A DNA stretch of 64,000 nucleotides. It comes from Verrucomicrobiota bacterium (lineage in GTDB: Bacteria > Verrucomicrobiota > Verrucomicrobiia > Limisphaerales > AAA164-E04). The translations under genes were made by a program, and so were the position numbers. Position 1 is the first letter of the stretch. Each line of letters opens with the position of its first letter. The notes under the pieces are model-generated. The model made no database searches. It was given only the letters and a program-made list of their open reading frames with translations, and was not told the origin of the DNA. The stretch spans positions 2,304,001 through 2,368,000 of the forward strand of contig CP170459.1 of the NCBI GenBank assembly GCA_047947115.1, read 5' to 3'. Positions 1 through 64,000 of the stretch are shown here, one piece after another.

Positions 1-989
1 GGAATTCCGTTTTGCTCCGCCAGAACGGTTCCGTCAGTTACCCGGCCGAGAACGATGGGCATCGGGGCTGCATCCACCTGATCATCCGATCGGACGCGAG
101 TATACCGGTTTTCAAGGCTGTCCGCACGGGCATTGGACTGACGGTATTGATTTTGATCAATGAGATCGGGATCGCAGGTGGGGGCAGGGTAGGATTTGAG
201 CGACGGATTACGTATCCAGTTCTCAAATGTTCCGTCCCAGGTGATGGAGGATACGCCTGTCGGAACAAATGGCATCAAGGAGCCGAGCCATGGGACTGCA
301 GTGACCTCGGCGGGTTCATCCATTGCAACGATCAGGTGCCCCCCCTGAGCTAGCCAGGCATTCAGGGCGCGAGCCTGGGGGATTTCCATTTTGTCGGCTG
401 CCGCGGCGTGCAGGTAAATGGCGTTGAGTCCCTCAAGCGCCAGAGGTTGATCGGGGAAATGATCAGCCAAAACACGACCGACCAACGGCAGATAAGGTGA
501 TCGAGCGGGTTCCTCCGGAAGCCCTGGTTGACCGGAAATGCTGCGTGATACCGATCCCAGGACGAAACCCGACGGCGTGACCTCCTGTTGTCCGGAGAAC
601 TGGCTGCGTTCCTCAAGAACATCTCCTGAAGCGGTGACCACTTCCGCCACCCAGTTGTAAATGCTGCCCCCTTGATAATAGACCGGCATCACAACCCGTT
701 TGCGGGTGTTGGTGGGGAGTTCGATGGGGATGGATTGGGAAAAGTTGCTTCCGGGATCTCGCAGACGGATAAAGCCGGAAAATCCTGGGCCCTCATGATG
801 CAGTTCGAACGTGAAGGGGCACCAGTGATTTTGTCTCAACACATCTCCGTAGCCCGGAAAAACATCAAATTGCAGACCGGCGGCGTGGCCCCGAAAGGAT
901 GAAAGCTGCAGCAGGAACAAAACAACCCAAAGGACCCTGAAGCCTGGGAAACGTTTCAAACGATGAATGAATGATTGGTTAAAGTTCAT
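1..989 (-). CDS. Partial (runs off the left edge) exported hypothetical protein with a GATase1-like segment
   Basis: ATG at 989 opens a frame MNFNQSFIHRLKRFPGFRVLWVVLFLLQLSSFRGHAAG (signal-like), later FPDQPLALEGLNAIYL...ALNAWLAQGGHLIV. No stop in the part I translated; absent from the ORF track, consistent with running off the edge. Confidence 0.7.
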   Translation of the reverse strand, partial: MNFNQSFIHRLKRFPGFRVLWVVLFLLQLSSFRGHAAGLQFDVFPGYGDVLRQNHWCPFTFELHHEGPGFSGFIRLRDPGSNFSQSIPIELPTNTRKRVVMPVYYQGGSIYNWVAEVVTASGDVLEERSQFSGQQEVTPSGFVLGSVSRSISGQPGLPEEPARSPYLPLVGRVLADHFPDQPLALEGLNAIYLHAAAADKMEIPQARALNAWLAQGGHLIVAMDEPAEVTAVPWLGSLMPFVPTGVSSITWDGTFENWIRNPSLKSYPAPTCDPDLIDQNQYRQSNARADSLENRYTRVRSDDQVDAAPMPIVLGRVTDGTVLAEQNGI

Positions 990-1430
990 GTTGCTTCGTG
1001 GTTCGATTATTCCGTTGGTCAGCGACGCATTCCCGATTCATGTTTTAGGCATCGATCCGGCACATGCTTGTCGAGATGCTCGATCGGATGTCCCGGGTCC
1101 ATTGGAAATTTTCTTCCCTCTAATACCCAGTGGTTACCGTTTATGTTACAAGCCCGTCGCCATTTCAAGTTATTCCTTTTTAAGAGACTGGACGCACGGC
1201 GGTTATTCCCGGAGAATCGGTTCGCCCCTGGATGAGTGCATGATTTGACCATTTGATGATGCGTGCGGAAGAGGTCAGGCAGGCAGGATGGAGCGCCTGC
1301 GGGGTGCGGAAAAGGCGCCTGTAATCCCGATAAGTGTGTCAGATAGCATTTTTCCTGCTTTTTCATATTGACCCTGTACTTAAAATTTTGAACTCTCCCC
1401 ATTTCGCTTGACGGCGTCCCGTGTAGTATT

Positions 1431-1904
1431 ATGAGACACACCATATCAGTTTTAGTTGAAAATAAGTTCGGCGTGCTGACCCGCATTGCCGGATTGTTCA
1501 GCGGTCGTGGATTCAACATTGACACTCTCAATGTAGCACCCACGCACGAAGACAATGCGTCCCGAATGACCATTGTGACGCAGGGTGACGATGCTACTCT
1601 GATCCAGATTGTCAGGCAACTGAACAAGCTTCCAGAGGTGCTGGAAGTGCAGGATTTCCGCGAACATTTGTATGTGGACCGGGAGTTGGTGATGATTCGA
1701 GTCAAGACCGATTCCAAAAGCCGCTCCGAAATCATGCAGATCACCGACATCTTCAGAGCCAAGATCATTGACGTTCACCCTGAGTCAGTGACCATTGAAA
1801 TTACTGGAGCCGAAGGGAAGATTGCCAAGTTCATCGATCTGATGGAAACGTTCGGCATCGAAACCCTGACCCGCACCGGAACAGTCGCCCTGCCTCGGGC
1901 CTGA
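1431..1904 (+). CDS. ilvH: Acetolactate synthase small (regulatory) subunit
   Basis: ACT-domain start MRHTISVLVENKFGVLTRIAGLFSGRGFNIDTLNV; adjacent to ilvC. Confidence 0.96.
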   Translation: MRHTISVLVENKFGVLTRIAGLFSGRGFNIDTLNVAPTHEDNASRMTIVTQGDDATLIQIVRQLNKLPEVLEVQDFREHLYVDRELVMIRVKTDSKSRSEIMQITDIFRAKIIDVHPESVTIEITGAEGKIAKFIDLMETFGIETLTRTGTVALPRA

Positions 1905-1959
1905 TTTCATCCCTTTTTAAATCGTATAGATTAAAGCAAACAACAAACGCATAAAGAAC

Positions 1960-2985
1960 ATGCCAGCAAAAATATACTCGGATAAGCACGCAGACTTGAA
2001 CGTCTTCAAGGGAAAAACCCTGGCTGTGCTTGGATTCGGTTCCCAAGGACACGCTCACGCCTTGAATCTCAAGGACAGCGGGTGCAACGTTATCATCGGC
2101 CTCTATAAAGGCAGCAAATCCATTCCTGTTGCCAAGGAAAAAGGATTCAAGGTCGTCACCACCGCCGAAGCGGTCAAACAAGCTGACGTCATTTTTGTTG
2201 CTTTGCCCGATACCAAGCAGGCCTCTGTTTACGAATCGGATATTGCCCCCAATTTGACCAAGGGTAAAACCCTTCTTTTTTCACACGGATTCGCCATCCA
2301 TTACAAAACCCTGGTCCCTCCCGCTGACGTCGACGTGATCCTGGTGGCCCCCAAAGGCCCCGGCCATATCGTTCGTCGCCAGTTCGTGGAAGGCAAGGGA
2401 GTTCCCGCCCTGATCGCCGTTCACCAGAACCCCAGCAAAAAAGCCAAAAAAGTGGCGCTGGCATGGGCCAAAGGCGTCGGTGGAACCCGAGCAGGCGTGT
2501 TGGAAACAACATTTAAGGAAGAAACCGAAACCGATCTGTTCGGCGAACAGACCGTTCTTTGCGGCGGAACCAGCGCTTTGATCATCGCCGGTTACGAAAC
2601 ATTGGTGGAAGCCGGATACCAGCCCGAAATGGCCTACTTCGAATGTCTGCATGAGCTGAAACTCATCGTGGACCTCATCAATGAATCCGGTATTCACGGC
2701 ATGCGATTCTCCATCTCAGAGACCGCCAAGTGGGGTGATGTGAGCGTCGGGCCCAAGATCATTGACGCAGGTGTCAAGAAACGTATGAAGGCCGCCTTGA
2801 AAGCCATTCAAAATGGAAAATTCGCCAAAGAATGGGTCAAGGAATACCAAACCGGCTACAAGAAGTACAACTCCCTCCTCAAAGCAGGTGAGAAGCACTC
2901 CATTGAGAAGGTGGGCGCTCGTTTGCGTAAGATGATGCCCTGGATGCAGAAGCGTGCTACGGGCGGTGTTCAGAGTTCTTACTAG
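1960..2985 (+). CDS. ilvC: Ketol-acid reductoisomerase
   Basis: [55 protein letters not shown] motifs. Confidence 0.98.
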
Positions 2986-3015
2986 GACACTTTCCTTACC
3001 AGATTGCAATTTGAT

Positions 3016-3060
3016 CCGGCGGTTATTTCCTGGCAATGGATGTGACCGCCGGTCTTTTTA
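3016..3060 (+). terminator. Probable intrinsic terminator after ilvC
   Basis: CCGGCGGT...ACCGCCGG stem followed by TCTTTTT. Confidence 0.65.
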
Positions 3061-3115
3061 TGTTGTCAGGCGACCGCAACCGGCGCATTTTTACGGTGTT
3101 GTTAATGGATTGAAT

Positions 3116-3964
3116 ATGGCTGAAACGATGCATTTTAAATACGGCTGCCTGCTGGTCTGCCTGATCCTGGGCATGGCTGCCGCTGATCACAGGATGTCTG
3201 CTCAGGAGTCCGCAGAAGACATCGACAGTCTGCGTGCATCCTACCAGACCATCCTGGACCGCAATCCATTCAACCTCCAACCCCCGCCACCTCCCCCAGA
3301 TCCCGAGCCGGAACCAGAACCGGAGGAGGAGAAAAGTCCTGAGCTGGACGAATTGAATCTCAAAATCGCCGGTGTCAGCGCCAAAGATGAGATCAAGCGG
3401 GTGTGGATGTCCATGACACTGCCCAATCCAAATCCCGATTTGCCACCGGTCGAGCGATTCTTCGCCTTCACCGAATCTGAAGATGAACACCATGGGGTGA
3501 AAGTGACTCAGATCGGATTCGACGGGAATATTGAAATTGAATACTACGGTAAATCACACAAATTGGAATTTGAGGAATACCGATACGATGGAGCCAGCGC
3601 GAAAAAGGCAGGAGGCAAATCCAACGTTAAAACCCCGACACGCATCAGCGCTCGTGAATTGATCCGGCGGCGTGCTTTGGAACAGCAAAATCAGAATTCT
3701 GGAAACACCACCACCGGAGGTGCAACCAACAACAGGGGAACGACCAGTGGTTCGCTCCTGCGTGGATCAGGGGGCAGTGCCACCCGAACAGGCATGCAAC
3801 AGATTCCAACCCGTCAAAGCCGCCTGTCCACCTCGAATTCCTCGCGTGCTCCGGCCAAACCGGCCTACACGCGGGAAGAACAGATTCTGTTGATGGAAAC
3901 GCAGAAGGCCCTTGCCGAGCAGGAAGGGAGAAGTATGCCACCCATTCCGAGTTTTAACCGATAG
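3116..3964 (+). CDS. Exported Pro-rich hypothetical protein (possibly a GspC/PilP-like accessory)
   Basis: Signal-like N-terminus from ATG 3116, RNPFNLQPPPPPP linker, LKIAGV beta segment, low-complexity C-terminus. Confidence 0.7.
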   Translation: MAETMHFKYGCLLVCLILGMAAADHRMSAQESAEDIDSLRASYQTILDRNPFNLQPPPPPPDPEPEPEPEEEKSPELDELNLKIAGVSAKDEIKRVWMSMTLPNPNPDLPPVERFFAFTESEDEHHGVKVTQIGFDGNIEIEYYGKSHKLEFEEYRYDGASAKKAGGKSNVKTPTRISARELIRRRALEQQNQNSGNTTTGGATNNRGTTSGSLLRGSGGSATRTGMQQIPTRQSRLSTSNSSRAPAKPAYTREEQILLMETQKALAEQEGRSMPPIPSFNR

Positions 3965-4033
3965 GGATTTTCGTGCGTTTTTGACATGCTTCATGCGCTT
4001 CTTCGGTCACCCTGGTAAGGTTGCGTTGACCTG

Positions 4034-5323
4034 ATGAGCATTCAAGCCCCATCCATCCGTAAAGTTGGCTTTCTGGGAGCCACCGCCTTGGTGGTTGCCA
4101 ATATGATCGGCACCGGTATCTTTACCAGTACCGGATTTCAAATTGCCGACATGCCTTCCCGAGGCATCATCCTGTTGGCCTGGTTGGTTGGGGGAGCAAT
4201 CGCCCTGTTGGGGGCCCTGTGTTACGGGGCGCTTGCCCGACAACTTCCCGAATCAGGCGGAGAATATTTCTTTCTATCCAAAACCGTACACCCGTCAGTG
4301 GGCTATATCAGTGGGTGGATTTCCCTGCTGGTAGGATTCTCGGCTCCTATTGCCGCAGCAGCCTATGGGACGGGGGTTTACTGTCAGGATTGGTTGCAGG
4401 GAATGGACCCGAAGTGGATCGGGACAGGCGCTGTCCTGCTGCTTGGAATCCTTCATGGTATTGGGGTAAGGGAAGGGGTGATGGTTCAGAATCTGGTGGT
4501 CTTTTTGAAGATCGTGATGTTGACAGGATTCATCGGGTGGTCCTTGATGCACCTGCCCGCTGCAGAACAAATCCCCGCTTGGAATCCGGATTGGGGGACG
4601 TTTTCTGTCTCACTCGTGTGGATTTATTTTGCTTATTCAGGCTGGAACGCTGCCGTCTACATCGGGGGCGAAGTGCGTGATCCCGACCGTAATCTCCCGC
4701 GTGCCATGATATTCGGAACGATCATTGTCGTGGTGTTGTATCTCCTCCTCAATATCGTGTTCCTGTGGTCCGGCCCGTTTGAATCCATGGCCGGTCGAGA
4801 GGACGTCGCTCGTGTTGCCGCTGAATCCATCGGTGGGCGGCAACTGGCTCAGTGGATCACCATGATCATTCTTGTATCCCTGATGACGTCCATTTCGGCC
4901 ATGCTCATGGCAGGCCCCCGGGTCTATGCCAAGATGGCGGAAGACGGCTATCTGCCCGGCTGGATGAAAAGCGCCCATCCTCCGGGGTGGGGGAACATGA
5001 TTCTTCAGATCACGGTTGCGCTCATGCTTCTTTGGATTCCCACCTTCAAGGACCTCCTGGCCTACATCGGATTTACCTTGGGGATCGGGACGGCATTGAC
5101 GGTTCTTGGGCTGGTGAAATTGAAGATGAAAATACATCCGGAACTCAAGGTTCCCGGGTGGCCGATCGTTCCGATCCTGTTTCTAATCATGGTTCTTTGG
5201 GTGACCCTTTTTTCCATCTGGCGGCAGCCACTCCCAAGCCTCTACGGGTTGTTGACCTTGGTCGTTGGCTGGGTGGCCTGGTGGGTGCATCGGGGCAGGG
5301 GAAGCAAGATAATTGGTCTTTGA
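4034..5323 (+). CDS. APC-family amino acid permease
   Basis: VANMIGTGIF, PESGGEY, FAYSGWNAAVYIGGEVRDP motifs; about 12 hydrophobic segments. Confidence 0.92.
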   Translation: MSIQAPSIRKVGFLGATALVVANMIGTGIFTSTGFQIADMPSRGIILLAWLVGGAIALLGALCYGALARQLPESGGEYFFLSKTVHPSVGYISGWISLLVGFSAPIAAAAYGTGVYCQDWLQGMDPKWIGTGAVLLLGILHGIGVREGVMVQNLVVFLKIVMLTGFIGWSLMHLPAAEQIPAWNPDWGTFSVSLVWIYFAYSGWNAAVYIGGEVRDPDRNLPRAMIFGTIIVVVLYLLLNIVFLWSGPFESMAGREDVARVAAESIGGRQLAQWITMIILVSLMTSISAMLMAGPRVYAKMAEDGYLPGWMKSAHPPGWGNMILQITVALMLLWIPTFKDLLAYIGFTLGIGTALTVLGLVKLKMKIHPELKVPGWPIVPILFLIMVLWVTLFSIWRQPLPSLYGLLTLVVGWVAWWVHRGRGSKIIGL

Positions 5324-5329
5324 AAAAGT

Positions 5330-5362
5330 AAACCCCATGCAGGCCGAGCCTGCATGGGGTTT
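5330..5362. terminator. Bidirectional intrinsic terminator between convergent permease and secG
   Basis: Perfect 15-bp inverted repeat AAACCCCATGCAGGC-cga-GCCTGCATGGGGTTT. Confidence 0.85.
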
Positions 5363-5386
5363 GGTAACACTTAAAGGAACAGCCGC

Positions 5387-5887
5387 TTAGTTATTTGGAT
5401 TCGGTTCCGTGGCTGGGACGGGTTGTTCGAGTTCAAGAGGTGCTGTTTCGGCCCCGGCAGAAGGAGCGATCGCTGGAGTGCCTTCCGTTGTTGCTTCCTC
5501 GGTGGTTGTGGCCTCACCCTGGGGAGCGGTTGCGTCCGCTGTAGGTGTCACGGTGATGGGCGCGGTGGTTGCACCTTCTTCCACTGCGGCCGGAACTGCC
5601 GGTTGATTGGCAATTTCCTGTTCGAGCAGGCGTGCGTTCTTCTTGGATTCGTAAGAATTCATGATGGACAACAGCAACGCAAGGCCCAGAAACAATCCGG
5701 CGCTGTACTTGGTGATTTTGGACAAAGGTGTTCCGGCTCCAGCGCCAAACACTGCTTCCGCAGCGCCTGCACCGAATGCCAGTCCGGCACCCGCTTCCTT
5801 CTTGGGCAATTGGACCAGGATCAACAGAATGAGGAACAAACTGTTGAGCACCATTATAATGGTCAGTAATCCGATGATTAAGCTCAT
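5387..5887 (-). CDS. secG: Preprotein translocase subunit SecG with long acidic Ala/Thr/Pro tail
   Basis: Two TM helices flanking a G-rich loop (LVQLPKKEAGAGLAFGAG...LSKIT); typical position downstream of tpiA. Confidence 0.9.
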   Translation of the reverse strand: MSLIIGLLTIIMVLNSLFLILLILVQLPKKEAGAGLAFGAGAAEAVFGAGAGTPLSKITKYSAGLFLGLALLLSIMNSYESKKNARLLEQEIANQPAVPAAVEEGATTAPITVTPTADATAPQGEATTTEEATTEGTPAIAPSAGAETAPLELEQPVPATEPNPNN

Positions 5888-5958
5888 ACTTCTTTCAATA
5901 TCGTATTTTCAAAAACGAGCAGCTTGTCAAAGCCGGGCTCAGGTTGCAACTCCCAAAT

Positions 5959-6723
5959 TTAGATGCTGTTCAGGATGATTTCAGAAAAACTCTTGGCATC
6001 CAGAGCCGCTCCGCCGACCAAAGCACCGTCGATATCGGGCTGGCCCATCAATTCCCGGGCATTGCCAGGCTTGACGCTGCCGCCATATTGGATGCGGACC
6101 TGTTTGGCTACATCGTTGCCATGCAACTCTGCCAGCACACTGCGAATAAAGGCGTGCACATCCTGAGCCTGTTCCGAGCTGGCGGTTTTGCCGGTGCCAA
6201 TGGCCCATACAGGTTCATAGGCAATAACGGTTTCCAGTATCTGCTCCGAGGTGAGACCTGCCAGGCTACCTTTTATCTGGCTGCCTACAACATCATTGGT
6301 GACGCCTGATTCACGTTGTTCCAGGGTTTCGCCCACGCAAATGATGGGTTTGATGGAAGCCGCATGTGCGGCCAATGCTTTCTTTGAGATCAGAGAATCG
6401 GATTCCTCCTGATATTGGCGGCGTTCGGAGTGTCCCAGAATGACATAACGCACCAGGAATTCTTTCAACATTTCAGCGGCGATTTCACCGGTGTAAGCAC
6501 CGGCGGTGTGTTCGCTCATGTTTTGGGCGCCCAGGCGAATGTTGGATTCAATGACTTTCTTGGAGACGTCACTCAATGCGGTGAAGGGCGGGCAGACGAC
6601 AATGTCGACTTCTTTCACCTGGTTGACTTCTCGGACGAGTTCCTGGACTAGGTCAAGGGATTCGGCAACGGTTTTGTTCATCTTCCAGTTGCCTGCGATA
6701 AGCAGTTTGCGATCTTTTTCCAT
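5959..6723 (-). CDS. tpiA: Triosephosphate isomerase
   Basis: IAGNWKMN, GHSERR, AYEPVWAIGTG, YGGSVKP, LVGGA motifs. Confidence 0.98.
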   Translation of the reverse strand: MEKDRKLLIAGNWKMNKTVAESLDLVQELVREVNQVKEVDIVVCPPFTALSDVSKKVIESNIRLGAQNMSEHTAGAYTGEIAAEMLKEFLVRYVILGHSERRQYQEESDSLISKKALAAHAASIKPIICVGETLEQRESGVTNDVVGSQIKGSLAGLTSEQILETVIAYEPVWAIGTGKTASSEQAQDVHAFIRSVLAELHGNDVAKQVRIQYGGSVKPGNARELMGQPDIDGALVGGAALDAKSFSEIILNSI

Positions 6724-6775
6724 AACGACTTTCAGTAATTGTAGGTCAAATTGTTTCTTTTTTGGTCACGGTGGC

Positions 6776-8032
6776 TTACTGGTCAGACAATGCCGCGACC
6801 CCCGGGAGTTCCTTCCCTTCAAGGAACTCAAGACTGGCGCCTCCACCAGTGCTCATGAATGTGACCTTGTCACCAAGTCCGGATTGATTCAGGGCCTTGA
6901 CGCTGTCACCGCCTCCAATAATGCTTTTCGCTCCGTTGTTGGTGGTGGCGTCGGCCACCGCTTCTGCCACAGCAAAGGTTCCCTTTGAAAACCGTGGATC
7001 TTCAAAGATTCCCATGGGTCCGTTCCAAAGAATGGTCTTGGCGCTGGCGATTTTGGCTTTGTAAGTAGTGGCTGTGTTTTCGCCGATATCGACGCCTTCT
7101 TCCGATTCCGGGATGTCGGGATCGGTGTTGTGGCGCGGGTTCTGGAATTCCAGGATGTTTTTTCCTTTGGAGTTCAACTTGTCGGTCACGACAGGGGTGA
7201 CGACCGTGTTGTCTGTTGGGAGCAACAATTCAACGCCGCGTTCTTCAGCCTTCTGCATGGCCGCCTTGGCGACATCCACTTTGTCGGGTTCAACCAGTGA
7301 TTTGCCGACCTTCAATCCTTTGGCCAGTTTGAAAGTGTAGGCCATGGCCCCGCCGATCAGCAGGCTGTCCGCTTTTTCCAGCAAACGGTCGATGACAGCT
7401 ATTTTGTCGGAAACCTTGGCTCCGCCCAGAATCACCACAAAGGGACGCTGCGGGGATTCCAGCTCGTCGCCGAGAAATTGTAGTTCGCGTTCCATCAGCA
7501 ATCCTGCGGCACATGAGCCGCCTTTTTCACTGATGACCTTCGCGATGCCGGCTGTCGAGGCATGAGCCCGGTGTGCGGCTCCAAAGGCGTCGTTCACGTA
7601 GGCATCGGCATTTTCAGCAAGTCTGGTTGCGAAAACCGGATCATTGGCTTCTTCTTCAGCGTAAAAGCGCACGTTCTCCAACAGAAGGATATCCCCGTTT
7701 TTAAGCGCCGAGGCGGTTTGGGAAACCTTGTCCCCAATACAATCGTCCACGAAGGCAACCGGGCGTCCCAAAAGGTCACTCAGTTTCTGAGCCACCGGGC
7801 GCAGGGACATGGAGGGTTCCTTCTTGCCTTTCGGGCGGCCAAGGTGTGCTGCGAGAATGATCTTTGCCCCTTGGTTCACCAGGTGATCCAGGGTCGGAAT
7901 GGTGGCGCGGATACGTGTATCGTCATTGATGATCATGTCCCCATCCTTTTCTTCCATGGGTACATTGTAATCAACGCGCACAAAAACGCGCTTTCCGTTC
8001 AAATCGACATCTTTAATGGTTAATTTTGCCAT
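6776..8032 (-). CDS. pgk: Phosphoglycerate kinase
   Basis: [47 protein letters not shown]; start set at ATG 8032 (MAKLTIKD). Confidence 0.98.
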
Positions 8033-8126
8033 AATCCAAATACAGACCGGCAAACATAGCAAAGACGCCCTTTGCGTCAAAGGGTTTCACGTAAATTTTT
8101 TATGACAGAAGGCTGCCAGGCGTTGC

Positions 8127-9149
8127 CTATTCGTCGCCAGCAGCCCTGGCTAGTCGGTCCCGCACGCCTTCCCAGGCAGGGGTGTCAGGGACGGCTTCCA
8201 CAACGATCCATTTGGGACCAAGCTGGTCGCAGAGAAATAGCTCTGCATAAAGCGCCCTCGCGTAGGCCTCCGGGTCGTGCGGAATGAAGCAAACCCGCAG
8301 GAAATCTGCTGGTGAAGGAAGGTCTTCCAGCCCCAATACGCACGCCTCGGCGGGCAGAATGCCAAGCCGGCGGATCTGATTGATCAGATCGTTCGGTTGA
8401 GAAGAATCTGATCGGTCAAGGATGATCACGCGCGCTTTGGGTGCGTAGTGTTTGTGGTGCAGCCCCGGGCTTTTCTGGGCACCCGAAGACTGCTGCGCTG
8501 AGCGGTGCATGGTGTTCGGAGCGACCGCTCGGAGTGATTCCAGGTGAATGATGCCCGGGCGCAGCACGGTGGGGTTTCTTCCGCACAGATCCAGCACGGT
8601 TGATTCGATACCGACGTTTGCCGCACCCCCATCGACGATGAGCGGGATGCGCCCCTTCAATTGTGCTTGCACGTGTTCGGCTGAAGTCGGGGAAAGCTGG
8701 TTGGCCAGGTTGGCGCTGGGGGCCGCGATAGGGCGTCCCAGGTTTTTGATGACAGCCCTCATGAATGGATGCCCCGGCCACCGAACAGCCACTGAATCCA
8801 AGCCGGCAGTGATGTCATCCGAAATGCGTTCCGATTTGGGTAAGACAAGTGTCAGCGGCCCCGGCCAGAAGGCCTGGGAAAATTTCTCGGCAATCTCCGG
8901 CCACTCACGGACGCATTCCAACAGCATGGACTTGTCGGCCACATGAACAATGAGGGGATTGGTCGAAGGACGGCCTTTCGTGGTGTAAATGGAAGCAACC
9001 GCCTCCGCGTTGAACGCGTCCGCTGCCAATCCATACACCGTTTCAGTGGGAAGGGCCGCAAGACGACCACTCGAGAGCAAGTCCGCAGCCCTTGACGCAG
9101 CTTGCTCGAACTTGCTCGCGCTCTCAATGGTGAGGATCTCTGTTTTCAA
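8127..9149 (-). CDS. sua5: Threonylcarbamoyl-AMP synthase (Sua5/TsaC2 with SUA5 C-terminal domain)
   Basis: PTETVYGL, KGRPSTNPLIVH, APSAN, GIESTV, SPG..HYAP; TTG start at 9149 inferred. Confidence 0.93.
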   Translation of the reverse strand: MKTEILTIESASKFEQAASRAADLLSSGRLAALPTETVYGLAADAFNAEAVASIYTTKGRPSTNPLIVHVADKSMLLECVREWPEIAEKFSQAFWPGPLTLVLPKSERISDDITAGLDSVAVRWPGHPFMRAVIKNLGRPIAAPSANLANQLSPTSAEHVQAQLKGRIPLIVDGGAANVGIESTVLDLCGRNPTVLRPGIIHLESLRAVAPNTMHRSAQQSSGAQKSPGLHHKHYAPKARVIILDRSDSSQPNDLINQIRRLGILPAEACVLGLEDLPSPADFLRVCFIPHDPEAYARALYAELFLCDQLGPKWIVVEAVPDTPAWEGVRDRLARAAGDE

Positions 9150-9277
9150 TGCAGTCAAGGATTGAACGAACGGTGTTATGACCGGCAGGCCCGGGGCGTC
9201 CCGACAAGGCACCTTGTGGCCTCCCAGGGAAATCCCGAAGCAATTCCCTCAGTAAAATAATCCAGCCACCTGATGAA

Positions 9278-10723
9278 CTAAAACTTCAAAGATTCAGCCG
9301 CTGAAACAGCTGCCTGCATCAGGCGCTCGGGCAGAATACCCAGGTAAATCATAAAGATACTGCAAACCCAAAGTGTGACCCGGGAAAGCGGTGATACCTG
9401 AATTTCTTCGGGGACCATCTGCTGTTTGCCCCAGTAGATGGTGCGGATGACTCCAAAATAGTAATAAAGTGAAATCACCACACCCACAATGGCTACTCCA
9501 AGAAGTGCATAGTAGGAGGAAAACACGGCGGCCTGTTCCAAAACTGCCTTAAACAAAAGGAACTTCCCGAAGAATCCCGCCATCGGAGGAACACCCGCCA
9601 GGGAGACCATGGCCAGCGTCATCACGCCCGCCAAGCCCGGGGCGCGTTCGTGAAGTTTGGCCAGGTGCCCGATCTCTTCGGCCCCGGTGTGTTTCATCAC
9701 CAGAATGATAATCATGAATGCCGCGATGACCGTGAACATATAGCCGTAAAGATAGTAAAGAATGGCGCTCGATCCGGACTGACTCATGGCTGCGATGCCC
9801 ATCATCAGGTAACCGGCGTTGGCAATACTCGAGTAACCCAGCAGGCGCTTGAGGTTGCGCTGCGGGAGGGCGCAGAGGTTGCCATACAGAATGGTGATAC
9901 CTGCGATGACCATGAGGAGTTTTTCCCATTGAAGTGCAATGTCCGGCACGGCCATGAACAACAGGCGCATCAACAAGGCAAAACCGGCAGCTTTCGAACC
10001 CACCGCGAGAAAAGCCGTGGTGGAAGAAGGAGAGCCTTGATACACATCCGGCGCCCAAATCTGAAACGGAAATGCGGCAATCTTGAATCCCAACCCGGCA
10101 ATCACCATCAGTAATCCGACCAGCAACAGCTTGTTGTCGGTCATCGACGCTGTTGCGGTTTTGAGGGCATCAAAGTGCATGGCTCCGGTCGTTCCGTAGA
10201 CCAATGCGATGCCGTATACCAGAAATGCCGAAGAAAGCGCCCCCAGAATCAGGTATTTAACGCCCGCTTCCAATGAGACCATTTGATTTCGCAGGAAACT
10301 GGTCAGGATGTAAAAAGTGATGGTGATCAATTCCAGAGAGACAAATAGAAGCGCAAAGTGGTTGGCAGATGCGGCAAACATCATTCCGGAAAGGGCAAAG
10401 AGCATCAGGCAGTAATATTCACCCTTTCCGGTCTGGAATTTGTGGGAATATTCAACGGTTGCGGCAATGACCAGAATGGCGGCGATCAAAAAGAAACGTT
10501 TGAAGAACATCGCAAAACTATCCAGCACATACATGTTGCCAAAGGCCGTTTCCGCCGGGTTTCCGGACATGCTCATACTGCCAAAAAGGATCATGGCCAA
10601 ACCGGCGATGGAGGCGTAACCCAGCCAGTTTTTTTTGTCATGTGGAACCCAGAGATCGGCGAGCATGATGACCACGCCCAGGACGATCACGGCGATTTCA
10701 AGGATGGATGCGGCAATATTCAT
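9278..10723 (-). CDS. nuoN: NADH-quinone oxidoreductase subunit N
   Basis: EAGVKY, FKIAAFPFQIWAPDVYQG, LKRLLGYSSIA motifs; last gene of the operon. Confidence 0.96.
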   Translation of the reverse strand: MNIAASILEIAVIVLGVVIMLADLWVPHDKKNWLGYASIAGLAMILFGSMSMSGNPAETAFGNMYVLDSFAMFFKRFFLIAAILVIAATVEYSHKFQTGKGEYYCLMLFALSGMMFAASANHFALLFVSLELITITFYILTSFLRNQMVSLEAGVKYLILGALSSAFLVYGIALVYGTTGAMHFDALKTATASMTDNKLLLVGLLMVIAGLGFKIAAFPFQIWAPDVYQGSPSSTTAFLAVGSKAAGFALLMRLLFMAVPDIALQWEKLLMVIAGITILYGNLCALPQRNLKRLLGYSSIANAGYLMMGIAAMSQSGSSAILYYLYGYMFTVIAAFMIIILVMKHTGAEEIGHLAKLHERAPGLAGVMTLAMVSLAGVPPMAGFFGKFLLFKAVLEQAAVFSSYYALLGVAIVGVVISLYYYFGVIRTIYWGKQQMVPEEIQVSPLSRVTLWVCSIFMIYLGILPERLMQAAVSAAESLKF

Positions 10724-10746
10724 TGAGAAAGGAAATGCTATCAGAA

Positions 10747-12312
10747 TTATGGTTGCCCGGCCCAGGTGATTGTGTCTTCCACTTCGGAAGGTTCATCGGC
10801 CAGCATGACTTTGTCTTCCCCCAAACCCTTTTCGATGGATTCCACCACCTGAGTCATGGAGTGTTGAATCTTATTGGTCAGTAAGCTCGGGAAGATCCCG
10901 AACAAAAGCAAGGAGGCGATCAGAAGGGCGAAAGGTAGTTTCACCCAGTAGTTGGCGGGATCTTTGAGGCCGGAGGCTGAATCCGCCAGAGGACCGTGCA
11001 GGATGTTTCGAACGGCCCGCAAAGCATAAAGCGCTCCAATGATCAACGCGCCCCATGCCGTGCCGACCACAAACCAGGGGAGCGAAGTCCAGGCACCGAA
11101 GAGAACGGTGACTTCACCTGCAAAGTTGGCAAAACCCGGCAATCCGCAACCAGCCATCATGGCCATTACCAGAAGCGTTCCAATAAACGGCATCTGTTTC
11201 AAAACGCCACCGTATTGATCGATCTCGAGTGTTTTCTTTTGATCGTAAAGGTATCCACTCAAGCCGAAAGAAAGGGCGGCCAGAAACCCGTGGGCGATCA
11301 TCACCAGCACCGCGCCGCTCAAACCGATCAAGTTCATGCTCGCGATTCCCAGGAAAACAAATCCCATATGGGCGACGCTGGAATTTCCAATCAGCAGGTT
11401 CAGGTTCTTCTGGCGCATGGCGACCCAACCGCAGAAAAGAATGTTCCCCATGCACAGCCAGGCCAGCACCTCCAGCCAGGCTTGGGCTCCTTGAGGGGCG
11501 AGGGGAAGGGCGATGCGGATCAAACCGTAAATGCCGAATTTCTTCAACACTCCCGCATGCAACATGGCGGTGGCGGTGGGAGCCGCCCCATATCCAATTG
11601 GCGCCCAGGTGTGAAATGGCCAAAGGGAAACCAGAATGCCAAATCCGAACAACAGGAACCCGAAGATGGCCGTTTGGGACGTCGGATGAAGCGGGTTTTC
11701 ACGGAGTTGATTGGTCAGGGTAATCAAATCAAAGGTCTTGGCCCCGGACTGAACATACAGCAACACCAAACCCGCCAGCGCCACCAACGCGCCCAGTGTC
11801 AAATAGAGCGTCATTTTATAGGTCGCGTAGTTCTTGTCTTCACCACGTCCCCAAACCCCGATCATGATGAAGGTCGGCACCAGCGCCAGTTCGTGGAAGA
11901 AGTAGAAAAAGAAAATATCAATCGACATGAATGCACCCAGAATCCCGCCAATCATGATTAACATCAGGAAATGAAACTCCTTGATGCGGTCTTGAATGCT
12001 GGCCGATACACAAACTGCGGCAAAACTGACAATGGCTCCCATCAGGATCAACCCGATGTTGATGCCGTCTGCTCCAACTTGATAATTGATATCCAGCGAA
12101 GTGACCCAGGCCACCTTCTGGTAAAACTTGTAACCTCCTTCACCTTCGGCCGCCCCGTTAAAAGTCAGGAACGCCAGAATGGCGCAGAGCATGGAAAGTC
12201 CTGTGGTTGCCAACGCCACAGTCCGAATGCCACCCTTGGCCGATTTGGGCATCAGGGCAATCACGCCCGCACCGAGTAGTGGTAAAGCTAGTATGAATGT
12301 TAAAATAGACAT
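10747..12312 (-). CDS. nuoM: NADH-quinone oxidoreductase subunit M
   Basis: PFHTWAP, SSVAHMG, GLPGFANFAGE motifs. Confidence 0.96.
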   Translation of the reverse strand: MSILTFILALPLLGAGVIALMPKSAKGGIRTVALATTGLSMLCAILAFLTFNGAAEGEGGYKFYQKVAWVTSLDINYQVGADGINIGLILMGAIVSFAAVCVSASIQDRIKEFHFLMLIMIGGILGAFMSIDIFFFYFFHELALVPTFIMIGVWGRGEDKNYATYKMTLYLTLGALVALAGLVLLYVQSGAKTFDLITLTNQLRENPLHPTSQTAIFGFLLFGFGILVSLWPFHTWAPIGYGAAPTATAMLHAGVLKKFGIYGLIRIALPLAPQGAQAWLEVLAWLCMGNILFCGWVAMRQKNLNLLIGNSSVAHMGFVFLGIASMNLIGLSGAVLVMIAHGFLAALSFGLSGYLYDQKKTLEIDQYGGVLKQMPFIGTLLVMAMMAGCGLPGFANFAGEVTVLFGAWTSLPWFVVGTAWGALIIGALYALRAVRNILHGPLADSASGLKDPANYWVKLPFALLIASLLLFGIFPSLLTNKIQHSMTQVVESIEKGLGEDKVMLADEPSEVEDTITWAGQP

Positions 12313-12318
12313 GATCTT

Positions 12319-14172
12319 TTACAGGATTCCTCCAATCACGAAATAGAGCACGAACGCCACACCCAGCACGAACAGGAAGGCGTAGGTCTGGATGCTGCCG
12401 GTTTGGAACAGGCGGATGCCACGTCCAAGCACATCCACCACGTTGTAAAGTCCTTTGACAACAAAACCACCCAGAACCGCACGATCCAGCCAGCCCGCCA
12501 GTTTGGAAATGGCTTCATGGGTGATGAAAATCAATCCGCTGAATATTTCGTCGAAATACAACCGGTTCTTCAATGCGGTGGAAAGACCGTGCAGATTGTC
12601 GGCGATGGGATCCGTTTCACGTTGCTTGCCGTAAAGCGCCCAGGCAACGCTTCCACCTATCAAAAGAGCCAGAGTACTGAAAGCCATCGCCAGTGGGGCT
12701 TCGGTATGGCCCCCTGCGTGCTCGATGCCGATACCGCTGTTGACAAAAGATTCGATTGGAAGCCAGCCAGAAATGATGGATGGGATCAGCAGGATCCAAA
12801 GAGGACCGGTCATCACCGAAGGAGACTCATGGGCATGCGACGCGGAGTCCGAACGGTTGGAACCGTGGAAGGCTATCAAGACCAGGCGTGCCATGTAGAG
12901 TGTCGTGAGGACAGCTGCCAATACTCCGAATGCAAACAACACCATGTTCCCGTGGTGGCGGAAATCCGCTGCCGCTGCCAGGATACCGTCCTTACTGAAG
13001 AATCCGCTCAAAGGAAACACACCGCAGAGTGCCAGGGTGCCAATCAAAAAAGTCTTATAAGTAGCGGGCATCTTCTCTTTCAGTCCGCCCATCTTCCAGA
13101 TGTCCTGTTCGTGATGCAGTGCGTGAATCACTGAGCCGGCGCCGAGGAACAGCATGGCTTTGAAAAAGGCGTGTGTGGTCAGATGAAACATCGCCGCTCC
13201 GGGCGCATGCAAACCCACCGCCATTACCATATAACCCAATTGGGACAGGGTGGAGTAGGCGAGGATGCGTTTGATATCGTTTTGCTGGAGTGCGATGACC
13301 GCCGCCATCAAAGCCGTGATCCCGCCAATCCATGCAATGACCATGAGCGCGTCCGGGCTGAGCAGAAAGAAAATGCGGCAGAGCATGAACACGCCGGCGG
13401 CCACCATGGTCGCGGCATGGATCAGAGCACTGACCGGAGTCGGACCTTCCATGGCATCCGGTAGCCAGACGTGCAACGGAAACTGAGCCGACTTACCCAT
13501 CGCACCACAGAAAAGCAACACTCCGGCGAGGCCGGCGGTCGCCCCAAGGACTTCCGGGTTGGCTCCAAAGATTCCCTGCAGTTCCGTGAAATTCAACGAT
13601 CCGGCAGCCGCCCAGACCATGATGATGCCGAGGATGAATCCGAAGTCACCGATACGATTGGTCAAAAAAGCTTTCTTGGAAGCGTCGGCTGCCGCAGGAC
13701 GTTCATACCAGAAACCGATCAGCAGGTAACTCGAAACACCCACCAATTCCCAGAAGATGAACATCTGCATGAAATTCGAAGCCAGCACAATGCCCAGCAT
13801 CGAAAAGGTAAACATGCTCAAACAGGCAAAATAACGGCTGTAGGAACGATCGCCTTTCATGTATCCCTGCGAATACCAGTGGATCAAGGACCCCACGCCC
13901 GTCACGACCAGCAACATCAAGCTGCTCAGCGCATCAATTCGAACGCCCAAAGTGGCTTGAAAATCACCGATCGAGATCCAGGTGATGTTGTGTTCTCCGG
14001 AGGTACCTCCGGTCAGGAAAATGAGAAGGCTGAGCACGAAACCGCCAATGACGGCGCCGATCGAGATCTTCGCGCTGAGCTTGTCGTTTTTCAGGGTGAA
14101 GAGCGTGATCAGAGCGGCCGATACCAACGGTAACAGCAGAACGATCCAGGCCAGACTAAATGCTCCAGTCAT
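12319..14172 (-). CDS. nuoL: NADH-quinone oxidoreductase subunit L
   Basis: GKSAQFPLHVWLPDAMEGPTPVSALIHAATMV, THAFFKA motifs. Confidence 0.97.
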   Translation of the reverse strand: MTGAFSLAWIVLLLPLVSAALITLFTLKNDKLSAKISIGAVIGGFVLSLLIFLTGGTSGEHNITWISIGDFQATLGVRIDALSSLMLLVVTGVGSLIHWYSQGYMKGDRSYSRYFACLSMFTFSMLGIVLASNFMQMFIFWELVGVSSYLLIGFWYERPAAADASKKAFLTNRIGDFGFILGIIMVWAAAGSLNFTELQGIFGANPEVLGATAGLAGVLLFCGAMGKSAQFPLHVWLPDAMEGPTPVSALIHAATMVAAGVFMLCRIFFLLSPDALMVIAWIGGITALMAAVIALQQNDIKRILAYSTLSQLGYMVMAVGLHAPGAAMFHLTTHAFFKAMLFLGAGSVIHALHHEQDIWKMGGLKEKMPATYKTFLIGTLALCGVFPLSGFFSKDGILAAAADFRHHGNMVLFAFGVLAAVLTTLYMARLVLIAFHGSNRSDSASHAHESPSVMTGPLWILLIPSIISGWLPIESFVNSGIGIEHAGGHTEAPLAMAFSTLALLIGGSVAWALYGKQRETDPIADNLHGLSTALKNRLYFDEIFSGLIFITHEAISKLAGWLDRAVLGGFVVKGLYNVVDVLGRGIRLFQTGSIQTYAFLFVLGVAFVLYFVIGGIL

Positions 14173-14191
14173 GTTCGAAAAAATCCAGGGA

Positions 14192-14494
14192 TTACAGTTT
14201 CAATGAGGTCAGATCGCCAACCTCGGTTGTTTGACGTTTACGGTAGAGGGCCACGATCAAGGCCAACCCAACGGCGACTTCAGCCGCCGCCACCGTGATG
14301 ACGAAAAAGACCATCACCTGTCCGTCGATGGTGTCGGTGAAACGGGAAAAGGAGACCAATGCGAGGTTTGCCGCGTTGAGCATCAATTCCAGTCCCATGT
14401 AAATAACGATCAGATTGCGCCGCAAAATCACGCCCATCATTCCAAGGCTGAACAGCAGCGCGCTGACGATCAGGTATTGTTCAAGTCCGATCAT
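14192..14494 (-). CDS. nuoK: NADH-quinone oxidoreductase subunit K
   Basis: [21 protein letters not shown]. Confidence 0.96.
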
Positions 14495-14498
14495 GTTG

Positions 14499-14999
14499 TT
14501 ATCTCAAATTCTTTTTACTTAACAGAATGACACCGATCATGCCGACCAGCAGCAGCACGCCCATGATTTCAAAAGGCAGCACGTAATCGGTAAACAGTTT
14601 CATTCCCAGATCCTTGGTGGTGCCTTCCATGTGCGGGTGAAGGTCTTTGCCGACTCCCGATGCCAGGATGGCTTTAATCAGCATCCCGCCCACGCTGAGC
14701 AATCCCAGCAATCCGAGCACGACGCCGAAGAGGTTGTAATGTTGCCGTTCCACTTCCTTGACATCAAGCAGCATGATGACAAACAGGAACAGCACAATGA
14801 CCGCGCCTGCGTAGACCATCACCTGCACTGCGGCCAGGAAGAAGGCGTTCAGCAATACAAAGAGTCCGGCCATGGACACAATGGTCAGGACCAGGAACAT
14901 GGCGCTGGTTACGGGGTTGCGGGTGAACGGATTGGCGACGACCAAAAAGCCGCAAATCAGTGTCAGCGCCGAAAAAATGTAAAACAACAATTCTTGCAT
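14499..14999 (-). CDS. nuoJ: NADH-quinone oxidoreductase subunit J
   Basis: [30 protein letters not shown] motifs. Confidence 0.96.
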
Positions 15000-15094
15000 G
15001 GATTCGTTTGTCTTATCGCAGGTCGCTTGAGCGTTGCCTGCATTCGTTGTTTCTCAAGACCGAATGGGTTCGTATTCCTTTTCTTGACGATGGA

Positions 15095-15625
15095 TCAGTG
15101 GCCGCTCTGGGCTGCTGCGTCCTCCGCTTTTTTGTCCCACTTTTTCACGTCGCTGTCCCGAACACCGCCGAGTTCCAGCAACTTGGTCTTGTTGTAAATC
15201 ATTTCCTCCCGCGATTCACCGGTCAGCGAATAATCCTTTTGCAGGAAGATGGCTTCCTCCGGGCATACTTCCTGGCAGTAGCCGCAGAAGATGCAACGGA
15301 GCATGTTGATTTCAAATTCTTTTGGTTCCTTCTCAATGTTGCCCCGGGCTGCATTGACCTCCGGTCCGGGAGGTGTGATCTTGATCGCTTTGGGCGGACA
15401 GACGAATTCGCAGAGTTGGCAAGATACACACTTCGTGCGGTCCTTGGAATCTTTCACCAGGTAAGGTGCGCCCCGGTAGCCTTCCGGTACGGTCCATTTT
15501 TCTTCCGGATACTGCATGGTCACCTTCTTGCGGAAGAGATGTGATACGGTGACCTTGAACCCACTGATAAGGGTGGGAATGTAAAGTTTTTCGAACCAGG
15601 TGAGGGGAGTGCGTTTTATTTTCAT
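15095..15625 (-). CDS. nuoI: NADH-quinone oxidoreductase subunit I
   Basis: Two CxxCxxCxxxCP motifs (CVSCQLCEFVCP, CIFCGYCQEVCP); start at ATG 15625. Confidence 0.96.
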   Translation of the reverse strand: MKIKRTPLTWFEKLYIPTLISGFKVTVSHLFRKKVTMQYPEEKWTVPEGYRGAPYLVKDSKDRTKCVSCQLCEFVCPPKAIKITPPGPEVNAARGNIEKEPKEFEINMLRCIFCGYCQEVCPEEAIFLQKDYSLTGESREEMIYNKTKLLELGGVRDSDVKKWDKKAEDAAAQSGH

Positions 15626-15642
15626 GCGTTTCTTCTCCTCGA

Positions 15643-16686
15643 TTACAGGTGTTGCATCCACAGAATGGCTGCGGTGATGATGATGTTGGCCAGTGCCAGC
15701 GGCAGGAATCGCCGCCAACCCAGATCCATCAGTTGATCATAGCGGAATCGTGGGATCATCCAGCGAATCCAGATAAAGAAAACCATAAAACAGGCCACTT
15801 TGCCCAGAAATACCAGGATGTGGGCAATGCCGCCGGCGATGCTCGTGGCGGCTTCGTTCAAGCCGAAGAACGGTAACGTCCAACCGCCGAAGAACAAGGT
15901 CACCATCAAGGCCGACACCGCGATCATGGCTGCGTATTCGCCCATGAAGAACAGGGCGAATTTCATAGAACTGTATTCGGTGTTGTAGCCGGACACCAAT
16001 TCGGTCTCCGATTCCGGAAGATCGAAGGGCAGACGATTGGTTTCTGCAAATGCGGCCACCAGGAAAATGACGAATGCGATCGGCTGCTTGAACACCAACC
16101 AGGCGCCGTTCGCCTGATACTCGATCACTTTGCCGAGGTTTAAATCACCCACGAGCATGAATACCGGTACCGCTGCCATTCCCATGGCGATTTCATAAGA
16201 AATCATCTGAGCACTGGCTCGGATGCCACCCAGAAACGGATACTTGGAATTGGAAGCCCATCCGGCCAGCACGATGCCGTAAACACCGAGCGATACCACA
16301 CTGAACGTGTAAAGAATGCCGACATTCAGGTTGGCAATAACCATTGCCTGGGTACCCATCACCGATCCGAACGGAATCACCGCAATCGTAAGAAACGCAG
16401 GGATCATGGATACCGCCGGGGCGATGATGAAATAGACTTTGCGAACGTGCGAGGGTGTGAAGTCTTCCTTGAGGAAGGATTTCAAACCGTCCGCGAGAGG
16501 CTGCAGCAATCCAAAAGGCCCCACACGATTCGGGCCGATACGGTCCTGAATGGCGGCGCTCAGGCGTCGTTCCAGCATGACGGAATACGCCACCATGGGC
16601 ATCACCACCGCAAAGGCCATGACGACTTTCAGGGCGCTGAAAAACAGGAACGTGCCCCAATGAGATGAATCATTCAAAAAGTCCAT
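15643..16686 (-). CDS. nuoH: NADH-quinone oxidoreductase subunit H
   Basis: QDRIGPNRVGPFGLLQ, AETNRLPFDLPESE, PRFRYDQLM; start at ATG 16686. Confidence 0.97.
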   Translation of the reverse strand: MDFLNDSSHWGTFLFFSALKVVMAFAVVMPMVAYSVMLERRLSAAIQDRIGPNRVGPFGLLQPLADGLKSFLKEDFTPSHVRKVYFIIAPAVSMIPAFLTIAVIPFGSVMGTQAMVIANLNVGILYTFSVVSLGVYGIVLAGWASNSKYPFLGGIRASAQMISYEIAMGMAAVPVFMLVGDLNLGKVIEYQANGAWLVFKQPIAFVIFLVAAFAETNRLPFDLPESETELVSGYNTEYSSMKFALFFMGEYAAMIAVSALMVTLFFGGWTLPFFGLNEAATSIAGGIAHILVFLGKVACFMVFFIWIRWMIPRFRYDQLMDLGWRRFLPLALANIIITAAILWMQHL

Positions 16687-16706
16687 ATGTGTGTTTCCGC
16701 TCTTGA

Positions 16707-18422
16707 TTAAATATTGATATCCACTCCCAGATCCCCGAGGTCTTTCCATTGAACGCCATTGAATGCGGAAACGCTGGCGCTCATTTCATTGAACAATCCT
16801 GGCAGGTTGTCGGCGGGTTGTTTGCCGGTGATCTTGATCACGAGTTCGCGCAACCATTCCCAATCAGGACGTGCATTTCCCGGGGCTTCGATGGCTTTCT
16901 GGAACTTCTGGACACGGCCCTTGCCATTGACGAAGGAACCGCGTTTTTCCAGATGGGCCGCACCCGGCAGCACGAAATCGGCCTTGTCCGCCGCATGGCT
17001 GCCCAGGATGTCGCTCACCACCAGCAGGTCCAGCTTGCCGATCATGGCATCATCGATACCCACCCGCGTGATGTTTTCTCCGAACGAAAGCAAGGTTTTG
17101 ATCTTACCCGACTCAATGCCCTCGTCGACCCTGGCGATTTGGATCCCCATTTCACTGAAGGCGACGCCCAATACACGCGCACCGTTGCTGTTGGGGTTTT
17201 TGTCTGCCTGAACCAGGAAATTATCCGATTCACCCTGACGCGGTATGCAATCCGTGATGGCCTGGAAATGATCCGCCAGCAGTTTGATCAGGTATAGTTC
17301 TTCATTGCTTGCGCGAGCGGAAGCGATGATGGCGACCGAGCCGGGCTCCGCTTTTGCCAGGCGTTCCGAAAGTTCCTTGATGAGGGTGGGCCACGCTACT
17401 TTGCGCTGATTGCCATCGCGTTCGCGAATGATGCAGTCAGTCAGGCGGTCTTCGCGATTGACCCATTTGTAGTTCAAACGACCTTCATCACACATCCAAC
17501 AGGCATTGACCGCGTCGTTGTCACGGGGTTCGTAACGATAGACTTTATTCTCGCGTGAGCCGACGACGATGTTGCATCCGGTCGAACAACTGGTGCAGAT
17601 GGATTTGGCCTCCTTCATGAACCAGACACGCATCTGGAACCGGAAATCTTTGGACGTCAGAGCTCCCACCGGACAAATGTCGACGGTGTTCAGGGTGTAA
17701 TTGTTTTCAAACCTGGAACCCGGGAAGGTGGCGATGGAATTATAACTGCCGCGATCAACAATGCCCAGGGCATCATCATTGACAATGTCACGGCTGAAAC
17801 GGATGCAACGGGTGCAGAGCACGCAACGTTCGGCATCCAGCATGATGCGGGGTCCGAGGTCGACCTGTTTGGGTTTGGCAACTTTGGTTTCCGCGAACTG
17901 GCTTTTGGCCTGTCCGTGTTCCATGGAGTATTCCTGCAGTTTGCATTCGCCGGCCTGATCGCAGATCGGACAGTCGAGCGGATGATTGATCAACAGGGAT
18001 TCCAGCACCGCTTCCCGCATCATCTTGGTGTTGTCGGAATGTGTGTGGATTTCCATGTTCGGCGCCACCGGGGTCGCGCAGGCAATGGCCCCGCGGGGCA
18101 GGGAAGGATCGTAGGGTAGCACTCCCTTTTGAATTTTAGGGGTGCCGTCTTCGTTTAAAATGGGCTTGCGATCGCGTCCCATCGCCGGCATGCCGATTTC
18201 CACCAGGCACATGCGGCAGTTGCCGGAAACCGGCAGCTTGGGATGGTAACAATAGTGCGGGATTTCCTTCCCGACCTGCTTGCAGGCCTGCAGGATCGTG
18301 GTGGGCACCGGGTTGCCCTGCCAGTCGGGCGTCGTCTTGGGGACCTCCACAGTCACGCCATCTACCTTGACGGTGACGGTCTCGACAGGTTTTGATTCAG
18401 CTTTTGTCGTTTCGGTAGCCAT
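16707..18422 (-). CDS. nuoG: NADH-quinone oxidoreductase subunit G (short form)
   Basis: IPHYCYH..GNCRMCLVE, NHPLDCPICDQAGEC, CVLCTRCIRF, CPVGAL, CTSCSTGC; start at ATG 18422. Confidence 0.95.
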   Translation of the reverse strand: MATETTKAESKPVETVTVKVDGVTVEVPKTTPDWQGNPVPTTILQACKQVGKEIPHYCYHPKLPVSGNCRMCLVEIGMPAMGRDRKPILNEDGTPKIQKGVLPYDPSLPRGAIACATPVAPNMEIHTHSDNTKMMREAVLESLLINHPLDCPICDQAGECKLQEYSMEHGQAKSQFAETKVAKPKQVDLGPRIMLDAERCVLCTRCIRFSRDIVNDDALGIVDRGSYNSIATFPGSRFENNYTLNTVDICPVGALTSKDFRFQMRVWFMKEAKSICTSCSTGCNIVVGSRENKVYRYEPRDNDAVNACWMCDEGRLNYKWVNREDRLTDCIIRERDGNQRKVAWPTLIKELSERLAKAEPGSVAIIASARASNEELYLIKLLADHFQAITDCIPRQGESDNFLVQADKNPNSNGARVLGVAFSEMGIQIARVDEGIESGKIKTLLSFGENITRVGIDDAMIGKLDLLVVSDILGSHAADKADFVLPGAAHLEKRGSFVNGKGRVQKFQKAIEAPGNARPDWEWLRELVIKITGKQPADNLPGLFNEMSASVSAFNGVQWKDLGDLGVDINI

Positions 18423-18429
18423 GGTGGAG

Positions 18430-19845
18430 TTATTTCGCTGCGGTTGCCGCGCCTTCCTTGTTGGGTTCGCCTTCAGCCGGCTGTACCGCCGCGCCTTTGG
18501 CTTCAAATTCGTCTTTGAATTTCTTCACAAAACTCAGCACCGGCCAGGAACTGGCTTCTCCAAAGGCGCAAATGGTACGCCCTTGAATGTTGGTAGCGAT
18601 GTGCGTGAGGTATTCCGCATCTTCCTTGCGTCCCTTGCCGGATGTCAATCGATTCAAAGCCTTGCTCATCCAGAGGGATCCTTCGCGACAAGGCGTGCAC
18701 TGACCACAGCTTTCATGCGCATAGAAGGCGGACACGTTGGCCAGCACATCCACGATGTCCACACTGTCGTCCATCACGATAATGGCACTTGAACCGGACA
18801 TGGTGCCGGCGGCCATGAGGGAGTCGAAGTCATAGGGAATGTCGAGCATGTCGACTTCGACCGATTCCATCTCACCGTCCTTGTTCGGACGTTTCATGTT
18901 AAATTTTTCACCGGCCTTCAACACCTTGGCGGATGATCCACCCGGGATAACGGCTTTCAGGGAACGTCCTTCCCGCAGACCTCCACCGAAGTTTTCGTGG
19001 AAGATGAGTTCACCCAAAGTGACCTTGCCTACCTCGATTTCGTAGTAGCCGGGCTTCTTGACCTGACCGCTCAGACTGACGATGCGGGTTCCCGTGTTGC
19101 GCGGGGTGCCGAGCTTGGCGTATTCGGCGCCGCCCATTTCAATAATGTGACGCACTGCGCAGAGTGTCTCCACGTTGTTGACAATTGTGGGACACATGTA
19201 AAGCCCCAGCACCGCAGGAAAGAACGGGGGTTTGATGCGTGGGTAAGCGCGTTTGCCTTCTAAAGATTCGATCAATCCTGTTTCTTCACCACAGATATAG
19301 GCACCTGCTCCGCGATGGACATGGATTTCCAGGTCGAATCCGCTGCCGAGAATGTTTTTGCCCAGGAATCCTTTTTCGCGGGCTTCGTTCAAAGCCTTGT
19401 TCAGCAGCTTGGCTCCGTTGGGGAATTCCCCCCGGATGTAAATATAGGCAAGGTTCACATCATTGGCGAAGGCGCTGATGATCATGCCTTCGACCAATTG
19501 ATGCGGATCTTTGTGAATGATCTGGCGATCCTTAAAGGTGCCGGGTTCGGATTCGTCCGCGTTGCAGATCAGGTAAATAGGCTTGCCACTGCGGCGATCC
19601 ACGAAGGACCATTTAAGACCACAGGAAAAACCGGCGCCCCCACGACCGCGCAGTCCGCTGGTCATGACCTCGTCTCGGATCTGTTCCTGAGGCGTTTTGG
19701 TCTTGCCGTCCTCGATTTCTTTGGGCTGGATCGCCAAGGCTTTCTTCAACGATTCATATCCGCCGTGCGACATATAGCAGTCGATGTCCGGTGTGTAACC
19801 GGGCTCGTCCGCCTTTTTCAAAATGAGTCGAAATTCTTCTGGCAT
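18430..19845 (-). CDS. nuoF: NADH-quinone oxidoreductase subunit F
   Basis: GLRGRGGAGF, NADESEPGTFKDR, GAGAYICGEET, HESCGQCTPCREG. Confidence 0.98.
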   Translation of the reverse strand: MPEEFRLILKKADEPGYTPDIDCYMSHGGYESLKKALAIQPKEIEDGKTKTPQEQIRDEVMTSGLRGRGGAGFSCGLKWSFVDRRSGKPIYLICNADESEPGTFKDRQIIHKDPHQLVEGMIISAFANDVNLAYIYIRGEFPNGAKLLNKALNEAREKGFLGKNILGSGFDLEIHVHRGAGAYICGEETGLIESLEGKRAYPRIKPPFFPAVLGLYMCPTIVNNVETLCAVRHIIEMGGAEYAKLGTPRNTGTRIVSLSGQVKKPGYYEIEVGKVTLGELIFHENFGGGLREGRSLKAVIPGGSSAKVLKAGEKFNMKRPNKDGEMESVEVDMLDIPYDFDSLMAAGTMSGSSAIIVMDDSVDIVDVLANVSAFYAHESCGQCTPCREGSLWMSKALNRLTSGKGRKEDAEYLTHIATNIQGRTICAFGEASSWPVLSFVKKFKDEFEAKGAAVQPAEGEPNKEGAATAAK

Positions 19846-19864
19846 TGAAATCCGTTCTGCTTGC

Positions 19865-19892
19865 TTGACTCTTAAATTGCTTTTGCTATGGT
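19865..19892 (+). promoter_or_regulatory. Sigma70-type promoter for tRNA-Gln
   Basis: TTGACT-16 nt-TATGGT with an extended -10 TG, 18 nt upstream of the tRNA. Confidence 0.55.
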
Positions 19893-19910
19893 CTCGCGCC
19901 TTGGTCTATT

Positions 19911-19984
19911 TGCCGGATGGTGTAACGGTAGCACAGCAGTCTCTGAATCTGCTTGTCATGGTTCGAATCCATGTCCGGCAGCCA
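19911..19984 (+). tRNA. tRNA-Gln(CUG)
   Basis: Acceptor TGCCGGA/TCCGGCA, anticodon loop CTCTGAA, T loop TTCGAAT, encoded CCA; U1-A72 fits Gln. Confidence 0.95.
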
Positions 19985-20027
19985 CCTCTTCCATCAACTT
20001 GTTTCACAAAGCCCGATTTCATTCGCT

Positions 20028-20513
20028 TTATTGGCATTTGCCCATGATTTCGTCAGCTCTTTCGTGGCTGACGCCTTCGTAAAAATCATCATTGATCATC
20101 ATCACCGGCGCGGTGCCACAACTGGCCAGGCATTCCACAAACTCCACCGAGAATTTGCCGTCCGATGCGGTCTGTAACCCGTGCTTCCTGCTGTCCAATC
20201 CCAGTTTGGAACAAATGTGACCGTGTAATTTGCCGGAACCTCCGAGCGCACAACTCAAGGTGCGGCAGACTTTCACCACGTACTTTCCGGCGGGTTCCTG
20301 CCGGAACATCGGATAAAAGGTGACCAGTTCATACACATTGATCGGTTTCAACTCCAGTTTGGAGGCGATCCACTCAATGGCTTCCTTCGACACATAACCT
20401 AAGTGCTCCTGTATCGCATGCAGCAGCATGACGGAGGCGCTTCGTTTCTCCGGATAATGCGTGATCAGTTCGTCGATCTCGGCTTCAAGTGTTTGTGGTA
20501 CGTTCAGGCTCAT
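20028..20513 (-). CDS. nuoE: NADH-quinone oxidoreductase subunit E
   Basis: CRTLSC and ECLASCGTAP 2Fe-2S ligands; TFYPMF. Confidence 0.96.
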   Translation of the reverse strand: MSLNVPQTLEAEIDELITHYPEKRSASVMLLHAIQEHLGYVSKEAIEWIASKLELKPINVYELVTFYPMFRQEPAGKYVVKVCRTLSCALGGSGKLHGHICSKLGLDSRKHGLQTASDGKFSVEFVECLASCGTAPVMMINDDFYEGVSHERADEIMGKCQ

Positions 20514-21778
20514 CGGTCACTTTCTCCCATAACAAAGTCAATGGAGCCAAGAATGGCCACCGTATCGCTCATCATGCTCCCTTTGAGGAGATAAGGGAGG
20601 ACACTCAGGTTCACAAAAGAGGGCCCTCGGATCTTTAAACGGTTTGGTGTTCCTCCTCCGGTGCTATGAATGTAAAAACCAAGTTCACCCTTGGGGTTTT
20701 CCGCTCCGAAATAAACTTCTCCCGGGGGCACATTGACACCCTGGGTTACCAGCATGAATTGATGAATCAATTCTTCCATGCTGCTGAGCACTTTGTCTTT
20801 GGGGGGAAGAAAGGTTTTACCATCCTCCACGTTTACCGGACCTCCAGGCAATTTGTCCAGGCATTGGCGTATGATGCGTGCGCTTTGTCTCATTTCTTCC
20901 ATGCGCACCAGGTAACGATCATAAGAATCGCCCGCGGTGCCGACTGGAATGTCAAAGTCGAGTTCGGAATAAACCAGATAAGGGTTGGTTTTGCGCAGAT
21001 CGTGTTCAACTCCGGAGCCCCGCAGATTGGGGCCGGTCACGCCGTAGTCGATGGCGACTTCTTTTGGCAAAACGCCCACTCCCTGTGTGCGATCGACGAA
21101 AATCCTGTTGCGTGTCAGCAGCTGTTCGGTTTCGTCAAAGTTGACTTCGACTTCATCCAGGAACTTGCGGCATTGGTCGATCCAGCCGTCCGGCAAATCT
21201 CGGGCAATGCCTCCTACACGCGTGAAAGAAGTTGTAAAGCGTGCGCCCGTCAGGGATTCGCACAGATTGTAAACTTTTTCGCGTTCCGTGAAGGTGTGCA
21301 GGAAAACGGTCAAGGCTCCCACATCCATCGCAAACGCTCCCAACCCAAGCAAGTGAGCTGAGATGCGGGCCAATTCACAGCAGATCACGCGGATATACTG
21401 ACAACGTTCAGGCAATTGATCCTGAATACCCATCAATTTTTCAACTGCCAGGATGTAAGCGACATTGTTGGCAAGCGGAGCCAGGTAATCCAATCTGTCG
21501 GTATAGGGAACGAATTGGTTGTAGGTCATGTTCTCCGCGATTTTTTCATCACCGCGGTGAAGGTAGCCGACGTCGGGCATGGCTTTGGTGATCACTTCGC
21601 CGTCGAGTTCCAGCACGATGCGTAGCACGCCGTGGGTGGAAGGATGCGAAGGCCCCATATTGAGAACGAGTTTATCACCCTGCAATTCGTCCTGTTCGTC
21701 GATTGCGCTGGATTCCAGGCCATCCAGCGTTTTGCCGACGGTATCCTTGATTTCCAGGTCTTTGACTTCTGGCGCCAT
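20510..21778 (-). CDS. nuoD: NADH-quinone oxidoreductase subunit D
   Basis: NMGPSHPSTHGVLR, GYLHRGDEK, DRLDY, ENPKGELG; start at ATG 21778. Confidence 0.97.
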   Translation of the reverse strand: MAPEVKDLEIKDTVGKTLDGLESSAIDEQDELQGDKLVLNMGPSHPSTHGVLRIVLELDGEVITKAMPDVGYLHRGDEKIAENMTYNQFVPYTDRLDYLAPLANNVAYILAVEKLMGIQDQLPERCQYIRVICCELARISAHLLGLGAFAMDVGALTVFLHTFTEREKVYNLCESLTGARFTTSFTRVGGIARDLPDGWIDQCRKFLDEVEVNFDETEQLLTRNRIFVDRTQGVGVLPKEVAIDYGVTGPNLRGSGVEHDLRKTNPYLVYSELDFDIPVGTAGDSYDRYLVRMEEMRQSARIIRQCLDKLPGGPVNVEDGKTFLPPKDKVLSSMEELIHQFMLVTQGVNVPPGEVYFGAENPKGELGFYIHSTGGGTPNRLKIRGPSFVNLSVLPYLLKGSMMSDTVAILGSIDFVMGESDR

Positions 21779-21895
21779 GTGTTTTCTTTTTCTTTGGTTT
21801 AAATGCTGCGTTTGGTCGGTGTCTGCTCTCCGCGGTTTCTGCATTGAATCATTCCCAGGGGGGCGATTCTTCCGCTTTCGGGCATCGCACCTGAA

Positions 21896-22495
21896 TTAAT
21901 CGGTTTCCACCGTGCGTGATCTCGGCTCACGTTCCGACGTGGTGGTCATCCCGGGACTTGTTACAAAAGGTCCACCCTCCATGGGAGCCTTGCGTGAGAA
22001 GGCGACATCCGGCATATCGGTTTCCTTGCCTTCCAGGGGAAAATCTTTTCTTAATGGGAAATAAGGGTAGCCTTCCCACATGATGATGCGACGCAGATCC
22101 GGGTGATCCTTGAACCGGATACCCATCATGTCGTAAACTTCACGCTCGTGCCAGTCGGCAGTCCGCCAGACATTGGTCACGGTCGGGACCTCGCAATCTT
22201 CCTCGCAAACCTGAAGTTTAAGTCGCAGGTAGGCGTTGTGCGTGTGTCCGTAAAGTTCATAGACCACTGAAAAACGGGGCTCGTCCCCGTAGTGATCCAC
22301 ACTGGATAAATCGGTCAGACCGTCAAACCCCAATGTTTCCTTGGCGTAAGCGCATACATTGGCAATGCGTGCCTTGTCCAGAACCACCAGCGTGTATTCG
22401 CCGCGAAATTCCCTGATTTCGGACAGCAAATCACCGAATTGGGCTTTCAGTTTTTCGGCCTGTTCCTTTGCTTTGGTGATGGTGGTATCGCTCAT
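21896..22495 (-). CDS. nuoC: NADH-quinone oxidoreductase subunit C
   Basis: ADWHEREVYDMMGI, HPDLRRI, PLRKDFPL. Confidence 0.96.
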   Translation of the reverse strand: MSDTTITKAKEQAEKLKAQFGDLLSEIREFRGEYTLVVLDKARIANVCAYAKETLGFDGLTDLSSVDHYGDEPRFSVVYELYGHTHNAYLRLKLQVCEEDCEVPTVTNVWRTADWHEREVYDMMGIRFKDHPDLRRIIMWEGYPYFPLRKDFPLEGKETDMPDVAFSRKAPMEGGPFVTSPGMTTTSEREPRSRTVETD

Positions 22496-22531
22496 TGATC
22501 GTTCTGTGGTAAAAAAGTTGAGTGAACCGCA

Positions 22532-23074
22532 TTATTTGACGTGTACTCCGGCCAGGGCATCTGGTTTCGGTACTTTATGAGTGCGCAGAAGAGGCTCTTT
22601 CGCCACCTGATCCTGCATTTTCATCAATGCATCCAGCAAAGCCTCGGGGCGGGGAGGGCAGCCGGCCACGTAAACGTTTACCGGAACAATGCGGTCAACA
22701 CCTTGCAACACTGAATAGCTACGGAACATGCCGCCGGTTGACGCGCAGGCTCCCATGGCGATCACCCACTTGGGCTCCGCCATCTGATCATAGATGCGTC
22801 GCACCGCCATGGCCATCTTGTAAGTGACAGTGCCCGCCACAATCATCAAATCAGACTGACGGGGCGAGAAACGCATGACTTCCGCGCCGAACCGGGAGAT
22901 ATCGAATCGACTCGCGCCGGCGGCCATCAATTCGATGGCACAGCAGGCCAAGCCCATCGGCATGGGCCACAATGAGTTTTTCCGAAACCAGTTCAGTACG
23001 GCGTCTGCTTTGGTGACGATGACGTCGCCCTCGATTTTGGTATTGTAACCTACTTCTGTCTGTGTTGAACTCAT
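22532..23074 (-). CDS. nuoB: NADH-quinone oxidoreductase subunit B
   Basis: [31 protein letters not shown]; start at ATG 23074. Confidence 0.97.
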
Positions 23075-23108
23075 GACAAATCTTTCGAAAGCCCTTTCGA
23101 TTTCTTGG

Positions 23109-23137
23109 AAGCTAACGAGAGCGCAATGAGGGTTCAA
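23109..23137 (-). promoter_or_regulatory. Sigma70-type promoter of the nuoB operon
   Basis: On the minus strand: TTGAAC-17 nt-TAGCTT, about 35 nt upstream of the nuoB ATG. Confidence 0.55.
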
Positions 23138-23143
23138 GCGAAT

Positions 23144-23161
23144 TTGTGATTTTTTTCACAA
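23144..23161. promoter_or_regulatory. Rex- or CRP/FNR-family operator palindrome
   Basis: TTGTGA-TTTTTT-TCACAA; near match to the Rex box TTGTGAANNNNTTCACAA and exact match to the CRP core TGTGA-N6-TCACA. Confidence 0.7.
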
Positions 23162-23281
23162 GCGTTATTGACGAGCTTGGACTGCTTTTGATATGGATGT
23201 AGCCAGCATCGTTGATGTCTGGTGGTTTTAATTTTTTTTATGGCCCCTAACTTGTTGTAGGTTAACAAGAATTGATTGTGG

Positions 23282-23356
23282 GGCGGAGTAGCCAAGTGGT
23301 AAGGCAGGGCTCTGCAAAAGCTCTATGCGTCGGTTCGATTCCGACCTCCGCCTCCA
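23282..23356 (+). tRNA. tRNA-Cys(GCA)
   Basis: Acceptor GGCGGAG/CTCCGCC, anticodon loop CTGCAAA, discriminator U, encoded CCA. Confidence 0.96.
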
Positions 23357-23647
23357 ACAGCATCGACGCTGAGTTGAGCGGATTCACCTTAATCCAGCCG
23401 GATGTTCAATGGCACATAGGCCGATCAAGACACATCAATGTCCTCCGAATCGAGGCGATTGGTTAAGATTTTTGCCTTCTGTGCTTGCGTTGCCTTCGGT
23501 GCGTCCTAAAGTGTTCCCGCTTTTTTCTTCGACCGAACCGATGGGGTAGTCCCTGCGGTTATGGTTGATGTGTTTGTTATTGAAAACTTGTGAGGCGGAT
23601 AGAGGTTATTTCGCCTTTTTGACCCAAATTTAACAATAGATATCTGA

Positions 23648-24316
23648 ATGTCGGACGTCTTTCCAAAATGGACGAACAAGCTGCCAATCCGAGTGATCTT
23701 CGGGTTGATCCTCCTCGGTGGGGCAACGGTGGCCGGTTTGACTTATTACGCCACCCCTAAATATACCCGGGTGGGATATCAACCGGTGCAACCGGTCGCC
23801 TTTTCACATGCCATCCATGCGGATCAGCTGGGATTGGACTGCCGCTATTGTCACAATGGTGTCGAGTCCTCCTGGTTTTCCAATGTGCCCGCCGCCTCGG
23901 TCTGCATGAATTGCCATAACCAGGTGCTCAAAGATGATCCTAAACTGGCCCTGGTCAGGGAAAGTTTCAAAACCGGCGACCCCATTCCTTGGGTGCAGAT
24001 TCATAAAGTGCCGGACTACGTCTATTTTAACCACTCCGTCCATGTGAACCGCGGGTTTTCCTGTGTGGAATGCCACGGACCTGTCAACAAAATGGATGAG
24101 GTTTATCATGCCAAGCCTTTTGGTATGAGTTTCTGTCTCGAATGTCACCGTGATCCCGCCGCGAAGATTCGCCCTGTGGATCAAGTGACCAATCTGGATT
24201 GGACCTGGGACAGTGATCCCGAAAAGGCCGCCCAAATGCAGCAAGCACAGGGTGAGCAACTGGTCCACGACTGGAGAGTCGAATCCCTCGTTAATTGTTC
24301 TGCCTGCCATCGATGA
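23648..24316 (+). CDS. actA: Alternative complex III pentaheme cytochrome c subunit
   Basis: N-terminal TM helix and five CxxCH motifs (CRYCH, CMNCH, CVECH, CLECH, CSACH). Confidence 0.93.
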   Translation: MSDVFPKWTNKLPIRVIFGLILLGGATVAGLTYYATPKYTRVGYQPVQPVAFSHAIHADQLGLDCRYCHNGVESSWFSNVPAASVCMNCHNQVLKDDPKLALVRESFKTGDPIPWVQIHKVPDYVYFNHSVHVNRGFSCVECHGPVNKMDEVYHAKPFGMSFCLECHRDPAAKIRPVDQVTNLDWTWDSDPEKAAQMQQAQGEQLVHDWRVESLVNCSACHR

Positions 24317-27300
24317 AAGATCTATCGCATTCCCCAAAACCATCCGGACCGGCTTACTGGCGTAGTTTGGACGAGTTGACGGATTCTCCGGAATTTCGTC
24401 AATGGATGGAAAAAGAGTTTCCGGAAGGAGCGACCGAAGCTCCCACGGGTCAAACACGTCGTGATTTCATGAAAATCATGGGCGCCTCCTTCCTTTTGGC
24501 AGGGGCGGGTCTGACCGGTTGCCGTCGCCCTGAGGAAACCATCCTTCCGTTCTCCAAGATGCCGCACAACTACACTCACGGCGTCCCTCAGTTTTTTGCC
24601 ACCGCCATGCCATCGCGCGATTCCGCGGTGCCATTGCTCGCCAAATCCAGCGACGGTCGCCCCACCAAGGTGGAAGGCAATCCGGAGTTGGCGTTTGGTA
24701 AAGGTGGAACGGATTCCTTTGCACAGGCTTCATTGCTCAACCTTTACGATCCTGATCGCTCCAAGAAATATTTGAAGGGTGGCAACGCTGTTACCCGAAA
24801 CGAAGCTATTGGCGCGCTCCGTATGTTGAGTGGTCAGTTCAAGGGGAACAAGGGCAGGGGCTTAAGTTTTCTTGTTCAAAGCAGTAGCTCCCCCAGTCGT
24901 CATCGTCTCGAGGCTCTGATCCGCGAGCAGATGCCTGAGGCAAAGTGGCATGCTTACGAACCTGTTTCCTTCCGCACTTCGGTTCAGGCCAGCTCAAAGG
25001 TGTTCAAGAAACCGATTCGCCCGATCCCGCATTTTGGCAAAGCCAAAGTGATTCTTTCACTGGATTGCGATTTTCTGGGAACTGAGCAGGAATCTTACTC
25101 CCATATCCGTGGTTATGCCGATGGACGTCGTCTAAAGGAAGATGAAAATCATCACACCACCAGCAATCGTCTATATGCCATTGAAAGTCTTCTGACTCTG
25201 ACCGGCTCCAACGCCGACCACAGGTTGCGGGTGACATCCTCACAGGTGTTCAGCGTAGCGGCTGCGTTGACCGAACAAGTGTTCGAACAGTTGCACTTGC
25301 CGGAAGATGAAGCTGGAAGCCCGATTCCTGCACTCCGCAGTTCCTTGCGTGAAAAGGCCAAAGGCGTCACCGTAGATGAAAAGTGGATCGTTGAGTCCGT
25401 TCGGGACTTGCTGGCTCACAAGGGTGAATGCCTGGTGGTTGCCGGACATCGCCAACCAGAATCGGTCCACCAGCTCGCGGCCGCTATCAATACCTTGCTT
25501 GGCAACATCGGTCATACCGTTACTTTTCTGGAAGATTCCCAGCCCGCCTACGCTTCACTTGCCCAATTGAAACAGGCTTGCGATGCTGGAGCTGTGGAAG
25601 CACTCGTTGTTCTGGATGGAAACCCTGTTTACGACGCTCCCGCCGATTTTGACTGGAAGGCAACTCAGCGCAAAGCCAAGAGTGTTGTCCGTCTCGGATA
25701 CTACGAAGACGAGACCAGCGAAGTGTCTGACTGGCACCTGCCAATGGCTCATTACCTCGAATCTTGGGGAGATGCCCGTTCAGGTGATGGAAGCTATCTC
25801 CCGGTTCAACCATTGATAGCGCCTCTTTTCGACGGGTTGACCGAAATTGAAGTGCTGGCACGCATTGCTGGTCATGATGAAGTGAAACCCCACGAAATCG
25901 CACGCACCACTTTGAAATCTCTGGTGGGTGATGAGGGCTTCGAAGGGCAGTGGAAACAGCTTCTCCATGACGGTTACTTGAACGATTTGCGTTCCAGCGC
26001 AGTGGATGTTTCCGCAGATGATTTCGATTGGCCGGGCCTGACCCAACATTTGAGCCAGGCCATTACGGGCGCCAACCAATCCGGAGCCCCTTCCAAGGAT
26101 GCTCTCGAAGTTGTATTTTACCGTGATGCCAGTCTGGATGACGGTCGTTTCAACAACAACGGTTGGATGCAGGAGTGCCCCGATCCAGTTACCAAGATTA
26201 CTTGGGACAACGTGGTGTTGATCAGTCGCCGCACGGCTGCTGAGATGGGCAATATCAAGAACAAGGAACTGGTGGAAGTTGAATACAACGGCCGCAAGGT
26301 ACAGGGTCCAATATGGATCCAACCTGGTCTGGCCGATTTTTCACTGGGCTTGGCCCTTGGATATGGTCGATCCAATAGCGGCAATGTCGGAGGTAACGGT
26401 GATAAATCCGTTGGTTTCAATGCTTATACCATTCGTGATTCCAAAAGTTTGACTTTCGGAACAGGTGCCAAGCTTCGCCGACTGAATCGAATTTTTGACA
26501 TTTCCTGCACCCAGGATCACTGGTCCATGGAAGGCCGCGCGATCGTGCGTGAAGCCAACATTGAGAATTTCGAAGAAAAGCGTGATTTTGCGCAAAACAT
26601 GGATCTCGAAGCCCACGCCGGTCATATCCCCACGGATAAGGACGGCAAACCGGCTCAAATTTACGAACACCCTTACAAAGCACGTCCATCCACCCATAGT
26701 GATATTCACCAGTGGGGCATGGCTATCGACCTTCAAACTTGTGTTGGTTGTTCGGCTTGCGTGGTTGCTTGCCAGAGCGAAAATAATATTCCCATTGTCG
26801 GTAAGGAGCAGGTTGCCAACAGTCGAGAGATGCACTGGATGCGTATTGACCGTTACTACAGCGGCAATCCTGAACTTCGCAGCAAGGTCAGCAACCTGAT
26901 CATGGACGATGAACAGGCTTATGCTGAATGGATCGACGACGTTCAGGTGGTGAACCAGCCGATGCTTTGCCAGCACTGTGAAAGCGCTCCTTGTGAAAGT
27001 GTCTGTCCGGTGAATGCCACGGTGCACGATCATGAGGGTCTGAACGTGATGGCCTACAACCGTTGTGTGGGTACCCGTTACTGTTCAAATAACTGCGCTT
27101 ACAAAGTGCGTCGTTTCAATTATTTTGATTACAACAAACGGCCGATTGATCAACTTTACGAAGGTCCGCTTGCTTCGCATTCGGATGATGAGATTGATTT
27201 GATCGAAATGGCCAAGAACCCTGATGTCACGGTTCGTATGCGTGGTGTGATGGAAAAATGCACCTTCTGCACACAACGCATCGAGCAGGCCAAGATCGCG

Positions 27301-27681
27301 AAGAAGGTTGCGGCCAGGGATTCCGGCGACGTCGAGGTGGTCGAGGGGACGTTCAAAACAGCTTGTCAGCAAGCCTGTCCGGCGGACGCCATCGCATTTG
27401 GTAATCTGTTGGATCCTGAAAGCAAGGTTTCCAAACTTAAACACGATCCCAGAAATTACGCTGTGCTTGGGTTCCTGGACACCAAACCACGCACGACCTA
27501 TCTGGCAAAGATTCGCAATCCGAACAAAAACATGCCCGACTATCACACCATGCCATTGAGCACTTTGGAGTATACGAAAAACATGGGTAGTCCTTTTGAG
27601 GCACATGGCGCGCCGCATGGCGCGGAGGGCCACGGGGACGGACATGCAGTTGAAACCAAATCTGAAGGAGGGCATCACTAA
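24313..27681 (+). CDS. actB: Alternative complex III ActB (molybdopterin-oxidoreductase-like domain fused to an Fe-S domain)
   Basis: YWRSLDEL, Tat motif TRRDFMK, lipobox-like LTGC, C-terminal [43 protein letters not shown]. Confidence 0.94.
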
Positions 27682-29108
27682 TGTCATCGCCGACTGCACC
27701 CTCTTCTGTTAAAATCGCGCCACCTCCTCGTGAGATCGAGCGCGAGCCGTTGGTTCTGAACAACCGTTCACTTGGTTGGATTTCAGATCAGATCGCCGGG
27801 ATCATCGAAGGCAAAACCCCCACGTGGTGGTGGGTAACCATGTTGATCAGTTTGCCAATCATGCTCATGTGTTTTGCGATGATTGGTTATCTCATCTCCA
27901 CCGGTGTCGGGGTATGGGGTTTGAATAGTCCGATCGCCTGGGGTTGGGCGATTGTAAACTTCGTGTTCTGGATTGGTATCGGTCACGCCGGAACATTGAT
28001 CTCAGCGGTGTTGTTCTTGTTGCGACAGAAATGGCGAACATCGATTAATCGGGCGGCGGAGGCCATGACGATCTTCGCGGTGATGTGCGCGGGGATTTTC
28101 CCCGGAATTCACGTCGGCCGTATCTGGTTCGCATGGTGGCTTTTCCCACTGCCTAATGCAAACGGTCCGATCTGGCCGCAGTTCCGTTCTCCGCTGTTGT
28201 GGGACGTCTTCGCGGTTTCAACTTACTTTACTGTTTCATTATTGTTTTGGTACATGGGCTTGATTCCTGATCTGGCCACCATTCGTGATCGTTGTAAGGG
28301 TTTCTTCGGTAAATTTTTCTACGGACTTTTTTCATTAGGCTGGACCGGATCCAATCGTCACTGGAGCAACTACGAAAAGGCCTACCTCCTTCTGGCTGGT
28401 CTCTCTACCCCACTGGTGCTCTCGGTTCACAGTATCGTTTCATTTGACTTTGCTGTTTCCCAGGTGCCTGGATGGCATACGACCATCTTCCCACCTTACT
28501 TCGTGGCGGGTGCTATTTTCTCCGGGTTCGGCATGGTGTTGACCCTGATGATTCCTTTGCGCTCTCTGTTCAAGTTGCATGATCTGTTGACGATTCGCCA
28601 CATCGAGCTCATGTGTAAGGTGACTCTGGCGACCGGATCCATTGTGGGCTACGCCTATGGGATGGAGTTCTTCATCGCCTGGTACGGTGGTAATCCTTAC
28701 GAAGCATACGCTTTCCAGAACCGCGCGTTTGGTCCTTACTGGTGGGCTTACTGGATCATGATTTCTTGCAACGTCATCAGCCCTCAATTCTTCTGGTTCA
28801 AGAAGCTCAGGACGAATGTGGTCGTTGTTTGGATCCTTTCAATTTTCGTGAACATCGGCATGTGGTTCGAACGTTTCGTAATCGTGGTGACTTCCTTGCA
28901 CCGTGATTATATCCCGGCGAACTGGGCCTATTACTCGCCTACCAAGGTGGACGTTCTGACCTTCGTCGGCACCTTCGGATTGTTCATGGTTCTTTTTCTG
29001 TTGTTCGTCCGGTTCCTGCCCCTGATCGCCATTTCCGAAGTGAAAGGTGTGACGAATCAGGCGGATCCACACCATCCTCTGGGTGGCGCGAAAGGAGGGC
29101 ATCACTAA
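27681..29108 (+). CDS. actC: Alternative complex III quinol-binding subunit (NrfD family)
   Basis: [58 protein letters not shown]. Confidence 0.95.
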
Positions 29109-29647
29109 TGACTGAATATAGCCAAGCATACGGTCTTTTGGCCGAATTCGAAACACCGGCGGATGCCATGCATGCCGCGGAAAAAATCAGAGACGCCGGC
29201 TTTACCCGTTGGGATGTGCATACGCCGTTCCCGGTGCACGGCATGGATGACGCCATGGGATTGAAAAATTCCAAGGTTGGCTGGTTCTCCTTTTGCGGGG
29301 GCGCAACCGGGTTCACATGCGGTTACCTCATGATCTGGTTCATGAACAGCCTCAATTACCCGGTCGTTGTGGGCGGCAAACCGCTGTTCAGCCCGATGTT
29401 TCCGTTTCCGGTGGTGTATGAAATGACGATTCTATTGTCCGCATTCGGAGCGATCTTCGGCATGCTGTTTCTGAATCGATTGCCCAAACTTTACCATCCC
29501 TTGCTCAAGAACCGTCGTTTCAAGGGAGCGACGCATGACAAGTTCTACGTGATCATTGAAACCACCGACCCACGTTACTCGGAGGCGGAAACACGTGAAC
29601 TGCTTGAATCAGCAGGCTGCAAACACTTGGAGATGGTGGAGGACTAG
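29108..29647 (+). CDS. actD: Alternative complex III ActD (DUF3341-type)
   Basis: LLAEF, HTPFPVHGMDDAMG, VGGKP, two TM helices; operon position. Confidence 0.9.
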   Translation: MTEYSQAYGLLAEFETPADAMHAAEKIRDAGFTRWDVHTPFPVHGMDDAMGLKNSKVGWFSFCGGATGFTCGYLMIWFMNSLNYPVVVGGKPLFSPMFPFPVVYEMTILLSAFGAIFGMLFLNRLPKLYHPLLKNRRFKGATHDKFYVIIETTDPRYSEAETRELLESAGCKHLEMVED

Positions 29648-29648
29648 G

Positions 29649-30263
29649 ATGCGATACTTTTTGACACTTTATATTCTGGCGATAGTGGCCTTTATCGGCA
29701 TTGCTGGTTTCCGTGGTGAGATCACCCGCAAACCGCCTATCGAGGTCTTTCCAGACATGGACAGACAGATGAAACTGCGTCCACAGGAACCCAACCGGTT
29801 CTTTGGTAACCAGCGCAGTTCCCAACCCTACGTGGAGGGAACTATTGCTCGTGGCATGCCTTATCAGGACATTCCTGTCAACACCGGACGCATCAGCGGT
29901 TCAACAAACTGGGTGGAGGTCAGCCCAATTGAGATCACTGAAGCAGTGATGTCCCGCGGCCGGGAGCGTTACAATATCTCCTGTGCTCCATGTCATGGCG
30001 CTGCTGGAGACGGGAAAGGAATCACCACCAAATATGGCATGGTGGCTGTCGCCAACTTCCATGACGCTCGTCTCGTTGAGATGGCGGATGGTGAGATTTT
30101 CAACACCATCACGCACGGCAAGAATCTGATGGGTTCTTATGGAGCCAACATCAAAATCGAGGACCGTTGGGCGATCATCGCCTACCTACGTGCACTCCAG
30201 CGCAGCCGGTTGTCCAAAATGGACGATGTGCCCGAACCGCAACAAGCAGCCCTTCAAAATTAA
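29649..30263 (+). CDS. actE: Alternative complex III monoheme cytochrome c
   Basis: PDMDRQ, GTIARG, CAPCH, GEIFNTITHG, DRWAIIAYLRALQ; ATG at 29649. Confidence 0.9.
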   Translation: MRYFLTLYILAIVAFIGIAGFRGEITRKPPIEVFPDMDRQMKLRPQEPNRFFGNQRSSQPYVEGTIARGMPYQDIPVNTGRISGSTNWVEVSPIEITEAVMSRGRERYNISCAPCHGAAGDGKGITTKYGMVAVANFHDARLVEMADGEIFNTITHGKNLMGSYGANIKIEDRWAIIAYLRALQRSRLSKMDDVPEPQQAALQN

Positions 30264-30269
30264 CGCCCT

Positions 30270-31517
30270 ATGAGTTCAGAATCGAACAACACATCCACAC
30301 CAACCTTGGATTTGGCCAAATACGCCAACCTTCCCAACAAACTGATGCTGGGTGGCGGTATAGGGTTGATCATCGGTTTGCTGTTGCCTGCTTGGCGCGA
30401 ACAGTTTTTCTACAGCTATCTCACCGGGTTCATGTTTTTCCTCAGCATCGTGCTGGGTTCGATGTTCCTGGTGATTTTACATCACTTGTTTGACGCTTAC
30501 TGGATGGTGCCGATCAGACGTTTCCTTGAACACATGGCTTGCCTCGCGCCTTGGATGGGACTTCTGTTTTTGCCGATTCTGGTGTTTTGTAAACAGATAT
30601 ATCCCTGGATGAATCTGGATCCGGCGACGGATCATGCACTGCATGTCAAACATGCCTTGTTTAATATTCCCGCGTTCATTGTTGTTTCATTGCTGCTCTT
30701 TGCCATCTGGACCTGGTTGGCGAACAGCTTGCGCAAGCATTCGCTTGGTCAGGATGAAGCCGGAGCCGCGACGCATACCCATTCACTGCGTAAACTGGCC
30801 GCTGGTGGAATCTTCATCTTTGCGTTTTCTTTGACACTTGGGGTGATCTACTGGATGAAATCGCTGGAGCATCAATGGTTCTCAACCATGTATGGTGTTT
30901 ATTATTTTGCTGGTAGTGTCTGGACAACCCTGGCCACCACTTATATGTTGGCTGCGGTGTTGCAACGAACCGGTCACCTGACCCCTGTCCTGCGTGAAAC
31001 CACCTTCAAGGACATTGGAACCTTGTTCTTCGCGTTCACGGTTTTCTACGCCTATATTCATTTCTCACAGTATTTCCTGATCTGGAATGCTGCGGTGCCG
31101 GAGGAAACCTTCTGGTATGTAAAACGTGAAAATGGCATTTACTGGAGCATGGGAATGCTGATCATCTTCGGTCACTTCTTCGTTCCATTCCTTACCATGC
31201 TGCGTATCGATGTCAAAAAGACACTGACCATCATGGGGCCGATGGCCATCTGGGCCTGGCTGATGCACTACACCGACATGACCTACAACATCAAGCCGGT
31301 CATCGATCCGGAAGGTCATGGCATTTCTTTCGGAGGATTTGTGCAAAGCGTCTCTGCCTTGGCTTTGATGGGTGGACTGCTGAGCAAGCAGTTCCTGAAA
31401 TCATTCATCGCACATCCGCCGTTCCCGCAACGTGATCCTCGTATTGCCGAAGCGATGGGCGTTTATGTGGAATTGGAATCTGAAGCCGATTCCAAGACCA
31501 ACTCAGCTAAAGCCTGA
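30270..31517 (+). CDS. actF: Alternative complex III ActF membrane subunit
   Basis: MKSLEHQWFSTMYG, YIHFSQYFLIWNAAVPEET; about 10 TM helices. Confidence 0.9.
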   Translation: MSSESNNTSTPTLDLAKYANLPNKLMLGGGIGLIIGLLLPAWREQFFYSYLTGFMFFLSIVLGSMFLVILHHLFDAYWMVPIRRFLEHMACLAPWMGLLFLPILVFCKQIYPWMNLDPATDHALHVKHALFNIPAFIVVSLLLFAIWTWLANSLRKHSLGQDEAGAATHTHSLRKLAAGGIFIFAFSLTLGVIYWMKSLEHQWFSTMYGVYYFAGSVWTTLATTYMLAAVLQRTGHLTPVLRETTFKDIGTLFFAFTVFYAYIHFSQYFLIWNAAVPEETFWYVKRENGIYWSMGMLIIFGHFFVPFLTMLRIDVKKTLTIMGPMAIWAWLMHYTDMTYNIKPVIDPEGHGISFGGFVQSVSALALMGGLLSKQFLKSFIAHPPFPQRDPRIAEAMGVYVELESEADSKTNSAKA

Positions 31518-31551
31518 TCGAAGAATCAATATCATTAAAAAACCCTGATTC

Positions 31552-31938
31552 ATGAGAATACACAGCATTTCACAACCCAAAAACAAAGGCGTCGCGTTCC
31601 TGTATTTCGTGGTGTTCCTGGCAACGTTCTGCATCGTTGCGTTCCTGATTTGGGCGACCAAACAATACACCCAACCGCCATCCATTTCAGCCAATCGCGC
31701 CAAGGAACGGGCCGAGAATTTGAAATCGGTGCAGGAAGCTGTTGGCCCTGTGTTGAACGAATACGGCTGGCAGGACAAAGAAAAGGGATTTGTGCGTGTC
31801 CCAATCGAGCGAGCCATGGAACTCACGGTCAAGGAATGGAGTAACCCAAGTGAAGGGCGCGCAGAAATGATCGAGCGTGTGAAAGAAGCCACCTTCGTGC
31901 CGCCTCCGCCACCCGAAGAACCCAGTGCATTTGAATAA
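31552..31938 (+). CDS. actG: Single-TM small subunit, ActG-like
   Basis: One TM helix and a YGWQDKEKGFVRVPIERAM motif, directly after actF. Confidence 0.65.
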   Translation: MRIHSISQPKNKGVAFLYFVVFLATFCIVAFLIWATKQYTQPPSISANRAKERAENLKSVQEAVGPVLNEYGWQDKEKGFVRVPIERAMELTVKEWSNPSEGRAEMIERVKEATFVPPPPPEEPSAFE

Positions 31939-31982
31939 ACCTAAACAGGGTTAATAGACTTATTGTTGAATCATTGAACGCC

Positions 31983-40215: not shown

Positions 40216-42202
40216 TGAGATCATAGATCATAAGGTGATTTTGATGATTGAAAAAGGCGACGAATTGACCATTTGGGGAAATGCGATGGTTAAACCGAGC
40301 GTCGGCAGGAAGCGCGAGTTCTTGATTTCCTTGACGATCGACCCAATAAAGTTCCGCCATGACGGGATCGGTTTTACTGAGATAAACAAGCGTGCCATTT
40401 GATACATCAAAGCGTGTCATGTCTGGCCATTTCTCGTCGATCTGATCGATTAAAATGCTTCGGTTTCCATTGGGTTGTAGCGATGCTATATCAAATCCGA
40501 CTCCATAGAGTTTCGTTCCCTGGATGTCACTTTCCGCATAAACCAATTGACCTCCAGTAAGATAATAAGGGTGGTGCCCTCTTATCGGGCGGCCGTCAAT
40601 GCGCAGGGGTTGAGCTGTGCCACTTGGAATTCTCTGACTTTTAAGTTGACTGACAGGTCCGCCAGTTCGACCAGAGGAGAAAAGCAATGCCTTTCCCCCT
40701 GGTAAAAAGTAAGGCCATCGATGAGCGCGATCTCCGTTTTCTAATGTGGTCAATTCGATAGAATTTCCAGCTTGAACGGCTGAGATCCCCTTGATGCAAC
40801 CGGAGGCCTGGCCGATGGCTATCCATTCACCTTCACCCCAGCTCATGCCAAAAACGGGTTCTTTCGCCTGGTTCAAAGCGACCGCTGGTCCACCATCTAC
40901 ACGTGCTTTTTTGATTTGATAATCGGTTCGGTCGCGAAAGGCGATCCATTCTCCTGTCGGATCGAAACAGAAATCACTGCAATTTTTAACGGAAGTAAGC
41001 GCTTTTGGCTCCAGCATGGATGGAGCTTTAATGAAAAGCTGATTTGAATTGTCATGGGCCGTTGTCACCAGGAATGCCAAGGTAGCGCCGTCTGGAGAAA
41101 GTCGAAATGAGGTTGTTGCTCCTACCGTATCCAATTCAAGATTGTTTTCGAGACCCAATGACATTTCGAATTTCCGAATAGGTTCCAAATCAGGCCCGTA
41201 TGCAGGTTTGAGGATCCATCCTAGAATCGCCGTCACGATGCACAAGATTGTGGCAATACTGAATATCAATAACCATTGAGCGGAAGATGTAGTTGGGCGA
41301 GGGGAGTAAGCTTCATCGTTTTGAAGACCGAACAATTTTAAGGGCGTGGTCAGTGTGTCCTCCAGATCAATGCGAGCTGCCGCAATGTCGGGAGTTCGGC
41401 GTTTCAGATCCTTGGTTAAGCATTTGTCTAAAAGTCGCCGTATTGATGGGGGAACACCTTCAGGGAGCTGATTCCAGTCGGGTTCGCCTCGAATAATGGC
41501 GGCCAATGTATCGTTTACGTCGTCTCCCTTGAAAGCTCGTTTGCCGCTTAAATATTCAAATAACACGCATCCAAAAGCCCAGATATCTGTGCGTTTATCC
41601 ACCTGCTTTCCTCGGGCTTGTTCTGGCGACATATATGCAGCCGTGCCTAGGATGGTTCCAGGTTGTGTAAACGCATCGGTGATGGTCGGTGAATTTTCGT
41701 CGTTGGTTGACGTGAGTGAGTCCACTTCATCAGTCATCCCCTTGGCCAAACCAAAATCCAGGACCTTCACCTTGCCATTTTCTGTGATCTTGATATTGCC
41801 TGGCTTGAGGTCGCGATGGATGATGCCCTTTTCGTGAGCAGCTTCGAGTGCCTCGGCGATTTGCTTGCAGATTTCCAAGGTTTCTTCGACGGGGAGGGGG
41901 CCTCGCTTCAACCGTTCGGATAAATCTTCACCTTCGACCAATTCAAGCACGAGAGCCTGCGATTGACCAGATTTCTCCAACCCGTAAATGCCGGCAATAT
42001 TCGGATGGTTCAAGGTTGCCAGCGTCTTGGCTTCCCGTTCGAATCGAGCCAAGCGTTCCTTGTTCTCAGCAAAGCTCTGCGGCAACACTTTAATGGCCAC
42101 TTCGCGGTCGAGCTTGGTGTCGGTTGCTCGATACACCTCACCCATCCCGCCTTGTCCCAGCTTGGCGGTGATCTTGTAATGAGCGATGGTGGTTCCGATC
42201 AC
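40181..42202 (-). CDS. Hanks-type Ser/Thr kinase with TM helix and PD40/TolB-like propeller, apparently C-terminally truncated
   Basis: LGQGGMGEVY, VAIK, HRDLKPGN, DFG, GTAAYMSPEQ, TM segment, SPDG/SPNG repeats; ends mid-repeat. Confidence 0.9.
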   Translation of the reverse strand: MIGTTIAHYKITAKLGQGGMGEVYRATDTKLDREVAIKVLPQSFAENKERLARFEREAKTLATLNHPNIAGIYGLEKSGQSQALVLELVEGEDLSERLKRGPLPVEETLEICKQIAEALEAAHEKGIIHRDLKPGNIKITENGKVKVLDFGLAKGMTDEVDSLTSTNDENSPTITDAFTQPGTILGTAAYMSPEQARGKQVDKRTDIWAFGCVLFEYLSGKRAFKGDDVNDTLAAIIRGEPDWNQLPEGVPPSIRRLLDKCLTKDLKRRTPDIAAARIDLEDTLTTPLKLFGLQNDEAYSPRPTTSSAQWLLIFSIATILCIVTAILGWILKPAYGPDLEPIRKFEMSLGLENNLELDTVGATTSFRLSPDGATLAFLVTTAHDNSNQLFIKAPSMLEPKALTSVKNCSDFCFDPTGEWIAFRDRTDYQIKKARVDGGPAVALNQAKEPVFGMSWGEGEWIAIGQASGCIKGISAVQAGNSIELTTLENGDRAHRWPYFLPGGKALLFSSGRTGGPVSQLKSQRIPSGTAQPLRIDGRPIRGHHPYYLTGGQLVYAESDIQGTKLYGVGFDIASLQPNGNRSILIDQIDEKWPDMTRFDVSNGTLVYLSKTDPVMAELYWVDRQGNQELALPADARFNHRISPNGQFVAFFNHQNHLMIYDLKSFVVKNPLFQ

Positions 42203-42363
42203 GCGGAAACCTTAATGCTTGAGCTGGAACCGTCGAGGAAAATGAAATTCAAACTGTCAGCAAAAGTGTTGGGGAATGGCAGTGGCGGATAGCGACGGGA
42301 TAGTAACCGAAAAAGTGTTTTGGGTGCTTTTAATGGTACATTGCACTTCCTGGTGCGTTTGGA

Positions 42364-42817
42364 CGTCGATGGGGGGCGCAGTTCAAATATTAGAGCTCCA
42401 TTTTCGAGGAGTAAGCTCCGTCTTACACCCATTTCAAACCTCAGTGCTTTGGAATCCTTTTCAAGCTGCAATGGAAACGCCACAGCCATTCGATGAACGA
42501 TAGTCTCCCCGCGTTCCATTCATTTTGCTCAGAAACGTTTTCAAGGGGAAAGTTTGGGGGCTCGATTTGTCGGGAGAACTCTCCACTTCATTTTTTGGAA
42601 AATGGAGGGACCGGTTCCACCCGGTTCCCAAATGTTTGCCTAAAAACATTCCTAATCAAATGAGCCGGAACGCGGGAAACTAATGGTGTTCGATAGTTTG
42701 TGGAGTATCCCTCGCAACCGTATGAGCATGCGAATGCCTTGAGGATAGAAGTGGGCGCAAAGCGGAATTTGCCCCTCCGAAAATGGAGCTCCAATTTTTG
42801 AACTTCGTCCATCGATG
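42364..42817. repeat. ~450-bp imperfect palindrome between divergent genes
   Basis: Arms align in inverted orientation along their length (e.g. GTTCAAATATTAGAGCTCCATTTTCG vs CGAAAATGGAGCTCCAATTTTTGAAC; CCCGCGTTCC vs GGAACGCGGG). Confidence 0.8.
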
Positions 42818-42885
42818 AGGAATCGCATGATCTTTTCTTCTCAATGCCCGGATAATGGTCTAAGCTTTTCATGTTTCCCATACTC

Positions 42886-43752
42886 ATGAAAATAAAATTC
42901 ACATATCAGCGCTGTCTGTTGGCGGTCATGCTTGGTTGGATGACCTTTTCTGTTTGCCGGGCTGAAGTGCCTGCTAAAATTTTCTTATGGCCCAATGGGG
43001 CTCCTGGATCTGAAGCACGAAAGAACGAACCCGAAAAATCCGAGGGTAGCAATGTGTTCAACGTACACAACCCTTCCATCACTCCATACCTTCCAGGAAA
43101 AGGTAAAGCCACTGGAACCGCCGTGATCATTGCTCCGGGTGGTGGGCATCGAGTGTTATGTCTGGGACATGAAGGAGATGCATTGGGTCAGTGGTTTGCA
43201 GATCACGGGATTGCCGCTTTTGTAATGCGGTATCGATTGTGTCGGGAAGCAGGTTCCTCTTATACACTCAAAGGACATGCCATGGATGATACGCGTCGCG
43301 CCATCCGCACGGTGCGTCACCGCGCCAAGGAATGGGGGATTGATCCGGGTAAGGTTGGTATTTTGGGATTCTCCGCCGGTGGAGAATTGGCGGCTTATGC
43401 TGCGATGGATTCGGATCAGGGAAATCCCCAGGCGTCTGACCCGATTGAACGCATGGGAAGTCGTCCGGATTTTCAGGCACTGATTTATCCAGGTAAATCG
43501 GATACCTTCACCGTACGAGCAGGAATGCCCCCGGTGTTTATTGCTTACGGATATAAAGATCGCCCCGATATCTCGATTGGTATAGCCAAGGTCTATCTGA
43601 TGTATAAAGAAGCAGGGGTGCCCGCCGAAATGCATGTGTATTCCAATGCGGGACATGGTTTTGGATATCGCCCCGGTACGACATCCGCCGCGGGCGATTG
43701 GCCCAAGCGTTTCCGTGAATGGCTGGTGGATAGCCAGTTGTTGAGTGAATAA
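42886..43752 (+). CDS. Secreted alpha/beta hydrolase (carbohydrate esterase-like)
   Basis: Signal peptide, PGGG oxyanion motif, GFSAGG nucleophile elbow, GHGFG. Confidence 0.88.
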   Translation: MKIKFTYQRCLLAVMLGWMTFSVCRAEVPAKIFLWPNGAPGSEARKNEPEKSEGSNVFNVHNPSITPYLPGKGKATGTAVIIAPGGGHRVLCLGHEGDALGQWFADHGIAAFVMRYRLCREAGSSYTLKGHAMDDTRRAIRTVRHRAKEWGIDPGKVGILGFSAGGELAAYAAMDSDQGNPQASDPIERMGSRPDFQALIYPGKSDTFTVRAGMPPVFIAYGYKDRPDISIGIAKVYLMYKEAGVPAEMHVYSNAGHGFGYRPGTTSAAGDWPKRFREWLVDSQLLSE

Positions 43753-43811
43753 ACCTTATTGAGAAATCCAGTGACTGAGTTGAACAAGAACTGATCCAGA
43801 AAGTAACCCTG

Positions 43812-45455
43812 ATGTCAAAAATCTCACCTTTCGTAGGATGGCGGCCTTTGACCGGTTGGCCATTACTGTTGTTTGGACTAATTATTGCAATTTCAACGCA
43901 GGCCGCTCAGCGACCGAATTTCCTGGTGATCATTGCCGACGACATGGGATTTTCCGATGCGGGATGTTATGGAGGCGAAATTGAAACACCCAACCTGAAC
44001 CAACTTGCCGAGGGGGGATTGCGATTCACACAATTCTACAATACAGCCCGGTGTTGGCCTACGCGTTCAGCCTTGATGACGGGGTATTATCCGCAGCAAA
44101 TTCGACGTGATTCCATGCCGGAAGCCCCGGGGGATTTTGGGGGTGGTGGGAAACGCCCCAAATGGGCCAAAACAATCGCTGAGTACCTTAAACCTGCCGG
44201 ATATCGAACGTACCATTCAGGTAAATGGCATATCGATGGAAATCCAACGGATCATGGATTTGATCTTTCGAATCCGACGAGTCGTGGCCCCGGTTTTTTC
44301 GAAACGATCAAAAAGAAAGATCGTGATCCCGATTATTACCAGACGACTCACACCGCCCAGCATGCGATTGATTGTTTGAAAGAGCACGCGTCCAAATATG
44401 CGGACAAACCTTTTTTTCACTACCTTGCCTTTCACGCCCCTCACTTTCCTCTCCATGCACTTCCGGAGGATATTGATCGGTATCGCGATCGATACCTTCA
44501 AGGTTGGGATGCCTTGAGAAAGGAAAGACGTGAACGTCAGAGCGAAATCGGCTTGAACGTGGCGCAGCTTTCCCCTCTTGAGAAAAATGTGGGACCTCCC
44601 TATGCCTTTCCAGATCAACTCAAGATATTGGGTCCGGGAGAAATCAATCGCCCCTTGCCTTGGGAAGAATTGACCGATGTCCAAAAAAGATTTCAGGCAA
44701 CCAAGATGGCCATTCATGCCGCGATGGTTGATCGGATGGATCAGGAAATAGGTCGTGTGCTGGATCAACTGCGTTCCATGAAAGCACTGGAAAACACGTT
44801 TATTTGTTTTCTTTCCGATAATGGTGCCAGCGCTGAGATTATGGTAAGAGGAGATGGTCATGATCCACTGGCCACACCCGGTTCGGCTGAGACGTACCTT
44901 TGTCTTGGTCCCGGATTTTCCAGTGCCGCAAATACGCCCTTTCGACGCCATAAAACCTGGGTGCATGAGGGGGGGATTTCCACGCCATTCATTGTTCACT
45001 GGCCCAAAGGCATTGAGGCGAAAAATGAATTTCGTTCATCCATCGCTCATGTGATTGATATTGCTCCCACGGTATTGGATCTCGCCGGAGTGCAACAAAA
45101 CAAGGGGTTACATCCTGAGATGAGCGGGACAAGTCTGGTACCTGCTTTCAGCAATAAGCGTAAAATTTTGCATGATACACTCTGGTTCTACCATGAAGGG
45201 AATCGTGCATTGAGACAGGGAGATTGGAAAATTATTGATTCAAATGTGACCCGGCCTTTTCCATGGAAGGGATCGGATAAAGCAACTTCCGAAACATTGG
45301 ATACAGCTCAGTGGTCCTTATACAATCTGATCAATGATCGTGCCGAGCAACATGATTTGGCGAAAGCCTACCCGGAAAGAGTTCAAATTTTGGCTACTCA
45401 ATGGAAAGAAATGGGTGAGAAGTTCTTGAAGGATGCAGATCAAGATCCTCGCTGA
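43812..45455 (+). CDS. Arylsulfatase (formylglycine-dependent)
   Basis: RPNFLVIIADDMG, CWPTR (CxPxR), GKWH, SDNG. Confidence 0.95.
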   Translation: MSKISPFVGWRPLTGWPLLLFGLIIAISTQAAQRPNFLVIIADDMGFSDAGCYGGEIETPNLNQLAEGGLRFTQFYNTARCWPTRSALMTGYYPQQIRRDSMPEAPGDFGGGGKRPKWAKTIAEYLKPAGYRTYHSGKWHIDGNPTDHGFDLSNPTSRGPGFFETIKKKDRDPDYYQTTHTAQHAIDCLKEHASKYADKPFFHYLAFHAPHFPLHALPEDIDRYRDRYLQGWDALRKERRERQSEIGLNVAQLSPLEKNVGPPYAFPDQLKILGPGEINRPLPWEELTDVQKRFQATKMAIHAAMVDRMDQEIGRVLDQLRSMKALENTFICFLSDNGASAEIMVRGDGHDPLATPGSAETYLCLGPGFSSAANTPFRRHKTWVHEGGISTPFIVHWPKGIEAKNEFRSSIAHVIDIAPTVLDLAGVQQNKGLHPEMSGTSLVPAFSNKRKILHDTLWFYHEGNRALRQGDWKIIDSNVTRPFPWKGSDKATSETLDTAQWSLYNLINDRAEQHDLAKAYPERVQILATQWKEMGEKFLKDADQDPR

Positions 45456-45506
45456 ATCTATTTGTTCTTCGACGTCATGAAAACTCCCTTTGTGAAAGGG
45501 CGTCCA

Positions 45507-46172
45507 TTATCCCTCTCCTTGTTTTTCATATAAGCTGAGCATTTTTTGGGTGTGCTGAAGGCGGTGTTGCAGTGGACCGTCGGCGTTTTGTTCGTAACGG
45601 GTCATGACTTCGTTTATTTGAGGGACTAGTGAAGGGGATACCAGTTTCCTGGCGAGCAACATGCCAAATGCCAGCGCTACACGGTATTTGACATGATGCT
45701 CTTTGATTCGGTTCGCCACCCGTAATAGACGTTCAGCATCTTCTGGTTCGGGTTTTGTTCGAACGGTAGAGGCCAGTGCCAGCATGATGGCTTCGTTGTG
45801 TTCTTCCGCGAGCAGGTCACGTGATAGTTTTTTTTGGATGACCAAATCCGCCATGTCACGTGCGATCGCGTCTTTCGTTCGAACATTCTCCACCTGATTT
45901 GGGAGATTCAGGTTTGAATAGACTTCGGCTAGTCTGATCAGTTCAGGATCTAATCCTCGGGCTTCCGGTTGAGTTGGGGCGTTCTGAGTGTCGTGTTCGC
46001 TGTTTTCTAATGGTTCATTCGTAAGGGGAGGGCGATTGCTGGCGGTCAGGGAGGATATGCCTTTCACTATTTGTTTTCGGAAAATCAAACACAAGAACAT
46101 GATAATGGCAGGCCAGATGATATCTCCTGTCACGATGCCTGCTTGTTCGATTTTCTTTGTGAATGGTTCCAT
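45507..46172 (-). CDS. Hypothetical protein with an N-terminal TM helix
   Basis: 221-aa ORF; IIWPAIIMFLCLIFRKQI TM segment, helical C-terminus. Confidence 0.65.
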   Translation of the reverse strand: MEPFTKKIEQAGIVTGDIIWPAIIMFLCLIFRKQIVKGISSLTASNRPPLTNEPLENSEHDTQNAPTQPEARGLDPELIRLAEVYSNLNLPNQVENVRTKDAIARDMADLVIQKKLSRDLLAEEHNEAIMLALASTVRTKPEPEDAERLLRVANRIKEHHVKYRVALAFGMLLARKLVSPSLVPQINEVMTRYEQNADGPLQHRLQHTQKMLSLYEKQGEG

Positions 46173-46237
46173 GTCCTCACATTGTGGTGCTGTATCTCCG
46201 GGATTTCAATGAGAAGTCTTCTTGAGGGGGGGAGTGG

Positions 46238-46301
46238 CCACGTTTTTGCAAACGCGGCTACTGGGGGGAAGGGTTGGCCACGTTTTTGTAGACGTGGCTA
46301 C
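46238..46301 (-). repeat. Two GTAG-REP (type B) copies
   Basis: CCACGTTTTTGCAAACGCGGCTAC (46238) and CCACGTTTTTGTAGACGTGGCTAC (46278). Confidence 0.88.
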
Positions 46302-46487
46302 TGGGGGGGGCATGGCGTTTTACGTGGAAGTTGGATCCAATTTATGGATGCGGGATGTTTGGTTGTTATGGAGTCAGCGGTTGGACATTGGAGTTGCAAA
46401 TTTGAACGATCCTATGCAGTTTGAATTGTGGTGTGGGACGTATGAACTGATTGAGAATGATTTCAAGGATATGGGATCTTGGTGGCC

Positions 46488-46925
46488 ATGAACTATTTTG
46501 TGTTTTGCCTTTGCTTGTTGTTTTTGTTGTGCCCCGGGTTGGATGGAGAGGAATCAGGCGGTTTTGCCCTCACCATTCAGGTTTACGGAGCTGAATCCTC
46601 GGCGGGCCATATCCACCTCTATATTTTTACCAGTAAAACGGATTACTTAAAGGTGCCGATGAAGGGCAAACATTTGTCGGTTGATGAAGAGGGCGGGGCG
46701 GTATTCAATTTCAAGTTATCTGAGGGGAAGTATTCCATTTGTGCTTTTCATGACAAGAACGGGAACGGAAAACTGGATAAAGGTTTTTTGGGCATTCCCA
46801 CCGAGTTGTTTGCTTTTTCCAATCAGGCCAAAGGCTTGTTTGGGCCACCTTCTTATCAATCGACTTTATTTGAGTTAAACAAGGATACCACGCTGAAACT
46901 CAGACTTGGGAAAGCCAAAGACTAG
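46488..46925 (+). CDS. DUF2141-family exported protein
   Basis: G.YSICAFHDKNGNGKLDKGFLGIPTE.FAFSN...FGPPSY signature. Confidence 0.85.
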   Translation: MNYFVFCLCLLFLLCPGLDGEESGGFALTIQVYGAESSAGHIHLYIFTSKTDYLKVPMKGKHLSVDEEGGAVFNFKLSEGKYSICAFHDKNGNGKLDKGFLGIPTELFAFSNQAKGLFGPPSYQSTLFELNKDTTLKLRLGKAKD

Positions 46926-47118
46926 AGCTGATCCTGTGGGTTTCAAGATCGATGCATGTCTTATACTGATTGCCAAACGTATGTGCGCATAACGGCTCGC
47001 TGTTGCTTATTATTCTCACGCCCGCTGCGCTAGGGACGCAGTGGCGCAGAGTTTTTTTCTGAAATTACTTTTGGCAAACGTTATTATCAGGAGCAAGCTC
47101 ATTCATACCTGGAGTCAT

Positions 47119-48048
47119 TCAGATGTTTGAAGGGTATGCGTTTTTCAGGTCTGCAATGAGTTTGGTTACGGCTTTTTCTTTTGCCTTGGCTTCCACTTCC
47201 ACAGTCAATTGGCAGCCTGTCCATGATTGAGGGAAATCCTTCACCGCAATGTAGTCATGATGTCTGTGAGGTTTGGGGCCGTTCCAACCTTCCAGGGGGC
47301 TGGAAATATGAAAGAGGGGTTCCGATGTCCAGGAGTCCATCGCTTTTTCGGTTGCTTCGGCGATTGATAGCTTATCGGGAAGGCATCGGTGATGGTGTAC
47401 GTCGTAGACCAACGGCACATTTAAATCATGGCACACGGGGAGCAGGTCTGACGGAGTGTACACCTTGTCGTCGTTTTCCAATGTCAGTCGAGAGCGCACA
47501 GGCTCTGGAAGGGTTGAAATGTTCCTGCGTAGATCAAGCAGTGCGGATGCCTTGTTCCCGTACGCGCCTCCTCCGTGGATGTTGATGGTATCTGCTCCCA
47601 CCCATGCCGCGACTTCCGCCTGATAGTTCAGTTCGGCTTTCGAGTGTTCGAGTGTTTTCGGGTTGGGGGAGTTGAGCACGACGAATTGATCAGGATGAAA
47701 TGAAAGTCGAATCTGTCTGGATCGGGCGAATGTGCCACATTCCCGGAAACGGGAAATGATTTCGCTGCTGCCGGGGAGCTCGCTGATGTCATAGCCCGCT
47801 TCGGAGTGTGTTTTCACCGGCAGGATCTGGCTGTTGATACGGAAAGCTCCGATTCCATGTTGCTCACAGTATTCCAGTGAACGCATCAGCGCGTCTGAGT
47901 TTCCCCGGCAAAGTGCAGAAAGTTTTTCCAACCGTTGTTGCCTTGTAAGCCGCAGCATTGCTGTAACGGTAGTGGTTCTGAACTTTATGGGTTCAGCAGA
48001 AAATTGGCAACAAAGGCCGAATCGGAGCCGAGCCAGCGGTCCCTTCAT
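47119..48048 (-). CDS. uvsE: UV DNA damage repair endonuclease
   Basis: RLSFHPDQFVVLNS, NIHGGG, LENDD, YDVHHH, HISSP, HHDY, EAKAKE. Confidence 0.93.
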   Translation of the reverse strand: MKGPLARLRFGLCCQFSAEPIKFRTTTVTAMLRLTRQQRLEKLSALCRGNSDALMRSLEYCEQHGIGAFRINSQILPVKTHSEAGYDISELPGSSEIISRFRECGTFARSRQIRLSFHPDQFVVLNSPNPKTLEHSKAELNYQAEVAAWVGADTINIHGGGAYGNKASALLDLRRNISTLPEPVRSRLTLENDDKVYTPSDLLPVCHDLNVPLVYDVHHHRCLPDKLSIAEATEKAMDSWTSEPLFHISSPLEGWNGPKPHRHHDYIAVKDFPQSWTGCQLTVEVEAKAKEKAVTKLIADLKNAYPSNI

Positions 48049-48539
48049 GGATTCAGTCTCCACAGAGTAAAGTTTAGTATGGACGCGAAAGTCACCCATG
48101 CGAGGTATGGGATGAGCAAAACTGCTGCCGTGCGGCTCACCGGGTAGAAGGCCCTTATGGTGCCAGCAATGGCAGCCCAGAGCAGCAGGATCTCAGCGAA
48201 AGCCATGTCAGGTCGATGCGCTCCGAAAAACAGGGGAGACCACGCCGCGTTGAGCGCGAGTTGAATGACGAACCAGGTGAGAGGTTTGCGTTGGTGCTGA
48301 TATCCACCCTGGTGCCACACCATCCATGCCGCCACCGCCATCATGGTATAAAGAGCGCTCCAGACGGGGCCAAAGACCCACCCGGGTGGATTCCATGAGG
48401 GTTTATTCAATGAATCGTACCAGGCGCCTGGCATGAAAAACGCGCCAAGGGCGGCGGCACTGAAACTTGCAATCAGCCATAGAAGCAAGCCAAGCCATCG
48501 TTTCGGCCCATGAATGTCTTGAACCGCGGTTTCGCTCAT
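48045..48539 (-). CDS. tspO: TspO/MBR tryptophan-rich sensory protein
   Basis: WYDSLNKPSWNPPGWVFGPVW, LNAAWSPLFF, PYLAWVTFA. Confidence 0.95.
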   Translation of the reverse strand: MSETAVQDIHGPKRWLGLLLWLIASFSAAALGAFFMPGAWYDSLNKPSWNPPGWVFGPVWSALYTMMAVAAWMVWHQGGYQHQRKPLTWFVIQLALNAAWSPLFFGAHRPDMAFAEILLLWAAIAGTIRAFYPVSRTAAVLLIPYLAWVTFASILNFTLWRLNP

Positions 48540-48991
48540 TCCTTTGCTCCAAATTTTTCCTTCAGAGATTGTTGTCGGAATGCGAAAATTTTCTCGATAT
48601 CCCTGCGGACAAAAAGAGGGTGGGCGATGAAATCGAATGGCACGGCATAGCGAACGACATCGCGGGCAAGGGTGCCTCCGTCTTGTGCTTCAAAGGTGTG
48701 TTCGTGAATCCACTGGCGATACGGGCCGCGGAGTTGTTCGTCCACAAAACGATGAGGAGGTTCCCAATCCCGAATCAAGGTACGCCAGTGCAGTGGGAGA
48801 CCCCGGACTTTCAGTTTGTAATCAATCAATGCTCCGGTCTTGATCTCGATTGGTTTCGGCGTCACTATGTTAAAATGCAGCCAGGGCGGGGTGATGGCGT
48901 CCAGATTGGCCGCATCCGCGAAAAAGGGGAATAGTTCCTCCGGCTTCAACGGCAGCCAGATTTCGCATTCAAAGTGTCTTTCTTTCATCAA
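48536..48991 (-). CDS. SRPBCC-family protein
   Basis: FFADAANLDAITPP, FVDEQLRGPYRQWIHEHTF, IFAFR. Confidence 0.88.
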   Translation of the reverse strand: MMKERHFECEIWLPLKPEELFPFFADAANLDAITPPWLHFNIVTPKPIEIKTGALIDYKLKVRGLPLHWRTLIRDWEPPHRFVDEQLRGPYRQWIHEHTFEAQDGGTLARDVVRYAVPFDFIAHPLFVRRDIEKIFAFRQQSLKEKFGAKE

Positions 48992-49080
48992 GGTTTTAGC
49001 GTTCCACGGTCAGTTGATTCAGGTTCATCGTGGAGAATGAACAACTGTAACCTACCCTTGATACTTTCCGGAGCAACTGG

Positions 49081-49437
49081 TTATTTCAAGGATCCTTTGG
49101 TCAGAGCTTCCTGTTCTCTCCGAAGGCCTGGTTCGATCAAAAAGGGGCCAAAAGGAATGATGGCTGCGACAAAGATTTTGGCAGACCAACCCATGGGGCG
49201 CTGCAATGTGAGTGTCGCTCGAACCAGTGCGACGACGTAAAGGATGAACAGCACGCCATGCGCCATTCCCACAATGCTTACGGCCTCGGGTTTGTTCGCC
49301 ATGTATTTCATTGGCATGGCCACGAAGAATAGCAGGAGGCTTGATATGCCCTCAATGATTCCTGTGTGACGAAGCCACTTAATCGCGTTAATGGATTCCA
49401 TGCCAGTGAAACTGAACGTTCTTCCATTGGTTTTCAA
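49081..49437 (-). CDS. DUF3817-family small membrane protein
   Basis: EGISSLLLFFVAMPMKY, GMAHGVLF, PFGPF; start may be ATG ~49401. Confidence 0.8.
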   Translation of the reverse strand: MKTNGRTFSFTGMESINAIKWLRHTGIIEGISSLLLFFVAMPMKYMANKPEAVSIVGMAHGVLFILYVVALVRATLTLQRPMGWSAKIFVAAIIPFGPFLIEPGLRREQEALTKGSLK

Positions 49438-49834
49438 GTGTTGTGTCCCGGCGTTCTTCAGAATGGGTAGCCGACTTCCCTGGCGGGGGCGCCGCCGTTG
49501 AGCGGGATGGTTGTGTCCTTATCCATTGTTTTGGCTGAAGTTTGCTATACAAAGCTGCGAAAGTTGGGTAGTAGTCTGAGGGTCATCCATAAAAAATTAG
49601 ATTCATTCATATGAGAACTCATATCATTCGTCGTTGTGTTCCGGTATTGGCTGTTTGTGCCGTGTTGCTGAAGGGGGCTTTTTCCATGCAGGCTGAACCT
49701 TGGGTTGTTTACGAAGGGGATTCCGGGCCGGGGAAGGGGAAGCATATTCTGTTTATTGCTTCGGATCATGAATATCGCGGTGAGGAATCCTGTCCGGCGA
49801 TTGCCCGAATTCTTGCCAAACGTTATGGTTTCAA

Positions 49835-51305
49835 GAACGGTGTCAAAAGAGTGAAGCCAAATTTGCCGCCTGAAACCGGGTTCCTGCGATGTGTTTCAGT
49901 TGTCTGATTCGGTTCTTTTCAAGGGTTTCAAAATGATTAAAATGCTCTAAAACAGAGAATTTAGCCGGTTTTTGTGCGATTAAAGTTGACTCTAGCGCTC
50001 TGACCCCAAAAAATTTTCATGCCAAGAGCTCTATTAACTGATAATAAGATATTTACAGCATTCTTCAAGCCTTTATTTGACGCCTTGAATCGAGCTGTTC
50101 ACACTCGCCAATGTAATGAATTACCCGACCAGCATTGGCTTGAATTAGGAGTCACCCGAATTCTTATGGAATCCCCCAGCGGCCGGGGGTTTCTCCAGCA
50201 ATACGGCCCCCACTTTCAGAGTGATATTTCTGTGGGGCTTTATTTCGAATCTCTCAAAAGTAACCGACGCCTCCTTCTTGCCGATGAATTAAATGATAGT
50301 ATTTGCGCTAAAGCAGCCAAAGAACTTAATGACCCTCTTCAGGATTTTGAGGAACTAAAAAAATATGACATCTATGCCGCTGATGGCCATTGGCATGGTG
50401 CTTCGGCTCATGAAGTACGCAAGAATGAAAAGAAATGGGCTCCCGGTTACTTCTACGCCCTGAATCTGAGATCCCATGCAATCAAGTTGCTGGATACAGC
50501 CGATGAGGTTCATCGTAAGCATGAGCATGACATGCGAGCCCTCAAAAGGATGGGTATCGAAACACTCAGGCAGGGTGCCAAGACGGGACGCAAAGTTCTC
50601 TATGTGTATGACTCTGCGTCCATCGATTTCAATGAGTGGGATTGGTGGAAATCACGAGGTGGAATTTATTTCGTTTCCCGCATGAAAGACGGAACTGCCT
50701 ATGAATGTCTGGATGAACTGGAAGTCGATCATGAAAATGGTATCAATCACGGAATCACGTCCGATGAAAAAATCATAGTCAATAACCAGAGCATTCTTCG
50801 ACGAATCGTATGTGTCGATCCGCAAACTGGGAAGGAACACGTTTTGATCACCAACCAATTGACGATTTCGCCAGGTTTGTTAGCACAGCTCTATCGGATG
50901 CGTTGGGATATTGAGAAGGTATTCGATGAGTTTAAAAATACACTTCAGGAGAAAAAGGCATGGGCCGGATCAGTCCGGGCCAAGAAGATTCAAGCCAACT
51001 TTCTTTGCCTGGCACATAACCTCTGTCTCTTGATGGAGCATGATTTGGAAAAGGATTACGGAGTGAGCAACGAAGCAGAAATTCGTCGACGTCAAATTCG
51101 CTTTGAAGCAATGAAAAACGCTGCCAAAGAAGCCGGGAGAAAATGGTCAACGGTGTACGAATGCGTCCAGCGCTACTCCAAGCGAAGCGTAAAGTTTATC
51201 CGGTGCTTGAGATCATTTTTCTTTTTAGAAAAGCCCCTAATTGACATGGCGGCTCATCTCATCCGTTTATATGCGAAGTTATGATTGACTTTTTTGACAC
51301 CGTTC
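49835..51305 (+). mobile_element. IS4-family insertion sequence, 1471 bp
   Basis: Terminal IRs GAACGGTGTCAAAAGAGT / ACTTTTTTGACACCGTTC; 8-bp TSD GGTTTCAA at 49827-49834 and 51306-51313. Confidence 0.93.
50019..51284 (+). CDS. IS4-family DDE transposase
   Basis: AADG, VYDS and YRMRWDIEKVFDEFK (YREK-type) motifs. Confidence 0.93.
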   Translation: MPRALLTDNKIFTAFFKPLFDALNRAVHTRQCNELPDQHWLELGVTRILMESPSGRGFLQQYGPHFQSDISVGLYFESLKSNRRLLLADELNDSICAKAAKELNDPLQDFEELKKYDIYAADGHWHGASAHEVRKNEKKWAPGYFYALNLRSHAIKLLDTADEVHRKHEHDMRALKRMGIETLRQGAKTGRKVLYVYDSASIDFNEWDWWKSRGGIYFVSRMKDGTAYECLDELEVDHENGINHGITSDEKIIVNNQSILRRIVCVDPQTGKEHVLITNQLTISPGLLAQLYRMRWDIEKVFDEFKNTLQEKKAWAGSVRAKKIQANFLCLAHNLCLLMEHDLEKDYGVSNEAEIRRRQIRFEAMKNAAKEAGRKWSTVYECVQRYSKRSVKFIRCLRSFFFLEKPLIDMAAHLIRLYAKL

Positions 51306-52133
51306 GGTTTCAAGTGCACGGTTTTGTTTGGGCAAACCGAGGAAGGTTTGATCAAACCAGGTTCTTCCCTGGTGCCGGGGATTGATGCGATTGAAGATGC
51401 CGATATGCTTTTTCTCTTCATGCGCTTCCTGGCTCCAGACGATGATTGGATGGCGAAGTTTGAAGGATACCTGGATCGTGGAGGACCACTTCTGGGGCTT
51501 CGCACCACCACCCATGCATTCAATGGCATTCAAGGCAAATACGCACATTATAACTATCAGGGAACGGAAGATTATGTAGGCGGATTTGGACGACAGATTT
51601 TGGGTGAGACCTGGAATCCCAAGTTGGGAGCGGGGCATTATGGTCGGAATCACACCTACGCAACAGCGATGCATGTGGTGCCCGAACAAGTGAACCATCC
51701 CATCATGCGCGGAGTCAAAGACATGCATGCCATGGCAGGTGCCTACTCGGCGGTGCCGATGCCGGATTCCGTTATACTGGCGACTAATCAGGTGCTTTCT
51801 TCCATGGAAGTTGGAGCCAAACCTCTCGAGAATAAACCCCCACAGCCTGCTGCCTGGGTGAGAAACTATACTTCAAAATCCGGCAAGAAGGGACGCGTCT
51901 TTTGCACCACTCAGGGAGCATCGGAGGACATTCTCAGCGAGGGGGTGCGCCGTATGATTGTTAACGCAACCTTATGGTGCATGGGGATGGAAGATGTGAT
52001 CAAAGCCGACGCGGATGTTTCTTTTGTCGGTCCCTACAATCCAAGCACCTTCAGCTTTAAACCTTCCATCACCGACGCAAAACCCAGCGATATCGAGGGT
52101 TGGGATTCGCCCATCTTGAAACCCAAGAAATAG

Positions 52134-53719
52134 CCGCCTACGCCTACGTCGAAGCCAAGGTGACCATCGACGGTGTTACCTTTCCACGGGTGGGTATTCG
52201 CAAAAAGGGTTTCATCGGGTCCTTGAGCCGTACGCGACCCTCTCTGAAGATCAAACTCGATTTCATCGATGAGGAAGGAAATATCGATGGATTGAACAAC
52301 TTGACCTTCAACAACAATCAGCAGGACGTCAGTCAGATGAGTCAGTTCATCGGGTATTCCTTGTTCAACGCAGCCGGATCACCTGCTCCTAGAAGCGCCC
52401 TGGCCAAAGTGAGGGTGAATGGAAGGAATCTCGGTGTCTATTCGCATGTTGAGAGCGTTAAAAAGCCCATGATCAAACGCGTTTTTGGGAACAGCGATGG
52501 CACTTTGTATGAAGGTACGGTGGTTGATTTCTATGAGGATTGGGAAGGGAGTTTTGAACTTAAATTTGGAGATGACACTGCTGGTCGCGGACACATTGTG
52601 AAAGTGATTCAGGCTCTCAACGGAGGGGAAGGGGATGTTATTCTCGGGCAGGGTGCGGTCGGTCGAGCCTGGGTGCCGACAAGTGAGCGGCACGACCGGG
52701 AGTGGTTCAAACCGGATTTTGATGATTCCCAATGGCAGATGGGACAAAACGGCGCGGGGTATGACCGGGAGGAGAGTTTCAAACCTTATATTGGAGACGG
52801 ATTTGATTTCGAACACCAGTTGTACGGAAAAACGGCGTCGGTTTATGTTCGGTTTCCTTTTGAACTGGTGAATCTCGATGCGATTCATGCAGCGGAAAAA
52901 TTTCTGCTTCGCATAAGGTGTGACGACGGATTCGTGGCCTACCTCAATGGATTTGAAGTGGCGCGCTCCAATGCACCTTCACAACCCAATTGGTCCTCAC
53001 GTGCCAAAAAAAGTGGCGATGACAGGCAGTCCATGAAGTTTGCTCCCTATGATTTATCCGATCACTGGGACCGACTCAAATACGGGCGAAACGTCCTTGC
53101 CATCCATGGATTGAACCATAGCAAAGATAGTTCGGACATGTTGGTGATGGCTGAATTGCAGACGAGTGATTTCAAATTTGAAGAGGAAATCTGGAACCTG
53201 ATAGATGAGGAAAGTTTCTACACGTTTTGGGCGATGGAAGGTTTGCTCAGCTTTTGGGATGGGTATTCGGGTAATCATAACAACTTCTTCATCTACTTGA
53301 ATCCCGAGACCAACAAGTTTTATTTCCTGCCCTGGGGTGCGGATGCCATGTTTGAGAAATACAGTCCATTGGGTGTGGATCGAAGGTCGCCAAGATCTGT
53401 TCGGACGATAGGTATTCTGGCGTACAAGTTATATCAAATTCCGGAGGTTCGAAAAAAATATACCGCCAGGATGAAACAATTGCTGAATGAACATTGGGAT
53501 GAAGAAAAGCTCTTGGCGGAAACCCGGCGGATTGAGAAAATGGTGGACCCGCATGTTTCCGGTTCACAGCGAGGATGGTTCTTTGACCGCAAGGTGGACT
53601 ACGAGTCGATTCGTGAATTCATACGAGAACGCCGTGGCGACATCGAAAGGGAAACCTCCGGAGAGGACATGCCCATCTGGGATACACCTCCTAAACTACC
53701 GACCATCCTTGGGCGATGA
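52134..53719 (+). pseudogene. CotH-kinase-family protein, 5'-truncated, with an inserted beta-sandwich domain
   Basis: VGIRKKG, PSLKIK, LGVYSHVE, GTLYEG, WDGY..NHNNFFIY, FLPWGAD; frame begins mid-domain right after the upstream stop, with no signal peptide. Confidence 0.75.
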
Positions 53720-53891
53720 TTGGCGGGATTCTGTATCAAGCCTTTCCAATGTGGTTATCCGTACCGCTCCCCTGGGGGGGCTACGCGATGGACGCAGATA
53801 TAGAAATCTCACTCTCCGTTCATCTCATCCTGTATATCCTGTTCCTCTCGCAGATCCCGCGACTGCGGTGGCTGTCTAAAAACAAAAGGGG

Positions 53892-53915
53892 CCACATTCT
53901 GGCGAATGCCGCCAC
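53892..53915 (-). repeat. Degenerate REP (type A)
   Basis: Minus strand reads GTGGCGGCATTCGCCAGAATGTGG; a further decayed copy lies near 55175-55197. Confidence 0.6.
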
Positions 53916-53967
53916 TTTCGTATACAAATGCTTGAAAAATGCGGCGCTCTGAAGTCACTATTCATTC

Positions 53968-55161
53968 ATGAAGCATACACCCCTCATCCTGTCTCTATGC
54001 GTCTTCGTATGGAATGCGATTCCTCAAGGTAATGCGGCCTCTCCGCTCAAATGGCGGGTTCAGCAACTCCACAAAGATAACAACGAAGGCCTTGCTGTCG
54101 GGGATATCGATGGTGATGGAAAGTTGGATGTTACTTCCGGTGAATTTTGGTATCAGGCTCCGAATTTCAAACAACGAAAACTCCGCGAGATCCTGCCCTT
54201 TGGCGCCGATTACATGCAGAATAATTCCGAGCATTTGATGGATGTGGACGGTGACGGTGATCTGGATGTGATATCGGGAGGTTTCACGCTGATGAATGTC
54301 GATTGGTTTGAGAATCCGGGAGCGGGCAACTACGACAGAGGACTCTGGACGGTTCATCAGCTCGTCGATACCGGAACCGGGCACAACGAAGCGACCTTTC
54401 TCCATGACATTGACGGAGATGGAACTCCAGAATACATTGAAAACTCCTGGAACCCTCAAAATCCCATGCAGATATTCCGTTTGGTGAGGGGCTCTGATGG
54501 CAAAATGTCGGCTGAAAAACATGTGGTGTCCGAGGTGGCAAATCGCATGAGCAATGGACATGGACTCGGTTTCGGAGATTTAAATGGAGATGGCAAGCAG
54601 GACTTGATATACCAGCACGGTTGGTATGAACAACCTGAAGCCGGACCCTTTGCCGGTGCCTGGATTTATCATCACGATTTTGATCTGCCTCATGCCAGTT
54701 GTCCGATTCTCATTGTAGATCTGAACCGGGACGGACACAGCGACATCATCTGGTCCGACGGTCACAGCTACGGTCTCTACTGGCATGAACAACTTGAGCC
54801 TCAATCAAACGGGGGCACCACCTGGCGGCAACACCTCATCGATAAAAGATTTTCACAAGGCCATTCACTTGCCTGGGAGGACATTGATAACGATGGTCAA
54901 CCCGAATTGATCACCGGTAAACGATATTATGCCCATTCCGGAAATGATTCCGGCGCTCACGATGATATCACGGTTCAATATTACAACTGGATTCCGCAAA
55001 ACCAGACTTGGACCAAGCACCTCATTTCAACCGCACCGGCCGGTAAGGGACCGGGGATTGGACTCCAGATTCGTGTTCATGATCTCGACGGTAATGGTTG
55101 GAAAGATGTGATCGTCCCAGGAAAAAGCGGTACGCACATTCTTTGGAATAAAGGAAAGTGA
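53968..55161 (+). CDS. Secreted FG-GAP/VCBS repeat protein
   Basis: Signal peptide and multiple D.DGDG..D Ca-binding repeats. Confidence 0.88.
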   Translation: MKHTPLILSLCVFVWNAIPQGNAASPLKWRVQQLHKDNNEGLAVGDIDGDGKLDVTSGEFWYQAPNFKQRKLREILPFGADYMQNNSEHLMDVDGDGDLDVISGGFTLMNVDWFENPGAGNYDRGLWTVHQLVDTGTGHNEATFLHDIDGDGTPEYIENSWNPQNPMQIFRLVRGSDGKMSAEKHVVSEVANRMSNGHGLGFGDLNGDGKQDLIYQHGWYEQPEAGPFAGAWIYHHDFDLPHASCPILIVDLNRDGHSDIIWSDGHSYGLYWHEQLEPQSNGGTTWRQHLIDKRFSQGHSLAWEDIDNDGQPELITGKRYYAHSGNDSGAHDDITVQYYNWIPQNQTWTKHLISTAPAGKGPGIGLQIRVHDLDGNGWKDVIVPGKSGTHILWNKGK

Positions 55162-55359
55162 CATCCTTACGGCACAGTCACGATCGCCAGAGTGTGGCCG
55201 ATTTTATCTGGGTATTCATTTGAACCGGCAATCTTTTGATTTCAGCAGTCAGATTATCCTGAGTGATGCACGTAATGCATGTGAACTCAGTGAGAGCATT
55301 TTTTGACAATTGATTCTGATTTGATTGCTTTTGGTTATTTGATACAAGCCATTCATACC

Positions 55360-56859
55360 ATGAGCAAAATCACACGACGAAGGTTTATTACGGCGACCTC
55401 TTCATTGGCGCTTTTGCCATCCATAAACGGACAGGAATCCGAAGCTCTGACCGGTTACAGCCCGGGTAATGTCCTGAGCAAAATTGATGGATTGGATCTC
55501 CTGAATCTTTGGGGGAAACAGCCGGAGCACAATCAGCAGCTTTATAGTTTGATCGAGGCGGTCCTGTCGAAATCGACTCGGAACACGTTTGCCGATGTCA
55601 GCCGGGATCCAAAAGTGCTGCAGTTTTGTGAGCGGCATCGGATTCACCACCTCGGGGGCCCCATGTTGGGGTGTGTCACAACATCCGGAGCCAAGGTGTG
55701 GGTTCGAACCGTCAAGCCTTCCAACGTCGAGGTGCGTTTGAAAAAAGATGGGAAAGAAACGACCTACGGTCCGGTTCGGAGCAGCGAGGAAAGTGATCTT
55801 GTGGCTTGTGTTCCAGTGACCGGTCTTCAAGCGGGAACTTCCTATGGTTACCGGGTGTTTGTGGACGGTTCTTCAGTTTCCATTCCTCGAGATGCGAGCA
55901 TTACAACGGTACCGAACACAAATCGGTTGCGCCTGGCCTTCGGGACCTGTCCGCATCGCTGGGGCCTTGGCAACATGCAACAGGCCAGTAGAATTCTCAG
56001 CCGGAAACCTTCGGCGCTGCTGATGTATGGCGATCTTGGTGCGCAGGACAAAAATAATCATGTTGGCAAACATCGATGTGATTATCAGATCCGCGATTTT
56101 TACCCCGCTTGGCAAACTTTATCCGCCTCCATGCCCACTTATGCGACGTGGGATGATCACGACTATTTCGACAATGATCGGGCAGGGATTCCAAAAGGGT
56201 ATACAGATGACGATCGCAAGGCGGTGCGAACCGTGTTTAGTCAGGCTTGGAACAATCCAAGTTATGGCTTTAACGATGATCGAGGCGGTGTTTTCCTGCG
56301 CACGCGATTTGGTCCGTGCGATGTGATCATGCTCGATAACCGCTATTTCCGGACCGGAGAAGAACACGCTTTTCTGGGGAACGCTCAAATGGAGTGGCTC
56401 AAGGAACAATTGCTCGACTGCAAAGGGTCATTCATTTTGATCACGTGTGGGACGATGTGGACCGATCACGTCAGCAAAGGCAAGGATTCCTGGGGGCGAA
56501 CCGATCCTGAAGGTCGTGAACAATTGTTTCAGTTCATTGAAAAGCACCGCATCCCAGGTGTGCTTTTGCTTTCAGGGGATCGTCATGGGGCATGTGGATT
56601 TCGGATTCCACGCAAATCCGGGCATACGTTTTATGAAATTGAAGCCGCCACTCTGGGCGGGAGGAGTGGTCCAGCAGCCAGCGCTGCCGGTCACCCTGAT
56701 GTCTTGTATGCTTTCTCAGGGAAGTATGCTTATGGTGAGCTTAACTTCGACGCCACCAACGCGGACCCGACGGTTCATTACCGCCTGATTCATGAAAGCG
56801 GTGTCACATTGTATGAGTTGAAATTGACCCGAAGCCAACTAACTCCTCCAGCGTCGTAG
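55360..56859 (+). CDS. PhoD-like alkaline phosphatase/phosphodiesterase, Tat-exported
   Basis: TRRRF Tat motif, WDDHD, LDNRYFR, LGNAQMEWLKEQL, LSGDRH. Confidence 0.88.
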   Translation: MSKITRRRFITATSSLALLPSINGQESEALTGYSPGNVLSKIDGLDLLNLWGKQPEHNQQLYSLIEAVLSKSTRNTFADVSRDPKVLQFCERHRIHHLGGPMLGCVTTSGAKVWVRTVKPSNVEVRLKKDGKETTYGPVRSSEESDLVACVPVTGLQAGTSYGYRVFVDGSSVSIPRDASITTVPNTNRLRLAFGTCPHRWGLGNMQQASRILSRKPSALLMYGDLGAQDKNNHVGKHRCDYQIRDFYPAWQTLSASMPTYATWDDHDYFDNDRAGIPKGYTDDDRKAVRTVFSQAWNNPSYGFNDDRGGVFLRTRFGPCDVIMLDNRYFRTGEEHAFLGNAQMEWLKEQLLDCKGSFILITCGTMWTDHVSKGKDSWGRTDPEGREQLFQFIEKHRIPGVLLLSGDRHGACGFRIPRKSGHTFYEIEAATLGGRSGPAASAAGHPDVLYAFSGKYAYGELNFDATNADPTVHYRLIHESGVTLYELKLTRSQLTPPAS

Positions 56860-56872
56860 AAAGATGGGACAA

Positions 56873-57000
56873 GTAGCCGCCTTCGCCAGAAGGTGGAACA
56901 GCGTTTGCTTTGCGCAGTGGGGTGGGTTGGTTTTGAAAATGGGAGTCCACGTTTTTGCAAACGCGGCTACGTGGGTGTAGCCGCCTTCGCCAGAAGGTGG
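56873..57000. repeat. BIME unit left of RAYT: REP-A, spacer, inverted REP-B, REP-A
   Basis: GTAGCCGCCTTCGCCAGAAGGTGG at 56873 and 56977; CCACGTTTTTGCAAACGCGGCTAC at 56947. Confidence 0.92.
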
Positions 57001-57009
57001 ATGCGTTCT

Positions 57010-57561
57010 TCAAAGTTTTGAATAATAAATCTTCCAAAACCGTTCCCAGTAATCTTCATCCCTCAATGATACTTCTGGGTAACCCGGAATCATCGAATTC
57101 AGGAAAGTCCACTGATTCCAACATTCTACCAAACCCTTTCTGACTGGATTGTTCAGGACATAGGCTGCCACTTTTTGAAACGCATCTTTTTCGCGATCGT
57201 TGGGGCGTAGGACGTTGTCATAGGCTTGTTTTTGCCATGCATATCCATGCTTGCGGAGATGGGCATTGGTGTGTTTTCTCAGAAAACGGACCAGTAACTT
57301 TTGATCACAAGATTCATCCCAGCCAAGTAACAACAAATGCACATGGTCCGGCATAAGACAATAAGCAGGACAGGCGGCGCCGTATCTTCCAAGTGCGTGG
57401 AGGAGAACTTCTCGAAACCAGTTGTGGAAAGCAGCGTTCAGCCAGCCGGTTTTTCGGTGTTGCATGGAAAAATTCCAATGAACGAATGCGGGGCCTTGAT
57501 ATGCAGAGTTTGTTAAACGTGGGAGATTAGAATGTTTCATTCCGTATCTCACGTGCGGCAT
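57010..57561 (-). CDS. REP-associated tyrosine transposase (RAYT/TnpA-REP, HUH Y1)
   Basis: YCLMPDHVHLL (HUH), WQKQAYDNVLR, YVLNNPVRKGL; flanked by GTAG palindromes; start set at ATG 57561. Confidence 0.9.
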   Translation of the reverse strand: MPHVRYGMKHSNLPRLTNSAYQGPAFVHWNFSMQHRKTGWLNAAFHNWFREVLLHALGRYGAACPAYCLMPDHVHLLLLGWDESCDQKLLVRFLRKHTNAHLRKHGYAWQKQAYDNVLRPNDREKDAFQKVAAYVLNNPVRKGLVECWNQWTFLNSMIPGYPEVSLRDEDYWERFWKIYYSKL

Positions 57562-57600
57562 GGTAGATTGAGTTGAATGAATTTGCAAGGTTTTGGGAGT

Positions 57601-57936
57601 CCACGCTTTTGCAAGCACGGCTACGTTGGTGTAGCCGCCTTCGCCAGAAGGTGCAATAGCGTGTCCTTTGCGCGGAGGAGTGGGCTGAGTTTGAAAATGG
57701 GAGTCCACGTTTTTGCAAACGCGGTTACGTGGGTGTAGCCGCCTTCGCGAGAAGGTGGAACTGCGTGTGCTTTGCGCGGAGGGGTGGGTTGGTTTTGAAA
57801 ATGGGAGTCCACGCTTTTGCAAGCGCGGCTACGTGGGTGTAGCCGCCTTCGCAAGAAGGTGGAATTGCGTTTGATTTGCGCGGAGGGGTGGGTTGGTTTT
57901 GAAAATGGGAGTCCACGCTTTTGCAAGCGCGGCTAC
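57601..57936. repeat. Tandem BIME array with a 104-bp period
   Basis: Inverted REP-B at 57601, 57705, 57809, 57913; REP-A at 57631, 57735, 57839; near-identical spacers. Confidence 0.92.
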
Positions 57937-57957
57937 TGTTTTTCCGGTGAGCTATAC

Positions 57958-59145
57958 TCAATCGGCCTGCTTGTTCAACAGCCATTGGGGATGGATGCGA
58001 TAGTGTGCAATGCCTTTTCCATTCTCGGATTTTACGCTGCAGGAGACGTGGATCCATCCGTCATGCGTTTCAATCATGGAGGGGTATGAACCGTCCGATC
58101 GTTTTGAGATGACTCTTTTGTAAGCCCAGGTCGTTCCTTCGTTCAAGGAGAGAGCGATGGAAAGTTTCTCACGGCGTTCATCGGAATCATTGAATACCAT
58201 CACCCATCCCTCGGTATGTTTCAGGCGCAATACTTGCAGGCTGGCGCTGGGGTTGGGGATCTCGGTTTCCTGCAGGGCACTCCAGGTTTCACCCTGGTCC
58301 TTCGAAATGGATTGCTGGACCCGGTAAGGAGGGCGCCCGGTTTCGCGCAGGTAAGCGACGAGATCGCCGTTTTTCCTTTCAACGACCGACGGTTGGATGC
58401 CGGCGATACCGACCATGGGACCACTGGCGTGCCAGGTTTCCCCTTCGTCATCGGATAGTGCTGCCAGTCCCATGTTGTAACCATCGTTGTACAATGGCAG
58501 GAGGAGTCTTCCCGAAGAGAGCTTCACTGGATGATTGCGTGTCATCCATCCTTCCCGGCGTTTGACAGGATCTTTTGCTGCTTCGGTGATGAGCTGGTCA
58601 TAAGGACGAGCATACTCCGCCCACATGGATTCATCGAAACCGGTTGCTTGAAACCCACTGGCGACACGCTCCGGAAAGTCCGAACCGGGCTTGAGGAGGA
58701 TGATGTCCTGCCAGTTCCAATGAGGTGTCCCTTCTGCAAGGTAATCCTCGGAACGACGGTATTTAAGCACACTCGTTTCCCAGCGATTCGCGCGCACCAC
58801 GATCCACATCAGCCACAAGCGCTCTTTGGCGTCCAGAAATAAAATTGGATTACAATCGGGGAAGCCGGGTGTGTCTGCCATCAAGAATGGTTTACCCCAA
58901 GTTTCTGCGCCTTGGCGTAAGCGTGCGCCCATAATGCGAACGTCATCGGCTGTTCGTTCACCTGAGCCCTGGAACCAACAAGCGAGGAGATCTCCATTGG
59001 GTAATTCCACAAGACTGCTGGCATGGGCGTGTTCGGACTGCCAATTTAGGATCAAGAGTTCCTGAGGCCAGGAGGAATCTTCTCCCCAGGTGTTCAAAGC
59101 GCAATACATCAAGATCGAGGCAATATAAAATGTCATCAATCGCAT
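57958..59145 (-). CDS. BNR/Asp-box exo-sialidase-like protein
   Basis: Asp boxes SDDEGETW, SKDQGETW, SLNEGTTW; HASSLVELPNGDLLACWF; SYPS. Confidence 0.85.
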   Translation of the reverse strand: MRLMTFYIASILMYCALNTWGEDSSWPQELLILNWQSEHAHASSLVELPNGDLLACWFQGSGERTADDVRIMGARLRQGAETWGKPFLMADTPGFPDCNPILFLDAKERLWLMWIVVRANRWETSVLKYRRSEDYLAEGTPHWNWQDIILLKPGSDFPERVASGFQATGFDESMWAEYARPYDQLITEAAKDPVKRREGWMTRNHPVKLSSGRLLLPLYNDGYNMGLAALSDDEGETWHASGPMVGIAGIQPSVVERKNGDLVAYLRETGRPPYRVQQSISKDQGETWSALQETEIPNPSASLQVLRLKHTEGWVMVFNDSDERREKLSIALSLNEGTTWAYKRVISKRSDGSYPSMIETHDGWIHVSCSVKSENGKGIAHYRIHPQWLLNKQAD

Positions 59146-59323
59146 GCGTCCAGCATGCCTGGGGCTATGAATAATGCAAGATTACCCGTGGTTGTCTTGC
59201 CCTGGTCTTGGTTTCCCGATTGAGACGCACCCGGTAAAATCATGTGGGTAATTGATCCATTACGATACCCCGGTATCTGGATGTTGCTGGTATTCGGGGG
59301 AATCTTCAGTTAGGCTTTTTTCG

Positions 59324-61024
59324 ATGAATCTTTATGACAAAGGTGTTCGATCAGGTGTGTCGGCTTTTATCATTGCAATCGGGATATTCGGGTGTTTGCC
59401 AAATGATGCACTTGGAGATGATCTTGAGACCTCCATTGACGCGTTGTTGAGCCGGTTTGATCGTTCGGATGCACCGGGCCTGGCGGTAGGGGTGGTCAAG
59501 GAGGGGGGGATTCTTTATGCCAAAGGCTGGGGGATGGCTGATTTGGAACACGCCATTCCGCTGACCCCGGATTCGGTTTTCGATATCGCCTCGGTTTCCA
59601 AACAATTCGCAGGACTGGCAATCGCCATGCTGGAGGATGAGGGGAAGCTCATGATCACCGATCCAATCAGGGATCATGTGAGTGGACTTCCGGAGGTGTT
59701 TGCACCGGTTCAATTGCTTCATTTATTGCATCACACGAGTGGAATCCGCGATTGGCCGGGGGCATTGGTGTTGGGAGGGTGCAGGTTTGATGATGTGATC
59801 ACGTTTCAGGACATCCTGGCTTTGGCAAGGCGTCAGGAAGCCTTGAGTTTTGTTCCCGGTGAAATGTATTCCTATTCCAATACGGGTTACAATCTGTTGG
59901 CTCGAACTGTTGAGACGGTGACGGGCACGGATTTTTCGGATTGGATGCAGGCCCGAGTGTTTCTCCCCCTTGAAATGACCAGCACACACTTTTACAAAGA
60001 TCATAACGCAGTGGTTGAAAACCGTGTTCGCTCCTATACCGGATCCTTTGACGGTCCGTTTCAGAACGTGGGAGATCAATTGACAGCATTGGGTTCGAGC
60101 TCGCTTTATTCAAGCGTCAACGATCTGCTGAAATGGATCATCCATTTTGATCAACCCACGATTACTGCTGCATCCGTAATCGATAAAATCATGACACCGG
60201 GTCGATTGAACAGCGGTCAATCGGCTCAGTACGGCTACGGACTGGGTGTCGGGCATTTTCGGGGGGCATTACGCATTTCACACAGCGGTGGGTGGGCCGG
60301 GTTTCGAACCTATCTTTTATACTATCCTCGTTTCAATATCGGAGTCGTCGTGCTGAGTAACTGGGGAGGCGCGAACGTGTCGGAATTGGCGGATCAGGTG
60401 GCTGCTGAAGTGGTGCAAGGTCAATGGCCTTCACCATCGAATGATCCCGTTGATGAGGCCGTGGTGGGGGCAGGCTAACGGTTGGATGTGCAAACCAACT
60501 GGTTGGGTGACTATTTTATCAACAACAATCCCTCATCGAAGGTGAAATTGTTCAGGCGGAACGGGCGCTTATGGGTTCAATTGCCGAATGACCATGGTTA
60601 TTCGTTAAAGACTGGAGCTTATGATGTCTTTTACAGTGCTGATCGCAGCATTAAAATTCTTGGGAGTCAGGGTCCCAACGGCTGGCCGCGTTCCTTATGG
60701 GTGAAAACACCTGATTGGACAGGAACGGCAAAGGAAGGGCCTGTTCAGGCTTTTGAGGACGGGGAGGGGGAGACGTATGAGGGGGTGTATGAGTCCAGTG
60801 AATTGTTGACAAATTATCACGTTCAATTTGAAGAGGGAGAACTTGTTGTCCGGCATCATCGTCATGATCCCGTGCGGTTGTCTCGGTTTGGGAAAGATCG
60901 TTTTACGTCGGGTACCTGGTATTGGAGTCGGGTTGATTTTGACCGGGACTTTCAAGGAGAGGTTACGGCCTTGAGAGTGTCGCAAAGCCGCAACCGAAAC
61001 ATGTTGTTTCGCAAGGTTAGGTGA
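59324..61024 (+). pseudogene. Beta-lactamase-family serine hydrolase split by an in-frame TAA at 60476-60478
   Basis: SVSK, YSN and HSG motifs in the first part; ORF 60482-61024 continues in the same frame with C-terminal accessory domains. Confidence 0.75.
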
Positions 61025-61045
61025 ACATTCCTTCGTCTTAAGACG

Positions 61046-61081
61046 TTCACGCCCGCTGCGCATGAGGCGCAGGGGCGTGAA
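61046..61081. terminator. Hairpin between convergent genes
   Basis: TTCACGCCC-G-CTGCGC...GCGCAG-GGGCGTGAA stem. Confidence 0.6.
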
Positions 61082-61137
61082 GGCTTGATCGAGATTTTAT
61101 TTGGGTAATCGTCACAGCTCAATAGTAGCTGCAGACT

Positions 61138-62322
61138 TCATTTATTTTTGCGGAAGAGCCCGCCTTTCTTCTTTTTGTCGTTTTCGATGTCCTCCTCCTT
61201 TTTCAGCCCTTCGACATCTCCGACGAATTGATCCAGTTCTTCCTCGGTGAACGCTTTGCTGGGGAGCTGGGAGTTCTTGGATTCGAGAGCCGTCATTTCA
61301 CCCAACTGGCGAGGATCCTGAACGATATAGGGTGTCAGGAAAATCAAGAGTTCCGTTTTGGTGTCCTCCTTTACTTTGCGACTGAAAGCCCATCCCAGAA
61401 TGGGGATATCGCCCAGAATCGGCACCTTGCGTTTGCTTTCGATTTTATTTTTCTCCATCAAACCCCCGATGATGACCGTGCGGCCATGTGGAGTGACCAC
61501 CACGGTTTCCGCCGCTCTTTTGGCGAAAACAGGAGCTTCAACGCCATCTGAAATCGTGACGCGTTCGTCGGTGATGGTTGAGATTTCGGGCGCAACGATC
61601 ATTTCCACCATGCCGTCCTGGGTAATGAACGGAGTCACACGCAAGATAATCCCGATGTCACGGTAGGTGACGGTGTTGACCTGCTGGCCACCCTGCAGAA
61701 AGTTGACATTGTCGATAAAGGGAACGGTTTGACCGACGGTGATGATGGCTTCCTGGTTGTTGCGGGCGAGAATGGATGGTCGGGACAGAACTTCGACCTT
61801 ACCTGCTTCAGAAATGGCTCGCAATGTGACGTTGAAATCGGAGTCCAGCAATTGGTAAAGACCACCTTGTCCGGGGGTGGCGAGACCGAAGGCCGATTGC
61901 ACGATGTTGGTCGTTGAGCCGGACACTTTATTCCAGGCCCCTTCCATGCCGACATCCAGATCATCCCGATGGGTGACTTCCATGAAGACCACCTTGATGA
62001 GTACCTGAGGCTTGGGGCGGTCCAATGTTTTCAGTACCTGGTCAATCTGCAGGTTGGTGTCTTCGTCCGTGATGACGATCACGGAGCGGGTTTCAGGATC
62101 CACTTCGATCAGGGCTTCGCCGACCTGGGTGGCGTTTTGATACTGTCGGGTCTGCTGATTCCCCAAACCACCGCCGAACCCTCCAAACTGGGCATGTAAC
62201 GAAACCAGTCCGGTAGTCAGTAATGCGACGATGGCGGTGGTGATCCACCCTTTCCCTGTGATGCAATCAAAACCCTCTGCCTGAGGGGGAGTGTTGTTGT
62301 CTTTCAATAAATTCATTCTCAA
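61138..62322 (-). CDS. Secretin (GspD-like) core protein: one N3-like repeat plus the secretin domain
   Basis: LDRPKPQVLIKV, VLSRPSILARNNQEA, YRDIGIILRVTP, IIGGL, KVPILGDIPILG, TELLIFLTP. Confidence 0.9.
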   Translation of the reverse strand: MRMNLLKDNNTPPQAEGFDCITGKGWITTAIVALLTTGLVSLHAQFGGFGGGLGNQQTRQYQNATQVGEALIEVDPETRSVIVITDEDTNLQIDQVLKTLDRPKPQVLIKVVFMEVTHRDDLDVGMEGAWNKVSGSTTNIVQSAFGLATPGQGGLYQLLDSDFNVTLRAISEAGKVEVLSRPSILARNNQEAIITVGQTVPFIDNVNFLQGGQQVNTVTYRDIGIILRVTPFITQDGMVEMIVAPEISTITDERVTISDGVEAPVFAKRAAETVVVTPHGRTVIIGGLMEKNKIESKRKVPILGDIPILGWAFSRKVKEDTKTELLIFLTPYIVQDPRQLGEMTALESKNSQLPSKAFTEEELDQFVGDVEGLKKEEDIENDKKKKGGLFRKNK

Positions 62323-62366
62323 TTCCTCTGTCGTTTTAAGACTCGACCAAACCGTTCAGGGTTGGA

Positions 62367-63893
62367 TCAATTGTTTCCCTGACCGCCGCCCAGACCGAAG
62401 TTTTGTTGATTGACGGAGCGATTGTTCAGCGGATTGTTGTTGTTGTTGCCGCTTCGGTTGGCGTTGTTTCGGTTGTTGATGTTACTGCTTTGTGATTCGA
62501 ACATGCCACGCAGAATGGTGGCCACATTGTCGACATCGGCGTTGTCCAGAGAGTAAACATAGACTTTTTGTTTCTTCGAAGAATCGGAATCAAGTTGCTC
62601 GATCATGCGCTCGATCTGATCCATCAGGTTGGCTGCTGCCGTGACAATGAGCGCATTGGTGCGGGGGTCGGCCACCGCGGTCACGGTGGTCATCGCTTGA
62701 GCACGGGAACTTTCAGTGGTATTCGGGGTGCTGCCTCCCCGGCTGCTGCCAAAGCCACCGCCAAACGCCGAACGTCCGAAACGGAAGCCCCCACGTGATT
62801 GGTTGTTGTTGTTGCTCTGGCCGTTCGCATCGAAGAGGTCGGAGAGAATTTGTGACATCTCGTAGGCATCGGCGTGCTTGAGCGGGAACACCCTCAGTTC
62901 GGTAATGTCGTCCACGTTCTGATCAATTTCTGATACAAGTTGATCGATCGTTGGCATGTATTCTTCGGGCGCACTCACGACGAGTGCATTGGCTCGTTCA
63001 TCGGCCACCGCCACCACACGGGATGCAGCCTGCAACGCTTCGCTGTCGCCATCACCTCCACGACTTGATCCACGACCGGAATCGCCCCCTCGATCACCAC
63101 CCCCAAACCGTCCTGGAAACCCGCCGAAACCTCCGCGACTGCTGCCACGGGAGCTGTTGCGAGAATTGCTCTGAGGCGTTTCGAAGAGATCCTTCACTAT
63201 CTTGGCCAGTTCCGTGGCGTCGGAGTAGCGCAGGGGGTATACCTTGATTTGGGATATTCCTGAAATGCTAGTGTCCAGTGCACGGATGATTTCCGCGACA
63301 CGGCGAATGCTGTTTTCTGTTCCGGTCAATACGATGGCGTTGCTGCTTTCGTTGGCGGTCATGCTGGCTTCGCTTGGAAGAAGCGGTTCCAGGTTTTGAA
63401 TCAGATCGACAGCTCCGGTGTAGCGTACCGGGATGATCTGGGTGACCATGCGGTCCGATTGAGGGATTTCGGCGGGATCGTTGCCGCTGCGCACTGGGAT
63501 GTTTTCCTTGTGGGCATCACTTTTGGCCACGATCTTCAGTGTGTTGCCTACTCTGACGGCGGTGTAACCTTTTTCGATCAGGATGGAATCCAGAAGCGAA
63601 ACCGCCTCGGCTTTGCTGAGTGGTTTGTTGTTCCAAACACTCACCGTGCCCGACACATCCACTTCGGCAATGATGGCGAAACCGGCGGCTTCGCTCATGT
63701 AATCCAGCACCATTTCTAGTGGGACATTCCGAAAGTTCATGCGCAGACCTTCTCCGGCGGGTTCTTCGCTGGCGGGAGTTGTGGTATTTGTGAGGGGCTC
63801 CGCGTTTTGAGCGAGCAGGATGCCACTGTTCAAAAGCAGGCAGCAGCAGAAAGCCCAGTGAAGGGCAAATGGGTGTGTTTTGGTTGTTTTCAT
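62367..63893 (-). CDS. Secretin N-terminal domain protein (N0 plus Secretin_N repeats, no beta-barrel)
   Basis: Signal peptide, LRMNFRNVPL (N0), TQIIPVRY, ADERANALVV, ADPRTNALIV; ends in a Gly/Asn-rich tail. Confidence 0.88.
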   Translation of the reverse strand: MKTTKTHPFALHWAFCCCLLLNSGILLAQNAEPLTNTTTPASEEPAGEGLRMNFRNVPLEMVLDYMSEAAGFAIIAEVDVSGTVSVWNNKPLSKAEAVSLLDSILIEKGYTAVRVGNTLKIVAKSDAHKENIPVRSGNDPAEIPQSDRMVTQIIPVRYTGAVDLIQNLEPLLPSEASMTANESSNAIVLTGTENSIRRVAEIIRALDTSISGISQIKVYPLRYSDATELAKIVKDLFETPQSNSRNSSRGSSRGGFGGFPGRFGGGDRGGDSGRGSSRGGDGDSEALQAASRVVAVADERANALVVSAPEEYMPTIDQLVSEIDQNVDDITELRVFPLKHADAYEMSQILSDLFDANGQSNNNNQSRGGFRFGRSAFGGGFGSSRGGSTPNTTESSRAQAMTTVTAVADPRTNALIVTAAANLMDQIERMIEQLDSDSSKKQKVYVYSLDNADVDNVATILRGMFESQSSNINNRNNANRSGNNNNNPLNNRSVNQQNFGLGGGQGNN

Positions 63894-64000
63894 TGTCCCT
63901 GAGATTGTCTTCTACGTTCCATCATTTGTTTTATAATATCGTTGGCTTCCAGATCGGCTGCCGGTGCGTCTTTCCCGGAAACCTCGTTTTCGGAACCAAC
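63890..64000 (-). CDS. 3' end of an upstream gene (probable T2SS accessory protein), partial
   Basis: Frame ...DLEANDIIKQMMERRRQSQGQ* ends in a TGA overlapping the ATG at 63893. Confidence 0.65.
   Translation of the reverse strand, partial: VGSENEVSGKDAPAADLEANDIIKQMMERRRQSQGQ

What the first reader, a model, noticed from the sequence alone, without database searches (positions are those of the whole stretch)
56873..57936. RAYT gene sits in the spacer slot of a two-REP BIME array
Seen: the array reads [A-spacer-B'] [A-RAYT gene-B'] [A-spacer-B']x3 with a 104-bp period and GT(G/T)GGT linkers. The transposase gene therefore replaces the ~50-bp spacer of one unit. REP-A (GTAG CCGCCTTC-GCCA-GAAGGTGG) and REP-B (GTAG CCGCGTTT-GCAA-AAACGTGG) share the GTAG foot and outer stem but differ in the inner stem. 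Established: RAYT/TnpA-REP HUH enzymes recognise GTAG-hairpins and are best studied in Proteobacteria. Inference: this is an active REPtron in a PVC-like lineage with asymmetric left and right ends; the units look like non-autonomous deletion derivatives.
Basis: partly seen in the sequence, partly recalled or inferred. Interest (0 to 1): 0.7.

Follow-up and report, generated by a model that had tools for sequence, protein, structure and literature searches.

The report
Verrucomicrobial REPtron inside a REP array
A single-copy gene for a predicted single-strand-DNA cutting enzyme (RAYT) sits inside a tandem array of the short GTAG-tagged hairpin repeats that it likely spreads around the genome: a known kind of system (REPtron), here from a little-studied Verrucomicrobia/Planctomycetes branch.

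Summary
The layout is as reported: ten REPs, 104-bp period, and an intact HUH/Y1 gene in one spacer slot. The protein is a RAYT, not IS200: Y127-x3-N131-P motif, nearest fold 4ER8, and a 100/99-supported PVC clade on the RAYT side of the tree. Its REP family has 102 exact-pattern copies here, 64 in the one congener with the orthologue, and 0-3 in 20 other family genomes.

A and B are two covarying variants of one REP family, not left and right ends. The congener has them swapped, and 50 of 65 classifiable clade loci have outward or tandem flanks. The 50-bp spacer occurs only here, so the units are locally amplified BIME modules. Their origin by deletion of the gene unit is unproven. Activity is not shown.

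This layout was described by Nunvar 2010 and Ton-Hoang 2012. Less ordinary: the gene lies on opposite sides of the same neighbour in two congeners, and a PIN/RHH toxin-antitoxin-like pair fills a slot of another array. The scan noted similar REPtrons on other genomes.

The parts
56873..56896 (+). REP, A variant (GTAG foot, 8-bp stem with one G.T pair, 4-nt loop)
56897..56946 (.). 50-bp spacer of unit 1; found only at this locus
56947..56970 (-). REP, B variant (inner stem GTTT)
56977..57000 (+). REP, A variant, 9 nt beyond the RAYT stop codon
57010..57552 (-). RAYT / TnpA-REP gene: 176 aa from ATG 57540, or 180 aa from the GTG at 57552 that the congener shares; H66-V-H68, Y127, N131-P132 (numbered from ATG 57540)
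57560..57588 (-). Likely promoter: TTGCAA, 17 nt, TACCAT, 7 nt before the GTG (possible leaderless transcript). Inferred from conservation in G007 (TTGCAA-16-TACGAT-7-GTG); 8 of 12 consensus matches, below the scanner's threshold
   Evidence: one search found no site
57601..57624 (-). REP, B variant (GCTT, one stem change), 48 nt upstream of the GTG
57631..57728 (.). Unit 3: A (57631-57654), spacer, B' (57705-57728, foot GTAA); the most diverged unit
57735..57832 (.). Unit 4: A (57735-57758), spacer, B' (57809-57832)
57839..57936 (.). Unit 5: A (57839-57862), spacer, B' (57913-57936)
55303..56859 (+). Flanking PhoD-like phosphatase gene, convergent on the array (context)
57958..59145 (-). Flanking BNR-repeat (sialidase-like) gene, upstream of the array; downstream of the RAYT orthologue in G007 (context)
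35513..36223 (+). Tandem cluster of six REPs of the same family (B-like), next to tRNA-SeC
46238..46301 (-). Two more REPs of the same family (one degenerate)

Best explanation
This is a REPtron: a single-copy, likely vertically inherited RAYT gene inside a locally amplified array of two-REP (BIME-2-like) modules, whose enzyme would bind the GTAG hairpin on single-stranded DNA and would cut and rejoin nearby, likely seeding REPs across the genome and growing arrays in place. Shown: the anatomy, the family placement, REP enrichment, REP-RAYT co-occurrence, covarying stems and locus-specific spacers. Inferred from E. coli, Stenotrophomonas and Marinomonas TnpA-REP: strand-specific binding of REP but not its complement, cleavage at CT (or CA) 5' or 3' of the hairpin through Y127, strand transfer, and rolling-circle-like local amplification. 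A lies on one strand and B on the other, so they cannot be the two ends of one single-stranded intermediate. Their stem difference likely persists because a heterodimer avoids a long perfect inverted repeat. The gene is simply one of the sequences that can lie between REPs.
For: HUH, Y127, N131, Q103 and D108 are invariant in 51 of 51 aligned proteins; R112 in 47 of 51. These match the class 2 Y---NP signature and the W94/Q95/E100/R104 positions of Quentin 2018 (PMC6006769, passages and section 12). NF047646 E=6.5e-15 against IS200 NF033573 E=0.035. 4ER8 is the best match by profile (4e-8) and by fold (TM 0.67, rmsd 2.4, against TM 0.45-0.49 for IS200/IS605 enzymes; model pLDDT 95.5). Tree of 68 rows: clade 100/99, IS200 split 99/98. 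No second copy in the genome. REPs: 102 exact and 128 relaxed hits in 35-38 clusters, controls 6 and 3. They occur in numbers only in the 2 of 22 family genomes with the orthologue. The same holds in three more clade members: 24, 41 and 17 exact copies in their own genome, 0 in the other four tested. Stem positions 9/20 are Watson-Crick in 35 of 38 distinct REPs, using all four pair types. REP folds at -6.4 to -6.6 kcal/mol, its complement at -3.5 to -3.6; the A-spacer-B' unit at -16.3, a homodimer at -34.2. Inverted neighbours differ in inner stem in 27 of 28 pairs (9 clusters; the exception is an overlapping self-match), while tandem neighbours are alike in 44 of 59. The gene diverged from G007 like its neighbours (75.6% nt against 77.3% and 83.5%), with dN 0.12 and saturated dS over codons 1-120.
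Against: No biochemical or in vivo activity was tested. The protein is under NF047646's curated cut-off (55.3 of 80 bits) and only 23% identical to E. coli RayT over 107 aa, so cleavage rules are borrowed from distant groups. The congener keeps 64 REPs although its orthologue is frameshifted in 4 of 4 loci seen, so REP abundance does not prove present activity. Local spacers have drifted to 82-94% identity, so the array is not freshly made. Two genomes are a single co-occurrence event within this family, and most genomes lacking REPs are incomplete MAGs. Heterodimers in 9 of 9 clusters would also be fairly likely under random pairing of variants.
Confidence: 0.85

Rival explanations
1. An autonomous transposon with A and B as asymmetric ends, and the 104-bp units as its non-autonomous deletion derivatives.
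For: The gene interval and the spacers share the 7 bases next to B exactly, and a short gapped match next to A. The spacer aligns loosely with the RAYT promoter region, best with that of G007 (shuffle p 0.012-0.043 without the first 7 nt). Two RAYT copies 82% identical over 123 aa lie at unrelated sites of one MAG, with shared REP arrays (L023, L026).
Against: Single copy. The spacer is found nowhere else. A and B are swapped in G007. Orientation class needs 22 changes on a 65-row tree. Both ends of the gene interval match one spacer in 1 of 62 loci. Unrelated REP flanks of the same genome score as high against the promoter region (up to 32.5 and 38, against 20.5-28.5 for the spacers). TnpA-REP binds REP and not iREP (PMC8266576, PMC3333891; passages).
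Confidence: 0.07
2. A genuine REPtron by origin, now inactive or silent: the array is a relic, and unit number changes by ordinary recombination or slippage between 104-bp direct repeats.
For: Spacers have drifted and three REPs near the gene are mutated. The congener's copy is frameshifted. The 312-bp shorter allele is an exact loss of three periods, as homologous recombination would give. RNA contigs could not show expression.
Against: The frame is intact in the window and in a 98% identical relative (P0003). No indel was seen in four metagenome runs. The N-terminal two thirds show purifying selection. Many REP copies are identical (18, 10, 8 and 8 copies of four variants).
Confidence: 0.25
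3. An IS200/IS605-family TnpA with its own ends that happened to insert into a REP array.
For: The only Pfam hit is Y1_Tnp, at its cut-off. IS200/IS605 structures also match the fold.
Against: Y-x3-N-P instead of Y-x3-Q; RAYT side of the tree; IS200 model E=0.035; no TnpB and no second copy. Relatives at about 50% identity each have their own GTAG hairpins, 3.4 per kb near the gene against 0.16 per kb further off.
Confidence: 0.01

Closest known systems
E. coli K-12 REPtron (rayT/yafM, TnpA-REP, PDB 4ER8; RAYT group 2 = subclass 2.2) with BIME-2 arrays
   Same: Single-copy Y1/HUH gene between two different inverted REPs, with tandem heterodimer modules on both sides. Units are conserved within a locus and vary in number between strains (PMC2817692, PMC3333891; passages read). 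Closest solved fold.
   Different: 23% identity over 107 aa. The REP is 24 nt with an 8-bp stem, one G.T pair and a 4-nt loop, with no AA/GC-type bulge. The C-terminal tail is different (P-G-Y-P ... W-x3-W helix). About 100-130 copies against about 600.
Group 3 / subclass 2.5 REPtrons (Stenotrophomonas Sm, Marinomonas Mb, Pseudomonas REPINs)
   Same: Short hairpins (Sm: 8-bp stem, 3-nt loop), D at the E100 position (D108, 51 of 51), several RAYT-REP pairs per genome (PMC8266576, PMC6006769; passages).
   Different: There is no dispersed doublet with a conserved spacer here, and this clade has a long C-terminal extension. No group 3 sequence was in my tree, so the relationship is untested.
GTAG-17 to GTAG-21 families of Opitutus terrae and Rhodopirellula baltica (Di Nocera 2013, PMC3733652)
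   Same: GTAG REPs and REPtrons in PVC bacteria; heterodimers and variable REPtron layouts are already described (passages, section 16). A GTAG-21 peptide in supplement 3, SRIRQNS, is nearly what the L070 REP encodes (SRIRENS, my translation), so this REP type was likely catalogued.
   Different: The window's own CCGC...GTGG family and this RAYT clade were not identified in the text or the four readable supplements. Figure 1, file S4 (list of REPtrons) and S5.doc could not be seen and may hold clade members.
IS200/IS605 TnpA (IS608, ISDra2)
   Same: HUH/Y1 fold and hairpin recognition on single-stranded DNA.
   Different: Y-x3-Q motif, two ends on one strand, multi-copy; separate branch (99/98).

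Membership tests
RAYT / TnpA-REP (class 2 TnpA-Y1), REPtron | HUH plus catalytic Y with Y-x3-N-P signature | tested here: met
   H66, H68, Y127, N131 in 51 of 51; P132 in 50 of 51
RAYT / TnpA-REP (class 2 TnpA-Y1), REPtron | Conserved GTAG-contact region (E. coli W94, Q95, E100, R104) | tested here: met
   W102 36/51, Q103 51/51, D108 51/51, R112 47/51; aligned to 4ER8
RAYT / TnpA-REP (class 2 TnpA-Y1), REPtron | Groups with RAYTs, not IS200, in phylogeny and fold | tested here: met
RAYT / TnpA-REP (class 2 TnpA-Y1), REPtron | Single copy, flanked by inverted GTAG hairpins | tested here: met
   other Y1 genes of the genome are at most 34% identical
RAYT / TnpA-REP (class 2 TnpA-Y1), REPtron | Cognate REPs abundant and mostly extragenic | tested here: met
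   102 exact and 128 relaxed hits; 2 of 38 clusters wholly inside ORF cores that cover 78% of the genome
RAYT / TnpA-REP (class 2 TnpA-Y1), REPtron | GTAG-dependent ssDNA cleavage and strand transfer | not testable with these tools
   needs purified protein
NCBIfam NF047646 equivalog | Score over the 80-bit cut-off | tested here: not met
   55.3 bits; not filed under this model
Named RAYT group or subclass (Bertels groups 1-5; Quentin 2.1-2.8) | Falls inside a named subclass | tested here: inconclusive
   Forms its own 100/99 clade; E. coli RayT was the only named reference. Quentin Table S1 has no row for Oter, Rbal, GTAGCGGAA, GTAGCTAC or GTAGCCAC (part 1 of 7 read, the rest term-searched)
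BIME-2 / atypical BIME | Tandem modules of two different inverted REPs, conserved within a locus, unrelated between loci | tested here: met
   across 14 clusters with inter-REP segments of 25-800 bp, one pair of clusters shares sequence
BIME-2 / atypical BIME | Unit number varies between strains | tested here: inconclusive
   One contig in 1 of 4 DNA runs skips 312 bp (three units), with near-zero depth over unit 3; an assembly effect is not fully excluded
REPIN / MITE-like dispersed doublet | REP-spacer-REP unit repeated at distant sites | tested here: not met
   Spacer hits outside the locus have E of 0.15 or more
Deletion derivative of the gene unit | Spacer homologous to both ends of the gene interval | tested here: inconclusive
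   7 bp exact on the B side, 1 bp ungapped on the A side; shuffle p 0.01-0.5; natural controls score as high
IS200/IS605 TnpA | Y-x3-Q motif, NF033573 cut-off, multiple copies | tested here: not met

The most novel reading that the evidence does not exclude
In this PVC clade the RAYT gene is itself slowly mobile cargo: it moves between REP slots by the same cut-and-join reaction that builds the arrays, and REP arrays act as cassette sites that also take up other genes. Support: the gene lies upstream of the BNR gene in G007 and downstream of it here, where G007 has a gene-less B/A' doublet at the matching place. Flank orientation switches at least 22 times among 65 loci. One MAG holds two 82%-identical REP-flanked copies at unrelated sites. 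A PIN/RHH toxin-antitoxin-like pair fills one slot of another array of this REP family. Corneloup 2021 states that there is no evidence of tnpA-REP mobility.
Probability: 0.3. Interest if true: 0.6.

Novelty: new member of a known kind. Interest (0 to 1): 0.3.

Why it matters
The locus itself is a textbook REPtron. Its value is as an entry to a distinct RAYT clade of Verrucomicrobia and Planctomycetes (at least 512 GTDB loci; 182 clusters at 50% identity with E up to 1e-30) that scores under the NCBI model's cut-off and for which my four paper searches found no biochemistry. Its compact REPs, with natural covarying variants, would make recognition rules easy to test. The two-congener rearrangement bears on the open question of whether RAYT genes ever move and how BIMEs capture genes.

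Tried and rejected
A and B as distinct families or ends: rejected. Dispersed 104-bp unit: none; the other array with a 104-bp period (G000 4215643) is tandem and unrelated. Spacer derived from the RAYT promoter or coding sequence: borderline and matched by natural controls; not claimed. A general 'gene replaces a spacer' rule: both-end match in 1 of 62 loci. Promoter scan: no site at threshold. Expression: four RNA runs are held as contigs that cover flanks and gene alike, so nothing follows. Excision circles: no such joint in four DNA runs; contigs drop rare forms. Direction of the gene-order change: no outgroup, since no other family genome holds close orthologues of both neighbours. REP enrichment near the gene is clear in G007 (11 of 64 hits in a 47.7-kb contig, 0.56 expected), weak in G000 (2 other clusters within 25 kb, P=0.03) and absent at 500 kb (7 against 6.2). 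No fixed cleavage dinucleotide next to the REPs: flanks are only C/A-rich. Plasmids: 3 weak matches, none of this clade. One search used a B probe shifted by one base and a detector that missed REPs with a terminal mismatch; replace them. Left out of the orientation count: L104, L105 and L114 (same as L017), L107, L108 and L111 (duplicates) and L113 (partial). Of 86 loci scored, 17 had no REP by the detector (most show bulged GTAG hairpins by eye) and 4 had REPs on one side only. Tandem calls may include missed degenerate REPs. Paper searches. Scan look-up by sequence: nothing.

Full report
Observation. The array is as described. Five + strand REPs (56873, 56977, 57631, 57735, 57839) alternate with five - strand REPs (56947, 57601, 57705, 57809, 57913), with 50-bp spacers, 6-bp GT(G/T)GGT linkers and a 104-bp period. 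The second interval holds a - strand gene instead of a spacer. It has 176 codons from ATG 57540. An in-frame GTG at 57552 is shared with the congener G007 and lies 7 nt after a TTGCAA-17-TACCAT motif that G007 also keeps. That suggests a leaderless transcript, but the promoter scan found nothing at its threshold.

The protein. Pfam gives Y1_Tnp at its cut-off. NCBIfam gives REP_Tyr_transpos E=6.5e-15, but 55.3 bits against a cut-off of 80, and IS200 E=0.035. In 51 aligned relatives the HUH, Y127, N131, Q103 and D108 are invariant; this is the class 2 Y---NP signature and the GTAG-contact region described by Quentin 2018 (PMC6006769; passages and section 12 read). The model (pLDDT 95.5) matches E. 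coli TnpA-REP 4ER8 best (TM 0.67, rmsd 2.4), ahead of IS200/IS605 enzymes (TM 0.45-0.49). A tree of 68 proteins held the window's protein, 26 of the 80 GTDB relatives, 29 of 30 NF047646 loci, E. coli RayT, 7 IS200 and 4 paralogues (three loci were dropped for lack of a located HUH). It puts the protein in a clade at 100/99, with IS200 split off at 99/98. Of the 80 best loci, 78 carry PVC names. I did not test the host's own taxonomy. No named subclass could be assigned.

The repeats. A and B belong to one family, GTAG-CCGC-N4-loop-N4'-GYGG: 102 exact-pattern hits in 35 clusters, with 8 exact A and 8 exact B copies, and a third variant the commonest at 18. A relaxed search gives 128 hits in 38 clusters against 3 in the reversed genome. 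The inner stem covaries, while the G.T pair at stem position 3 is kept in 37 of 38 distinct sequences. This makes the REP strand fold about 3 kcal/mol better than its complement. Among 22 family genomes, only G000 (102) and G007 (64) carry the family; the others have 0-3. The same two are the only ones with the orthologue. Three other clade members show the same private enrichment. A second REP family (109 exact hits, control 0) flanks a different RAYT at G000 5390977-5391372, so the genome has at least two REPtrons.

Are A and B ends? No. In G007 the A-like REP is upstream and the B-like REP downstream, the reverse of the window. Across 86 loci, the nearest REPs point inward in 15, outward in 25 and in tandem in 25; 4 have REPs on one side and 17 none by the detector. 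These classes need 22 changes on a 65-row tree (shuffled mean 30, so some clustering). Different stems on the two sides are the rule: 36 of 40 inverted flanks in the clade and 27 of 28 inverted neighbours in this genome. Di Nocera 2013 (PMC3733652; passages, section 16, supplement searches) describes such heterodimers and proposes that they escape hairpin removal; the folding gap here (-16.3 against -34.2 kcal/mol for a homodimer) fits that. TnpA-REP binds REP but not iREP (PMC3333891, passages; PMC8266576, part 1 of 7 and passages), so A and B would be engaged on different strands.

Are the units deletion derivatives? The spacer exists only here, and spacers of different clusters are unrelated except for one pair. 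The units are therefore local amplifications, as Ton-Hoang 2012 describes for BIME-2. Spacer and gene interval share 7 bases next to B, and the spacer resembles the RAYT promoter region, but p-values span 0.01-0.5 and unrelated REP flanks score as high. Both-end matches occur in 1 of 62 loci. A common origin is possible, but the direction (gene lost or gene gained) is open. G007 has a gene-less B/A' doublet right after the BNR gene, where the window has its array.

Activity and mobility. The frame is intact in the window and in a 98% identical relative, and four metagenome runs show substitutions but no indel. dN is 0.12 against saturated dS. One run has a contig that skips exactly three units, with almost no depth over unit 3. 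Against recent activity: spacers at 82-94% identity, three mutated REPs, and a frameshifted orthologue in G007 (4 of 4 loci) that still has 64 REPs. RNA contigs were uninformative. The gene diverged like its neighbours, which fits vertical descent, and six other clade loci share one upstream neighbour. Yet the order differs: RAYT, BNR, ThuA, PhoD in G007 against BNR, RAYT, PhoD here. L023 and L026 are two copies in one MAG whose homology is limited to the gene and its REP arrays (binning error not excluded). A PIN-domain gene and an RHH gene fill one slot of a 187-bp-period array of the same REP family (the RHH hit is under its cut-off). Duplication followed by loss explains the swap equally well, and no outgroup polarises it.

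Comparison and verdict. Nunvar 2010 (PMC2817692; abstract and passages) already reports rayt genes between inverted, sometimes dimorphic REPs, a third of them inside BIMEs, and proposes BIMEs as non-autonomous elements. Ton-Hoang 2012 adds local amplification and gene capture, and argues that REPtrons do not transpose as a unit. Bertels 2017 (PMC5581495; passages) shows single-copy, mostly vertical inheritance. GTAG REPs in O. terrae and R. baltica are in Di Nocera 2013, and GTAG-21 likely belongs to this REP type (my inference from an encoded peptide). Four searches found no paper on this clade, but Di Nocera's Figure 1, S4 and S5 and Quentin's figures could not be seen. It works like, and is, a REPtron; it is not filed under NF047646 or groups 2 or 3. 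New member of a known kind; interest 0.3.

Noticed in passing
G000:C1:1754636-1756542 (L202:591-1222): A PIN-domain gene and an RHH gene (VapBC-like toxin-antitoxin pair) fill one interval of a tandem, 187-bp-period array of the same REP family, next to a paralogue of the BNR gene.
   Followed up: partly
G000:C1:5390730-5391645 (L006): A second REPtron: another RAYT with its own GTAG-GG family (109 exact hits, long alternating arrays such as 5600378-5601672). One cluster (1726954-1727301) mixes both families.
   Followed up: partly
G007:C38:19685-22564 (L017, L103): The orthologue is frameshifted after about codon 120 in 4 of 4 loci and lies upstream of the BNR gene. REPs separate each gene of the neighbourhood, and 11 of 64 genome hits fall in this 47.7-kb contig.
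   Followed up: yes
G000:C1:4303687-4304140, 4653846-4654109, 4215643-4216601: Head-to-tail arrays of single REPs (periods 43, 40 and 104 bp; 7-11 copies) that could be mistaken for CRISPR-like repeats.
   Followed up: partly
window 35513-36435: Six tandem B-like REPs around a 546-bp AT-richer interval, just before tRNA-SeC.
   Followed up: no
L023 and L026: Two RAYT copies, 82% identical over 123 aa, in one MAG at unrelated sites; homology is limited to the gene and its REP arrays.
   Followed up: partly
L031, L055, L060, L061, L086, L092: Six loci (five titled Opitutaceae or its genus Opitutus) share the same upstream gene and carry bulged GTAG hairpins that my 8-bp-stem detector missed.
   Followed up: no
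P0135, P0139, P0140, P0158, P0164, P0176: Clade members with low-complexity in-frame inserts just before the WQ motif, possibly REP insertions as reported for subclass 2.4; DNA not seen.
   Followed up: no
16 of 62 loci, e.g. L025, L047, L058, L106: The first in-frame stop after the aligned RAYT region ends at the last base of the downstream REP's GTAG foot, i.e. is its TAG; not tested against chance.
   Followed up: no
window 50019-51284: A DDE_Tnp_1 (IS4-like) transposase gene.
   Followed up: no
G000:C1:1066077, 776080, 385267, 1508070, 2128346: Five more Y1 genes: three in frames of about 350 aa, one short RAYT-like and one IS200-like; none is next to this REP family.
   Followed up: partly
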